DNA from: a virus
IMG/VR virus record: IMGVR_UViG_3300050119_000104
Span: 32,001-96,000 of that record
Length of the DNA stretch: 64,000 bases
Reading direction: 5' to 3' (one strand)
Position numbers and translations under genes: made by a program. The notes under the pieces were generated by a model. That model was not told where the DNA came from and searched no databases. It saw only the letters and a program-made list of their open reading frames with translations. Below are positions 1 through 64,000 of the stretch, piece by piece. Numbering within the stretch: position 1 is the stretch's first letter; each line of letters begins with the position of its first letter.

Positions 1-6320: not shown

Positions 6321-8734
6321 GTTTCCCGACAGTCTATCGATGGCGGTTCAATGGCACTGAATACGTTCCAATTATTCTCGACGCATTCGGGAACGAGATG
6401 GAGTGTATTTGGGCCCCGCAAGCCGGGTCGCAAGCTGCGTTTCTATCGGCTACCGAGCTTGAAGTCATATTTGTCGGGACGCGCGGTGGATGCGGCAAGT
6501 CGGATGCTTTGCTTTTTTCATATTTACAGCATGTCGGTCGCGGATGGGGCGGAGCCTGGAAAGGTATCATTCTGCGGCAGACGCATCCGATGTTGCGGGA
6601 ATTCATTGACCGGACGAAGCGTTGGATACCCCGGATTTGGCCCGGCTCCGAATACAACGAAGTAAAATATCGTTGGACGTTTCCTAGCGGGGAGACACTC
6701 TATCTATCGCATCTCTCCGAACCTGTTGATTTCCATGAGTACCAAGGCCAGGAGTTCACATTCATTGGATTTGAAGAACTTGTGACGTGGCCAAATTTGG
6801 ATTGCTACAAGCTCATGTTCTCTTGCTTGCGATCTCCGGTCCCTGGTATTCCTTTGATGATACGTTCGACGACCAACCCCTACGGACCCTCTCACAATCT
6901 CATCAAGAGCCGGTTCAATTTGCCAATCCCAAATGCGAAGTCCATGGCAAATCCAGACGGCGCGGTCATGGGGCCGCTCATCCCAGGCGAGGTCGATGAG
7001 AACGGTATTCAAGAACCGGATCGCCGTGTATTCCATGGACACATCCTGGAAAATAAACTCCTACTCAGGAGCAATCCAAGATATGTGGACAATCTGAAAG
7101 CCAGCGCCAAGAGCAAAGATTTGGAGCGGGCGTGGCTCGATGGTGATTGGGACATCACGGCAGGCGGCCTTCTCGATAACGTTTGGGCGAAGGCGAAGAA
7201 ATTTGCTGTTCTGGAAGGGCTGTCGCCGCAAACGATCCCAGATGATTGGACAATTTTCAGAGCTTATGATCACGGGTATTCAGCACCGTTCGTTGTCCAG
7301 TGGTACGCTTTGAGCAATGGCAACGATATTACCTTGGTAAATGGTAAGGTAAGATCGACTCGACGGGGCGATCTTTTTTTGGTCCGGGAATGGTATGGTT
7401 CGTCGGGCAAACCAAACGAAGGCATGGAAATTCTAGCGCCCGAAATTGCCAAGGGTATTGTCGCACGCGAGATCGAGTGGGGCTGGCAACCCCCCGCCGG
7501 GGGTAAAAGCCGTGTCAAATCAGGACCGGCGGATACCGGAATTTTTGACGATGTGAATGGAGTCCACATCTCGGCGGACTTTGAAAAACCCGTTCACTTG
7601 AACAGCCGCAAATATCGAGGGATCATATGGGAGCACGCGGATAAAGGAAAAAATTCTCGCGCGCTGGGTTGGGATCAGTTGCGGGAACGTTTGGACGCTA
7701 CGGTGCCGCTTGAAGGCGTTGGTCGCGAGCGGCCGGGGCTTTTCGTTTCATCTGAATGCCACGCATGGCTGCGGACAGTCCCGGTCTTGCCGCGCGACGA
7801 AGCGCAGGTGGACGACTGTCCAAAGAATTGTGAGGACCATTGTTTTGTTGCCGGGACTATGGTGGATACAGAAGAGGGCTCTATTGCAATCGAGAAGTTA
7901 CCTGTATCGGGGCGGCTACATTCATTAGACCGTATTGAGCCATACTGTAACCCCCGACTAATTCAGCGAGAAGCACACGTTGTGCGATTGACGTTTAATG
8001 ATGGACGGACTGTGGAATGCACACCGGATCATAAATTCCTTGTAGATTTAGATGAATGGTGGTACGCAAAAGACTTACTCGGAAAGGAAGTCCTGTGCAG
8101 CCGATCATTATCAGCCAAACGATCCAGGAATTTGAAGGAGTCCGCTACTACCTCTGCGGCAAATACTTTCAGCACAAAGGCAGTCGCCTCCATATTCGCG
8201 TGTGGGAGTATCACAAGGGACCTATACCAGCGGGCCACCACATTCACCACAAACATACTCGCGCCCAAAATGGACCAAATGATCTGGAATGCCTCACCGC
8301 TGTTGAGCATGGCAGGGATCGGCATGGGGCGGAGTCTGGAGAAAGAGGGCGGCAATATCTCCCACTTGCTCAGGCCGCTGCCGCAGCTTGGCACAGAACC
8401 GACGAGGGCCGTCAATGGCACTCGGAGCATTCTAAAAAGTTCATGCGGGAGCGTGTTGCAGATTGCGTATCGCTTAATTGCCAGCATTGCGGAGCGACCT
8501 TTTCCACGCCTCGATACGCCAGTGGTTTTGCAAAATTTTGCCACCCGAATTGTAAAGCGCGTGCGTTGCGTCGGCGTCGAAAACTTGCAAGAGCGACGTG
8601 ACGTATATTGCTTGACTGTTCCGACCAATCACACATTTTCGATTGAGGGCGGCATCCTCGTCGCGAATTGTGGGGATTGTTGCAGATATGCCTTGCGGTT
8701 CGAATATCAGCCAATGGTCAGCCGTCGAATTTGA
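6317..8734 (+). CDS. terL: terminase large subunit containing an intein
   Basis: PQAGSQ..GTRGGCGKS Walker A, FIGFEEL Walker B, RAYDHG nuclease motif; EDH|CGDCCRY is reformed after intein removal. Confidence 0.95.
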   Translation: MSFPTVYRWRFNGTEYVPIILDAFGNEMECIWAPQAGSQAAFLSATELEVIFVGTRGGCGKSDALLFSYLQHVGRGWGGAWKGIILRQTHPMLREFIDRTKRWIPRIWPGSEYNEVKYRWTFPSGETLYLSHLSEPVDFHEYQGQEFTFIGFEELVTWPNLDCYKLMFSCLRSPVPGIPLMIRSTTNPYGPSHNLIKSRFNLPIPNAKSMANPDGAVMGPLIPGEVDENGIQEPDRRVFHGHILENKLLLRSNPRYVDNLKASAKSKDLERAWLDGDWDITAGGLLDNVWAKAKKFAVLEGLSPQTIPDDWTIFRAYDHGYSAPFVVQWYALSNGNDITLVNGKVRSTRRGDLFLVREWYGSSGKPNEGMEILAPEIAKGIVAREIEWGWQPPAGGKSRVKSGPADTGIFDDVNGVHISADFEKPVHLNSRKYRGIIWEHADKGKNSRALGWDQLRERLDATVPLEGVGRERPGLFVSSECHAWLRTVPVLPRDEAQVDDCPKNCEDHCFVAGTMVDTEEGSIAIEKLPVSGRLHSLDRIEPYCNPRLIQREAHVVRLTFNDGRTVECTPDHKFLVDLDEWWYAKDLLGKEVLCSRSLSAKRSRNLKESATTSAANTFSTKAVASIFACGSITRDLYQRATTFTTNILAPKMDQMIWNASPLLSMAGIGMGRSLEKEGGNISHLLRPLPQLGTEPTRAVNGTRSILKSSCGSVLQIAYRLIASIAERPFPRLDTPVVLQNFATRIVKRVRCVGVENLQERRDVYCLTVPTNHTFSIEGGILVANCGDCCRYALRFEYQPMVSRRI
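7841..8668 (+). mobile_element. intein (276 aa) in TerL
   Basis: Starts CFVAGTMV, block B ECTPDHKF, ends VYCLTVPTNHTFSIEGGILVAN followed by Cys +1. Confidence 0.9.
8056..8601 (+). CDS. HNH homing endonuclease in an alternate frame inside the intein
   Basis: RLHIRVWEYHKGPIPAGHHIHHK...NGPNDLECLTAVEH..RH plus C-terminal CxxC..FCHPNC zinc ribbon. Confidence 0.85.
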   Translation: MVVRKRLTRKGSPVQPIIISQTIQEFEGVRYYLCGKYFQHKGSRLHIRVWEYHKGPIPAGHHIHHKHTRAQNGPNDLECLTAVEHGRDRHGAESGERGRQYLPLAQAAAAAWHRTDEGRQWHSEHSKKFMRERVADCVSLNCQHCGATFSTPRYASGFAKFCHPNCKARALRRRRKLARAT

Positions 8735-8788
8735 ACCTGTTGCGGCTGAGGCATAGATGTGGTTAATAGCCGTTTTTGGGGAACCGCC

Positions 8789-9010
8789 ATGGGCGAGAGA
8801 ATTCACACAATTCGAATTGGCGAGGACGGCTATCCGGAGCCTGCACAAGCAAGGATGAACTACGGACCTAAGCGTAGTGCGTCCGAGCGGTATGATAGTG
8901 AAAATATAGGAACTGGCCCTAATCCAGAAAAGCAAAGTGGCGGAGTTGAAGCCGTCTCGTGGAATGGGGTGCTCAGCGGCGAAGGTCGCCGAGGCTTCAA
9001 ACAAAGCTAA
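8789..9010 (+). CDS. hypothetical protein
   Basis: ORF after the promoter at 8740. Confidence 0.5.
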   Translation: MGERIHTIRIGEDGYPEPAQARMNYGPKRSASERYDSENIGTGPNPEKQSGGVEAVSWNGVLSGEGRRGFKQS

Positions 9011-9085
9011 AGAGGGCGGTGTCGATGGCGTATTCGCCTAAAATCAACAGGGAAGGTACCATCTTGCGAGTAGGCGTGTTGCTAA

Positions 9086-9253
9086 TCCAGAAAGAATGCT
9101 CCTGATACCGCGACTCTTGATCGTATAAAGAACGAACTTGGATATGTTATCGGGAATGTTTTTATTGTGAGTGCCCGAGCGAACGTGTTGAAGCGAGACG
9201 CGACGCCGGATGAACTTCGGAAGCTCGCAGACTTCTATGATAGGAGGCTCTAG
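9086..9253 (+). pseudogene. C-terminal remnant of an HNH endonuclease
   Basis: TATLDRIKNELGYVIGNVFIVSARANVLKRDAT.DEL; in-frame stop at 9083 and no start codon. Confidence 0.6.
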
Positions 9254-10872
9254 TGGGAATAGATGATAAGCACCCCGATTTCATTTCTCAGCTAGGGAAT
9301 TGGATACAGCTTCATGATGTCTATGAAGGGGAAAAAGAAATCAAGAGAAAAAGATTGGATTACCTCCCAGCTACCGAAGCTATGTTACAAGATGGAATGA
9401 CTACACCGAGTGCACCCGGCTGGAAGGACTACGAAGGCTATCTCACACGCGCATATTTCCACGATCATTTCCGCGACGCTGTTAAAGCGATGGTGGGAAT
9501 GCTCCACATGAAACCCGCCGTTATCAAGTTGCCGCCGAAGCTTGCCCCGATGGTGGATAAAGCCACCATTCAAGGTGAGGGGCTGCAAATGCTCATGCGT
9601 CGCATCAATGAGGCACAACTTGTTTATGGGCGTTGCGGTTTGTTGGTGGACGCACCGACCGGCGCTGACCCCTATACGGCGCTACCATATCTCTCGTTCT
9701 ATGATCCCCAGCGGATCATCAATTGGGATGCTGGGCGTGAGGACGAGGGCCGCAATCAGCTTGAACTTGTCGTGCTCGACGAGAGCGGTTTTCAGCGCGA
9801 GGGTTTCACCTGGGTGTCAGAAAGGAAGCATAGAATTCTGACACGGGGTATCCCTGAGTCACTCGAAAGTGGTTGGACGCGGCCGAGCCCCGAGGACAAT
9901 TTCTCGGTCTGCGTAAAAGTCAACGATATGTCGATGCCGATCCCGAGCGATTTTATTTTCCCGCAGATCGCTGGCCGACAGCTTAATGAAGTCCCGTTCG
10001 TTTTTATCGGCTGCAACGATCTCGTGCCGCAACCAGACATGCCACCGTTGCTTGGGCTCAGCAACTTGTGTCTCACGATCTACCGGGCCGAAGCGGATTA
10101 CCGGCAGACACTTTTCATGCAGGGCCAGAATACTCTCGTCGTCGTCGGCCCCGCTGGCGATACGGATACGCAATTGCGTGTTGGGGCCAAGGGCCTCATC
10201 TGGTTGAAAATAGGTAGCAGCGCGGAGTACATCGGTGTATCTGCTACGGGCTTGGGCGAGATGCGGCAATCACTCAAGACCGACATGGACGCCGCCGCCG
10301 CCGCAGGTGTCGCGTTCATGGACGTAGGCAATGCCCGTGGTGAGTCAGGCGAAGCGCTGCGCATTCGTGTCGCCGCGCGCACGACCACGATCTCGGCAGT
10401 CGCGCAATCGGCTGGTGCGGGATTGGAGCAAGCGCTCAAACTGTGCGCTACATGGGTCGGCGAGGACCCGGATGAAGTATCAGTTACGCCGCAGACAGAT
10501 TTTGCGGATCAGAATGTCGCTGGTGCCGCGCTGCTTGCCTTCATGCAAGCCAAGCAGCTTGGTCTCCCATTATCGCTCAAGTCAATGCATCGCATGATGC
10601 AATTGAACGACATGACCGAGATGACCTTCGATGAGGAAAATGACCAAATCGAGGAAGAGGCTGAGACTACAATCGGCTCGATGGTCATGGGCGCGAACGT
10701 AGGCGATACAGATAACTCGTATCTCGATACCGAGGCGGGCGGCAATAGCGATCCTATACCGCCAACGCCGACTGTGCCACCCGCCGGTAATCAACCCGTC
10801 CCGGTCACACCTCATCGGCGCGGCTCGCCTGTGCCCTTAAAGCGCAAGCTTGGCAAAGGGTCTAGTACCTGA
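9253..10872 (+). CDS. portal protein (DUF4055-type)
   Basis: HPDF..W.....YEGE..IK....YLP..Y..YLTRAYF; ESGEAL motif; follows TerL. Confidence 0.9.
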   Translation: MGIDDKHPDFISQLGNWIQLHDVYEGEKEIKRKRLDYLPATEAMLQDGMTTPSAPGWKDYEGYLTRAYFHDHFRDAVKAMVGMLHMKPAVIKLPPKLAPMVDKATIQGEGLQMLMRRINEAQLVYGRCGLLVDAPTGADPYTALPYLSFYDPQRIINWDAGREDEGRNQLELVVLDESGFQREGFTWVSERKHRILTRGIPESLESGWTRPSPEDNFSVCVKVNDMSMPIPSDFIFPQIAGRQLNEVPFVFIGCNDLVPQPDMPPLLGLSNLCLTIYRAEADYRQTLFMQGQNTLVVVGPAGDTDTQLRVGAKGLIWLKIGSSAEYIGVSATGLGEMRQSLKTDMDAAAAAGVAFMDVGNARGESGEALRIRVAARTTTISAVAQSAGAGLEQALKLCATWVGEDPDEVSVTPQTDFADQNVAGAALLAFMQAKQLGLPLSLKSMHRMMQLNDMTEMTFDEENDQIEEEAETTIGSMVMGANVGDTDNSYLDTEAGGNSDPIPPTPTVPPAGNQPVPVTPHRRGSPVPLKRKLGKGSST

Positions 10873-10874
10873 TA

Positions 10875-10909
10875 CGGAGGGCCGCATGACCCAAGATAAA
10901 GGGGCTGTG
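10875..10909 (+). repeat. copy of the sequence 3' of the tnpB scaffold at 61248-61282 (-)
   Basis: CGGAGGGCCGCATGACCCAAGATAAAG is identical over 27 nt; 33/35 over 10875-10909. Confidence 0.95.
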
Positions 10910-10929
10910 TATCCCGGAAAGTAAGTCAC

Positions 10930-13695
10930 ATGCCCTTTGACGAAAGCCAGCATCCGCGTGGTGAGCACGGCCGGTGGGCAGTCAGCGCGGGCGGCACTGT
11001 CGAGCCGCTCGTCGATCCGCGCGTGCTCGATGTCGGCGGCGATCAATGGAACAAGGATACTGCGGCCCGACTCGAAAACGAGTATGAGGCAGCGCGTCCG
11101 GCACTGAACGCTCTTGTCGAGACGGCGGCCAAAGCACCGTCGCCTTCGGATGATGCCGAAGTAAGCGCCGCAGTAAAAGCAAACACTACAGCTAATTTTC
11201 ACGACTTAGAAAATAGCTTGTCCGATACTGAGTCGGCTGCGCTTATCAGCAAGTATGGCTCAATTCAAGCGGCATCCACAGCATTGTACGGTAAAGATGC
11301 GCCTGGTTTCAAAGGTACGGACGAACCCGAGGACGAGGAGAGTCCGGAGTCCTGGGATGAGATGAATAACGATCTACAAGAACAGGCAGGGGATAAATAC
11401 AAAGAGTCAAACTATGAACAAGCCCTAGAAAGCGAGCAAAATAACTGGTCAGAAAATGGCGCGCCTGCGGAGGCAGCAGCCAAGGTCGCAGAAGATGACG
11501 ACTGGAAAGCGGAATTCTTGACAGATTATCTCGCGCAGCGGATCGAGGACGGCGAGCCCGCCATCCCTTACACCGCACAAGAATTGCTCGACTCAATCAC
11601 ATTGAATTTCGATCATGACTCAGCCTCTGGCTCGGGCTATGGTTCAAAAAGTCTAGCCGAAAAATATCTGGAAGTCGGATTTGACGACAGTCAATTGCAG
11701 CACCCTCACAACAATTTCAATCCCGATCAAATGACGCTTCCTGGTATTGAAGAGGTGAAACCAGAAAGCTCGCTCACTGAGGATATGCGCAAAGACATCA
11801 CCGAAGCCATCACTGACGCATTCATAGAAAAAACAGATAAAGAGACAAGCAATATGGAGGCTCCCGATTATCTTTCGGAAAGCGCTAATGACCTGGTAGC
11901 TGAAGATTGGGACCAAATGGGCGACAAGGATAAGTTTCAATGGGTCAAAAATAATACTGATCTCGTGGATGATGAGAAGCCGGGGAAGCCTGAACCGAAG
12001 GACGAGGGGCCACTTTTAATACCCACGACCTGGAACCCGATGCAAGACAACGATAAGGGCGCAGGAAATTACACTCGCACGCAACGAATGGCGAAATATC
12101 TCGCCAATAACCGCGCCGTTCAAGTCATGGCGCAGCGTGGCGTACAGACTCTAAATCAAAGGGGCGATCCGGTTCTCACACATGCGGCGGTGCCGGGGAC
12201 TGATACCAAGTATAGTGAGGAAGCACATCCTCTTACCCCGACGCTTGAGGCTATTGAGCAATCAGATGAACGATTATGGTCCGGCTGGAAGGGAAGCTCT
12301 ACCGGAGCGGAGGGGCGGCTCCTACAGGTTGCATCGGCTGACGAGCTTGGCGGCCGACTCAGGGAAGCGATAAAAAATCCTGATATGGCGGTGGAGTATA
12401 GCGCATTTGCGAAAAGCGATATCGCAAAAACAGGTACCTTAGAGGAATTTTCAGCGGGACTAAAGGCAAGCAGCAATCCAGTCGAGATGGCAAAGGCGGC
12501 AAAATCTGATCCTGATACATCATTCGAACAAAAACAAAAAGCTCAGGAAATTATAGAGAACCCCCCTACTTGGAAGCAGCCGCCGCTCGGCGAAAAGGTT
12601 ACGTTATTCAGTGGGACTGAAATATCGCTGGATAGTAACCCCATGTTGCATGCTTTAGGCAGCAAATTAAAACTTCACGACGGCACGGAAATTCAGAAGC
12701 AGCCAGACGGCAAATGGAAAGCAACAACAGGTCCACAACCGAGTACGTTGCCGACTCAGGGTAATCCGGCGAAGCTGAAAAGTGAAACCGTATCTCGATA
12801 CCCCGCAGTAGGCGCGAGTGGTGCGGGCGCTCCCAGCTATCAGAGACTTCCTGAAATGAACGTCGTGCGTAACGGAGCTACTTCAACTACCACTGATCTA
12901 GGTGTCGCAAACGGTTGGGGCGGTACGGCGAACAATGCATCCAACGGTATCAGCCGGGACGAAGCTATCGAATACGCCAACATGAACTTTGCCAGCATTG
13001 GCGGCTACGAGGGTGTCAAAGCAGCGGTCCGGGCGAAATGGGAAACTACACAATACATGCTCGATAAGGCCGACACACCGATTGTCCAGGTCTATCGCGG
13101 CATGAGCTACCCGCACACGCGTTCAGAAGATGTGATACCTGCCGGAGCCGCAGGTAAAAAATTGGCTGCTGCGGATTTAGAAACTGGGGTTTCTTTTATA
13201 AAAGCGCAACCTAAAATGGAAGTCTCCACGCTTCTGGATAAATCAGGAGAGCCACAACAAAAAGCTCTCATCGCTGAATATGGAAGCCTCTACAACGCAA
13301 TTGGTGCTATTCATGGTCACGATGCCAACGCGATCAAACTACACGACGTGATCCAAAAAGTGCAGGCGGTTCCTACACCTCATGAAGCCGTATCGTATTT
13401 GAGTGGGACGGAAATGGAAGCCCTTACAAAACAGTATGGCTCTTTTGCCAAAGCGTGGGTGGAGATACATCCCGCAGAAGAAACTCCGACTCGCGGGCGC
13501 GTTGTGCTACGCGCTGAGGTACCGCGCACGGCCGTCCTGTCAGTTCCAGCCTACGGCGTAAATGTCCATAGCGAGCACGAAGTTGTTGTCACTGGCACAT
13601 CCTGGCGTGGCTGGGATGCATGGTCTGACAAGGCACCGTCGTTTGAGGATGTACCAATGGGTACGAAGACGTCTCCACCAAGGGGCCGCTTATAG
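10930..13695 (+). CDS. 921-aa head-region protein; N-terminal FDExxHPR motif, possible C-terminal ADP-ribosyltransferase-like fold
   Basis: MPFDESQHPRGEHGRW; STTT..VANGW, VYRG, VLRAEVP..SEHEVVV motifs. Confidence 0.55.
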   Translation: MPFDESQHPRGEHGRWAVSAGGTVEPLVDPRVLDVGGDQWNKDTAARLENEYEAARPALNALVETAAKAPSPSDDAEVSAAVKANTTANFHDLENSLSDTESAALISKYGSIQAASTALYGKDAPGFKGTDEPEDEESPESWDEMNNDLQEQAGDKYKESNYEQALESEQNNWSENGAPAEAAAKVAEDDDWKAEFLTDYLAQRIEDGEPAIPYTAQELLDSITLNFDHDSASGSGYGSKSLAEKYLEVGFDDSQLQHPHNNFNPDQMTLPGIEEVKPESSLTEDMRKDITEAITDAFIEKTDKETSNMEAPDYLSESANDLVAEDWDQMGDKDKFQWVKNNTDLVDDEKPGKPEPKDEGPLLIPTTWNPMQDNDKGAGNYTRTQRMAKYLANNRAVQVMAQRGVQTLNQRGDPVLTHAAVPGTDTKYSEEAHPLTPTLEAIEQSDERLWSGWKGSSTGAEGRLLQVASADELGGRLREAIKNPDMAVEYSAFAKSDIAKTGTLEEFSAGLKASSNPVEMAKAAKSDPDTSFEQKQKAQEIIENPPTWKQPPLGEKVTLFSGTEISLDSNPMLHALGSKLKLHDGTEIQKQPDGKWKATTGPQPSTLPTQGNPAKLKSETVSRYPAVGASGAGAPSYQRLPEMNVVRNGATSTTTDLGVANGWGGTANNASNGISRDEAIEYANMNFASIGGYEGVKAAVRAKWETTQYMLDKADTPIVQVYRGMSYPHTRSEDVIPAGAAGKKLAAADLETGVSFIKAQPKMEVSTLLDKSGEPQQKALIAEYGSLYNAIGAIHGHDANAIKLHDVIQKVQAVPTPHEAVSYLSGTEMEALTKQYGSFAKAWVEIHPAEETPTRGRVVLRAEVPRTAVLSVPAYGVNVHSEHEVVVTGTSWRGWDAWSDKAPSFEDVPMGTKTSPPRGRL

Positions 13696-13747
13696 GGGAG
13701 ATTTCTTCTGCGGACTATGTTAAGCTGCAAAAAGAGGCATACCCGGT

Positions 13748-14185
13748 ATGATCGATGTAGATTTGAATGATCATAGTGGCGGACCGCATTGGCTCACAAA
13801 AGCAGGCGGTCATGACCACGCCAAAAATATCCGCGCCAAGCACCGCGCTGCGTGGGTAGCGAAGCATCCGCGCGTGCCTAATCCCGTGCGCCCGGAGACG
13901 ATGGCGAAGTTGGAAGCTGTCAGCGCCTATGCGCAGAAAGTTCACGCTGCCAAAGTCCTGGCTCGAATAACCAAAACCTGGAATACCGCGCTCGCGATCA
14001 TCGATAAATCAGAGCTTGTATTGCGCGACGTGATCGAGCGCGGGCTTTTGAATACCGCCGGACTTGATCATCAGCGCTACAATGATGCGATGCGGGTCGC
14101 TGACCGACTCATGAAAAAGATCACACGCATTCGGACCAAAGCCATCAAAGCTGCCTTCCGCCTTTTGCGGGATCAATCCTATTAA
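13748..14185 (+). CDS. hypothetical protein, possibly an N-terminal MuF/gp7-like fragment
   Basis: Helical C-terminal half resembles MuF N-termini; its stop lies at the IS boundary. Confidence 0.45.
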   Translation: MIDVDLNDHSGGPHWLTKAGGHDHAKNIRAKHRAAWVAKHPRVPNPVRPETMAKLEAVSAYAQKVHAAKVLARITKTWNTALAIIDKSELVLRDVIERGLLNTAGLDHQRYNDAMRVADRLMKKITRIRTKAIKAAFRLLRDQSY

Positions 14186-14198
14186 CGTCTTCCCCGGT

Positions 14199-15275
14199 CT
14201 AAAGGCCAGGGATTTCCACTACCGGAGGCGGACGTTCCCGCCCGACACGGAGAATGTTTAGCGCTGCGTTCACATCCCGATCGTGAGAAGTGCCGCAGTC
14301 TGAACAAACCCAATGTCTTATTTCAAGCGCGCCCATACCTTTCGGACTGCTGTCGGGAATACACCCGCAGCACGAGCACGTCTGAGAAGTCCATCGCTCG
14401 TCGGCTTCTACATACCGAGCCCCGTGCCTGCTGGCTTTGTAGCGGAGCTGATTGCGGAACGTCGTCCATCCTGCATCGAGTACGGATTTAGCCATCCGCG
14501 TCTTTACAAGTTTGGCGGCGCTCACATTGCCGACAACGATAAGCCGATTTTGGCGAACTATCGAAGTAGTCGCCTTGTGGTGTTGATCCTTTCGGACGTT
14601 CGCAATCTTTGCGTGGATGGCTTTGACGCGACACTTGTTGCCGGCGCGCTGTTGAACGGCGAGCGCGACCTCGTACTTGCGATAGTGCTGAAGCGCCGGA
14701 ACAGTGTTGCCATTGCTGCACGTCGCCAGCGTCCTCAATCCAAGGTCGATCCCTATCTCTCCGTTGCCGGTCGGCAGGTCATCGGTAACCTCACACTGGA
14801 AACAGACATACCAGCGCCCGCGAGCGTCCTGAGTAAAGCAGCCGGCCTTGATGTCGTCGGGAATATCCCGCGATTTCCAGAAGTGGAATTTCCGTTTGAG
14901 GTAGACGACATGTGCGCCTTCGAGACGTACAGCGCGCTTGATAAATGGCAGCCAACCGAGTGCGCGCTTCGACCCACCGCTGGCGCGAAAGCGCGGGGCG
15001 TGGCGGGCGGCGTTGCGCGAGATTACAAACTGCTTGCAAATCTGACTGACCGTATCGGAGTGCAGCCCAAGTTCCGCAGCACATCCAGTAGTCAGCTTGA
15101 CAAGATCGAAGTGCGACGGCCAACGACGCTTAGGCGCGCCGTCCCTGTAATTGGACATCGCCCTGCGCTGTATCTCGCAACAGTAATTCCACACGAAGTT
15201 GCACGCCCGCGAGTGCCGCCCGAGGTACTTACCGACCATTGCGTCTTTGATGCGGAACTTATATGTAAGGATCAT
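14199..15275 (-). CDS. tnpB: TnpB nuclease, RuvC-II-rearranged type
   Basis: GIDLG, IVVGNV (no Glu), DERWTSQTCSCCG, HDRDVNAALNI. Confidence 0.95.
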   Translation of the reverse strand: MILTYKFRIKDAMVGKYLGRHSRACNFVWNYCCEIQRRAMSNYRDGAPKRRWPSHFDLVKLTTGCAAELGLHSDTVSQICKQFVISRNAARHAPRFRASGGSKRALGWLPFIKRAVRLEGAHVVYLKRKFHFWKSRDIPDDIKAGCFTQDARGRWYVCFQCEVTDDLPTGNGEIGIDLGLRTLATCSNGNTVPALQHYRKYEVALAVQQRAGNKCRVKAIHAKIANVRKDQHHKATTSIVRQNRLIVVGNVSAAKLVKTRMAKSVLDAGWTTFRNQLRYKASRHGARYVEADERWTSQTCSCCGCIPDSSPKGMGALEIRHWVCSDCGTSHDRDVNAALNILRVGRERPPPVVEIPGL

Positions 15276-15304
15276 ACGCAGGAAGTATTGGTCGGTGGTC
15301 AAAA

Positions 15305-15715
15305 ATGCAAGGCTTCAGGCGCGAACGACATAGCGTTTCCCGGCTCACGGTCCACTTGGTCTGCGTCACGAAATACCGACGCAAAATCCTCGATGGCCGG
15401 GCGCTTGACTGGCTCAAGGCGCACTTTGCCAAGGTTTGCCAGACAATGGATTGTGTACTTCTCGCCTGCGACGGTGAGAACGACCATGTCCATTTGCTGG
15501 TCGAGTACCCACCGAAACACTCGATCTCTGTCTTGGTTAATGCCATCAAGGGTACGTCCAGCCGGCTACTGCGCGCCGAAAGGCCAGACGTCGCCAAGCG
15601 CTACTGGAAGGGTGTTCTGTGGTCCCCGGCCTATTTTGCCGCCTCGACCGGCGGAGCCACGCTTGAAACGGTTAAGCGGTACGTCGAACAGCAGCGCGCC
15701 TCCTCCTCGCCCTGA
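15305..15715 (+). CDS. tnpA: IS200/IS605 Y1 (HUH) transposase
   Basis: HLVCVTKYRR, DHVHLL HUH motif, LWSPAYF, VKRYVEQQ catalytic Tyr. Confidence 0.95.
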   Translation: MQGFRRERHSVSRLTVHLVCVTKYRRKILDGRALDWLKAHFAKVCQTMDCVLLACDGENDHVHLLVEYPPKHSISVLVNAIKGTSSRLLRAERPDVAKRYWKGVLWSPAYFAASTGGATLETVKRYVEQQRASSSP

Positions 15716-15745
15716 AGGGCAAGGTTTCCGGCTTGGAGATTTACG

Positions 15746-17338
15746 ATGACCGAATTCGACGAGGGCGCGCATCCACGTGGCAAGGGCGGCAAGTTCGCGC
15801 TCAAAGGTAGCGCGGGTGGTCATGAAGGACAGATCGCGACTGCCATCGCAACAAGTGTGGACGCGGACACCGATCAATATAAACAGCCGAGCGTCGCAGC
15901 AATGGCGGGCGACGGCGCAACCGATCCGAAAGTCATCGCGGCTACTGAGAAAAATTTCGAACATGATATCGGGCTATTCCACGATGCTTCGATCTATCCA
16001 AATTTTCGATCAGATGAATTGAAAGGCACTGTGCGCGAGCAAGCTACCGCCATCGTCAAGAACCTGACGAGCAATCTCGTGTTCCTCTATAATCAGGCGA
16101 GCGACGAAGTAAAGCACGCTGGGAGTATCTGGTACGAGAGCGCGCACAAGGTTGGTGAGAAAGCCACCGCTGATAGCGTAAATGCGGACTTCCCGAAGGG
16201 GCTACCACAGATCGGCGTATTTGGCACAATCGCAATTTTGTCGCCGAACAAAGAATGGGACCAGAACGTCGATATGGCTCGCCGTGTCGTGGACACTTAT
16301 GCGACGAAACAACATTATCAGTTCGACGAGGCTATGCGAGCGCAATTCGCGAAAACTTGGGACGCCAATAAAGCCGGTAGTTCTGGAAAGCCAGACCCGG
16401 ACTCGCAGAAGTACAAAGACAAGGTGAAGCTTTTTGAGTCGTATCGCCGGGACGTGGAGGGTAAAAAGCTTGGTGAGTTATCCAGTCCATTGCTCAAGGC
16501 AGTATGGATCAGAACCTATGATGAGGCGCACAATCCGCAAACATACCACACGTTTTTGCCTAACGGCGATATTGGCCCGCTCGCGCGCAATCTTCCAAAT
16601 AGGAAATTCCCGGAGGGTGCACCCACGACGATGGTGTGGCAATCGACCAAGTTCGTTGCTAATGCTGTTCGTTGTTTAGAGTCCAATGGCGACCGACAAA
16701 TCATCTCAGATAATATGGGCGGCAACCATAAAGTGCGATCATTTTTCAACAACATCCTAGACCCCCATTCACCAAACCAAGACACAACCATTGACACGCA
16801 CCAAGTCGGTGCGGCATTGTTACGGGGACTCGGTGCAAAGTCGGCTCCAGTGACCCAAAACTTTGGGTTGGCACCGCCGAAAGGCGTCGAAGCTGCGAGC
16901 GGATCGGAGGTCACTGGCCTATCCGGTACCTACGGCGTTTACGCCGACGCCACACGCGCCGCCGCGAAAGAAACGGGCGTGCCCTACGCTCAGGTGATGC
17001 AAGCGATCACTTGGGTCACGAAACGAAACGTACTCGGGGAGACTTCTGACGCAGCCAACGCGCTGATAGAAAAAGCCTGGGGCCGCTATCACGACGGCCG
17101 ACTGACGCAACCGCAGACGCAAAAGTTGGTTTGGAATATCGCTATGCAAGATGTGGCGCGCCAAGCCGTGGCGCGTAAAACGAAACTCGATTGGGATTTA
17201 GCAGCGCCTGCTCGGGTTGCGGCACGAGCGGTCGCAAGAGCGCAAACGGACTCGGACAAGGCCGCGCGAGCGACTGCGCGAGCGAAGAAGAAAGTGAAGA
17301 GTGCTACACAAGCAAAGAAAGTGAAGTTGCTATTATGA
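15746..17338 (+). CDS. 530-aa head-region protein; FDExxHPR motif, helical HhH-glycosylase-like (DUF7178-like) domain
   Basis: WYESAH, IAILSP..EW..N, KVRSFFNNI.DP, TIDTH, MQAITW motifs recalled from this family. Confidence 0.5.
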   Translation: MTEFDEGAHPRGKGGKFALKGSAGGHEGQIATAIATSVDADTDQYKQPSVAAMAGDGATDPKVIAATEKNFEHDIGLFHDASIYPNFRSDELKGTVREQATAIVKNLTSNLVFLYNQASDEVKHAGSIWYESAHKVGEKATADSVNADFPKGLPQIGVFGTIAILSPNKEWDQNVDMARRVVDTYATKQHYQFDEAMRAQFAKTWDANKAGSSGKPDPDSQKYKDKVKLFESYRRDVEGKKLGELSSPLLKAVWIRTYDEAHNPQTYHTFLPNGDIGPLARNLPNRKFPEGAPTTMVWQSTKFVANAVRCLESNGDRQIISDNMGGNHKVRSFFNNILDPHSPNQDTTIDTHQVGAALLRGLGAKSAPVTQNFGLAPPKGVEAASGSEVTGLSGTYGVYADATRAAAKETGVPYAQVMQAITWVTKRNVLGETSDAANALIEKAWGRYHDGRLTQPQTQKLVWNIAMQDVARQAVARKTKLDWDLAAPARVAARAVARAQTDSDKAARATARAKKKVKSATQAKKVKLLL

Positions 17339-17751
17339 CCACCACCTACGTTGATCCTATAGTTGAGTATTGCCGGGAGAGAGGGCTCAATCTCACTCGC
17401 GATTTATACATCGATAGCTGTTATCCGACCGGAGTGCCGGACCCCTGGACCCCTGAAATGGAGGCGGAGCTTCCGCCGCAGCTTCAATGGCGTGACGCTG
17501 ATGAACCGCCACCGAAGGAATTGCGGGGCTACACTTACGCGCAATGGGCTGTCCATTTCATCACGACCGATCTCGCGCGGATCGATAATGCCGTCCGCTC
17601 GGGATTGATTGCTGGTCAGGATAGCGCGGAAATCGGCCGTAGGGTCATCGGCTCCATGAGCAAAAACGGCGTGGATGGAGTTACAGAAATAACGCGGCGG
17701 CAGATCGCGCAACTCGGGCGCTTGGCGCTTAAAGCGGCCAAGGGCAAATAA
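17335..17751 (+). CDS. MuF/gp7-like head morphogenesis fragment
   Basis: W....DLARIDNAVRSGLIAG....IGRRVIG....DGV.EITRR. Confidence 0.55.
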   Translation: MTTTYVDPIVEYCRERGLNLTRDLYIDSCYPTGVPDPWTPEMEAELPPQLQWRDADEPPPKELRGYTYAQWAVHFITTDLARIDNAVRSGLIAGQDSAEIGRRVIGSMSKNGVDGVTEITRRQIAQLGRLALKAAKGK

Positions 17752-17809
17752 CCCCTTGCATCTGCGCCAGATATATGGTTAATGCGACCCTCAATTAGAG
17801 GGTCCCCAA

Positions 17810-18295
17810 ATGTGGAATGTAATTGGTGCGCTAGTCGCCGTGGTCGTGCTCGCCGCGATTTTCTTTTTTGCACCTTCACAAGTCTATTCTGTTGCACCGG
17901 CACAAGTTTCGCGCGTCATTCCCTGCGATCCAAAAGTAGGTGACGAGGAAGGGAACGATTGCCCTTGCGCTTTTTTGGGCAACTGTAAAGGCTACGACAA
18001 GCACAACAAGCCGCTGGCCGCGCGTCCTCATTTCAACTGTGACCCGCAAGAGGGCGAGAGCCTTGGAGGCGACTGCCCCCAGGCACAACCCGCCAAAGAA
18101 GCGGCCAAGCCCGCAGCGCCGCACAAGCCAATCTATCGCCGGGTTTTGAAAAGCGGACATTTAGACGGCGAGATTGATTGCAAATCTATGCCACTGGCTA
18201 TCCGACAACTTTCGCACGAACAGATTTTAGCTGCCGCGCGATCTTATGGTTTGAGCATGGCTCAGATCGAGAAGTTTCGAGTCTGTCTGAATTAA
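17810..18295 (+). CDS. secreted/membrane-anchored Cys-rich protein
   Basis: N-terminal hydrophobic segment; duplicated CDP..G...G.DCP motif. Confidence 0.65.
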   Translation: MWNVIGALVAVVVLAAIFFFAPSQVYSVAPAQVSRVIPCDPKVGDEEGNDCPCAFLGNCKGYDKHNKPLAARPHFNCDPQEGESLGGDCPQAQPAKEAAKPAAPHKPIYRRVLKSGHLDGEIDCKSMPLAIRQLSHEQILAAARSYGLSMAQIEKFRVCLN

Positions 18296-18356
18296 ATAGG
18301 GATCATGGGGTCCGCCTGAACGGATGGCCGGTCAGGAGAAGATAAGGAAACGTGCT

Positions 18357-19220
18357 ATGGCGAAGCTCAAAACGATTTACGAAAAGGTCGAGGAAATCCC
18401 GGAAGGCTATGCGGAATTGTACGTCGAGCGAAATGGAAAGTACGAACTGACCGGCATCGAAGGTGTCAAGACTCAGGCGGACATTGACCGGGTTCAGGGC
18501 GGCCTCGTCAACGAGAAGAAAGAACACAAGGCCACGAAGGAGAAGCTCGCAAAGTTCGGCGATCTCGATCCAGAAGTGGTTCCTGCGCAACTCTCTGAAC
18601 TTGAGGCAACAAAAGCTCAGTTAGCCACCGCGATCACCGACGGCAAGATTGACCCCGAGAAGAATGCAGCGGCCATTGACGCCGCCGTGAAGCGGGCACT
18701 CGGTCCCGTCGAACGCGAAAAGACTCAGCTACAGCGCGATCTCGATGCCGCGCGCAAGGCTGGGGAAATGAAAACTGCGGAAGTTCTCGCGCTGGAAGGC
18801 AGCATCAAGCAGACCAAGATGGAGGGCACACTGCGCGACGCTGCGCTCGACGGTAAAGTCCTTCCAACTGCAATCGACGATGCCGTGATGGTTGGCTCGC
18901 GCATGTTCGAGTTAGCCGAAGATGGTCGCATGCTTACGAAAGACAACGTGGGCGTGACGCCGGGCCTAGACGCAAAAGAGTGGCTCAAAGATATGAAAGA
19001 GAAGCGCCCTCATTGGTGGCCGTTGTCACAAGGCGGCGGAGCGCGCGGTGGGGGAGGCGGACCTACCAGCCGAGCGGACAACCCTTTCACTCAGGAAGGA
19101 TGGAACGTGTCCAGGCAAGGTCAGGCTATCAAGACGCTTGGTTTGGCGAAAGCCGCCGAGATGGCCAAGGCTGCGGGTGTCGAGATTGGTGCTACGAAGC
19201 CTGCGGCAAAAGCAGCCTGA
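18357..19220 (+). CDS. capsid scaffolding protein
   Basis: LKTIYEKVEEIPEGYAELYVERNGKY.L..IEGVKTQADIDRV, coiled coil, C-terminal NPF..EGWN.S.QG. Confidence 0.85.
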   Translation: MAKLKTIYEKVEEIPEGYAELYVERNGKYELTGIEGVKTQADIDRVQGGLVNEKKEHKATKEKLAKFGDLDPEVVPAQLSELEATKAQLATAITDGKIDPEKNAAAIDAAVKRALGPVEREKTQLQRDLDAARKAGEMKTAEVLALEGSIKQTKMEGTLRDAALDGKVLPTAIDDAVMVGSRMFELAEDGRMLTKDNVGVTPGLDAKEWLKDMKEKRPHWWPLSQGGGARGGGGGPTSRADNPFTQEGWNVSRQGQAIKTLGLAKAAEMAKAAGVEIGATKPAAKAA

Positions 19221-19254
19221 CCTTTTTAGCTCACTGAAAAATTAGACAAGAACG

Positions 19255-19276
19255 GCCGCCTCGTGCGGCTGTTTTT
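19255..19276 (+). terminator. intrinsic terminator after the scaffold gene
   Basis: GGCCGC-ctcgt-GCGGCT followed by GTTTTT. Confidence 0.55.
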
Positions 19277-19363
19277 AGCGTCCCATTTTACCGGGTTGCG
19301 TTGAGTTGCCACACCCGCTACCGTTAACCCATAAATCCACAGATTAGAAATAGGGCATTTCCG

Positions 19364-19744
19364 ATGGCTGGGCGCACTGTATCGCAGGTCAACATCTCCA
19401 TACCGAATAATGTTTGGTGGATGGATGCCTTCCAATTCGGAGTCGTGGGCGATACCTCATGGTCATTCGCGCACAAACATTTTCTATGTGACTTGAAGGC
19501 GGACCCTACGCAGACGGCGGCCGACATGGCGCTTTCCTCGATTGCGAGTCCGCAGACGATTATTGTTGTCGATGAAATAGCTCGCATCTTGCAATTCGAA
19601 GTGACCGATATGGCACTTCGCGCGGCACTGGTCGTGCAGCCGTACTCATATGATCTCGTGATGGTCGATGATACCACGGACGAGCGTGACTTGTTGATGA
19701 TCGGGACGATTACTGTCACTCAAGGAATTACAATCGAGGATTAA
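19364..19744 (+). CDS. structural protein (BppU-like fibre adaptor fold)
   Basis: Beta-rich, YSYDLVM..GTITV.QGIT pattern; precedes the fibre gene. Confidence 0.5.
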   Translation: MAGRTVSQVNISIPNNVWWMDAFQFGVVGDTSWSFAHKHFLCDLKADPTQTAADMALSSIASPQTIIVVDEIARILQFEVTDMALRAALVVQPYSYDLVMVDDTTDERDLLMIGTITVTQGITIED

Positions 19745-19757
19745 AACGGAGGGTATC

Positions 19758-20099
19758 ATGGCTGTTCTCACCATAAAACGCACATTCGGTCCGGTCGCAT
19801 TCGCAGCCTCGGCAGCGAACATCTACAACAACGCATCAGCGTTGATCTACGATATCATCAAACAAATCCACGTGGTCAATACGACCAGTGGTGCGCTTTG
19901 GTTCAGTCTGTTCGTGTCGGCAACTACTGGCACAGAAACGGCGGGCTTGGAGTTTTTCGTCGAGCAGAACGTTGGTGCCTACTCGGCATTCGATTGGTAC
20001 GGCTCGTTGAAATTGCTCTCGACTGATTTTTTGGTTGGGCATGACTCGACTGGAACAGGGCTCACGATCACAGGCATGGGCGAAAAGTACGTCGTTTAA
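19758..20099 (+). CDS. virion structural protein
   Basis: RBS GGAGG; beta-rich. Confidence 0.55.
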   Translation: MAVLTIKRTFGPVAFAASAANIYNNASALIYDIIKQIHVVNTTSGALWFSLFVSATTGTETAGLEFFVEQNVGAYSAFDWYGSLKLLSTDFLVGHDSTGTGLTITGMGEKYVV

Positions 20100-20113
20100 A
20101 TTTTAGGTGAGCT

Positions 20114-23100
20114 ATGGCCGACGATGGTTCGACGCCGACTCAAGTTCCTGTCGGGCCGGGCACGCCGACTGTCGTTGAAGGTACTACGATCACAGTCGGT
20201 ATTCCCGCGCCTGCAATAACTCCGGTCGTTTCCTCAATCCCCATCGTGACACAAGTCCCTGTGTCCGCGCGTGAACCTATCGCAATTCCCACCACACCAA
20301 TTGTTGTTCAGGTTGAAGCAACAGCCGTTATCACGCCCGTTCCAGTTATTCAGCGCGGACCCGTCGGTGCATCCGGCGCAAGCGGCGGGACTGGGGCGTC
20401 AGGCGGTACCGGGCCTATCGGCCCTGGTGGCGGGGCATCTGGCAGCACGGGCGCGTCAGGCGCATCGGGCGCGACGGGTGCGACAGGAGTCGGCACGACG
20501 GGTGCAACAGGAGTCGGCACAACCGGAGCAACAGGTCCAATCGGTGCATCAGGTGCCTCGGGCGCGAGCGGCGCATCGGGCGGTATGGGCGCAAGCGGTG
20601 CGACGGGTGTGAGCGGATCGCCGGGAGAAGCAGGCGAAGATGGCGCTGACGGATCAGTCGGTGCAAGCGGCGGTTCAGGAGCAACAGGCACATCGGGCGC
20701 ATCAGGAATTCCAGGATCAGTCGGTGGCACAGGCGGCACAGGTAGCGTCGGCGCAAGCGGGGCAGATGGCGCGAGCGGCGCGACGGGTGCATCAGGTGCC
20801 TCGGGCGCGACGGGTGCGACAGGAGTCGGCACGACGGGTGCGACAGGAGTCGGCACAACCGGAGCAACAGGTCCAATCGGTGCATCAGGTGCCTCGGGCG
20901 CGACGGGTGCGACAGGAGTCGGCACGACGGGTGCAACAGGAGTCGGCACAACCGGAGCAACAGGTCCAATCGGTGCATCAGGTGCCTCGGGCGCGAGCGG
21001 CGCATCGGGCGGTATGGGCGCAAGCGGTGCGACAGGTGTTCGTGGCGAACCGGGTGACGCGGGCGATGATGGTACTGACGGCACGCCGGGAGCTTCGGGC
21101 GCAAGCGGCGGTTCAGGAGCAACAGGCACATCGGGCGCATCAGGAATTCCAGGATCAGTCGGTGGCACAGGCGGCACAGGTAGCGTCGGCACAACTGGAG
21201 CAACAGGTCCAATCGGTGCATCAGGTGCCTCGGGCGCGACGGGTGCGACAGGAGTCGGCACGACGGGTGCAACAGGAGTCGGCACAACCGGAGCAACAGG
21301 TCCAATCGGTGCATCAGGTGCCTCGGGCGCGACGGGTGCGACAGGAGTCGGCACGACAGGTGCAACAGGAGTCGGCACAACCGGAGCAACAGGTCCAATC
21401 GGTGCATCAGGTGCCTCGGGCGCGACGGGTGCGACAGGAGTCGGCACGACGGGTGCAACAGGAGTCGGCACAACCGGACCTACAGGGCCGACTGGCGCAA
21501 CAGGCGCAACAGGCGTCGGCGCGACAGGAGCAACTGGAGTCATCGGCTCAGTCTCATCGACACCTTACGGCATGGTGATGTCGAATAATCTTTCGCCAGC
21601 CGTCCTGAATGTCGCAGCGGGAGTCCGCATTGATAGTACGTTCACGACCTATATCACGCTCGCCGCTTTCACCAAATCAGTTGCGGGATCATGGGCAGCT
21701 GGGTCCGGCGGTAATGGCATGGGCACCGGACTCACTGCAACAAACGCCACATGGTACCACGTCTTTGCGATCATCAATGGCGGTGTCGCTGACGTTTACT
21801 TCGATACATCAATCACCGCAGCAAACAAGCCCGCTGGCACCACTGCGTTTTGCCGTATCGGTTCGATCTACTATCTGACGGGCCAGATAAGACCGTTCAC
21901 GCAAGTCGGAGATCGATTTGAACTTGTGACACCTGTCACCTTTATCAGTGGCGCGGCCACGACCGCAACCCCCCAACTTCCTGTTTGTGGCGCACCAATC
22001 GGCTTGTCAGTTATAGCGACATTTGATGCATATTTGAACTACTCGTCGGCGGCATCTTACATGACTTTCTATTCCCCTCTTCAAACAGGTCAGGGAGCAG
22101 AAGGGACCCCGCTGGGGACGTATAGTCTAATAGCGTTTTCGGCGGCGGCTGCCGGAGCGATGGGACAATTTTCAGTCCTTACAAATACGTCAGGACAAAT
22201 TGAATGGGTCGCAAATGGCGTAGGAGGATTGTTATACGCAGCACTTACTGGGTGGACTGAGCCGACTATGAGCATCGCTGGCCCGACCGGCGCCACGGGG
22301 GCCACGGGTGCCATAGGCGCCACAGGCGGCACGGGTGGCACTGGCGGTACCGGAGCGACAGGAGTCGGCACGGCAGGCGCCACAGGCGTCATCGGCTCAG
22401 TCTCATCGACGCCTTACGGCATGGTGATGTCGAATGGTGCAACAGGCACAGCCCTCAACGTCGCTGCCGGTGTTCGCATCGATAGCACTTTCACGACGTA
22501 CATCACGCTCGCCGCTTTCACCAAATCAGTTGCGGGATCATGGGCAGCTGGGTCCGGCGGTAATGGCATGGGCACCGGACTCACTGCAACAAACGCCACA
22601 TGGTACCACGTCTTTGCGATCATCAATGGCGGTGTCGCTGACGTTTACTTCGATACATCAATCACCGCAGCAAACAAGCCCGCTGGCACCACTGCGTTTT
22701 GCCGTATCGGTTCGATCTACTATCTGACGGGCCAGATAAGACCGTTCACGCAAGTCGGAGATCGATTTGAACTTGTGACACCTGTCACCTTTATCAGTGG
22801 CGCGGCCACGACCGCAACCCCCCAACTTCCTGTTTGTGGCGCACCAATCGGCTTGTCAGTTATAGCGACATTTGATGCATATTTGAACTACTCGTCGGCG
22901 GCATCTTACATGACTTTCTATTCCCCTCTTCAAACAGGTCAGGGAGCAGAAGGGACCCCGCTGGGGACGTATAGTCTAATAGCGTTTTCGGCGGCGGCTG
23001 CCGGAGCGATGGGACAATTTTCAGTCCTTACAAATACGTCAGGACAAATTGAATGGGTCGCAAATGGCGTAGGAGGATTGTTATACGCAGCACTTACTGG

Positions 23101-23572
23101 GTGGACTGAGCCGACTATGAGCATCGCTGGCCCGACCGGCGCCACGGGGGCCACGGGTGCCATAGGCGCCACAGGCGGCACGGGTGGCACTGGCGGTACC
23201 GGAGCGACCGGTTCGACTGGTACTGTAGGCGCGACTGGACCATCAACAGTGATCCCGCAAAATATCCAGAGCGGGGCATACGGGCTATTGATTGGCGATG
23301 CGGGCTACGAAATTTTCCATCCGACCGCTGACGCGACCGCGCGCATCTGGACTATTCCGGCTAACGGGTCCATAGCGTTTCCGATTGGGACCGTGATCAC
23401 CTTCACTAACCAACACGGTGCGGGTGTCATCACAATCGCGATCACGACAGATACGATGTACATGGCTGGGACGGGCTCGACTGGTAGTCGCACATTAGCG
23501 GCAAATGGCATTGCAACGGCGAAGAAAGTCACGGCGACAGAGTGGCTCATCTCCGGCGTAGGACTGACTTAA
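20114..23572 (+). CDS. collagen-like fibre protein with a duplicated head domain
   Basis: Long G-X-Y tracts (GAT/GAS/GVG/TTG); duplicated ~283-aa unit; fibre-tip-like C-terminus. Confidence 0.85.
21539..23208 (+). repeat. 849-bp tandem duplication within the fibre gene
   Basis: 21539-22359 vs 22388-23208; apparently identical over ~700 bp, differences only near the start. Confidence 0.95.
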
Positions 23573-23573
23573 A

Positions 23574-24791
23574 ATGGTCGCGACTCTGCAACAGATATTT
23601 CTTGGAGAACAGCAAACTCCAACGGTGACCGGTATCAGTCCGGCCAGCGGCAGCGTGCTCGGCGGCACGGCCGTGACCATCACTGGGACCGGCTTCATGC
23701 AGGGCGTGACATCGGTCCTCATCGGCGGCACCGCCGCAACGAGCATCGTCGTTGTCAGCGACACCTCGATCACGTGCGTCACAGGGACTGGCGCTGCTGG
23801 CGCTGTTGATGTGCAAGTGACAACTGAGATCGGGAACACGACGAACACCCTTTACACCTATTTCAACGTTGTTCCGACCGTCTCTGCGATCACCGCCAAT
23901 AATGGCACGACCAACGGCGGCACCGGGGTCACGATCACAGGCACCAATTTCGTCATAGGCGGCACAACGGTTACAATTCGCGGCGTCGCATGTACCTCCG
24001 TTTCTGTTTCAAATTCTACCACGCTCACATGCACGACCCCCGCAGCAACGACTGGTGGTACGGCGAGCGTCCTCGTGACGACCGCAGGCGGCACCAACGG
24101 GGCAAACATGCTGTGGACTTACAACATTGCGTCGCCGGGGACTTACTCGTACACGATAGGTAGTGGCAATTTCACTGTCCCGGCCTACAACACCCTCACG
24201 ATCCAATTGTGGGGGGCGGGTGGTGCTGGTGGTTCAACAACAACATCGGGGGCGGCGATAAACGGAAATGCTGGTGGATATAGCGAAGTCGCAGCTTTGG
24301 GTCTGGTCGCGTATGGCGGCGGCGGCGGCGGAGGAACAAACTCCACTACCTCTGGCACGGGCGGCGCGGGCGGCGCGCCATCAGGGGGCAATACCGCAAA
24401 CGCCGCTGGAACTACCGGCGGTGCAGGCAGCTATAATGCGACCGGTGCAACACTCACGACGGGCGCGGGTGGCGCGGCGGCAGGAGGCGGCGGTGGGGCA
24501 GCGGCCGGAGTCTCAGTTACCACGACCTCTACGACGCAACAATTTACCGGTAACGGGGGCAACGCTCCGGGTGGTGGCGCTTCCGCAGGTGGCTACTCAA
24601 CCGAGGTTATATCCTCCCACTTTGAATATGCAGGAGCAGGTGGCGGTGGTGGCGCATTCGTCAAGAGCGTTTACACGGGCGGTACTTATGCGGGCGTTAG
24701 TTTAGCTTGGATAGTCGGTGCAGGCGGCACCAGCGGGGGCGCGGGCAGTCCCGCAGGCGCGGCCGGAGAAATTCAATTCATCATTGCCTAA
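23574..24791 (+). CDS. IPT/TIG-domain, Gly-rich adhesin-like virion protein
   Basis: Two PTV..I.P..G...GGT.VTITGT.F repeats followed by a GGAGG-rich domain. Confidence 0.85.
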   Translation: MVATLQQIFLGEQQTPTVTGISPASGSVLGGTAVTITGTGFMQGVTSVLIGGTAATSIVVVSDTSITCVTGTGAAGAVDVQVTTEIGNTTNTLYTYFNVVPTVSAITANNGTTNGGTGVTITGTNFVIGGTTVTIRGVACTSVSVSNSTTLTCTTPAATTGGTASVLVTTAGGTNGANMLWTYNIASPGTYSYTIGSGNFTVPAYNTLTIQLWGAGGAGGSTTTSGAAINGNAGGYSEVAALGLVAYGGGGGGGTNSTTSGTGGAGGAPSGGNTANAAGTTGGAGSYNATGATLTTGAGGAAAGGGGGAAAGVSVTTTSTTQQFTGNGGNAPGGGASAGGYSTEVISSHFEYAGAGGGGGAFVKSVYTGGTYAGVSLAWIVGAGGTSGGAGSPAGAAGEIQFIIA

Positions 24792-24838
24792 GCTCGCGTG
24801 ATGTGCCACAAAGCAAAAGAAAAAAAAAAGAAATCCCC

Positions 24839-25960
24839 ATGCCTTTCCGCTTCCATGTTTTAGGGCTCGCACACACGATCTCGACGCCGGAGTATTCGAC
24901 CTGCGCGTTCACGCAGAAAGTCGTGAAGCTGTGCAAGCTGCTCAAGGCGCAGGGTCACTACGTCATCCACTACGGCCACGAGGATTCGAAGGTCGAATGC
25001 GATGAGCACGTGACCGTTGTCAAGCGCTACGACTACAACAAAGCCTACGGCACCCATGATTGGCGAAAGCACGGATGGGTAGGCTATGATATTAACAAGG
25101 ATTGGACCTACAAAGTTTTCAATACGCGAACGCCGCTTGAAGTCGAGACACGGAGACAGCCGAGTGATTTCCTGCTTTGCTCATTCGGCTTCGGTCATAA
25201 GCCGGTTGCCGATGCCTGTCCTGAGTTGATCGTTGTCGAGCCTGGCATCGGCTACTCGACCGGTGGCTTCGCCAAATACCGCGTGTTTGAGAGCTACGCA
25301 ATTATGCACGCATATCAGGGTCAGAAAGCAATCGAATTTTCGAGCAACGACTTCTGGTACGATGCAGTGATCCCCAACTATTTTGACATAGCCGACTTCA
25401 CATATTCATCCTCCAAGGATGACTATTTTCTGTTCCTTGGTCGCGTCAACGACGGCAAGGGCGTTCACATCGCCGAACAGATCGCGAAGATAACCGGCAC
25501 TAAACTCATCGTCGCCGGGCCTGGTCAGCGTGAACACGCAGAGGGTGTCTCATACGTCGGCGTCGTGAACCCGCAAATTCGGGCGGAGTTACTCTCACGA
25601 GCAACAGCGATCCTCTGCCCCTCGACGTTCATCGAGCCGTTCTGCGGTGTTCAAATCGAAGCGATGCTCTCCGGCACGCCGGTCATTTCATCCGACCGTG
25701 GTGCTTTTTCGGAATACAACAAGCACGGCGAGACTGGCTTCCGATGCAAAACGTTCGAGCAGTTTACATGGGCCGCGCGCAACATCAATCGCATCGATCC
25801 GCTGGCATGCCGTGCATGGGGCGAGCGTTTCACTCTCGGGCGCATCGGTCTGATGTTCGATGAATATTTCCAATCGGTGTTGGACATCTCGCAAGGGAAG
25901 GGCTGGTACCAGGAAAAGCCTGATCGGGACAATCTTGACATGACGACGTGGAGAGCGTAA
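24839..25960 (+). CDS. GT-B glycosyltransferase (GT4/group 1)
   Basis: YFLFLGRV...KG, ILCPSTFIEPFCGVQIEAMLSGTPVISSDRGAFSE. Confidence 0.9.
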   Translation: MPFRFHVLGLAHTISTPEYSTCAFTQKVVKLCKLLKAQGHYVIHYGHEDSKVECDEHVTVVKRYDYNKAYGTHDWRKHGWVGYDINKDWTYKVFNTRTPLEVETRRQPSDFLLCSFGFGHKPVADACPELIVVEPGIGYSTGGFAKYRVFESYAIMHAYQGQKAIEFSSNDFWYDAVIPNYFDIADFTYSSSKDDYFLFLGRVNDGKGVHIAEQIAKITGTKLIVAGPGQREHAEGVSYVGVVNPQIRAELLSRATAILCPSTFIEPFCGVQIEAMLSGTPVISSDRGAFSEYNKHGETGFRCKTFEQFTWAARNINRIDPLACRAWGERFTLGRIGLMFDEYFQSVLDISQGKGWYQEKPDRDNLDMTTWRA

Positions 25961-25991
25961 CCCAGCCCCCGAAATTCAAAAGGAGAACACC

Positions 25992-26261
25992 ATGTGGAAG
26001 ATCGTCTTGATAATGGTGGCTATCGTCAGCCCGAATGGCCCTCCGAAGCACCTCGCAGACGGGGTTGTCAGAAATGGTTTCGCTACTGAGGCCGTGTGCG
26101 AGAAAAATTTAGCAAAGAAAAGTTTCGCAAAAATGACACAAGATATGGTCGAGGGCATCTCTAAGAAACTCAACGGTACCAAGGTTATAATCACCGCTCG
26201 ATGCGTTGATACGTCAAAGAAAGTCGAACCAAAAATTGAGCCGCAGGGCGAGTCCATTTAG
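25992..26261 (+). CDS. small secreted protein
   Basis: RBS AGGAG; signal-like N-terminus; two Cys. Confidence 0.6.
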   Translation: MWKIVLIMVAIVSPNGPPKHLADGVVRNGFATEAVCEKNLAKKSFAKMTQDMVEGISKKLNGTKVIITARCVDTSKKVEPKIEPQGESI

Positions 26262-26441
26262 TTCTTTTTTACCCGGTTGCTGACACGTACTTCTCGTGGT
26301 AAATATCTCCATCATCACGTGATCCTCTGCCTCGACGTGGCTCCATGGTGAGTGACTCGGCAGGGCTTTCACATTCTACCCGCGAACCTCCATGGGGAGG
26401 CGACGGTTTTTGTCGTCAACCCCTTTTGTGAGGTTATCCCA

Positions 26442-27590
26442 ATGACCAATGTTTCCACCACGATTGCGGATGTGATCGTCCCCGAAGTTTTCACCCCGTA
26501 CACGCAGCAGCTTACGATGGAAAAGACCGCAATTATCCAGAGCGGTATCGCTGCCCGTGACGACTTCATCGACAATTTGCTTGCTGGCGGCGGCTTGACC
26601 TTCACGGTCCCGTCCTGGCAGGACATCGGCGATCCGGCCGAGAATGTGTCAAGCGACGACGCCAACACGTTCTCGACTCCGAACGCCACGCAGACGAGCG
26701 CCGAAGTTGCGGTGCGACTCTCGCGCAACAGTTCTTGGAGCACGATGCGTCTCGCGACCGCCCTGGCCGGTGCCGACCCGATGCAAAGCATCGCGGCTCG
26801 CGTTTCCGACTATTGGGTCCGTCGATTGCAGCGGGCATTCGTTGCCGCTGCTGCAGGCGTCTTCGCCACCAATGAGTTGTCCGATCCGACCGATGGTCGC
26901 TCGCACAACATCGGCCTCAATGCCGCCTACGGCAATATGGCTGATCTGACTCAGGATATCAGCACGGGCGGCTACGCTGCCGGTGTGTCCGACTTCTCCG
27001 CCTCCGCGTTCATCGACACCTGTTCGTTGCTCGGCGACGCCGCCGAGGACGTGACGGCAGTGTTCATGCACTCGGTGGTCTACGCCAAGGCGCAGAAGAA
27101 CAACCTCATCGACTTCATTCCTGATGCGGAAGGTCACGTCAATATCCCGACCTTCCTCGGACGGCGCGTGGTCGTTGACGACGGCATGCCCAACCCGGCC
27201 GGTGACTCGACTGCCGGTGCCTCCACCTCAAGTGGCGTCTACCACACGTGGCTCGTTGGCCCCGCGTCGTTCCGCCTGGGTGTCGGCACGCCAATCGTCC
27301 CCACCGAAGTTTTCCGTTACCCGGCTCAGGGCAACGGCGCAGGCTCGGACGTTCTGTTCAATCGCGTCGAGTGGTGTCTCCATCCCGTTGGCCATGCCTA
27401 CGTCGGCACCAACTCGAATGGCGGCCCGACCAACGCGAACCTCGCGGCGGCACCCTCGTTCGTCCGCGTGTTCCCGGAGCGCAAGCAGATCAAGCTCGCC
27501 CGCCTCATCACGGCGGAGTCAATCGCCAACCCTGGCGCATACCGCGCCGATCCGGCTGGCACTGAGAGCGGCGGTCTGTGGACTCGCTAA
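26442..27590 (+). CDS. major capsid protein
   Basis: TTIADVIVPEVFTPY...SGI, VPSWQD, W..M.LA..L.GADPM..IA.RV..YW, RVVVDDGMP, FPERKQIKLARL. Confidence 0.9.
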   Translation: MTNVSTTIADVIVPEVFTPYTQQLTMEKTAIIQSGIAARDDFIDNLLAGGGLTFTVPSWQDIGDPAENVSSDDANTFSTPNATQTSAEVAVRLSRNSSWSTMRLATALAGADPMQSIAARVSDYWVRRLQRAFVAAAAGVFATNELSDPTDGRSHNIGLNAAYGNMADLTQDISTGGYAAGVSDFSASAFIDTCSLLGDAAEDVTAVFMHSVVYAKAQKNNLIDFIPDAEGHVNIPTFLGRRVVVDDGMPNPAGDSTAGASTSSGVYHTWLVGPASFRLGVGTPIVPTEVFRYPAQGNGAGSDVLFNRVEWCLHPVGHAYVGTNSNGGPTNANLAAAPSFVRVFPERKQIKLARLITAESIANPGAYRADPAGTESGGLWTR

Positions 27591-27667
27591 CCCGGTTTGA
27601 AAAGATAGTCGGATGCCAACTTAGACTTGGCATCCGAGCCTTTTCTTAAACCAAAGGAAGCACCATC

Positions 27668-27916
27668 ATGGCCATCGATGAGCCCTTCAAACCCGATACC
27701 AAGGCGTCGCCCCGACTTTACCGTCGGCATCAGCGTTACGCCAACTATAGTCGCTTGCGCTACGGCGCGCAGGAGCGCGCATGGTTGACTCAGCAAGCCG
27801 AGCGCTTGGAGTCGGCGGGCGCGGATCAGACGATTTTCGATTATTTGTACACCAACACGGCGGGCGAGATTAAGTTAGCGACCAACGTGTCGCACCTGAA
27901 CCCAGGTCGCGTTTAA
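27668..27916 (+). CDS. hypothetical protein
   Basis: RBS AGGAAG; ORF. Confidence 0.6.
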   Translation: MAIDEPFKPDTKASPRLYRRHQRYANYSRLRYGAQERAWLTQQAERLESAGADQTIFDYLYTNTAGEIKLATNVSHLNPGRV

Positions 27917-27965
27917 AGTTTCGGTGCGCGGTTTGAAGGGGGACTTCCGGCCGCCCACTGAGATC

Positions 27966-27989
27966 GGCCGGGGTCGCAAGACCCCGGCC
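27966..27989 (+). terminator. GC-rich hairpin, probable terminator
   Basis: GGCCGGGGTC-GCAA-GACCCCGGCC. Confidence 0.55.
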
Positions 27990-28053
27990 ACGATTTTACG
28001 AGCTTCGCCATTCATGAGAATGGTGCATGTCCCCAAGCTGAACGAGGATTATC

Positions 28054-28713
28054 ATGACTGACCAAGCCAAGTACCACGAGAAGATCAAGACTGCGCTCGC
28101 GCAACTGGACCACGACGATGCCGACTCATGGACCGAAGATGGTCTGCCTCGCACAGGCATCGTCCAGAAACTCTTAAACGATCAGACAATCCGGCGACAA
28201 GATATCGGCGATGCGTGGCCCGGTTTCGTCCGCAAGGTCTCAGTGACCGCGCCTATTGAACCAACTGCAACGGACCCAGGTCCGAAAGCGGATGGTGGCA
28301 CAACGTTGGTCGATCCCATTGAACCAATCGCGCCAGTCGATACGCGGCCGACCGAAGCTGAGTATCGAGCGAAGCTCAATCAGGATGTGGTCGATGCCGA
28401 GATGGCATATATCGCCAACAAGAAAGAGCTTGCGGTCTGCCATGGCCGCGAGCAGCCGCTCCGGTTGGAGATCGAGCGCACGAAAAAGGTTCGTGCCGCC
28501 GCGTTCCCACCGATGACCGCCGCGCAGAATATCAAGGAATATCTTGCCGGTGAGCATCAAAAGCGAATTGAAACTTCACGACTCAATCAGGTCGATGCGG
28601 CGATGGGGAAAGGCAACACCCTGGGTTGGAAGCGTCCTGTCCGTCCCATGATCGGGGTTGATGGCAACGTGGTTATGCCCATCGCGCGGGATAAAATCCG
28701 CCGGACCGGGTAA
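28054..28713 (+). CDS. hypothetical head-associated protein
   Basis: ALAQLDHDDADSWTEDGLP motif; RBS GAGGA. Confidence 0.65.
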   Translation: MTDQAKYHEKIKTALAQLDHDDADSWTEDGLPRTGIVQKLLNDQTIRRQDIGDAWPGFVRKVSVTAPIEPTATDPGPKADGGTTLVDPIEPIAPVDTRPTEAEYRAKLNQDVVDAEMAYIANKKELAVCHGREQPLRLEIERTKKVRAAAFPPMTAAQNIKEYLAGEHQKRIETSRLNQVDAAMGKGNTLGWKRPVRPMIGVDGNVVMPIARDKIRRTG

Positions 28714-28741
28714 TCTCCGGCCGGAATAAAAGGTCGGAACG

Positions 28742-29038
28742 ATGAGCGCACTTCTCAATCCTCCGTACCGGCCGACCGCTGAAATGCAGGCGGGGCTTTA
28801 CTATGCCCGCCGTCGCAATCGGGCACGTCAAGCTCTCCAAAATTTGCCGTTATGGTCCGCCGATCTCTCGGTGGCTGATGGGGCGTATTATCAGTATGGC
28901 GGCAACGCCTATCAAGCGCTCGGGGCGGGGACAACCGGCTCGACTGCACCTATTGTTGATCGCGGTCAGCAGTCAGATGGAGCGGTCAATTGGGTATATG
29001 TTGATCCGCAAGTGCTCATCGGGCGGGTGCTGCCATGA
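28742..29038 (+). CDS. small protein with a CBM-like W..Y..G motif
   Basis: W.ADLSV.DG.YYQYGGNAY....GTTG.TAP....DGAVNW. Confidence 0.55.
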   Translation: MSALLNPPYRPTAEMQAGLYYARRRNRARQALQNLPLWSADLSVADGAYYQYGGNAYQALGAGTTGSTAPIVDRGQQSDGAVNWVYVDPQVLIGRVLP

Positions 29039-29949
29039 GTATCATTTTCGCGCAGCAGGACAGGACGGGCACCGTAGCTCAGATCACGGTCGCCGCCGCG
29101 CCCGCTAATCCAATTGCCGTCAATGACACCGGAACCATTGCAGGCGTGCAACCGTGGAACGGCAACGAAGTGTCACTCGCGTTCACGGTCGGGCAAATCC
29201 TGAACACGGCGCAATTCGGTATCACGACCGCGCTTCCGAACGGCGCGGGTCCTGGCGAAGTGCTGCAAAGTGGATGGCCAGAAGCAGGCAGTGTAATCAC
29301 GTGGATCACTGGCGCGAATGCCGAGACGACTTCCGCCGTGACGCAGATGGTTCCAGCCAACGCCTACATCACGTCGAATTTCTTCAAGGAATATCACGCC
29401 TCACGCGGCAACGTGTACGGCACACCGACGACCGCGCAATTGCAGCAGGCAATAGTTCAAGGCACGGACTATCTCGATCAGTGGTATCGCTTCAAAGGCG
29501 TGAAGCTCCTGCAATTTCTTGGCGGCAACGATATCCTCGATCCGATGCTGCCATTTATTGATCCGTGGCTTAGCCCGTTCGGTTTCACTCAAACTGCATT
29601 CTATGTACCGAGCACTACGCAACAGGCAACGGAATGGCCTCGTCAGGGCGTGGTCGATTTCAATGGTGATAACGTATACGGAATTCCAAAAGCAATTTCA
29701 TTCGGGTGCGCGGAGCTTGCGCTTCGCATGATCAATGGCATCATCCTCCAACCGGATTACGATCCGACTGTCGTGTTAGCCGGAGCCATCATTGAGTCAG
29801 CTTCCCAGGAGGTCGGCCCAATCAAGGTGTCCGCGACTTATGATACCAAGCTCGGGATCGGATTTTTCGCGGACTTCCCGCACGTGAGTCGTTTATTGGC
29901 GAAGGCGGGACTCTTGATTGCTTCTGGCGGCCACCAGATTATTAGGTGA
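29035..29949 (+). CDS. head-tail adaptor (DnaT-like family)
   Basis: ANAYIT..FF.EYHA.RG, AIVQGTDYLD, EWPR, IP.AI..GCAELAL. Confidence 0.8.
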   Translation: MSIIFAQQDRTGTVAQITVAAAPANPIAVNDTGTIAGVQPWNGNEVSLAFTVGQILNTAQFGITTALPNGAGPGEVLQSGWPEAGSVITWITGANAETTSAVTQMVPANAYITSNFFKEYHASRGNVYGTPTTAQLQQAIVQGTDYLDQWYRFKGVKLLQFLGGNDILDPMLPFIDPWLSPFGFTQTAFYVPSTTQQATEWPRQGVVDFNGDNVYGIPKAISFGCAELALRMINGIILQPDYDPTVVLAGAIIESASQEVGPIKVSATYDTKLGIGFFADFPHVSRLLAKAGLLIASGGHQIIR

Positions 29950-29953
29950 TGGG

Positions 29954-30322
29954 ATGGCAGGAACCTTCAATTATCGAGCACTTGCGGCCGTCGCTGACAA
30001 GCTCATTCTGCAATTCGGCATGGCCGCATCGCTGCGCCCCGTCGGCGCAACGGATAGTTCGCAGGATCGTCCGTGCACAATTGTCATCACCGAGTATGAT
30101 CCGCACGATGCTGCGACCCAACTCACGAACCCGACCGACCGCAAAATCCTCATTGCGCCGGGATTGGGCGCAGTTCCAGGCCAGCCGCCTGACAATGAAA
30201 AAGACCAGATAGTCGTTCTCATTGGCCCGGATGCAGGCCGGGTGCTCCCATTTACAAGTCCGGTCAAGCTTTACTCGCCCGCCGGGATTATAGTCCTTTA
30301 TGAGTCAACGGTCCGTCGCTAA
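29954..30322 (+). CDS. head closure / head-tail joining protein
   Basis: FNY..L..VAD.LI..FG, TDRKILI; synteny. Confidence 0.7.
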   Translation: MAGTFNYRALAAVADKLILQFGMAASLRPVGATDSSQDRPCTIVITEYDPHDAATQLTNPTDRKILIAPGLGAVPGQPPDNEKDQIVVLIGPDAGRVLPFTSPVKLYSPAGIIVLYESTVRR

Positions 30323-30383
30323 ATTTACCCGGTTGCAGACGCCCCCGATCTATGGTTAATGACAGCCTGGAAGGCCCTGGAAT

Positions 30384-30902
30384 ATGACGCAGTTTGATCG
30401 ACGGCAGGCGATTTTGGTGGAGCTTGGTTCAATGCTGGCGGCGCTCGTGCCGACCATCGTTTTGACCGGGACGCAAGGAACGCCAGCGGGGTTTGCTACC
30501 GGAGGCTACGTGCACAATCGCAACGAGCTTCCACAAGGTTTAGTCCCTGGCATCATTCTGTTAGATGCTGATGAGTTACCTGGGGGAACGCCGGTAATAC
30601 CCGGCCGGGCGCAGACAAGGATCGCGCCGCAGATAATGAAGATGACGCCGGAAATTTACGTCGTGTTGGACGTGCGAAAGCCGAACAACTTAAACGTGGG
30701 AGAGGATTTAGATTTAGCGCGGATCGCGATCCTTCAAGGAATTTGGACGGATCAGACCCTGCTGAATTTGGTTAGTTCGAATGGACGAATTGTTGTTGAA
30801 GCCTGCGTGACCGATCTCGCGCGCAACCGGACGATGCAAGGCCAATTGGGAATTTCAATGTCGTTCTACTATCCACTGCTACCAAACGAGATCATCGGTT
30901 AA
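30384..30902 (+). CDS. tail terminator-like protein
   Basis: Size, synteny, LP.IILLDADE pattern. Confidence 0.6.
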   Translation: MTQFDRRQAILVELGSMLAALVPTIVLTGTQGTPAGFATGGYVHNRNELPQGLVPGIILLDADELPGGTPVIPGRAQTRIAPQIMKMTPEIYVVLDVRKPNNLNVGEDLDLARIAILQGIWTDQTLLNLVSSNGRIVVEACVTDLARNRTMQGQLGISMSFYYPLLPNEIIG

Positions 30903-31013
30903 ACGAGCGCGAAAATGCCGAAGCAAGTCGGTCGAGCAGATCATCCAATCGTATGCTTTACTCATGCGATCCATAGTTTCACACCCGTGCTCGCTGCATA
31001 AAGGGAGGCTCCC

Positions 31014-31586
31014 ATGGCTGGATTTCTCGATATTGAGGGCAGTTTAACCTCCCCCAACATAGGCAATTATTACATCGGCCGTGGCGTGGTCTCAATCAAA
31101 GTTCTCGGTGAGGAAGTATTCACTGATTGCGGCAACTGCCCGACGTTCGAATTCTTGGCGAAGGTAACGCAACTCGATCACTATTCGAGTCGTTCCGGTG
31201 TCCGCGTCAAGGATTTCGTCGCGACTACGCAAATCAGCGGCATGCTGACGATGGTCCTTGAGGAATTCACCGCGCGCAACATGGGTTTCGCTATGCTTGG
31301 GGTCACCCCGACCGTTGGCAGCGGTCCGTCGCCGTTGGAGGAAACCCTCGACATCTTCTCGACGCCCGTCCTGTACGCCGCCGTGCAATTCGTTGGCGAC
31401 TCGCTCGTCGGCCCGGCATGGACGGTTGAATTCCCGCTCGTGCAACTGACCCCGAACAAGGCCATTTCGTTGATCGGCAATACCTGGGGCACGCTCGATC
31501 TACAGGGCGACGTTCTGTTCGACCAAGCCAGCGGCACTTTCGGCACTGCATTCGTCTCGCTGCCGAATAGCCCGGTCAAGGACTAA
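31014..31586 (+). CDS. major tail tube protein
   Basis: YYIGRGVV, GNCP.FEF, DHYSSRSGVRVKD, W...DL.G.VL. Confidence 0.85.
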   Translation: MAGFLDIEGSLTSPNIGNYYIGRGVVSIKVLGEEVFTDCGNCPTFEFLAKVTQLDHYSSRSGVRVKDFVATTQISGMLTMVLEEFTARNMGFAMLGVTPTVGSGPSPLEETLDIFSTPVLYAAVQFVGDSLVGPAWTVEFPLVQLTPNKAISLIGNTWGTLDLQGDVLFDQASGTFGTAFVSLPNSPVKD

Positions 31587-31688
31587 ATACGCAAGCGCGT
31601 ATATTTTGACTTTAAGCGCACTCGCGTATAAAAAGGTCGGCACCTGCGTGTAGGGTGCCGACATCTGCACACCCCCCGGAGGCTCCCA

Positions 31689-32078
31689 ATGACAGATCAA
31701 CCGCAACCGCGTCCCTTCCCCGTCAAAGACTCAGGCGTAAAGCCTTTCGATCCCGCTCGGGAACAAAATGTGGCTTTGGACGCCAGCGCAACAGGCGCCC
31801 CGTGGCCCTTCCCAGGAGCCCACACAGCCGATCCTGCGCCTGCCGCCCCACATACCCAGCCAACACCTGCGGCCGTCCCTGCGACGCCCGGTGCCCCGCC
31901 TGCGGTCAATTCCCCGGTGTCGGAGCCTGCGACTGCGCCGCTCCCGGCCGCCGTGCATGCCGCGCCCCCGAGCAAGACCTCGCAAGAGCGGCTACTCATC
32001 CAGCGGCAAACACAGAAACCCGCCGCGCTCGGGCCGAATTCGACAACGACCCCACCCTACCCCGGCTACGGCCGATAA
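31689..32078 (+). CDS. Pro/Ala-rich hypothetical protein
   Basis: RBS GGAGG; ORF. Confidence 0.55.
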   Translation: MTDQPQPRPFPVKDSGVKPFDPAREQNVALDASATGAPWPFPGAHTADPAPAAPHTQPTPAAVPATPGAPPAVNSPVSEPATAPLPAAVHAAPPSKTSQERLLIQRQTQKPAALGPNSTTTPPYPGYGR

Positions 32079-32101
32079 CAGAGGAAAAGGAAGTCCCCCA
32101 A

Positions 32102-32575
32102 ATGGCGAAAGAACAAGGTTTGAGTTTGATTGATATCGGCGGCGCTCAGGAACAGGTCCCGGTTAGGGGTATGAATCTGAATATAACAGGCGTATCGGCT
32201 CGGGGCGCTATCTCGCTTATCCAGCGCTTCCCCGACATGCAGAAGTGGTTTTCCGGTGGCGGCTTAACCGCCGCAGAAATGATTGTAGCTGGACCCGATG
32301 TCATTGCAGCTATCATCGCCGCCGGAACGGGGCACCTAAACGATGAGGCACATGAGAAAGTCGCGGACGAGCTTCCTGTTGAAGTGCAACTTGATATTTT
32401 AGAGGCTATAGGTCGCGTGACCTTTAAGAGTGGTTTCGGCCCTTTCGTGAAACGGATCGTCGCCCTGTCCAACGCAGTCGCATCCGTAAATTATGGAAAG
32501 GGACCGGATACGAACTTGCGGCCAGCGTCGAAGCCCTCATCGCCGGAGGCCATGGAGCCAGTGCCTGGGACTTAA
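32102..32575 (+). CDS. tail assembly chaperone (G); a -1 frame extension to 32721 would give GT
   Basis: Between tail tube and tape measure; open -1 frame VEALIAGGH..AWDLTPRQI; slippery C CCT TTC at 32440-32446. Confidence 0.75.
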   Translation: MAKEQGLSLIDIGGAQEQVPVRGMNLNITGVSARGAISLIQRFPDMQKWFSGGGLTAAEMIVAGPDVIAAIIAAGTGHLNDEAHEKVADELPVEVQLDILEAIGRVTFKSGFGPFVKRIVALSNAVASVNYGKGPDTNLRPASKPSSPEAMEPVPGT

Positions 32576-32721
32576 CTCCCCGCCAAATCTCGGCCTACTC
32601 GTTCTTGGCCGCTCGACGACGCGAACGGGAGTTGTACGAACAACTCGCGCTGATCTCGCTTGGGAATAGCCAAGACGGTAAGGCGATCAAAGCGCAGTTG
32701 GGGGAGTGGGAGGATACTTAG

Positions 32722-33264
32722 GTGGCGAATATCCGTATCATCGTCAGTAACCCGGGCCCTGAATTCGTCAAGAACATGGCCGGACTTGGCGACCGCATGG
32801 ATGCGGCAATTAATACCGCTTCCAACATGGCCGCATCGATGATCCAGGACTCGTGTCGAGCCGATATTAAATCAGCCGGGGGGTTTGGTTCACGATGGAC
32901 TGATGGCTTGAATGTTAAGGTCGATCCTTACGGCGCGAGTGGGCGGCAACTGACAATCACGCACGATATCCCCTACGCCGATATTTTTGAGACCGGCGGA
33001 ACGATCACGGGTCGGCCACTATTATGGATTGGCTTAAGCGGTACCGACGCGGAGGGTGTCCCTCCTAGTGAGTACAGCGGGGGCTTATTTTCGATCCGTC
33101 GTCCCAGCGGTGATCCTTTATTGTTCTCGATCAGCGACAAACTACCAAAATACTTCGGAATTTCGAGCGTGACTATTCCGCAGAAATTCCATTTCGCCGA
33201 AGATGTCGCGACAGTGATGGGTAACTTCCAATCGATCTTTGATATTGCATGGAAAGCCGCGTGA
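32722..33264 (+). CDS. neck/tail completion protein
   Basis: I.H.IPYA.IFE.GGTI.G.PLLWI pattern. Confidence 0.6.
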   Translation: MANIRIIVSNPGPEFVKNMAGLGDRMDAAINTASNMAASMIQDSCRADIKSAGGFGSRWTDGLNVKVDPYGASGRQLTITHDIPYADIFETGGTITGRPLLWIGLSGTDAEGVPPSEYSGGLFSIRRPSGDPLLFSISDKLPKYFGISSVTIPQKFHFAEDVATVMGNFQSIFDIAWKAA

Positions 33265-33265
33265 G

Positions 33266-35770
33266 ATGTCTGATATTATCCAAAGAATTTTAATTGAGGG
33301 CGGCGGTGAAGCAGGCGCGCAATTCGCTGAACTTGGCGAAACCGGCGTTGAGGCATTCCAAAAAATTGCGGAGGCGGCCGAAACTGCTGGTGCAGGTCTT
33401 ACCATTTTCAGCGGCGGCACACTCGCGATCATTGCCGCGATTGCAGCCGTGGTGATCGCCATCGCTGAATTTGAAAAAGTGCAAGCGGAGGCCGTCGTGT
33501 CAACGGCTGCGCTCGGTGAAGCTTTTGGTACTACGGCCGCCGGGGTCCAAGGTTTGCGCGAAGCATTTGAGGAATTTGGGGTCACAGCCGAAGCCACAAG
33601 CCGTGCGATGGCACGCACTGTCCAGGAAATCGATCAAGCGTGGTCTGGTATCCAAGCATCCATCCGTAACGCGGGCACCGCACATGAGGCAAGTGCCGAA
33701 CGAATAGCAGCAGCAGATCAGCGCATTTCAAATGCGGCGAGTGAGTCGGCCGCGAAATCGGAGGATTGGGCACAGACTATGAAGAAAGACGCGCTCTCGG
33801 TCGCCGAGGCGTGGGAAAATCTGAAAAACTCCGCTAGTGATATGGCATCATCGGCGACGCACGATCTGCAATCGATAGCTGGTGCGTCACTTAGCGTTGA
33901 AGAAGCTGAGTTGAAGCTCAAAGAATTCCAAACCGGCCACAAGGATCAAGCGGCCGAGCATGCTCTGCAAGGCAGGCGTCTTGAGCAAGGCGTGAAAGAC
34001 GCGCGACAACATCAGTCGGATGCGAGCGACGCTGCGCTGAAACACATGGAAGATGACCCGCTGAAACAGGCGAAGGCAAGGCAGGCTTACGACGATGCGC
34101 AGAAAAAAATCAGCGACGATAATCGGAAGCAGGCGCAGGAGCAGGCCGATCAATCCCTTAAAGATAGAGAGCAAGCAACTTCGGCGAAGAAAGCACGCGA
34201 GGCTGACTATAATGCCTCCTTAAAAGATTTGGATAACATTCGCGCGGCAATCGAGGGCGGCGGCGTCGGTGGCGGAATTAATCTCAAGGACGTGAGTCTA
34301 GGCGATCTAAAACGCGCGACCATTTATGGCGCGGGAAAAGATCAGGCAGGTGGCGAGAAACCTACTGGCGCAGATGTATGGAAAGAGGCTACCGAGAACG
34401 TTCGCAAATTCGGCATGAGCGCCAACGAAGCGGCAAAAATCATGGGTTTCGGCGGCCGCGCTGGAACCATGGATGCTGCTGGGGCAGCGAAAGCACTCAA
34501 ACAAACAGATATCGGTGGCACGATAGCGGACGCGGATAAGGACAGTTCGAAACTTCAACCTTCTAATGTTGCGAACGCGGAAAATATAGTTGGTGCGAGT
34601 GCACGAGTTAGCGGTAAATTCAGTGAGATTGCGGCAAAGGTTGCTACCGCCAATACCGGCCTCGGAGGTTTTACTCAGGCGCTCACCTCCGCAACAACCG
34701 CTCTTAAAAATAGCGGCGGTGGCAGCGGCGGTGATTTAACTGAGGCCCCCCTCGGTCACGCTAAGGGCGGCATGATCAAGGCGCGCGTGTCCAATGGCGA
34801 ATTCGTCATGGGGGCTGGAGCAGTAAAGCGTTTCGGTTCTGGTTTCATGCACGCCGTGAACGGTGGGCTCGTTCCTCACTTCGCCGAAGGTGGGGATGTA
34901 GGCGATGATGGGAACGATCCCGTTAAAGAAGCTCAGAAGGCATCAGATGATCATTACGCGTCGATGCCACGTGGTTTGCATGGTGCGGCAGCGGAAAAAT
35001 TTGATCAAGAACAACGGGTGCTCATAGCCAAAGTAAATAGCGCGAGGAAGAAAGCTGCCCAGGCAGAGATGAAGGCCGATATTCAGCGTGCTGAGGTATG
35101 GAACAACAACATGGGCCATCCCTCAATGAGTATCAATGATCCCACGCGGGACATGAACGACCCTACTCGGATGGTTCCTTCAAATTATCAGGGTCCTGCT
35201 CCTGGTCCAGGCCCTTATTCCTCACCCTACAAAACGTCCGACGCCTCATCGGATACCAGCACCGCGCCTCAGCAAGTTGCGGACAGCGGTAGATTTGATG
35301 TAGCAGAAATGCCCATAATGGGTGTAAAAGGTGCGGACGATGCACGGATGAGTAGTGGACCGGAGGGTCAGCCCCCGCCATCACTGCCGTGGGCGGAGTC
35401 GGCAGAAGGCGGTGAAATTCACGGCGCGGGCACTGGCACAAGCGATAGTATTCATGCGATGCTATCACACGGCGAATTTGTCATGAAAGCGGCGTCGGTG
35501 CAAAACTACGGCACTGACTTCATGCACGCAATCAACAATATGGGCTATGCAATGGGCGGCCCCGTCGTGTCGCCAATTCACATGGCGGCCGGGGGCTCGG
35601 CAGGCGGCGGGGGCAGTGGCGGCAGAGGCGGCGGGACACCAATCCATTTGCATCTTGACGGCCAGGAATTTGTGACGCACGCGGCGGATCACGTCGCGGC
35701 GAGCCTCAAGACACACGCGATCAGTCAACAGACAACTTCAACTGGACGCAAACCAAGCTGGATGCGCTAA
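33266..35770 (+). CDS. tape measure-like protein
   Basis: Ala/Glu/Lys helical tract, HAKGG, GTGTSDSIHAMLSHGEFVM motifs. Confidence 0.85.
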   Translation: MSDIIQRILIEGGGEAGAQFAELGETGVEAFQKIAEAAETAGAGLTIFSGGTLAIIAAIAAVVIAIAEFEKVQAEAVVSTAALGEAFGTTAAGVQGLREAFEEFGVTAEATSRAMARTVQEIDQAWSGIQASIRNAGTAHEASAERIAAADQRISNAASESAAKSEDWAQTMKKDALSVAEAWENLKNSASDMASSATHDLQSIAGASLSVEEAELKLKEFQTGHKDQAAEHALQGRRLEQGVKDARQHQSDASDAALKHMEDDPLKQAKARQAYDDAQKKISDDNRKQAQEQADQSLKDREQATSAKKAREADYNASLKDLDNIRAAIEGGGVGGGINLKDVSLGDLKRATIYGAGKDQAGGEKPTGADVWKEATENVRKFGMSANEAAKIMGFGGRAGTMDAAGAAKALKQTDIGGTIADADKDSSKLQPSNVANAENIVGASARVSGKFSEIAAKVATANTGLGGFTQALTSATTALKNSGGGSGGDLTEAPLGHAKGGMIKARVSNGEFVMGAGAVKRFGSGFMHAVNGGLVPHFAEGGDVGDDGNDPVKEAQKASDDHYASMPRGLHGAAAEKFDQEQRVLIAKVNSARKKAAQAEMKADIQRAEVWNNNMGHPSMSINDPTRDMNDPTRMVPSNYQGPAPGPGPYSSPYKTSDASSDTSTAPQQVADSGRFDVAEMPIMGVKGADDARMSSGPEGQPPPSLPWAESAEGGEIHGAGTGTSDSIHAMLSHGEFVMKAASVQNYGTDFMHAINNMGYAMGGPVVSPIHMAAGGSAGGGGSGGRGGGTPIHLHLDGQEFVTHAADHVAASLKTHAISQQTTSTGRKPSWMR

Positions 35771-35771
35771 C

Positions 35772-36254
35772 ATGAGCATGACCTTGGAAAACGAACTGCC
35801 CTGGTCGCCGACATCATCGCCGCCGTCCGATACGCTACTGACAATCTCGGGCTTCGGTTCGATGCTTTATCAGGCACGCGGTCTGACGCAGACGCTAGAA
35901 GTTATCAAGCAGGCCAATCAACAAAATCGCACCATCAACGGCGTCCTCTTGGATATCTCCAATCCGATCTTTCGCAAGTATTCGAGCAAGATCACATGCA
36001 CCGACATAGATGCGCCGCCGCTTGATAATATCTGGCCAGGGATGACCGTCACAGTTGATTGCGCCGCGACGCTCTGCTATCCCACGGGGCGCTCGGGTTC
36101 GCCCGCGCGCACGGAGGTAAGCGGATCGAGTTGGACTCAGGGGGCTTTCACATTCTACCGGCCGGTGCTGACAATGCTCGTCGGTAACCCAACCGAGCAC
36201 TTTGAGGAGTGGAAATCCGATGTGGTATGGTCTTTGGATTTGGAGGAAGTATAA
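35772..36254 (+). CDS. distal tail (Dit)-like protein
   Basis: Follows the tape measure; RTINGVL.D....FRKY.S.I. Confidence 0.65.
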   Translation: MSMTLENELPWSPTSSPPSDTLLTISGFGSMLYQARGLTQTLEVIKQANQQNRTINGVLLDISNPIFRKYSSKITCTDIDAPPLDNIWPGMTVTVDCAATLCYPTGRSGSPARTEVSGSSWTQGAFTFYRPVLTMLVGNPTEHFEEWKSDVVWSLDLEEV

Positions 36255-36255
36255 A

Positions 36256-36483
36256 ATGCTCGCGCTTCTCATGGTGGCGTGGCACCTCGTCCTTTTCACC
36301 GGGATCGATGGCAATATAATTCCGCTCAATCCTATCGCGGTTATAGCAGTCCGAGTGTCTCCCCCAGGATATGCCAAGGGCACCATGATCGTAACCGGCG
36401 GCGGCAGTTTTATCGTCAAGGAGTCAGTCACGGACGTGGTGCGCAGTCTCGAATGCGAATGTAACTTGAGGACACGGAAATGA
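36256..36483 (+). CDS. small FlbD-like protein
   Basis: L.LFTG.DG..I.LNP..V..V......T.I.......VKESV.DV. Confidence 0.55.
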   Translation: MLALLMVAWHLVLFTGIDGNIIPLNPIAVIAVRVSPPGYAKGTMIVTGGGSFIVKESVTDVVRSLECECNLRTRK

Positions 36484-36695
36484 AAGATGCCAAGGGCCAC
36501 GGTAGTGAAAAAACGGGAGCGAACGGTTCGATCCCGCCGAAGTTCATGCGCCCGCGCGCCACGCCCGCGCATCAACAAGATATAGTCAAGACGCTGCGCA
36601 CGGCGGTGATGCCTGACCTGAGCCGCGTCACGCAGATGCCGAAATGGCTTGCGTATTTTGGTAAGGCGCAACGTCGCGCTCGGAGACAATCATGA
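36480..36695 (+). CDS. small protein, KDAxGHGS motif
   Basis: MKDAKGHGSEK. Confidence 0.65.
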   Translation: MKDAKGHGSEKTGANGSIPPKFMRPRATPAHQQDIVKTLRTAVMPDLSRVTQMPKWLAYFGKAQRRARRQS

Positions 36696-37000
36696 AAGAC
36701 GCGAAGGGCCACGGCTCCGAAGCACACGGCGCACATAGCGCAGGCGTCGATCAAGTCGGCCACCCGCCGTCGCCGCCGCAGTTCGGCAAAAGTCCGATAG
36801 CAAACGCACGCGAGGCCGCACGTTACATCAATGAGTCAGGGCACCCGGCAGAGATTTATCGGAAAGCCAGGTCAACTGTAGCGGCGATCTATTCCAATAC
36901 CGACAACAAAATCCATGTCAATGTTTCAAACTCGTTCTGGAAAGACCCGGTCGGCAGTATGGTGAGGAACAACGCGAGCGGTCATCTTTCACGCGCGTGA
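36692..37000 (+). CDS. KDAxGHGS-motif protein, possibly a truncated zincin
   Basis: MKDAKGHGSEAHGAHSAGVDQVG...AIYS...IHVN. Confidence 0.6.
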   Translation: MKDAKGHGSEAHGAHSAGVDQVGHPPSPPQFGKSPIANAREAARYINESGHPAEIYRKARSTVAAIYSNTDNKIHVNVSNSFWKDPVGSMVRNNASGHLSRA

Positions 37001-37073
37001 TGTGGGGCGGCACAATTTATTGAGTCCCGATGCGACCAAAGAAGCGCTTCGGAAGTTCGCAGGAGTGTAGATC

Positions 37074-37355
37074 ATGGGAAAAGATGCTTTAGGACACGGT
37101 TCCGATCCACGCGGCGGCGCACGTAGCGACGCCATCTCGCGCGGACTCAAGATTGATTTCCGGCGCTACCCGGGCGGCGGCGCGCAGGATCGCGCGACGA
37201 CTGTAGCCAAGGGCTATCGCCCGGGACCAGGAGGGCGTCGAGACATGCCGGGCGCCCTAGGCGGCGCGCCGTCCGATCTATGGCGATCAAAACGATTTGC
37301 GACTCCGGCGGCGCATCAAGAGGGCGTTACCGCGCTTAAGGGAAAGAAGTTGTGA
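37074..37355 (+). CDS. small protein, KDAxGHGS motif
   Basis: MGKDALGHGSD...AAHQEG. Confidence 0.65.
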   Translation: MGKDALGHGSDPRGGARSDAISRGLKIDFRRYPGGGAQDRATTVAKGYRPGPGGRRDMPGALGGAPSDLWRSKRFATPAAHQEGVTALKGKKL

Positions 37356-37543
37356 TGTACAACGCGCCCGACAATTTCATGGGCGGCCCGGACCAAGCTA
37401 CAGCACGTAGTCAGGTCTCTAAATACGCTGCGATGAACCCAAAAGAGTTTGTGAGCGAGGTTCACGCCGGGATGAAGGCTGGAAAGTCGTACTCACACGA
37501 CGTGATGAGAATGTTCTCGCAATACGCACGAGTAAGAAAATGA
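37352..37543 (+). CDS. possible C-terminal fragment of a zincin metallopeptidase
   Basis: VSKYAAMNPKEFVSEVHAG...YS.DVM. Confidence 0.5.
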   Translation: MMYNAPDNFMGGPDQATARSQVSKYAAMNPKEFVSEVHAGMKAGKSYSHDVMRMFSQYARVRK

Positions 37544-40230
37544 CCGCGCTATTACCCTTCTTTTTTGCGTGGGTTGACTCGGATCAAAAGACGTTTGATC
37601 CGACCACGATGAACGTTATGGATGAGGCCATTTTCTCGATCAACCTCAAGCACGAGGAAGGTCAGGTCCCCGATCTTGAAATCGTAATCTTCAACCCGCG
37701 CGTCGGGCTACTCGCTCCCGGCCGCAAGCAATGGGCATGGCTGTCCTACCAGCCACCGGATGCCGCGACAGTAACCGCGATCAATGCGAAGTTTGGTACA
37801 AGCTACACGTATCCGTGCATCCTTCCGATATTTTTTGGTGAGCTAGTTGGCATCCCCTCCGATCTATTTGCCGAGAAGATCACACTGAAACTCATCTCAC
37901 GGTCGCGGAATTTTATCGAGGACAAGCAAGCCGTCGCCGAGACACTCAAAGTCGCTCCGAACTACGATCCGATTTTCCTGGATGAGACGCACCGGGACGA
38001 GCCTGATGCGATCCTCGAAGGCTGGTCATCGCTTTATCATACCGACCGCACAACACTCGCGACTTCCGCGTCCGATATCTTGACCGGAGAAGATGGCACG
38101 ATTGTTTTCGAACAGGGAGATGCGTTCTATGACTCGGTTAAGATGACCGTCGGCGAGTCACCTCTCACCAATATCCGAATAGAAGCCAGCGTAAATTGGA
38201 CCCAGCGTAGCAGCGGCTACGTCGATGGCCCGAATGTGAATATCATAAGCTATACCGGCGACTCTTTCATGGGTGATTGGCCAAAGCCGGGCGCAGGTGT
38301 CGGCGGCGGGTGGCATGTTGAAACCAGTTTCGTGAATGACGTTTACAAAATTACGCAAACTCCAACAGTGAATATCAGCGCGTCGTGGACTACTACTTCG
38401 ACGCAGATGGAAGATTGCAGTGTCAATTCCACGCACAATTCGGCGTCGTTTCCGGCGCTCTTATCGCCGTCCCCGCTCTCTACCACTTTAACTTGGCATG
38501 AAGTTGTTGGCGATTGTAATCCTTTCAGTACGCCCCCCGTTAACAGGGGCGCGAGTATGGAGCTTACCGGCCTTACGGTTCCCTTATGGGCGCTGAACTG
38601 TACATGGACCTTGCGCTACGATGCGAAGCGCAGCTATTCGGAAATGTTGGTGATGGATGTCGCCGCCAACACCCAAGCCATTCTTACGTCACCCACCGTC
38701 GAACAGAATACCGAACTTATGAAAGTCAGCGGTACCGATGTGGGCCAGCCCCTCATCATTTACGATGCATGGTCAGATTTCGCGAGTGCTCCCGTCGGGG
38801 TGACACAGCTAATCTTCCCGAACGATGCTACAACCCCCGGCGGTTTGTCATATCAGATTTGCGTGCAAGCAGGCACTGCGGGCGCGACTGAACCAGTTTT
38901 CAGCGACATTCCTGGCACGATCACCGATGACGGCACGGTGCAATGGGCGAGCTTAGGTGAGTCACCATTGAACGCTATCCAACAAATGACGTTCGCGACG
39001 CATTACGCGTCGGGCACTATTTTGCTCTATCAGGAGCAAATTTTCGATCCAAATACCGGCGGCCTTATCGATGTGCCCGGCGCTACCTCCTACTGGCTTT
39101 GCGTTGGAGCATGCTCGACGACCGATCAGTACACTGAGATGACCTACATTCCGCCGGTCACCACTAGCGACGAGCCCACGCCCGCGCCGGTCACCGTTTA
39201 TTTAGAGTGGTTCTCGCCCAGCGGTGCTAATATGGGCGGCAGCAGTTTGATCGGCGGAGGCATTGGCGGCGGTCAATTCTCTTCCGGCGGAGCCGGTGTT
39301 GCAGCCCTCGGTGGCTTCACTGACCTTGGGATTGCTCCGTCATTTCTCGGTATTCCCATCGGCGGCACGGCGGATAACGTGACCGCCAACAACTTCTTTC
39401 CGAGTGATCGAGGACAACAGAGTATCCAATATCTTATTTGTAAAGCCCGTGCGCGGCTGCGGCTACGTTCTCGCGCTGTCAAAGTCATGTGGGATTGCCC
39501 ATTCTATGCCGTGGCGGGCATGTCCTGCCGCATGAATGCGACACTGTTTGACCCACGCCTGCCCGGCGGCACAGCAACTGGTAAAATCACTTCCTACACG
39601 ATGAGTGCAAGTGAAGGTAAAATGATTGGGCATATTGAAGCAGGATGCGCAGTTGGCTACGGCGGCGTCGTCGAAGCAATCGTGGGGACGCCGGAATATG
39701 TAGCAGACAACACTTACGTTGGCACCGGAGTCTACCAAGTCTACGATGGTGCAACGACGGCAGTATTCCCCACAGATAGCAACGATATCAGCTACACTCC
39801 GCCGGGCTATGTACCCTATGACGATGGCTTGAGTTTCCCGCTCAGTTATTTGCCAGCGAACGTTTCCATAAGTGGTTCAGCGAGTGCGCAAGCGACAGCT
39901 ATCAAGGCCGCGTTCCCACTCGCGGCGCAGTTAGCACAGACTTCGGTGATCCTGAACCAGACCTACACTTCGACGGAGACCGGCATGGACGGGTCCACTA
40001 CGACAACTACAAACAGCGGCGGTACCGCATCGGCAGATTGGTGGCTCGAACAATTGGAATTCTATGACACCGCCCACTCGATCCCGTATATTATGGAGTC
40101 CAATCCGGTCTCAGCCGAGATTTTGATCCAGCCGGTGACCAATGGTCCATTCAACGCCGCGTACACCGTCACTGTCAGTCCACTCGAAATTCCTCTCGGA
40201 ATTGATCTTGAAGCCCCCTCTAGTCCATAA
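37540..40230 (+). CDS. large tail tip / hub protein
   Basis: 896 aa after Dit; beta-rich; CBM-like AGT.G..EP.F...DGTVQW. Confidence 0.75.
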   Translation: MTALLPFFFAWVDSDQKTFDPTTMNVMDEAIFSINLKHEEGQVPDLEIVIFNPRVGLLAPGRKQWAWLSYQPPDAATVTAINAKFGTSYTYPCILPIFFGELVGIPSDLFAEKITLKLISRSRNFIEDKQAVAETLKVAPNYDPIFLDETHRDEPDAILEGWSSLYHTDRTTLATSASDILTGEDGTIVFEQGDAFYDSVKMTVGESPLTNIRIEASVNWTQRSSGYVDGPNVNIISYTGDSFMGDWPKPGAGVGGGWHVETSFVNDVYKITQTPTVNISASWTTTSTQMEDCSVNSTHNSASFPALLSPSPLSTTLTWHEVVGDCNPFSTPPVNRGASMELTGLTVPLWALNCTWTLRYDAKRSYSEMLVMDVAANTQAILTSPTVEQNTELMKVSGTDVGQPLIIYDAWSDFASAPVGVTQLIFPNDATTPGGLSYQICVQAGTAGATEPVFSDIPGTITDDGTVQWASLGESPLNAIQQMTFATHYASGTILLYQEQIFDPNTGGLIDVPGATSYWLCVGACSTTDQYTEMTYIPPVTTSDEPTPAPVTVYLEWFSPSGANMGGSSLIGGGIGGGQFSSGGAGVAALGGFTDLGIAPSFLGIPIGGTADNVTANNFFPSDRGQQSIQYLICKARARLRLRSRAVKVMWDCPFYAVAGMSCRMNATLFDPRLPGGTATGKITSYTMSASEGKMIGHIEAGCAVGYGGVVEAIVGTPEYVADNTYVGTGVYQVYDGATTAVFPTDSNDISYTPPGYVPYDDGLSFPLSYLPANVSISGSASAQATAIKAAFPLAAQLAQTSVILNQTYTSTETGMDGSTTTTTNSGGTASADWWLEQLEFYDTAHSIPYIMESNPVSAEILIQPVTNGPFNAAYTVTVSPLEIPLGIDLEAPSSP

Positions 40231-40243
40231 GTAGAGTAGTCAG

Positions 40244-40480
40244 ATGAGCAGCAATCTTGAAACAATCGTGCGGCCCTTCGCCGATGTGGACGTGACACCG
40301 CAAGCGTTTATCCCTCCGGGCACGGTCGGCGTGCCGCCGGTTAAAGTCAGCGTTGGCCTCAAAGGCGGCACCAAAACTTTCTCCACCAACGCCAGTTCAG
40401 GCTTTTCTACCTACATGGGGTCCACACACACTGAGTCGTCACCAAATAGCCCCGCGCTGCAACAGGCGCTTGCGGGGTAA
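40244..40480 (+). CDS. small tail-associated protein
   Basis: LETIVRPF motif; synteny. Confidence 0.6.
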   Translation: MSSNLETIVRPFADVDVTPQAFIPPGTVGVPPVKVSVGLKGGTKTFSTNASSGFSTYMGSTHTESSPNSPALQQALAG

Positions 40481-40486
40481 CGTCAA

Positions 40487-41920
40487 ATGGTTACCCTTAC
40501 AGGTGGCATCACACGTCAGGTACATGTTGTTCGGATCACTGATCCAAAGGGCAACTATATCGATGTTGAAGTCCTCAATATGGTCTCTATCGTATTCGCG
40601 AACGGGAAAGAAATTCTCTATAAGGTGACGGCAAAAGCTCCATATATTATTGACGATACAGGAGATGGTAATAACGTCGGTAGCGCCTCTGGATGTTCAC
40701 GCCGCTCTCATATGCAACGACTCACCAACCCCACCGATGGTTCGCAATTCTTTGATATCGAAATTTTAGACGCCATCACTTTCACAATGCCCAATGGGAA
40801 AGAAGAACTGTTCAAGATGCCAAATACCGACATCTCGGCAGCAGTAAAAGATGACACCGGCAATGGGCTCGAAGTGTCATTCGTCAAAGGAGTTTCAACG
40901 CGCAAGGATCATATAGTCGAGATTGATGAACTTATCGCTGGCGGCAGTACTAGTTCGGCGGATAAAGACTACCCCTCCGGGCCAACAACCGGTAACAAGT
41001 TGCTCATTGAGCAAACAGATAAGATCGGGTTCAAGAGCGTCAATGGCACTGAATTTGTTTTGGATGTCGATGCCTCCCTCTGGAACGTGAAGGATGTGAC
41101 AAATTATACTGCCGACGGCGCGCCCCCGCCGAACACTGATAAGAATATCTATGTTCGTTGGACGAAAGGTGGCTTACCGTGGCTCGGAACTAAAACACCT
41201 GTCAAACAGGGGGCTTTTTGGCGGATCAAAAAAGTTGGCATTGCCCCAGGTCCGACTTCGGCAGGGCGCATGGATGTCACGTACATCCTCGACGTAGGTG
41301 TGGACACCGCAGAATTGTCGGTCGCCAACCCCGGCTTGAACTACTACGTGCAAGTCGAAGCTCTCCCTGCGAGTGGTGGTGACGGCGGTTCGCTCTATTC
41401 GAATTTAGTGACCATCCCATGCTATGAGATTTTTGGTGGCGGCGGTAGTGTTTTCCCCTACAGTGCTCTTCGGGCAACCTATACCTTGACGTTGGATAAT
41501 GTTCCGGTCGAGTACGCCCTGATCCTGAATGTGTGGGATAATATTGGTAGCGTCGTAGGTCCCGGATCAAATGGCCTCTCGCAAGATGGTGTTATCATCG
41601 AAAATAATCAGACGTGTTTCCATGGTCAATTTACCGCTACCGTCATTACAAGCCCAACTCTCACTGTTTCATCAACTCCGTCACCAAACATTGGCTCGCA
41701 CACATATAGCCAAGACGGGGCGCATGGCGATCTCTATTGCAATCCATATCAACTGGCCCTTGGTCCCTACTGTCTGACCGGCTGTCCCTTCGGCATAAAT
41801 TGGAATAGCAACCCTGCGGGGTCAGACCAGAATTTACTGCCGCTTCTCCCGTTCTGCGGCGGCGCAAATGCCATTGAGCATGAAGGCTCCCTCGGAACAG
41901 GGATACCCACACCACCTTGA
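40487..41920 (+). CDS. tail-associated protein with an internal N-terminal repeat
   Basis: Repeated R.H..RIT.P....D.E.L..I.F..NG.E..DDTG.G unit. Confidence 0.65.
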   Translation: MVTLTGGITRQVHVVRITDPKGNYIDVEVLNMVSIVFANGKEILYKVTAKAPYIIDDTGDGNNVGSASGCSRRSHMQRLTNPTDGSQFFDIEILDAITFTMPNGKEELFKMPNTDISAAVKDDTGNGLEVSFVKGVSTRKDHIVEIDELIAGGSTSSADKDYPSGPTTGNKLLIEQTDKIGFKSVNGTEFVLDVDASLWNVKDVTNYTADGAPPPNTDKNIYVRWTKGGLPWLGTKTPVKQGAFWRIKKVGIAPGPTSAGRMDVTYILDVGVDTAELSVANPGLNYYVQVEALPASGGDGGSLYSNLVTIPCYEIFGGGGSVFPYSALRATYTLTLDNVPVEYALILNVWDNIGSVVGPGSNGLSQDGVIIENNQTCFHGQFTATVITSPTLTVSSTPSPNIGSHTYSQDGAHGDLYCNPYQLALGPYCLTGCPFGINWNSNPAGSDQNLLPLLPFCGGANAIEHEGSLGTGIPTPP

Positions 41921-41951
41921 CATGGTTAACGACAGCCTGTAGGAGACTTCA

Positions 41952-42806
41952 ATGTCCATGACCTTCCGCACAAATGACTATACCCGTTGGGGCTCCGGCC
42001 AAGGTTCAAACCTTTCGGCGGCGGAAGTCGATGTCAATTTTTGGACGCTATATAGCGCCCTAACGGCGCTTCAAGATCACGCGCTGACGACGGAGAACCA
42101 GATCGACTATTTCTCCGTAGCTGGAAATCAGCTATTCGTGACCATGATGGATCATACGGTCTTTGGTCCCTACACGCTCCCAACCGCCTCCTGGAATTTC
42201 CGTGGCCCGTGGTCGAGCACCACCTCATATCATGCGATGGACGTGGTGACCGATAGCGGCTCGGTCTATCTAGTTCTTGCTACCTTTACGAGCGCTTCGA
42301 CTTTCGATCCGGGGGCTACCATCGGGATAGGCCAGCAGTGCTACGGTCTGTTGCTCAGTTCGCCACAAGATGAATTGCCGACCGGCGGCGTTGACGGTCA
42401 AGTCCTCATGGTCGTCGATCCAGGTAGCCCGACCGGATATCCACAAACTGCATGGGTGACTCAAACTCGGTTGCTCGCGTTATTCATCGAAGGCACGCCA
42501 CTCACCGATGAATTGCTTCTCCGGTTTGAATGTGTCGAAGCAATGACGTGGCCTGCGGGGTTGACAGGATCGAGAGCGTCATCGGCAACACCGCCGACGA
42601 CGGATCAAACCTACGCGCTATATAAGAACGGCACGGCAATCGGCAGCTTGACTTTCACTCCGTCTCCCGAAGCCGTGGACATCGACTTCCCGACAGCGAT
42701 CACGTTCACGCCCGGTGACATTATCACGATGTTTGCTCCTGGAAGTCCTGGCCCTGATCCGCACATGACAGATACCAGCTTCACCTTCGTCGCGACTCTG
42801 CCATGA
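41952..42806 (+). CDS. tail-associated protein with a carbohydrate-binding-like motif
   Basis: WNFRGPWSSTTSY..MDVV...GSVYL. Confidence 0.65.
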   Translation: MSMTFRTNDYTRWGSGQGSNLSAAEVDVNFWTLYSALTALQDHALTTENQIDYFSVAGNQLFVTMMDHTVFGPYTLPTASWNFRGPWSSTTSYHAMDVVTDSGSVYLVLATFTSASTFDPGATIGIGQQCYGLLLSSPQDELPTGGVDGQVLMVVDPGSPTGYPQTAWVTQTRLLALFIEGTPLTDELLLRFECVEAMTWPAGLTGSRASSATPPTTDQTYALYKNGTAIGSLTFTPSPEAVDIDFPTAITFTPGDIITMFAPGSPGPDPHMTDTSFTFVATLP

Positions 42807-43759
42807 CCTCTCCGTCAGTCACACAATCACAAGTCAACATTTTCGGCGGTTCGAGTAGCAGCGAGTCGTACACGAGTCCTGCAATCACATCCGACTCGAA
42901 TGGCCTCTTTTGCGTTATCGCTTCGGAGAAAACTACTGGCACGACTATGAGCGTGACCAGCTTGGCATCAAGCAGCGTCACGTGGTCGAAGATTGGCGAG
43001 TACACCGAAGAAATCAATGGTACCATTCCCTACACGTTGTCGATTTTCTACGCGCCACTTGCTGCGGGTGCTGGTACAACTTATTCCTCGACGACGGTCA
43101 CGATTGATTTCAATAACACGCCTGATGACTACGGCGTGATATTTTTCGGCGTGACCGGCCTCTATTCCTATACCAGTCCGCTCGACTCGAATGTGTTACT
43201 CCCGATCATGGGCTATGTAGCTGGGACTGGCGACCTGAGCACAGACGTTTCGACCAGTCAAGCGGACGACCTCCTACTGGCTTTCTCTATGACCGCTGGG
43301 GGCGGCGGAACTTATCCACCCAGCTATACCGGCATTGGTTACGGAGGCGGCTGGCCTAATAATAATTGGGTCGGCCTCGCGGCCTCATATCTATCCATCT
43401 CAACGCTGCAAAGTAGTGTGTCAGTGGATTGGGGTACTGTAACCGCTACGTTGGGTGTCATCCTCGCGATCTCCGCCGATGCGCCCCCGAGCCCGGGAGA
43501 GACCGGGACCTGGGCCTCCACCGAAGCCCCTGACACGATGAGCATGGCAGGCGATCTGCCTATTTCGGGAACGTGGGCATCTACCGAAGCCGCCGACACA
43601 ATGATTTTAGATGGATATCCCGGCGCAGGCGGTAGCATCACTGGAACGTGGGCGTCCACTGAGGAAGTTGACACGTTAACCATGACCGGGTATGCCAGCG
43701 GCAGTGAGAGTTTTGTTCCTGGCAGCGCCGGACATCGACGTATTTTTATCATGACCTAA
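42803..43759 (+). CDS. Ser/Thr-rich virion protein
   Basis: Three GTWASTE..DT repeats. Confidence 0.6.
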   Translation: MTSPSVTQSQVNIFGGSSSSESYTSPAITSDSNGLFCVIASEKTTGTTMSVTSLASSSVTWSKIGEYTEEINGTIPYTLSIFYAPLAAGAGTTYSSTTVTIDFNNTPDDYGVIFFGVTGLYSYTSPLDSNVLLPIMGYVAGTGDLSTDVSTSQADDLLLAFSMTAGGGGTYPPSYTGIGYGGGWPNNNWVGLAASYLSISTLQSSVSVDWGTVTATLGVILAISADAPPSPGETGTWASTEAPDTMSMAGDLPISGTWASTEAADTMILDGYPGAGGSITGTWASTEEVDTLTMTGYASGSESFVPGSAGHRRIFIMT

Positions 43760-43772
43760 CGGAGAAAATCCA

Positions 43773-44162
43773 ATGAGTGTAGTTTACAGCGCGGCCTTGA
43801 AAACCACCCGCATGGACGCGGTTCTAACCGCCCTCGATGCGGCCGGAAGTCCAGGAGGCTACATAGAAATCGGCACCTCTGGTGGTTTCTCGGGTTCAAA
43901 CCTGCTCGCCACCATCCACTTCGCGGAAACAGCTGGCACCGTCTCTGGCAGTGTACTGACGTTCTCATGCCCAATAGAGGACGCGAGCGCCGCCAACAGC
44001 GGCACAGCAACCCAGGCTCAGGTATTCGACGGCGCGGGCGGTACGGCGGTCATTACTGGCTTAACGGTCGGCACCTCGGGAACGGATATCGTCTTATCGA
44101 GCGTGACCATCGTCGCGGGTGAGCCGGTTACTTTGACCGCTGGAAGCATAACTCACGGTTAG
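43773..44162 (+). CDS. virion structural protein
   Basis: Common phage pattern YS......R..A....LATI....GT.SG.VLT...VGTSG.DI.L.S..I..G..V. Confidence 0.7.
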   Translation: MSVVYSAALKTTRMDAVLTALDAAGSPGGYIEIGTSGGFSGSNLLATIHFAETAGTVSGSVLTFSCPIEDASAANSGTATQAQVFDGAGGTAVITGLTVGTSGTDIVLSSVTIVAGEPVTLTAGSITHG

Positions 44163-44174
44163 TTGGTACTCAAA

Positions 44175-45215
44175 ATGGGCCGACCCTCACTCATCATCCA
44201 TGGTATGCATGGCTTGGGGGATAACCTCCATCAGCGGGCGTTCGTGCGTCAGTTGTTGGAGACACATGATATATGGCTCGAAACTTCGTGGCCTTGCGTC
44301 TACCACGATTTAATTGCGCAAGGTGGCCTGCACGTCATTCCAAAACGAGTCGGGCTCCGCACGCAAACTAAAAATGCGCAGCGTGAGCGAGACAAGTTTT
44401 CGAAGGTCTTGGTTCCTCCCCGCACGCCAGAACTTAGACCCAGCTACAACGACTACAACGTCGCACGCATGCCGAACCGTACGATCCTGGAAGCGATTTG
44501 TGGCTCACTCAATATAGGCATCGATTATTCACGCGCCGACTTCCGCTTGCCAATCCCGTATGATTGGCTCTATCCGGCAGATGAATTGATCGAGTCGTGG
44601 CATGCGACCAAGCCAATTTTGATTTATCGTCCACTCGTCGTCCGCACCGAATGGCGCGGCAACGAAAAACGCAACGCTGATCCTATGGCCTACGCGGAAA
44701 TCTTCGCCTCGATCCGTGACCGCTTCTTTGTCGTGTCGGTAGCCGATCTCGTACCCGGCCACGAATGGATTATCGGACCGCAGCTTAAAGCCGATGTGAC
44801 CCTGCACAACGGCGAGCTTTCATTCGAGATCATGGCAGCGCTGTTCTCGCGCGCCAAGCTGGTCTACACATCCTCGGGCTTTGCCACGCTGCTCGCGCAG
44901 GCCGTCGGTACCCCCAACATTTCCGTCATCGGTCTATACGAGAATGGCGCGCATCACTCCGCAGGCGCATCGTATGCGCCCTACCTCCCTATCGAGCCGC
45001 TCAATCCATGTAGTTGCCAATACTCCGGCTGTGTACGGAAGTGTTCGAAACAGATTGATATCCCTTCCGCCATCTCCAAGGTGGCGGATTTCGTCCATGA
45101 TCTTGGGGTTTCAACAGATGTTGAAACGCGCCCAATTACTGAAATGTTCGATTCTCCGGCGGTGCGGATGCCGCAGATGCCGCAGCGGCGCATACACTCC
45201 GGGCTAAGGGCATGA
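44175..45215 (+). CDS. GT9/heptosyltransferase-like glycosyltransferase
   Basis: GMHGLGDNL..R; LVYTSSGFA.LLA.AVG.P.I. Confidence 0.75.
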   Translation: MGRPSLIIHGMHGLGDNLHQRAFVRQLLETHDIWLETSWPCVYHDLIAQGGLHVIPKRVGLRTQTKNAQRERDKFSKVLVPPRTPELRPSYNDYNVARMPNRTILEAICGSLNIGIDYSRADFRLPIPYDWLYPADELIESWHATKPILIYRPLVVRTEWRGNEKRNADPMAYAEIFASIRDRFFVVSVADLVPGHEWIIGPQLKADVTLHNGELSFEIMAALFSRAKLVYTSSGFATLLAQAVGTPNISVIGLYENGAHHSAGASYAPYLPIEPLNPCSCQYSGCVRKCSKQIDIPSAISKVADFVHDLGVSTDVETRPITEMFDSPAVRMPQMPQRRIHSGLRA

Positions 45216-45460
45216 ACATGGCGCGCGCAGGATATCGAGTCATCGAAGCCCGGTGGGAGGAATTTGGAGATCGAGATTTCTTTGAAGTTGAAGTTCTTTG
45301 TGGCACGCTCGATGATGCTCAAGAGATGGCGCAGCAGTACCTTCGCAGACATGTCGCTTCTACCGAAACCGATCTTATTTGGTTGCAAGGTGTATCGAAC
45401 AAGCAGGGACAGGTTTTCTACGCGAACAACAAACACATAACATTCAGAATTAGGCAGTAA
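45212..45460 (+). CDS. hypothetical protein
   Basis: ATGA overlap. Confidence 0.5.
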   Translation: MNMARAGYRVIEARWEEFGDRDFFEVEVLCGTLDDAQEMAQQYLRRHVASTETDLIWLQGVSNKQGQVFYANNKHITFRIRQ

Positions 45461-45461
45461 G

Positions 45462-46076
45462 ATGTTGATCACCCCTATCATGCCAGTTAGCGAAGGCGAC
45501 GTTCGCGCCGAAGTGGCGCTCGTCGTCGGCGGCAGCAATGAAGTGATGGAAGAATTCGAAGCCGCACGCGCGCTATGCGGTCCGGCACCATACATGACGT
45601 TCGTGTGTAACGACATGATTGCAGTATTCCCGCGTCCGATTGATCACGCCGTCACACTCCATCCCGATAAGATGTTGATATGGGTGCAGAAAAGATTGCA
45701 AGCTGGTTTACCCTCAATCGGCCGTACTTGGGCCCACCGTGGCTATTCCGGTTTCACTGATCATACGAAAGATTGGGGCGGTTCATCTGGATTGTTGTGT
45801 ACGAAAATCGCCAGAGAACAGGGATTTACGCACATAATCCTTTGCGGCGTGCCGATGACAGTCGAGAACGGTCACTTCAAACGTCAAATGCGCTGGACCG
45901 CCGCGCATGGTTTTCGACGTGGATGGAGCCGATACATTCCGGGTCTCAAGCCGTTCGTGCGCAGCATGAGCGGCTGGACTCAGCAAAATTTTGGAGCACC
46001 GGATCAGGCGTGGCTCGATAGTATCATCGACGATCCACGCCCGATAAGGGGGCAAGCCGTGGGGATAAAAGCATGA
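45462..46076 (+). CDS. Maf/MptE-like (DUF115-like) putative sugar-transfer protein
   Basis: ALVVGG, CND, VTLHP, GGSSGL, IILCGVPM, VRSMSGWT. Confidence 0.55.
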   Translation: MLITPIMPVSEGDVRAEVALVVGGSNEVMEEFEAARALCGPAPYMTFVCNDMIAVFPRPIDHAVTLHPDKMLIWVQKRLQAGLPSIGRTWAHRGYSGFTDHTKDWGGSSGLLCTKIAREQGFTHIILCGVPMTVENGHFKRQMRWTAAHGFRRGWSRYIPGLKPFVRSMSGWTQQNFGAPDQAWLDSIIDDPRPIRGQAVGIKA

Positions 46077-47023
46077 TTGATCCACTTAACGAGCGCTTTG
46101 TGCCAACAAAGACAGCTTACGAGAAACTCAATCTCCCGACCGTGACTCTCTTGGCGGTTGAAACGCGCATGCATGATCTCGCGCGCATCGCCCTCAATGA
46201 TTGCGTCAGCAAAGTCAATTTCGGCAACGTGATGATCTACTCAAACGACTGCGCCCGAATTCAAGTTCCCGGAGCATGCTATTTCCAAGTTCCTGATTGG
46301 CCGCAGAAAGGCCAGTGCGGTGCATTCTGCTACAACGAAGCTTCTCAGCTAGTCGAGACGCCGCATATTCTCTTTATCGAATGGGACGGCGGCGTCCGTG
46401 ACGTATCCATGTGGCGGAAGGAGTTCCTGAACTACGATTACGTCGGCGCACCCTGGCCGCCCCGGCTATGGGGGAGAGGTGGCCCGCATCCAGGTCTCAC
46501 TGTGGGAAACGGTGGCTTCACATTGTGGTCGAAACGTTTGATGGATCATATCGCAGCGAACCGCAACCGATTTATGATCTCCACCGATACTCATATATCA
46601 GTGAACCATCGCCGCGCACTTGAAGCGGAGGGCGGCTTCAAGTGGGCTCCCGAGAACGTCGCTTACGATTTTGCTTTTGAGTACGGACTCCCGGCTTCCC
46701 GTGAACATAATTTTGGATTTCACGGCGCGTTCAATTGGCCCTACATGCTCCCCCGCGCGGATATGTTGGAGCGCATTCATTTAATGATCGCGAGCGAGTA
46801 TGTCGCCTCTACGGTCATGCTGGATAGATTGTTTCAGAACGATCCGAACTTGATGGATGAGATTAGCCCGGATGACCGAGACATCGTAATAAAGATTATG
46901 AAACGTCCGGTGCGACGCACCATCCGCGCCCCAGTCATGCGCAATCCAAATATCGCGCAGCCCCCGGTACGTCCGGCACATATACCAAATATCGTTCAGA
47001 TGCGTAGGGGGACCAAGGCATGA
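46073..47023 (+). CDS. DUF5672-family GT-A-like protein
   Basis: LFIEWDG..W..EFLNYDYVGAPW..VGNGGF.L.SKRL. Confidence 0.8.
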   Translation: MIDPLNERFVPTKTAYEKLNLPTVTLLAVETRMHDLARIALNDCVSKVNFGNVMIYSNDCARIQVPGACYFQVPDWPQKGQCGAFCYNEASQLVETPHILFIEWDGGVRDVSMWRKEFLNYDYVGAPWPPRLWGRGGPHPGLTVGNGGFTLWSKRLMDHIAANRNRFMISTDTHISVNHRRALEAEGGFKWAPENVAYDFAFEYGLPASREHNFGFHGAFNWPYMLPRADMLERIHLMIASEYVASTVMLDRLFQNDPNLMDEISPDDRDIVIKIMKRPVRRTIRAPVMRNPNIAQPPVRPAHIPNIVQMRRGTKA

Positions 47024-49059
47024 CCAAAGTAGCACTCATCACCGGGATCACCGGACAGGACGGCAGCTATCTCGCCGAACTTTTGTTGGCGAAGGGCTAC
47101 ATTGTTCACGGCATCAAGCGCCGGTCATCGTCATTCAATACTGGACGCGTGAACCACCTCTACGACAACCCGCGCCTTACCCTGCATTTCGGTGATGTCA
47201 CGGACGCTACCAATATCATCAGGCTCCTGAGCGACATACAGCCGAACGAAATCTATCACTTGGCCGCGCAGAGCCACGTGCATGTCAGTTTCGAAACGCC
47301 GGAGTACACCGCGAATTCAGATGCTCTCGGCACTTTGCGAATTCTTGAAGGCATCCGCATTCTTAAAATGGAAGATCACGTTCGATTTTATCAAGCGTCA
47401 ACGTCCGAACTTTACGGTAAGGTACAGGACATTCCGCAAACCGAGAAAACTCCGTTCTATCCGCGCAGTCCTTACGCAGTGGCGAAGCTCTACGCGCATT
47501 GGATCGTTGTCAATTACCGCGAAGCTTACGGTATCCATGCGTCAAACGGCATCCTATTCAATCACGAATGTTGTGTTTTTGACACGCCGGTAGTGTATAA
47601 ACGTAACGGACTTATTGATATTAAACCGATTGGTGAGTTGGTCACGCATCGGGCTGATCCCTCAAAAGGTAAAAAATACCAAACAGCCCCCGAGGGGCTT
47701 GAAATTTGGGATGGTGAAAATTGGTCCCAAGTCACTCTAGCTACCGCAACTTGGCGGCCGCGCGGAGAAGCTAATATCATAGAAGTCAACTGTCGGGGGG
47801 CCTATTATCAGACCACAGGCGATCATGTTTCGTTTCTCAACGGAGATATCGAAGCTAAGACCAGCGACCTTAAGCCGGGCCAAGCACTCGCCCTCAAGAC
47901 TCTTCCCCCTTTGGGAAACGCACAGACATCTGTCTCGTTGGAGGAAGCCGAGCTTCTTGGTATGCTCACCGCCGATGGATATCTGAATGATGAAAGAGGA
48001 AAAGGCACATTCACAAAGAACGATGATGCCCTGCGCGAGCGAGTCTCTACATTATGGCGTCAAGTCGCCGGAGGATATACAACTGGAAGCAGTTATGACT
48101 CCGCCAAAACCGTCAAGAAGATTAATCTGAATGGAAATCCCGCCGTCCTCACTTATTGGCGCGCGGAAATGTATACAGAGCGCAAATTCAAACGCGTGCC
48201 CACACGTATCCTCAACGCATCGGAACAAGTGAGAGAAACATTCTTGCGAGGCTACAACGCTTGCGACGGACTTAAAGGTGGCCACGACATAAACCAAGAA
48301 CTCAAAGCATTCACCACCAATTCTGCGGTACTCGCACAGGGGCTATATCTGCTTTGTTCACAGTTGGGCTATAGAATAACTTTACACCCCGGAACTCGGG
48401 GTGAATTTCTTTATTATCATTTAAACATCAATGTTAAGGATGCCGTTAAGGGACAACACTTGATGCGGCCGTTGAATGAGATCAAGGTAGTTTCGCCGGT
48501 CGCTTATGAAGGGTGGGTGTTCGACCTCGCCACTAAATCAGGGACATTTTCAGCAGGTATTGGCCTAGGGTGGGTGCATAATTCGCCTCGACGCGGCGAG
48601 ACATTCGTGACGCGCAAGATAACACGAGCAGTCGCGGCCATCTATAAAGGGGAGCAGGAGTGTCTCTATCTCGGCAACCTGAGCGCTATGCGGGATTGGG
48701 GCCATGCGCAGGATTACGTCGAAGCGATGTGGCTCATGATGCAACAATCTCGGGCCGATGATTATGTCATCGCGACCGGCGAGTCGCATTCAGTGCGGGA
48801 ATTTGTCGAATTGGCTTTTGCTGCGGTCGGAATTACTATCTGGTGGGTAAATCCAGGTAGCGCGGAAGATCAGGGTATCTGTATGAAAACAAAAAAGACG
48901 CTAGTCCGCGTCGATACGCGCTATATCCGTCCGACAGAAGTCCAGATGCTGTTAGGAGATCCCACCAAGGCGCACGACCGACTCGGTTGGAAACACAAAA
49001 TCAGTTTCAAGGAACTGGTTCGAGAAATGGTAGCGAGCGATTTGGAGGCGGCGTCATGA
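47020..49059 (+). CDS. gmd: GDP-mannose 4,6-dehydratase containing an intein
   Basis: ALITGITGQDGSYLAE, AAQSHV..SF..PEYT, YQASTSELYG, YPRSPYA.AK, LFNHE|SPRRGETFVTRKI, LGNL...RDWGHA.DYV. Confidence 0.97.
   Translation: MTKVALITGITGQDGSYLAELLLAKGYIVHGIKRRSSSFNTGRVNHLYDNPRLTLHFGDVTDATNIIRLLSDIQPNEIYHLAAQSHVHVSFETPEYTANSDALGTLRILEGIRILKMEDHVRFYQASTSELYGKVQDIPQTEKTPFYPRSPYAVAKLYAHWIVVNYREAYGIHASNGILFNHECCVFDTPVVYKRNGLIDIKPIGELVTHRADPSKGKKYQTAPEGLEIWDGENWSQVTLATATWRPRGEANIIEVNCRGAYYQTTGDHVSFLNGDIEAKTSDLKPGQALALKTLPPLGNAQTSVSLEEAELLGMLTADGYLNDERGKGTFTKNDDALRERVSTLWRQVAGGYTTGSSYDSAKTVKKINLNGNPAVLTYWRAEMYTERKFKRVPTRILNASEQVRETFLRGYNACDGLKGGHDINQELKAFTTNSAVLAQGLYLLCSQLGYRITLHPGTRGEFLYYHLNINVKDAVKGQHLMRPLNEIKVVSPVAYEGWVFDLATKSGTFSAGIGLGWVHNSPRRGETFVTRKITRAVAAIYKGEQECLYLGNLSAMRDWGHAQDYVEAMWLMMQQSRADDYVIATGESHSVREFVELAFAAVGITIWWVNPGSAEDQGICMKTKKTLVRVDTRYIRPTEVQMLLGDPTKAHDRLGWKHKISFKELVREMVASDLEAAS
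47569..48582 (+). mobile_element. intein (338 aa) with a LAGLIDADG homing endonuclease, in Gmd
   Basis: Starts CCVFDTPV; LLGMLTADG and FLRGYNACDG motifs; ends VFDL.T..G.F....WVHN followed by Ser +1. Confidence 0.92.
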
Positions 49060-49859
49060 TGAACCCTGATACGAGAGTTGCAGTGTGCTGCTACGCGGGC
49101 GACCAGCATCAGGTCATTCACAGTCTTGGTCTTTTCCTGCACCACGAATGCCCCACAGTGGTCCTATCGCCGGAGGACTCGAAAGCTGAAATTCGCTACC
49201 CTGGCATCGAGAACCGTTACGGCGGCAAGCGCGCGTATATCGGACAGGACTCGCTCGACCGTGAGCGAAGGCATCTGGAAATCCTTTTGGAATTCCCGGA
49301 AAATCATTTCCTGATAAACGACGCCGACTCATTCTGCCTCGATCCTAAAATCCCCGATTATCTCTACGCTGAACCTGATCTCGTATGGTCCAATCAAGTG
49401 CAGGACGATATCCCGGAGCATCAATCAACCTTCCTGCCCGGTTGGCCGCACGTGGCATTTCAACCGCCGTATTTTCTCTCCCGCAAAACAATCAAGGCCA
49501 TGCTGGCAGTCGCCGACCAGATCACTGCCGCTCCGGTGATGCCCTTCATCGATTTCTACATGGTACAATTGACGGTCACGGCCGGGCTACCATGGCGGCG
49601 GTTTCGTAATTGCGTCAGTTGCCCGATAGCCGGAGACCCGGCTAAGAAGCACTCCAACACGGATATTGCGACATACCAAATGGGCAAGAAAATTGGCATG
49701 AACGCCGTCGTCCAAGAGGGTACGGTCATGATCCACTCGGTCAAAGACTCAAAGGTCTCGCATGCAATGGCAGCAGCGCGCCGTGTCTATGTTACAGAAC
49801 ATGCGGCGGAAGCTGGTACCTCGTGGCCCAGCCAGCCACCGATAGTTGGAAAAGGATGA
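49056..49859 (+). CDS. putative glycosyltransferase-like protein
   Basis: LINDADS DxD-like motif; sits within the sugar locus. Confidence 0.5.
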   Translation: MMNPDTRVAVCCYAGDQHQVIHSLGLFLHHECPTVVLSPEDSKAEIRYPGIENRYGGKRAYIGQDSLDRERRHLEILLEFPENHFLINDADSFCLDPKIPDYLYAEPDLVWSNQVQDDIPEHQSTFLPGWPHVAFQPPYFLSRKTIKAMLAVADQITAAPVMPFIDFYMVQLTVTAGLPWRRFRNCVSCPIAGDPAKKHSNTDIATYQMGKKIGMNAVVQEGTVMIHSVKDSKVSHAMAAARRVYVTEHAAEAGTSWPSQPPIVGKG

Positions 49860-49865
49860 TCTAAA

Positions 49866-50789
49866 ATGGAAACCGGAGACACCATTCTCGTCACTGGCGC
49901 GTTCGGCCTCGTTGGGTCTGCCGTCGTCGAACATCTCGAAGCATCGGGCTTTCGGTATGTAGTCAGTCTTGCGCATTGCGATCTACGAGACCCGACCAGG
50001 ACCCTCGCCGCATTCCGAGACGTTCAGCCAGCTTATATTTTCCATGCCGCCGCTCGCGTGTACGGCATTCTTGGCAACATGAATAATCAAGGGAAATCCT
50101 ATCTGGAAAATACTTTGATCAATACCAATGTCATCGAAGCCGCGCGTTACGTCGGCGTCAAAAAGATCACTGTCATGGGCACGAATGCGGTCTATCCGTT
50201 CCCACCGGTCCTGCCATTCAAAGAGGACACCATTTTCGATGGTCGGCCACACTCATCCGAGAGCGGATATGCACACGCCAAGCGTGGTATGCTGGCAATG
50301 CTGGAAGCCTACCAGGAAAGCTACGGTATCGATTGGGCCTACATCGTTTCATGCAATCTCTACGGGCCGCGCGACAAATTCGATCCAGTTAACGGTCATG
50401 TTATCCCCGCACTCATTCGGAATTTTTACGAAGCGTCCTTGACGGGTAAGCCAGTTGTAGTGTGGGGCGATGGATCGGCGCACCGCAATTTCCTGTACGT
50501 CAAGGATTTGGCCCGCATCGTGTTGCTCATCATGAACGGGATACGAAATCAAGCAATTAATGTCGGCGACGGAACTGTGCATAGTATTCGTGAGGTGGTT
50601 GATACGTTATCTGTAATCGCCGGATATACAGATATCCGATGGGATGCGACCAAGCCGAATGGGCAAGCATACCGCGCCGCCGACCTGAGTCGCCTCGATG
50701 CGACCGGCTTCAAATGTCAGTATTCGCTCGAACAAGGTTTGCGCGAGACCTGGGACTGGTACTACCAGGAAGCCTTGACACACCCGTAA
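49866..50789 (+). CDS. fcl: GDP-L-fucose synthase-like epimerase/reductase
   Basis: VTGAFGLVGS, HAAARV.GI..N, GYAHAK, CNLYGP.DKFD...GHVIPALI, WD.TKPNG. Confidence 0.88.
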   Translation: METGDTILVTGAFGLVGSAVVEHLEASGFRYVVSLAHCDLRDPTRTLAAFRDVQPAYIFHAAARVYGILGNMNNQGKSYLENTLINTNVIEAARYVGVKKITVMGTNAVYPFPPVLPFKEDTIFDGRPHSSESGYAHAKRGMLAMLEAYQESYGIDWAYIVSCNLYGPRDKFDPVNGHVIPALIRNFYEASLTGKPVVVWGDGSAHRNFLYVKDLARIVLLIMNGIRNQAINVGDGTVHSIREVVDTLSVIAGYTDIRWDATKPNGQAYRAADLSRLDATGFKCQYSLEQGLRETWDWYYQEALTHP

Positions 50790-50825
50790 AAATCTGGCAT
50801 TTAGGCTCGATCACGTGCAAGCTTT

Positions 50826-50865
50826 CCGCCCGGCGTGAATGACAATTTACGTCGGGCGGTTTTCC
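50826..50865 (+). terminator. long hairpin plus T run after fcl
   Basis: CCGCCCGGCGTGAAT-gaca-ATTTACGTCGGGCGG followed by TTTT. Confidence 0.55.
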
Positions 50866-50869
50866 TTTC

Positions 50870-50945
50870 GGGGCCATAGCTCAGTTGGTAGAGCGCCTGT
50901 TTTGCAAGCAGGATGTCGGTGGTTCAAATCCATCTGGCTCCACCA
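50870..50945 (+). tRNA. tRNA-Ala(TGC)
   Basis: Cloverleaf, G3:U70 pair, GGTTCAAATC T-arm, encoded CCA. Confidence 0.95.
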
Positions 50946-50971
50946 AATTTAACGAAGTGAGTAAACATCAA

Positions 50972-51214
50972 ATGAAAAACCCAAAGCTTGTCTATGTCGA
51001 GTTCTTGGATCATGGATCGTCAATTGGTTGGCGTTCCGATAACGAGGTTGATATTGAGACTCCCGCCATAAACCTTTGTTTTGCAGTCGGCTGGATTGTT
51101 GCCGAAAACAAAAAAGTGCTGTGTCTTGGTTCATTTCGCTCCGACAATAAGGACTCGCAGGTTCGGCAGTACATTCTAAAAAGTTGCATTACTAAACGGC
51201 GTCAGTTGCGATGA
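50972..51214 (+). CDS. hypothetical phage protein
   Basis: LVYVEFLDH...GW...C.AVGW pattern. Confidence 0.65.
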   Translation: MKNPKLVYVEFLDHGSSIGWRSDNEVDIETPAINLCFAVGWIVAENKKVLCLGSFRSDNKDSQVRQYILKSCITKRRQLR

Positions 51215-51293
51215 CAAACCTAACCCCTAAATCAACCTTGCATCTGCCTCCCCCCTATGCTAAAGACCTGCCCTTACGGGAGGGCTATACCCC

Positions 51294-51441
51294 ATGACAA
51301 TGCGCTATTTATTTTGGACGATCATCCTTCTCCAGTGGCTACAGCGGCATCAATCATGTCTACCTAGGCGGCAGTCTGATCCTCTACGTCCTCATCGGAT
51401 TGCTCGGATGGAAAACCTACGGTAAGCCCATCGAGGGCTAA
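51294..51441 (+). pseudogene. frameshifted small membrane protein
   Basis: MTMRYLFWTIILL in one frame; GGSLILYVLIGLLGWKTYGKPIEG in another. Confidence 0.45.
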
Positions 51442-51527
51442 TCGAAAATCGAGCGTCCCCCGCTCGATTTTGTACACAAACTTCGGACAACGCATATGAC
51501 TTCGGTGTACCAGCAACAATGCATCGT

Positions 51528-51601
51528 GGCCCTGTCGTTTAATGGCAGGACGCGGCGCTTTGACCGCCGAGACGTGAGGTCGAGACTCACCGGGGCTTCC
51601 A
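51528..51601 (+). tRNA. tRNA-Gln(TTG), atypical
   Basis: Cloverleaf, CT-TTG-AC loop, CCA end; T-loop reads GTCGAGA. Confidence 0.75.
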
Positions 51602-51643
51602 ACTACGGCTTTACGCCGCCCGCGCCAGCGCGGTAGGGCGCAT

Positions 51644-51719
51644 CAGGGCGTAGCTCAGTTGGTAGAGTACCGGACCCGGACTCCGGGGGTCGTCAGTTCA
51701 AGTCTGACCGCCCTGACTA
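51644..51719 (+). tRNA. tRNA-Pro(CGG), atypical
   Basis: CAGGGCG/CGCCCTG acceptor stem; loop CC-CGG-AC (C33); 3' end CTA. Confidence 0.8.
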
Positions 51720-51737
51720 AACATCGAGGGGAATGTC

Positions 51738-52112
51738 GTGGCGGACCTTGAGTCAATCAAGACGGCCGATCAACCGGCGGTATCGGTCAGCGTTCCTGCT
51801 GGCTCGCTACCTAATGAGCCCGCCATAGCTATAGTAACGCCCGAGCCGCCGCCGATTACCGCGCTCTCAAAAATCACCCCGGTAGCCTGCGCCAAATTTT
51901 TCGATATCTACGCGACACCATCCTGGCGCTTCGCCCATAAGATGTGGTCGGTGCGTATTGCGATATTTTGGGCAATCTTCGGCGGTCTTTGGGTTGCTGT
52001 TCCCGCATTTCAAAATTACCTTCCGCCATTTTATTTCGCGTGCGTTTGCGTCGGCATGTCACTCGCAATTTGCTTCGCACGACTCACCAATCAACCAGGA
52101 TTACCCGGATGA
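51738..52112 (+). CDS. holin-like membrane protein
   Basis: WR...KMWSVR + two TM segments, upstream of the endolysin. Confidence 0.6.
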   Translation: MADLESIKTADQPAVSVSVPAGSLPNEPAIAIVTPEPPPITALSKITPVACAKFFDIYATPSWRFAHKMWSVRIAIFWAIFGGLWVAVPAFQNYLPPFYFACVCVGMSLAICFARLTNQPGLPG

Positions 52113-52351
52113 TCAGAAAGAAGCGGCGGCCAACGCCGATACCGACGCCGACGCCAGTGTGGAAATCACCTGTCACGTGGCTCTCAGCAGTTACCGGCGG
52201 TAGCGGAGCATTCAGCGCAGTTGCGGCCGATCCAACCGTGACGACCTTACTTCACAATCCAGTTTCGTGGATTGGGTTCTCGACGATTGTTCTCGCAGGA
52301 TCAGTTGCATATTTTCATTGGCGTGACCACTCGCCGCCGCATAGTTGGTAG
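52109..52351 (+). CDS. small membrane protein (lysis-associated?)
   Basis: Two hydrophobic segments; directly before the endolysin. Confidence 0.5.
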   Translation: MIRKKRRPTPIPTPTPVWKSPVTWLSAVTGGSGAFSAVAADPTVTTLLHNPVSWIGFSTIVLAGSVAYFHWRDHSPPHSW

Positions 52352-52360
52352 GAAAAACTC

Positions 52361-52927
52361 ATGAGCATATTCAGCCTGCCTGCGCCGTCTGCACGCCAGA
52401 AAACCGGATGGGCCGCAGCGGCGATCCTCACTGTCACCATGTGTGCCAGCTTCGAAGGCTACGCCAAGCACCCATATGTGGATTACGTCGGACGCGGCCA
52501 CCCAATAACGTGGTGCTTCGGTGAAACGAAAACCGATGGCCCTATCCCGAAAATGACTGCCACGTTTACCAGAGAACAATGCGACGAGCTTCTCAAAAAG
52601 AGCTTGGTCAAGTACAACATCGAAATCAACAAATATATTCACGTCGTAATGGGTGCGCAGACCGAAGCAGCCATGACAGACGCTGCTTATAATCTCGGGT
52701 CTGGCATATTCAAGCGTGGTTCAATGACGCGTTACCTGAATGCTGGCGGTGACTTCAATGACGTTGTTGGGGCATCTCAATCAGTGGCGTACCGGCGGTA
52801 TCATCCGCTCGCATGCCACGCGCTGCGCGCCTACAACCACGGCACTGTCCACGGGCGCTCTACAGTATTGCCTGGACTGACGCGCCGCCGCGCGGCCGAA
52901 GAAGCCCTCTGTAACCAGGACAATTGA
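52361..52927 (+). CDS. GH24 lysozyme, probable SAR endolysin
   Basis: N-terminal weak TM followed by FEG.....YVD........T.CFGET. Confidence 0.9.
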   Translation: MSIFSLPAPSARQKTGWAAAAILTVTMCASFEGYAKHPYVDYVGRGHPITWCFGETKTDGPIPKMTATFTREQCDELLKKSLVKYNIEINKYIHVVMGAQTEAAMTDAAYNLGSGIFKRGSMTRYLNAGGDFNDVVGASQSVAYRRYHPLACHALRAYNHGTVHGRSTVLPGLTRRRAAEEALCNQDN

Positions 52928-52970
52928 CCGCTCTGAAAAGTCCGCACATATCTCGTGAACCTGCACATTT

Positions 52971-54188
52971 CTATGCCGCCACTTTGAAGTGTGTTTCATT
53001 TTCTTCCTGCTTCACAGAGCGGCGTTTCACGCGGGGCTTTCGCACCGCGCCAGAGCGCTGTTCTCCACAGGCTGTAACCGCAAAGCTCGCGGCCATCTTC
53101 TCAAGATTTCGTGCGGCATTCAGGTCGCGATCATGCGACGCGCCGCAGTCTTCGCAGGTCCAGGAGCGGACATCTAGGGGCATCGAGTCGTGTATCACGC
53201 CGCATTCGGAACAAGTCTTGCTCGACGGATAGAACCGATCAGCGGTAACGATCGTCGCACCGTACCATTTCGCCTTGTATTCAAGCATTCGTCGGAACTC
53301 ACCAAATCCGGCATCGGATATTGAACGCGCCAGATGGCCATTCCGGACCATGCCTTTGACATGCAGGTCCTCGATGCCGATCCAGTCGAACTCGTGAACG
53401 AGGCGATGTGTCAGCTTGTGGTGGGCGTCGCACCGGACATTGACAATGCGAACGTGTACCTTCGCCAGACGCGCCTTGGCTTTCCGCCAATTGACGCTGT
53501 GCCGGACCTTCCGGGCGAGCGCCTTGTTGGCGCGCCGGAGCCTCACCAGCGCGTTCTTATGGGCCTTGGGGCCGGCGACCATCTCACCAGTCGAGAGTGC
53601 CGCCAGCGTCGTCACGCCGAGATCAATGCCGACTACGCGAGGAATTACAGGTCGCTCGATCGGCTGGATATCAGTGTCGACCAGGACTGACACGAACCAG
53701 CGCCCGGCCGACTTGCTGATCGTTGCGCGCTTGAGTACGCCATCGAAGCGTACAGCCTCTCGCATCTTGATCCAGCCGATCACCGGCAGCTTGATACGCT
53801 TGCCTTCGGCGCGGAATGTCCCGGCTTCATTAGCGGCGCAGAACGAGGGTGTGGCCTTCGCTCTGCTTTTGAATCTGGGATAGCGGCCGTTGTGAGTGTT
53901 CGATTTGAAGTTGCGGAAGGCGATGCCAAGATCAATAATAGCCTCCTGCACGACACACTTGCCAACTTCACAGGCCCAAGGGAATTTTTCGCGTTTGGTG
54001 GCGTTGAACTGCTTCCGCAAACTGATTTCGGAGGGGAACGGCGTGCCGAAGAAGTACCAGTTTTGAGCCTGCTCTTTCCACGCACCCAGCGCCCAATTGT
54101 ACGCGAAGCGCGCAGTCCCAGCGGCACGGGCAAGATATAGCTCTTGCTCCGCATTAGGGTTCAGCGCGACGCGGTGGGCAACTAGCAC
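52971..54188 (-). CDS. tnpB: TnpB nuclease (canonical D-E-D)
   Basis: N-terminal HTH (GTARFAYNWAL), GIDLG, IGIEDL, YPSSKTCS.CG, HDRDLNAARN. Confidence 0.95.
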   Translation of the reverse strand: MLVAHRVALNPNAEQELYLARAAGTARFAYNWALGAWKEQAQNWYFFGTPFPSEISLRKQFNATKREKFPWACEVGKCVVQEAIIDLGIAFRNFKSNTHNGRYPRFKSRAKATPSFCAANEAGTFRAEGKRIKLPVIGWIKMREAVRFDGVLKRATISKSAGRWFVSVLVDTDIQPIERPVIPRVVGIDLGVTTLAALSTGEMVAGPKAHKNALVRLRRANKALARKVRHSVNWRKAKARLAKVHVRIVNVRCDAHHKLTHRLVHEFDWIGIEDLHVKGMVRNGHLARSISDAGFGEFRRMLEYKAKWYGATIVTADRFYPSSKTCSECGVIHDSMPLDVRSWTCEDCGASHDRDLNAARNLEKMAASFAVTACGEQRSGAVRKPRVKRRSVKQEENETHFKVAA

Positions 54189-54300
54189 GCGATTTCCTTT
54201 TTTACGGTATCCAGAAGCTTCTTCGTCTTGTGCGACCCCGAAGCGTGGTGATGGCGACGCCGAGCATTTCAGCTGCTAACCCTACTTTTATAAGCTTCAT
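54183..54300 (-). pseudogene. tnpA: IS607 serine-recombinase TnpA remnant
   Basis: MKLIKVGLAAEMLGVAITTLR (MerR-like HTH) joined out of frame to GSHKTKKLLDTVKK (C-terminus). Confidence 0.7.
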
Positions 54301-54421
54301 AAGGAGAGATATAGGCGGATTTGTATATTATATATACCCCCAATTTAGCCGGTTGCGCTCGCGGGCGGGTTGTGGCAACACATAGCCGCCTATTCCCTCA
54401 TCATACACAAAGGAGTCCCTG

Positions 54422-54853
54422 ATGTTTCACGTAGCTCTCGATGGTCTCTGGCTTGTCGGCGCGCTCGTCGCCGCCGCGCTAGTCGGCGTCTTTGTTTCCC
54501 AATACATCAAGGACAGTCTAAAGGGCGTCCCGTCCGCCCTGCGTACGGCTTTGTCGGCTACCGAGTCAACCGCCCTCGCCGCGTTGAAAGAGGCAGAAGC
54601 AGCGGTCGTGAAAGAATTCGCCAAGAAAGTCTCTCCGGCGGCTACGGCTGCGGCTGCGACCGTTCCCGTGATTGCGGTTTCATCGGTAGCCAAAGCTGTG
54701 ACCCCGGCTCCGCTTGCAGTTCCAGTTCCGATTGCGTCGGCTGCGGCCGCTCCGGTCGTGGCGGCTCCGGTTGCAGTTCAAGCTCCCGGCGGCCCGGCCA
54801 CATCGACTGTGGTTCAGGTTCCGACCGAAACGGCACCGGCCGTTAAAGTATAA
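54422..54853 (+). CDS. membrane-anchored Ala/Pro/Val-rich protein
   Basis: RBS AGGAG; N-terminal TM. Confidence 0.65.
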   Translation: MFHVALDGLWLVGALVAAALVGVFVSQYIKDSLKGVPSALRTALSATESTALAALKEAEAAVVKEFAKKVSPAATAAAATVPVIAVSSVAKAVTPAPLAVPVPIASAAAAPVVAAPVAVQAPGGPATSTVVQVPTETAPAVKV

Positions 54854-54887
54854 CGCTCTAACTCTGGGGTTACAGGGGGGATGTGTT

Positions 54888-55196
54888 GTGTTTTTGATCA
54901 ACGAATTTTTTGCGGGAGCCCTTGCGCTGGTATGGCATTGGGGCGCTGGCGTCGCGATCATTATCCTGTTGCTCGCCGCTGCCTACTTCTCCCCACTCTA
55001 TAAGAAATGGTTTCTCGGCGCGGCAGCAGTAGTCGCGCTGTGCTTGGCGTCTTACGGCGTCGGCATTGCTGATCAGGCCGCGCGGGCGAAAGCCCAGCAG
55101 CTAGTCGTGATCGAGCACGTAGATAAAGTTGTTGCAGGCACGAAAACCAAACGTGCCATTGCGCGCAAGGACAAGTGGGACAGGAAAGATTATTGA
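54888..55196 (+). CDS. putative inner-membrane spanin (Rz-like)
   Basis: TM segments followed by a basic helical tail; after the endolysin. Confidence 0.5.
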   Translation: MFLINEFFAGALALVWHWGAGVAIIILLLAAAYFSPLYKKWFLGAAAVVALCLASYGVGIADQAARAKAQQLVVIEHVDKVVAGTKTKRAIARKDKWDRKDY

Positions 55197-55255
55197 CGCG
55201 CGTAAAGTATCATTTATTGATCCTTTTCGCAGTCGAAAAATAGGATATTTGGGAT

Positions 55256-55492
55256 ATGCGAAAATTCGCCCTTATCGTGACTTTGTGCATGTGTGCTGTA
55301 CTGCTCGCCGACTGCGACGCGAGCGATCTGACTCCGGCGCAGACGACGGCGGTCTGCCATGCGCTCATGGGCCCGATCCGTTACAATACCTACAACATCA
55401 AGAGTGGCCGTTATTCAGGTCACATCCTAGCCCTCGATCTAAAAGCCCGCAATCAAGTAGGACAGGGACTCCGATGCGCGCAGTATCGCTAA
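55256..55492 (+). CDS. putative outer-membrane spanin lipoprotein (Rz1-like)
   Basis: Signal ending LLADC; follows the Rz-like gene. Confidence 0.5.
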   Translation: MRKFALIVTLCMCAVLLADCDASDLTPAQTTAVCHALMGPIRYNTYNIKSGRYSGHILALDLKARNQVGQGLRCAQYR

Positions 55493-55719
55493 TTGACAAA
55501 TGTTGGAGCTTGGCCTTTGCACTTCCTCTGGTCCTTGCTCTTGCTCCGTCCGCGTTTGCGGCTCACCATTACGCTACGCCGTTGCATCGTTGGAGTTGCG
55601 CCGACGTACCGTATTGGATTAGGAGCTACTCGCCATCAACGGTGGCCTCGACCGCAGCAAATATGGGCATGGCCCGTTGGGAAATCATTCGACTTCTAAA
55701 ATGTCTACCGAAGCAGTGA
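55474..55719 (+). CDS. small secreted Cys-pair protein
   Basis: Signal ...APSAFA, then C..VP..IR...CL domain shared with 17810-18295. Confidence 0.5.
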   Translation: MRAVSLIDKCWSLAFALPLVLALAPSAFAAHHYATPLHRWSCADVPYWIRSYSPSTVASTAANMGMARWEIIRLLKCLPKQ

Positions 55720-55903
55720 CCGTTTGGAAACGGGGAGTATGAGATGTCAACTTCAAAGCGAGTCGCCAATCAAGTATTCAAACAGAAGAAGTCTGAGCCC
55801 TCCTGCCTGATCGAAGCCGCCGTAGTCGGGTTCGAGCGCGTCATCAAAGATAGTCTTGCTCACATGACTCAGTACATCAACAAAATATCAGATAGGGTAG
55901 GCC

Positions 55904-56347
55904 ATGAGCAAAAGTGACGGCATCAAAGCCATCGCCGAACAGATGACGCTCCTTGATGATGCGACAGTGAGGGCGACAGGAAAAGTTGATGCGTCGAGAA
56001 TAGCTGCGTCGGATCAACTCGAAGCAACGGCGACAGCGGCAGCGATAAAGGTCGAAACGGCGGCGACAGCGGCGGCGATAAAGGTCGAAGCGGCGGCGTC
56101 AGCGGCGGCGGTAAGGATCGAAAAATCGGCGTCCGAAGCAGCAGCAAAGGTCGAAGCAGCGGCGACAATAGCGACAACAGCAGTGGCGGCGGCGGCGGCA
56201 GCGGCAATCGCGACGATAGCGGCAGCGGCAAAGACGGCTACCGCGACGGCGGATACAGCGGCAACAGCAGTAGCGGCAACGGCGTCAGACGCGGCAGCAG
56301 CAGTAGCAGCGACGGCGGCGGCAGCAGCGAAAGAAGTGGGCCATTAA
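55904..56347 (+). CDS. Ala/Thr-repeat low-complexity protein
   Basis: Repeated ATAAAIKVE units. Confidence 0.6.
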   Translation: MSKSDGIKAIAEQMTLLDDATVRATGKVDASRIAASDQLEATATAAAIKVETAATAAAIKVEAAASAAAVRIEKSASEAAAKVEAAATIATTAVAAAAAAAIATIAAAAKTATATADTAATAVAATASDAAAAVAATAAAAAKEVGH

Positions 56348-56348
56348 A

Positions 56349-56766
56349 ATGCTGTCCACCCCCTCAAATATCGAACGTATTCGCGCGATTTCAGCGACGC
56401 TCAAAGACCTAGACTTGGCTTACCGCATTTTCGACGAGCTACCAGACGGCATTCTACTTGTTGACCGGAGCGGCATCATTCGGTTGGTCAACAAACAGAG
56501 CGAAGCGTTGTTCGGCTACACGCGCTTTGAGTTGGATGGTAGTCCTCTCAGCCTGCTAATCCCCGAAACTTTGAAAGGGTTGCACGCCGAACACTTTCAC
56601 GCGTACCTCGCGAACCCCGTCAAGCGACCAATGATGCCTACGGAAAAGCATGGACTCAAGCTGGTCGGAGTCCCGCAAGGACGGCTCAGAAATATCACTC
56701 GACATCAGCCTCACCCCCATCCAATCCCCCGAAGTATCTTTCGTGCTCGCAGTGATCAGAAGTTAA
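56349..56766 (+). pseudogene. stand-alone PAS(-PAC) domain gene with a one-base frameshift
   Basis: IFDELPDGILLVDRSG.I..VN...E.LFGY...EL.G; after an extra C at ~56672-56674 the other frame reads VRKDGSEISLDISLTPI...VLAVIRS*. Confidence 0.8.
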
Positions 56767-56781
56767 GTGGGAGAAATAAAG

Positions 56782-57078
56782 ATGACCGGGGAACTTGACA
56801 ACTGGTCGGAGTATCGTCGCCTCGTGCTCGCCGAACTTGATCGGCTGAATAAGGCTATCGAAGGTCTCGACAATAAAATCGACCAACGGGAGCGCGAGAA
56901 CTCAGATAAAAACGCAAAGCGCGACCGCGAGAACGGGGATAAAGACGCGGTGCGAGATCGGGATTTGCTGACGCTCAAGCTCAAGGCGAGTATTTACGGC
57001 GCAATGTCGGGGGCTGTTTTCAGTGCCATCGTCGCGATCATTACGGCCCTATTCTATAAGTGGCCGATGAAATTGTAA
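56782..57078 (+). CDS. coiled-coil protein with a C-terminal TM (holin-like)
   Basis: NWSEYRRLVLAEL.RL...; C-terminal GAMSGAVFSAIVAII. Confidence 0.6.
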   Translation: MTGELDNWSEYRRLVLAELDRLNKAIEGLDNKIDQRERENSDKNAKRDRENGDKDAVRDRDLLTLKLKASIYGAMSGAVFSAIVAIITALFYKWPMKL

Positions 57079-57121
57079 AATACAGGTTGCTCGATCCCGC
57101 GAACGCTGATAAGGTGATGCC

Positions 57122-57607
57122 ATGCTGTTAGATCACGAAATTGATCGACTCGCCGAACGGATCGCAGATCATCTGCGACCTATCTTCAAACAGGAGTTAA
57201 AACCCATGGTTGATGCAGTAGCAGACTTGACCGCAGCAGTGACGGCTACTCTCACTGACGTATCTGGCCTCGTAGCTGCGCTCGAAGCGGACATCGCCTT
57301 GCTCGCGGCTACCCCCGCAAGCGATACGGTCGCGGTCGAGGCACAGGTCGCTCGATTGACGGCAGGCAGCGCGGCAGCAGCCGCACTGCTCGCAACACTC
57401 GTTCCGGCTTCGCCCGTGGCGGCGCCGCTCTCCCCGGCTCCAGTTGGCGCAACCGGCGTCGGCGCATCTGGCGTTGCCGTATCTGGTGCAATCGGTGCAT
57501 CCGGTGTAGGCGCGACTGGCGTAGGTACCGGCGTTGCCGGTGCTTCCGGTGGGACTGGCGCTTCCGGCGAAGCCGTCAGCACGGCGAATGCCGCGCTCAA
57601 GGCCTAA
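57122..57607 (+). CDS. Ala-rich protein with a collagen-like GAT/GAS tail
   Basis: VADLTAAV..; VGATGVGASG repeats. Confidence 0.6.
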   Translation: MLLDHEIDRLAERIADHLRPIFKQELKPMVDAVADLTAAVTATLTDVSGLVAALEADIALLAATPASDTVAVEAQVARLTAGSAAAAALLATLVPASPVAAPLSPAPVGATGVGASGVAVSGAIGASGVGATGVGTGVAGASGGTGASGEAVSTANAALKA

Positions 57608-57633
57608 AGTTTCCCGGCAAGTACTACAGCAAA

Positions 57634-57667
57634 CGGGCGTCGCGTTTATTCGCGGCGCTCTTTTTTT
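57634..57667 (+). terminator. intrinsic terminator ending the + strand region
   Basis: GGGCGTCGCG...CGCGGCGCTC followed by TTTTTTT. Confidence 0.7.
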
Positions 57668-57763
57668 GTATGCAAAATTTGCCCTTCAAGGGCTAAAACG
57701 ATATACAAAACTACTCTCGGGAATTGGCTGGAAGGGAACCGGCCGCCTGCTACTACCACTGAG

Positions 57764-58075
57764 CTACCTTCCAAAATTTCTCTTTAAGCGCTGACGATGA
57801 CTCGTTTCCTGACCGAGCGGCGAATTGTTGTAGCGATGCGCGCACTCCAATCCAAGCACACTTTGATCGTAACGACGCTTCGACTCTTTCCCGAGTACGC
57901 TTTTATGACTGCGACTATCAATCGCCCTTCCGTTCGGAGATTGCTTAAAAAGCCGCACGCACTCCATACAACCGTGACTGCTAACATAACGCTCGGTCAC
58001 GTGACCGCGCGGGCATGGTCGTCCGGTGAAGTACCGTAAGAGTCCGCGAGCTTTCGCGGTGGCGCGCGAGATCAT
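57764..58075 (-). CDS. homing-endonuclease-type Zn/DNA-binding module without a nuclease domain
   Basis: YFTGRPCPRGHVTER.V....CMEC followed by Y..S.LG repeats. Confidence 0.55.
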   Translation of the reverse strand: MISRATAKARGLLRYFTGRPCPRGHVTERYVSSHGCMECVRLFKQSPNGRAIDSRSHKSVLGKESKRRYDQSVLGLECAHRYNNSPLGQETSHRQRLKRNFGR

Positions 58076-58338
58076 TGTCGCTCTCGCCAAAGATAGTAGG
58101 CGATTTGCGCGAGCCATACCGTATTGATGAGTACGATACCGACGCCACCAACAAATGAGAACCATTGATCGAGCGCCGGGTAATAGAATAAATTCCAATA
58201 GCCCCACGCTGAAAAGAACGCGACTGGTATCCATGAGACGCCGCGCACGATTTTCTCATGATAGAGTTTGCGCACCGAGAGCGCGATAAAAAATCCGCCC
58301 GCGCTCTTGAGGCAACCATTGATGAGATCAGGCGTCAT
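58072..58338 (-). CDS. small PQ-loop-like membrane protein
   Basis: DLING.....GG.FI...V.KL...K.VRGVSW....FF..WG.WNL.YYP.L.QW. Confidence 0.6.
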   Translation of the reverse strand: MTPDLINGCLKSAGGFFIALSVRKLYHEKIVRGVSWIPVAFFSAWGYWNLFYYPALDQWFSFVGGVGIVLINTVWLAQIAYYLWRERQ

Positions 58339-59441
58339 TCTTGCCAGCTAACCCACGGCTTCCCCTCTGCCGCAGCTTTCTTACCCTCAAGGAAAATCTC
58401 CCAACGAGCGGTCGTGCCCCATTCGGGATGATTGAACCAGAGCGCTTGCGATGGTCGGCTGTAACGTGCGCGCAATTGCAGCATGGCGTACTCATCAAAG
58501 CCTTTGAGCGCGTTGTTGACGGTCACTCCCGGCAACCAGAGCATTTGGTGCCAGTGAAACAGCACAAGCTCATCGAAGTCCATGCCAATAGTATGCGTCT
58601 GTTGACCAAGCTTGATCGAGCCCCGCATGATCGGGCCGATGGCCCCGATGATACCGTCGCCGCCCTTCACGCCGAGCGAGTCGCCGTGCGTGACCATGTA
58701 GCGTGTGCCATAGCTGGGGAAGTGCGCGTCAGCGGTGGATGGAACATCAATCCTGATATGCTTCTCTTTGCGGAAGTATCGTTTGAGATTACAATAAATA
58801 CTCCAATCATAATTTGTAAAAACCCTACCCTTCATTCGCATCTTTTTAGTCGAGCGACCGTGGTTGCCGACGACACCGACGACGTAGGCGCGACCGAATT
58901 TCGTCGCCATATGCTCGATACCGGCGGCCAGGATATCAGTGAGATCATCGACCGCTTGATGTGGCGTTCGGTCATTGGTCGCTAGCAATTCCTCATGAAT
59001 ATCACCGCCGATCATGTCGCCGCCGAGCAGGATGATGATACCTGGGTATATAGTCTTGGCATGCCCCATATGATTGAACGCGAGATCGGCCGTGGTGTCA
59101 TAGAGCCGGAACGCACGCTTCTTAGCGATGGCCATGTTGAATTCGTTGACGCCGTTGGTCTCGTCAGCTTTGACAACTTCGCCGTAATGCCAATCTGACC
59201 ACGCCGTGATCGGACAGCCTCGCGAGCCGATCTTGCCAGCTTTGCCTGTGATCCACGTAGGTGGCTCAGGATCGTGCGCGGCGAGTCCCCAAATCTCTTG
59301 CCGGATTTTCTCCGCCGTATCGTTCTCACGATGGAGTTGCTCGATAGTGCGCCGATAGTCAATCTGTTGGGCGTTCTTTTTTCGGATCACTTCCTGCGCA
59401 TCCGCGAGTTGATCCATTATTGTTTTTGTTGCGCTGGCCAT
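58335..59441 (-). CDS. calcineurin-like metallophosphoesterase / exonuclease
   Basis: SDWHYGE, GGDMIGG.IH, GNHGR, HGD motifs. Confidence 0.8.
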   Translation of the reverse strand: MASATKTIMDQLADAQEVIRKKNAQQIDYRRTIEQLHRENDTAEKIRQEIWGLAAHDPEPPTWITGKAGKIGSRGCPITAWSDWHYGEVVKADETNGVNEFNMAIAKKRAFRLYDTTADLAFNHMGHAKTIYPGIIILLGGDMIGGDIHEELLATNDRTPHQAVDDLTDILAAGIEHMATKFGRAYVVGVVGNHGRSTKKMRMKGRVFTNYDWSIYCNLKRYFRKEKHIRIDVPSTADAHFPSYGTRYMVTHGDSLGVKGGDGIIGAIGPIMRGSIKLGQQTHTIGMDFDELVLFHWHQMLWLPGVTVNNALKGFDEYAMLQLRARYSRPSQALWFNHPEWGTTARWEIFLEGKKAAAEGKPWVSWQE

Positions 59442-59588
59442 GACGATAACTCCTGTCTGTTTCTAAGCCCTTTGGCGACTGACGGTATTTCCGTTTGACT
59501 TCAAGATACTTCGGACCTAATCGATAGTTACGATCACGTTCAAGACCCTTCGGCGACTTGTTGTAGCGGATGTGAGCCGCCTTACTCG

Positions 59589-60230
59589 TCATTTCTTTGC
59601 TCGATGTCGAAACGGCAACTTTAGGCCGTCCTGGTTCAGATCGCAAGAAATCTTGCCAAGCTCTTTGTAACTGATTTTGGTGGGGAGACCACGATGCGGT
59701 CCGGGGTAGGTGACGATTGGAAATTTCTTTAGAGTCAGTTTCATGATCTCGCCGTAGTCGAGCCCGAGAGGGCGACCGTCCTCATCCGGCGTATCCAAGG
59801 TGAAAAGCAGAAGCGCCCGCGTGTATTGACGGATATGCTTGTACTCGCGACGCGACAGCCAGTTCAAACGGTTACTCTCGGCCGGTGTTCGATGTTCTCT
59901 AACTTTCTCAGCGGCAATGACCGCCTTATGCTCAGCTTCTTTGGCGCGGTTGGCTGCAATAAGTTTTGCTTCTTTGGCGCGCTCGCGGAGCTTCACTTTC
60001 TTAGCGCGGAGAGCAATAAGGAGTTTCGCTTTCTTGAGACGGGCAGCAACAAGAAGGGCTACTTTTTTAGCGCGCTCGTGGAGCTTCGCTTTTGCTTTCG
60101 CTTTCTTAGCGCGGAGAGCAGCAAGGAGCTTCGCTTTCTTGAGACGGGAAGCAACAAGAAACCTCAATCGTTTTGCACGCTTGGCCTCTCGACACTTAAG
60201 TCTTTTTACTTGGGAAGTGAGTGATGACAT
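59589..60230 (-). CDS. Lys/Ala-repeat (histone H1-like) protein with a C-terminal domain
   Basis: Repeated AKLLAALRAKK units. Confidence 0.6.
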   Translation of the reverse strand: MSSLTSQVKRLKCREAKRAKRLRFLVASRLKKAKLLAALRAKKAKAKAKLHERAKKVALLVAARLKKAKLLIALRAKKVKLRERAKEAKLIAANRAKEAEHKAVIAAEKVREHRTPAESNRLNWLSRREYKHIRQYTRALLLFTLDTPDEDGRPLGLDYGEIMKLTLKKFPIVTYPGPHRGLPTKISYKELGKISCDLNQDGLKLPFRHRAKK

Positions 60231-60231
60231 G

Positions 60232-60711
60232 CTACCAACCTTTTGCCGTTCTCAGAAGCACGTCGGCGAGTGATAGTGTCGGATCACAGACAGAGAGGAT
60301 TTCAAGAACCGACTCCGGCGCGGTGATGTGTTCATATAAGTTCCCCGGAACAAGATATAGACGAGCGGCGCGTCCCTCCCCCACCTGTAGCAGAACCCAA
60401 TTGATCCTGCAACCGGCTTGTGAGCGGTCCCGATGCCAGTCCCGTTGCGAGTCCCGGCACTTAGGATGGATCGGGGTTGTCGGCCTCACCGGGCGATCTT
60501 CGGATTTTAATTCGAGCCAAATTTGGAGCCCATTAATACAACCTTCCACGTCCGGGTGGCCTGTGCCGACGGCGTTTTCGAGGCGCTGTAGATCGACGAG
60601 GTGCCCGGTAGCCTTGAGCGCAGGAATGGCAGTGTCCCGGATACGTTTCCACAGCGCACTCTCCCGCGCCATCTTTATTCGACCGGCGGCTGCTTCCGCT
60701 TGCGAGGCCAT
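60232..60711 (-). CDS. PD-(D/E)XK nuclease (VRR-NUC / resolvase-like)
   Basis: ESALW..., RLEN..G.GHPDV.GC..G..IWLELK. Confidence 0.8.
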   Translation of the reverse strand: MASQAEAAAGRIKMARESALWKRIRDTAIPALKATGHLVDLQRLENAVGTGHPDVEGCINGLQIWLELKSEDRPVRPTTPIHPKCRDSQRDWHRDRSQAGCRINWVLLQVGEGRAARLYLVPGNLYEHITAPESVLEILSVCDPTLSLADVLLRTAKGW

Positions 60712-61271
60712 CCTGGTTCAAAGACAAACTTGTCGGAGACGGGCTTGTTTTCCCGCTTCGCCGCTTCGCCGACCGCAGTGTAGGGTGGGACGGCATTCGG
60801 CATGCGCGCGGTGATCTCTTTGATTTTCTCGTTCATGTCCTCCTGCCATCCGCTCGGTAGCGGCGGCGGTCGGTCATCCACGAAATTTTTCATGAACATC
60901 GCGTCGCGGAGTACCACGAGAGAAGCGAGAGCTTTACCGATGTGGCTGATACCTGAAGCTGGGTCGATATCCTCGCCCTCGAACCACGCGGTCAGATGGC
61001 GCATGGTCGCGTCATAATAGACGCTCGCGCGCACGCCAATGACTCGATAGTTATGCCGTCCATATTTGCGGGCACCTTCAAACATGCCAACTCCGATCTC
61101 GGCAATGACGGCGGATGATACCGTCGAGAACGGCACTTTGAGAATGCCGAGCACGTCTTTCGGATTGGAAGGTTTCGCAGTTGGATTGTTGGCAACGATT
61201 TCCGTATTGAGTACGTCATCGGGATTCGTGCTTATCCGGTTGACACCCACAACCTCTTTATCTTGGGTCAT
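60675..61271 (-). CDS. dATP/dGTP diphosphohydrolase-like (DUF5664) protein
   Basis: NPKD..G..KVP.S.V.......G.GM.EGARKYGRHNYR..GVRASVYYDA.MRHL..W..GED.D..SG..H. Confidence 0.85.
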   Translation of the reverse strand: MTQDKEVVGVNRISTNPDDVLNTEIVANNPTAKPSNPKDVLGILKVPFSTVSSAVIAEIGVGMFEGARKYGRHNYRVIGVRASVYYDATMRHLTAWFEGEDIDPASGISHIGKALASLVVLRDAMFMKNFVDDRPPPLPSGWQEDMNEKIKEITARMPNAVPPYTAVGEAAKRENKPVSDKFVFEPGWPRKRKQPPVE

Positions 61272-61420
61272 GCGGCCCTCCGGCTTTCGTCTCCACGACG
61301 CTGAGCACTCAGCGCGAGAATGTTCCGTGCGGCATTTGTGTCACGGTCATGGACCGCTCCGCATCCGCCGCACATCCATTCCCTTATTCCAAGCTCTGCG
61401 ATACCTTTAGGGCCACAACG
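61240..61420 (-). ncRNA. omega/reRNA overlapping the tnpB 3' end (approximate)
   Basis: CCCTAAAGGT, GGAATAAGG and GCGCTGAGTGCTCAGCGT hairpin; TnpB RNAs are known to overlap the 3' CDS. Confidence 0.65.
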
Positions 61421-62323
61421 CGCACCGCACGTTGAACAGAGTTGGGAAGTCCATCGCTCATCGGCCTCAATGTACGTCGCCCCGTGCCTGCTGGCCTTGT
61501 AGCGGAGCGCCGACCGGAACGAGGACCAAGAGGCGTCGAGCACGGATTTAGCCATCCGTGTTCGGGCCATCTGCGCCGCGTTCACATTGCCGACGACGAT
61601 CAGGCGATTGTCCGCAGCGATGCGGGCCGTCGCCTTATGGATGTGATCTTTCCGGGCATTCGCGATCTTGGCATGAATAGCCTTGGTGCGCTTGCGGTTA
61701 CCGGCGCGCTGCGCCGTGGCAAGTGCCCGTTCGTATTGGCGGTAGTGGCGGAGCGCGGGGACCGAAGTGCCATCGCTGCACGCCGCAAGGGTTTTCAGCC
61801 CCAAATCAATGCCGATTTCGCCGTTGCCTATAGGCAAATCGGCAACATCGACGTGGAAGCACACGTACCAGCGTCCGCGTGCATCCTCGACGAACGCTCC
61901 ACCTTTTGCGGTTGGCGGTAATGGCCGTCGCGCTTGCCAGAAATGGTAGACCTTGCCGAGATAGGTGATCGTGTTGGCTGATACCTGACGGCTCTGACCC
62001 TGAAACGGTATCCAGCCCAAAGCGCGCGATCCGCGCCAGCGCAATGAGCGCTTTGCCTTGTCGCGACTCCGCGCATACTGCTCGCACACCGAGCCGACCG
62101 TCTGCGCATGAATGCCCAAGTCCTTCGACGTGCCTTTGGTCATCCGTTGTAGGTCGAAATGCGACGGCCATTTGCGCTTCGGCGACCCATCGCGGTAGCG
62201 CGCCTCGATGTCATGCTGTACCTCGTTGCAGTAATTCCAGACGACGTTGCACGCTTTCGCATGCCGCCGAAGGGTCTTTTTGGCGGAGCGGTCCTTGATG
62301 CGATAGCGGTAAGTCAAGATCAT
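61268..62323 (-). CDS. tnpB: TnpB nuclease, RuvC-II-rearranged type; paralog of 14199-15275
   Basis: GIDLG, IVVGNV, DERWTSQLCSTCG, HDRDTNAARNI. Confidence 0.95.
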   Translation of the reverse strand: MILTYRYRIKDRSAKKTLRRHAKACNVVWNYCNEVQHDIEARYRDGSPKRKWPSHFDLQRMTKGTSKDLGIHAQTVGSVCEQYARSRDKAKRSLRWRGSRALGWIPFQGQSRQVSANTITYLGKVYHFWQARRPLPPTAKGGAFVEDARGRWYVCFHVDVADLPIGNGEIGIDLGLKTLAACSDGTSVPALRHYRQYERALATAQRAGNRKRTKAIHAKIANARKDHIHKATARIAADNRLIVVGNVNAAQMARTRMAKSVLDASWSSFRSALRYKASRHGATYIEADERWTSQLCSTCGARCGPKGIAELGIREWMCGGCGAVHDRDTNAARNILALSAQRRGDESRRAA

Positions 62324-62410
62324 CTGGGTTTAGTACCTGTGGGTGTCAACCGGATAAGCATGAACTCAATGAGCTTTTTGATCGGCTTGCGCCGGTGAAG
62401 CTCGCTAAGA

Positions 62411-62620
62411 TTAGTCTTTGTCATATCCAACAGCCTCCCTATAATGGACACACGTTTCGTCCGGGGCCCCATGTACCTCTGCGCACGGGCAATCGAGACC
62501 CCAGCTACAATGAGCGCCGCGAGCCCCAGCTAGAAGCACGCGCGCAGCCTCAGCTTCGCGAACGCAAAGCGGGCACGGTTCGGTGCCTTTGGAAAAATCG
62601 TGATGGTGGCGGCAGCGCAC
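62411..62620 (-). CDS. small Cys/His-rich protein
   Basis: CPLC, HC...C.C, C.H. Confidence 0.5.
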   Translation of the reverse strand: MRCRHHHDFSKGTEPCPLCVREAEAARVLLAGARGAHCSWGLDCPCAEVHGAPDETCVHYREAVGYDKD

Positions 62621-62621
62621 G

Positions 62622-62837
62622 TCAGGTCTGTGCAGGCGGGAGCATCATTTGCTGGTCGATGCGGCGTATGGCCTGAGCCACGCCGGTGCCGCGCGCAAAC
62701 GCAGCCTCTCCCTCGGCGTATTTCTCTTTGCTGAATTCCAGAGGCTCAGTCATTGGGGGCTCCCTTTCAAATCCGGGCCGGGCTTCCACCAGCATCATGG
62801 ATGTACCACTTGCATCCTTCCTTTTCAGGCTAACCAC
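62622..62837 (-). CDS. hypothetical protein
   Basis: ORF in the - strand operon. Confidence 0.45.
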   Translation of the reverse strand: MVSLKRKDASGTSMMLVEARPGFEREPPMTEPLEFSKEKYAEGEAAFARGTGVAQAIRRIDQQMMLPPAQT

Positions 62838-62891
62838 ACCTTTACGTCGCAGATGCGCGAAGCCATCCCGTAGCGGAGCTAGCGCAACCTG

Positions 62892-63737
62892 TCAATAGTC
62901 AGGTGACAAACCTAAGTCGTCCGAATTCAGACCCTGGGGCGCACTCACGTCAGCGGGCGTCGGGCAGCGCGCTCTTGTGGCGCGGATCACTTTGGTCTGC
63001 TTCTCGCCGCGATATTCAGAATGTTCTTTAACCGACGCGCGCAGCGTGAACGTTTCGCCAACTTCGGTTTTGAAAGCGGGCGACATGCAGACGATGGAAT
63101 TCCCGGCGGCGTCGCGCATGGTCGAAACGTAGACCGTTTGCGCGCGGTCGTAGTAGCCGAAGCCAGCGCGCTCGAACGTCGAAACACGCTCGACCGTGAC
63201 CGCGACTTCGATGCGCTTGCCGATCTCACCAACGTGGCCGCTACCGGCGACCGCGACGGCCCGAGCCTCGCACTTGTCACACGCGGAAATCAGCGTAGCC
63301 ATCTGCTTTTCGGACAGGTTGCCGGTCCGCGCGACGGTTTCCATAACGCTCGCGATAAACGGGTTCTGCTCCGAAAACTTGGCAGCGCGCTCGAACAGCG
63401 GACCATTGTCCCGCGTGACGACGGCCCAGCGCTCCGCGCGCTCGGCGGCAATTTTAGCGACCTTCACGGCGAGCTTCTCGGCCTTCGCAGCGGCCTTTTT
63501 ATCAGCGGTCGCGTTCAGCTTTGCGAGTTGCTCGGCGGTGTAGAGCTTATGGCAGACGATGGAACCACGGCCGGAACCGCCGCACTGGAAGCAGGTCCAG
63601 CCGGTGAACTTCCAGACCTCAGAACCGCCCTGGCCGCCGCAGCGGCCGCAGGGGCTCTCCTTGGTGATCGAGGGCGCACCCTTGGCGTTGATTTGGGGTG
63701 TGCCGGTGAACAGGGGACCAGTTCGGGGCGCGGTCAT
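62892..63737 (-). CDS. Zn-finger plus OB-fold-like protein
   Basis: CGRCGGQG..CFQCGG.G; HVG.IG.R..V.V.V; RDAAGN; TL.A.VK.H.EY.G.KQT. Confidence 0.65.
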   Translation of the reverse strand: MTAPRTGPLFTGTPQINAKGAPSITKESPCGRCGGQGGSEVWKFTGWTCFQCGGSGRGSIVCHKLYTAEQLAKLNATADKKAAAKAEKLAVKVAKIAAERAERWAVVTRDNGPLFERAAKFSEQNPFIASVMETVARTGNLSEKQMATLISACDKCEARAVAVAGSGHVGEIGKRIEVAVTVERVSTFERAGFGYYDRAQTVYVSTMRDAAGNSIVCMSPAFKTEVGETFTLRASVKEHSEYRGEKQTKVIRATRARCPTPADVSAPQGLNSDDLGLSPDY

Positions 63738-63813
63738 GGGTTTTTCTCCGCCCTCTACATGGCACGGCTCGGGGGAGCCAGCCAGCGGAACCTTGGAAGG
63801 AGGTTAAGAGACC

Positions 63814-64000
63814 CATGCTTATCCGGTTGACGCCCAATGCTTGACAGCTACCTGGAATTTTGCTTTTCTCCGTTCCGACAATCGCCTCCGATTGATTGGG
63901 GGTATCTAAAGACCATGTTTCCGTCGTCTGTTCGCGCCGAAAGGTAGAACGGCGATGAATAAGGTCCATTTCGGTGGATCGCGCAGAGTGCTCTGCGTCC
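63814..64000 (+). mobile_element. second copy of the omega-RNA MITE, truncated by the window edge
   Basis: Matches 11-197 over 187 nt with one mismatch (46 C vs 63849 T); different upstream flank. Confidence 0.92.

Follow-up and report, generated by a model that had tools for sequence, protein, structure and literature searches.

A bacteriophage TnpB as probable cargo of a non-autonomous IS1595-family transposon with a terminal inverted repeat in its predicted omega RNA

We propose that TnpB2, a RuvC-II-rearranged TnpB of a bacteriophage, and its omega RNA are very probably cargo of a non-autonomous DDE transposon of the IS1595 family, that their lineage changed carrier a single time long ago, and that the 3' end of the omega RNA is built from a terminal inverted repeat (TIR) of the transposon. 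This reading draws on the observed anatomy of the element, its family membership, the mobility of the unit, an RNA fold seen in covariation, and the phylogeny of the protein. The DNA analyzed here (hereafter, the window) is a stretch of 64,000 nt, bases 32001–96000 of a 117,459-bp IMG/VR virus record whose source is a phage; positions refer to the window unless marked as genome positions.

Five tnpB genes in one phage

The whole record holds five tnpB genes, encoding TnpB2, an identical TnpB2 copy, TnpB3, TnpB1, and TnpB4. Three of them are placed in the window as follows.

61268–62323, minus strand: tnpB2 coding sequence, 351 aa, RuvC-II-rearranged (N246; E289 is the alternative Glu)
14199–15275, minus strand: tnpB1 coding sequence, 358 aa, with the same rearranged catalytic site as tnpB2
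52971–54188: TnpB4, with a canonical site (IGIEDL)

TnpB1 and TnpB2 align end to end, as a sequence-only reading of the window had stated (58% identity across 349 aligned residues, E = 7e-154), and both match Pfam OrfB_IS605 and Cas12f1-like_TNB as well as NCBIfam guided_TnpB, for which TnpB2 scores 213 bits (cut-off 100). TnpB3 is 57% identical to TnpB2 and has the same TIRs at the same spacing. The idea that this phage has a Z-genome was dropped because it carries no PurZ-like gene.

TnpB2 fills a TIR-bounded unit

The element that carries tnpB2, here called E2a, has the following parts.

61227–62362, minus strand: E2a, the whole non-autonomous IS1595-type element with tnpB2 and omega RNA, 1,136 bp
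62338–62362: left-end TIR, upstream of tnpB2, tip CATGCTTATCCGG..., found by inverted-repeat search and alignment of MITE ends
61227–61251: right-end TIR, downstream of tnpB2, its gene strand ending ...CCGGATAAGCACG; also the 3' end of the omega-RNA scaffold
60675–61271, minus strand: ORF of the flank, encoding a dATP/dGTP diphosphohydrolase N domain and starting inside E2a

The sequence-only reading placed TnpB2 between TIRs and without an IS605 end hairpin, and the boundaries of the element bear this out. Inverted repeats at 61225–61251 and 62338–62364 (27 nt, 96% complementary) flank the gene, and a 21-nt core of the TIR occurs five times in the window, where no copy is expected. The ORF occupies all of the space between the TIRs except 14 and 17 nt, with 14 nt separating the left TIR from the start codon; gaps of this size leave no room for IS605 end hairpins or for a tnpA gene. 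No Y1 TnpA was found within 2.5 kb of any locus of the TIR-borne TnpB clade.

E2a behaves as a unit. A second copy at genome positions 116344–117459 has no mismatches over 1,117 bp, and the flanks of the two copies become unrelated exactly at the TIR tip. This identical copy sits at the end of the contig and could reflect population heterogeneity or assembly. In another phage contig (L033) an element with the same boundaries is 94.7% identical to E2a, whereas the other genes of that contig are only 70–75% identical, indicating that the E2a-type unit moves between phage lineages.

E2a has no 8-bp target duplication, its flanks being TCGGGATT and AACTCAAT, and relatives of the flanking diphosphohydrolase gene, which are at most 63% identical, yielded no empty site for it. 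The junctions of E2a look adapted to host genes. An ATG shares bases with the stop codon of tnpB2 (ATGA), and the frame that begins there runs outward across the right TIR (MTQDKEVVGVNRIS...). It leads in E2a without a shift into the diphosphohydrolase-like gene, whose sole good start is that same ATG and whose first 14 codons cross the right TIR, and the same start and outward frame recur in several members of the TIR clade.

The TIRs define an IS1595 family with diverse cargo

Across the phage genome the 21-nt TIR core is present in 28 copies, mostly as inverted pairs about 240 bp apart. These include at least eight MITEs with ends CATGCTTATCC...GGATAAGCACG; the eight intact ones are 97–99.6% identical to one another, and five of them have perfect 8-bp target duplications. 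Two MITEs lie at the edges of the window.

11–252, plus strand: 242-bp MITE of the E2a TIR family, with 8-bp target duplication CAACAAAG, retaining the omega-RNA 3' module
63814–64000, plus strand: MITE copy running off the window (genome 95814–96054), with target duplication AAGAGACC

An autonomous IS1595 copy at genome 8172–10421, outside the window, splits a phage gene and is flanked by an 8-bp target duplication (ATCGGGAT). Its transposase (genome 8212–9255) matches Pfam DDE_Tnp_IS1595 (1e-34) and a Zn ribbon as well as the NCBIfam IS1595 model (190 bits, cut-off 75). Its TIR tips are those of E2a, CATGCTTATCCGGTT, followed by GAC in one autonomous end. The IS1595 transposase gene is therefore not inside E2a but elsewhere in the same phage.

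The family extends well beyond this genome. We found the TIR core in more than 115 IMG/VR stretches, nearly all of which extend to the full tip. IS1595 transposases 40–95% identical to that of the phage are encoded at about 45 of the collected TIR loci, including a few in bacteria. (A 15-nt TIR pattern was too short for searching bacterial genomes: most of its 120 matches were chance, and about 20 reach the full TIR.) Perfect 8-bp duplications flank 74 distinct TIR pairs, and the elements span 207 to 2,563 bp, indicating diverse cargo between the same TIRs. In these respects the family resembles IS1595 insertion sequences with passenger genes, which share the N-terminal Zn ribbon, the ISXO2-like DDE domain, TIRs, 8-bp duplications, and diverse cargo.

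TnpB genes are part of this cargo. Ten distinct loci carry a TnpB inside both TIRs at a fixed distance, and seven more carry one beside a right TIR only. Perfect target duplications flank one TnpB-bearing element, L288, and one internal-deletion derivative, L251. Of a TnpB3-type gene, only the first 53 codons and the last 49 remain between the TIRs of a 378-bp element in a bacterial metagenome-assembled genome (MAG), which has a perfect duplication. Duplications accompany one of nine distinct TnpB-bearing insertions, compared with 63 of 109 other TIR pairs (58%). Two explanations offer themselves: remodelling of the junctions of TnpB copies lacking a duplication, or frequent spread of such copies in some other way.

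It is very improbable that the TIRs are unrelated neighbors and that a solo (IS1341-type) tnpB happens to lie between two MITE halves. The abundance of gene-less MITEs with the same TIRs in this phage and the missing target duplication of E2a would fit such an accident, but identity between copies ends exactly at the TIR tips, the fixed-spacing architecture recurs at 10 loci although their TnpBs are only 55–70% identical, the TIR tip covaries with a loop of the omega RNA (see below), and L288 and L251 do have target duplications. The situation that the sequence-only reading named as fatal to its own proposal, IS605-type kin for TnpB2 and unrelated TIRs, is thus not the one encountered: TnpB2 groups with other TnpBs that lie between TIRs, and its own TIRs are part of the unit.

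Among the collected loci no element carries both a DDE gene and tnpB, from which we infer mobilization in trans. An IS1595 transposase, whose gene is available in the autonomous copy, most likely moves E2a; a DDE enzyme acting in trans would account for the 8-bp duplications, the one step of the mechanism with sequence evidence. The same phage also encodes a Y1 TnpA that might be imagined to move E2a in trans instead. We find this scarcely credible, since subterminal hairpins are absent from E2a, as is a conserved TCAT beside its left end, and since Y1 transposases do not produce the 8-bp target duplications seen in members of its family.

Insertion sites gave no TAM signal, and the left flanks of TnpB-bearing copies have no consensus. 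A T at position −2 before the duplication was considered as a TAM and set aside. Present at 57% of 148 ends, it reflects a preference of the transposase that is symmetric about the target, and oriented elements show no enrichment for it on their left side (9 of 12, p = 0.16). With no TAM readable from insertion sites, the homing logic discussed below is unproven.

TnpB1 resides in an IS605 element

Elements of the IS200/IS605 family are recognized by a Y1 (HUH) TnpA, subterminal hairpins, and a conserved target motif 5' of the left end, and they have neither TIRs nor target duplications. The carrier of TnpB1 is of this kind.

14183–15745, minus strand: IS605-type element, ends approximate; conservation stops there in 8–12 relatives
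15305–15715, plus strand: Y1 tnpA (IS200/IS605 transposase), divergent from tnpB1; Pfam Y1_Tnp 4.9e-41 and NCBIfam transpos_IS200

The earlier description of TnpB1 as part of a hairpin-ended IS605 with TnpA agrees with the Y1_Tnp match and with a hairpin with an 8-bp stem at about 15705–15728, which lies in the left end just past the tnpA stop codon and is kept in relatives. On the TnpA side, conservation in 12 related loci stops at TCAT (15746–15749), which precedes a variable stretch and this hairpin; with the transposase, the left-end hairpin, and this conserved TCAT, the element belongs to IS200/IS605. Read on the opposite strand, this TCAT is the ATGA with which the next phage gene starts. 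On the TnpB side conservation ends at ...GAAGACGTTA, and the right end, ...GACGTTA, is conserved.

A probably single and old carrier switch

Viral contigs yielded 80 relatives. Both TIRs accompany 10 distinct ones and only the right TIR seven, a divergent Y1 TnpA lies beside 17, and the others lack TIRs and TnpA alike. In a phylogeny, which the sequence-only reading had suggested as a check, all TIR-linked TnpBs form one clade (SH-aLRT 93–97) with no Y1-linked member, and a single change between TIR and Y1 suffices on the tree. The clade comprises 23–26 representatives that are 55–70% identical to one another and spread over many unrelated phage contigs. Rooting by five outgroups puts the TIR clade in a nested position, with Y1-linked lineages as its successive sisters; one of the outgroups (phage PIS 136) is Y1-linked too. 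This was a quick tree, with backbone supports of 82–99. Rooting by the canonical TnpB4 of the phage alone was rejected, as its branch is 4.6 changes per site long and gives an unsupported root inside the TIR clade.

The nesting of the TIR clade among Y1-linked lineages is best fitted by one old switch from a Y1 to a DDE carrier. The direction from a Y1 to a TIR carrier, which the sequence-only reading had proposed and outgroup rooting favors, is likely rather than proven, as the root depends on distant outgroups. We suggest that the clade of TnpB2 left an ancestral Y1/IS605 carrier once, long ago.

The sequence-only reading further took the two carriers as a snapshot of the switch in progress in this genome. 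The diversity and wide distribution of the TIR clade argue against this, as does an omega RNA that appears already rebuilt around the TIR. Nor does TnpB1 qualify as the parent of TnpB2: in the rooted tree it falls in the neighboring Y1-linked clade, and a further Y1-linked branch (L361) lies between it and the TIR clade. That the switch happened recently in this phage, with the IS605 of TnpB1 as donor, might be suggested by the presence of both carriers in one genome and the 58% identity of the two proteins, but we give this almost no weight because the nearest kin of TnpB1 (82–84% identical) are all Y1-linked and those of TnpB2 (69–96%) are all TIR-borne. TnpB1 is no closer to TnpB2 than are the TIR-borne TnpBs of other phages. 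As judged from the tree, TnpB1 and TnpB2 are two established lineages living together in one phage.

Among deposited phages nothing is closer than 44% identity. One bacterial MAG carries a TnpB2 that is 91% identical, and 300 sampled genomes from the bacterial order of that MAG hold no relative at E ≤ 1e-20.

TnpB2 retains a rearranged RuvC site

In alignment with ISDra2 TnpB (8EXA/8H1J), N246 of TnpB2 (motif IVVGNVN) takes the place of the catalytic E278, while D191 and D361 correspond to D173 (GIDLG) and D328 (the Asp of HDRDTNAARNI). Strand beta-4 of TnpB2 does not end in the canonical RuvC-II Glu, and relatives of the protein have N or D at this position. Across 47 relatives D173, E289 (the Glu of ADERWTSQ), and D328 never vary, and the zinc-finger residues C296, C299, C318, and C321 are likewise invariant. 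An AlphaFold2 model (pLDDT 88) of TnpB2, another of the suggested checks, puts E289 directly after strand 283–288 (beta-5). Foldseek matches the model best to the TnpBs of ISFba1 and ISDra2 (TM 0.72–0.74), with Fanzor2 only third.

The replaced RuvC-II Glu and the retained downstream Glu that the sequence-only reading noted in both proteins were therefore read correctly, as was their agreement with a published kind of rearrangement. In section 8 of PMC10691335, RuvC-II-rearranged TnpBs are described as having lost the canonical Glu to another residue while conserving an alternative one that follows strand beta-5 and faces the active site. By sequence, the catalytic arrangement of TnpB1 and TnpB2 appears to be of this type.

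We infer that TnpB2 is an active nuclease using E289. The alternative, in which TnpB2 is no longer a nuclease and serves as an RNA-guided binder or regulator, or is a decaying passenger, seems unlikely to us. The missing canonical Glu, the lack of a TAM signal at insertion sites, and the existence of inactivated and exapted TnpBs as described in PMC10691335 would be compatible with a lost activity; against it stand the invariance of D173, E289, and D328 in 47 sequences, the retention of full-length tnpB ORFs throughout a diverse mobile clade, and the prediction in section 8 of PMC10691335 that RIIr branches with the same rearrangement are active.

The right TIR is predicted to close the omega RNA

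A structured omega RNA is predicted to overlap the 3' end of tnpB2 and to finish at the right end of the element.

61227–61324, minus strand: predicted omega RNA 3' module (SL1, SL2, stem 3, and tail)
61298–61315: SL1, with loop GUGCU at 61304–61308
61287–61298: SL2, a 4-bp tetraloop hairpin
Stem 3: GCCGG paired with CCGG of the right TIR
61228–61232: tail AGCAC, pairing with the SL1 loop GUGCU (pseudoknot)
61207–61226, minus strand: predicted guide segment, the DNA just past the right end, placed by analogy with IS605 TnpB and by the position of the pseudoknot

SL1, SL2, a third stem, and the tail follow the RuvC-III codons and are common to the TIR and Y1 clades. For the TIR clade, the CCGG of the TIR supplies the 3' strand of stem 3, and the tail is the pentanucleotide that immediately precedes the last G of the tip. 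Covariation supports four helices, one of them the pseudoknot. In 19 sequences 98.2% of helix cells are paired, compared with 38–43% when the partners are slid, and none of 5000 shuffles reached the observed pairing. The pseudoknot helix is 100% paired in these sequences and has changed on both sides in four of its five pairs; compensatory pairs in the TIR clade include GCGUC/GACGC, GCGUU/AACGC, and GCACU/GGUGC. The Y1 clade has a pseudoknot at its own right end, AACGU/ACGUU, which covaries to AACAU/AUGUU. Neither omega RNA matches an Rfam family, the only Rfam matches being three tRNAs.

The right tip also sets TnpB carriers apart from IS1595 elements with other passenger genes. Autonomous elements have CATG at both tips. 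The right tip of RNA-bearing elements instead reads CACG or a variant that covaries, changes that fit the RNA. We suggest that the 3' end of the omega RNA was rebuilt in this lineage, with stem 3 and the closing pseudoknot made from the right TIR.

Since the last pseudoknot base of the scaffold falls at the transposon tip, the guide should start at the transposon end; by analogy with known TnpBs, it should consist of the DNA adjoining the right end in both carriers. TnpB2 would be made from E2a, and the omega RNA would be transcribed through the right TIR into the flank. As the scaffold ends at the tip, each fresh insertion should, as for IS605 elements, turn the neighboring DNA into a new guide. 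The complex of TnpB2 and RNA would then cut flank-matching DNA beside a TAM, for example the uninterrupted allele in a co-infecting genome, and the payoff of TnpB2 may be retention or homing between phage genomes. More speculatively, and with a good deal less confidence than in the cargo reading, the 25-nt TIR may be read twice, as DNA to which the IS1595 transposase binds and as RNA in stem 3 and the pseudoknot, such that each DDE-driven hop of the TnpB unit or of a gene-less MITE would give the nuclease a new guide. TnpB copies, most of which lack target duplications, would also home between co-infecting phages in a guide-dependent, duplication-free manner, like homing endonucleases.

Comparison with known systems

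TnpBs carried by DDE transposons have been known since 2023, when DDE-associated branches (DDE-1 to DDE-6), solo TnpBs within the same inverted ends, and rearranged RuvC-II sites were described (Altae-Tran et al. 2023, PMC10691335). As presented in that paper, these branches share with the phage elements a prokaryotic or viral TnpB between symmetrical inverted repeats, a TnpB 3' end within 250 bp of the transposon end, many rearranged catalytic sites, and solo copies presumably moved in trans. The elements studied here differ in that none carries both genes, that the TIR tip is part of the RNA pseudoknot, and that the family includes guide-scaffold MITEs in a phage. The DDE partners named are IS630 in PMC10691335 and ISL2, IS630, and IS1031 in a 2026 review (PMC13565253). 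IS1595 is missing from these lists, although one of DDE-1 to DDE-5 might be IS1595, and a full-text literature search found no IS1595 element with tnpB or omega-RNA cargo. To the systems of the 2023 paper the present case brings a DDE family outside those named there, together with its phage setting, a TIR within the guide RNA, and guide-scaffold MITEs.

TnpB2 has the fold of the IS200/IS605 TnpB of ISDra2 (8EXA, 8H1J; TM 0.74), an omega RNA over the 3' end of its gene, and a closing pseudoknot. A guide starting at the right end of the element is a feature of ISDra2 and is predicted likewise for TnpB2. Unlike ISDra2, the carrier family of TnpB2 has TIRs and target duplications in place of a Y1 TnpA and end hairpins, and the Glu has moved to E289; TnpB1 is a true IS605 member.

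The sequence-only reading drew a parallel with the capture of Fanzors by DDE transposons, which stands as a fair analogy and not as membership. Fanzor1 proteins carried by DDE transposons of eukaryotes (Bao and Jurka 2013, PMC3627910; PMC10530073) have a relocated RuvC-II Glu and occur on carriers with TIRs and target-site duplications from several DDE superfamilies. Fanzors are nevertheless eukaryotic or of giant viruses, larger, and of another clade, whereas TnpB2 has only 351 aa, belongs to a bacteriophage, and has phage TnpBs as its nearest relatives; the prokaryotic DDE-TnpB branches described in PMC10691335 are closer.

Implications

Our results provide a well-populated prokaryotic example of a TnpB lineage changing its carrier, probably from a single-strand Y1 element to a cut-and-paste DDE transposon. 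Accounts of how Fanzors arose usually invoke a change of this kind. Here both carriers, the partner transposase, and guide-only MITEs are found in one 117-kb phage, which makes the question testable, and in dozens of natural variants compensatory changes allow the requirements of the transposase and those of the RNA to be told apart. The compact 351-aa predicted nucleases with a relocated catalytic Glu may also interest builders of genome editors. Finally, the system bears on a question raised in the 2026 review (PMC13565253), namely of what use an RNA-guided nuclease is to a transposon whose excision already leaves a break.

Target sites and nested insertions

Across all TIR pairs in loci L033-L365, which hold family relatives, and in the phage genome, an 8-bp target duplication was found for one of nine TnpB-bearing TIR elements, compared with 58% of the other family elements (p about 0.006). 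The right flank of E2a, the 1,136-bp TIR-bounded IS1595-type unit carrying tnpB2, reads ATCGGGAT(T) (window 61219-61226), and the octamer ATCGGGAT is also the duplication that flanks the autonomous IS copy, an IS1595 transposase element (whole-record positions 8164-8171 and 10422-10429). This shared octamer, together with related duplications at other loci (ATCTGGAT, ATATGGAT and ATCCAAAT), suggests that this IS sub-lineage has a target preference, ATNNGGAT.

Two insertions place these elements within other transposons:

Whole-record positions 15472-15715 (outside the window; L029): MITE, a gene-less element of ~240 bp with the same TIRs, inserted into the extreme end of the left TIR of another TnpB unit of this phage, the TnpB3 element; target duplication GAAGGCTT
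L046 5707-6226 and L097: member of this TIR family, 520 bp long and carrying a 131-aa ORF, inside a Y1 tnpA gene of another phage contig

The duplication at the first site takes in the first bases of the TnpB3 TIR, and the nesting shows that the MITEs moved later than the arrival of the TnpB3 unit. Interruption of a Y1 tnpA by the 520-bp element shows that the two transposon types have also collided directly.

Other phage genes

Window 52971-54188 (-): further tnpB encoding 405 aa, in which the RuvC-II motif has the canonical form, IGIEDL (339 bits to NCBIfam IS200_TnpB)
Window 60675-61271 (-): ORF with a dATP/dGTP diphosphohydrolase N-terminal domain (PF18909, 3e-20)

The 405-aa tnpB, next to which neither TnpA nor TIR was seen, brings the phage total to five tnpB genes of four kinds. 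A cluster of three tRNA genes lies at window 50870-51716 (+; Rfam tRNA, 48-72 bits). The diphosphohydrolase domain also occurs in adenine-replacing phages. No PurZ-like adenylosuccinate synthetase was found anywhere in the whole phage record, so there is nothing to suggest that the phage makes its genome with 2-aminoadenine.

Gene junctions at the element ends

The IS605 element, which carries tnpB1 and a divergent Y1 tnpA, lies flush against the following phage gene, directly at the ATGA where that gene starts (window 15746-15749). Read on the opposite strand, ATGA gives the conserved TCAT that precedes the left end of the element. Stop/start overlaps are frequent where phage genes adjoin, and they may be what this lineage targets.

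At the right TIR of E2a, an ATG overlapping the tnpB2 stop (ATGA) starts a frame that runs outward across the TIR (window 61227-61271, - strand) and is joined in frame to the adjoining diphosphohydrolase-like gene. In the second copy of E2a, which is identical, the outward frame stops where it meets the following gene, again in an ATGA overlap (whole-record positions 116300-116390), and the same ATG start and outward frame recur at several loci of the TIR clade, the TnpBs borne inside these TIRs. The outward ATGA frame in TIR elements seems to be a translational restart, built into the elements, for the phage genes that they interrupt.
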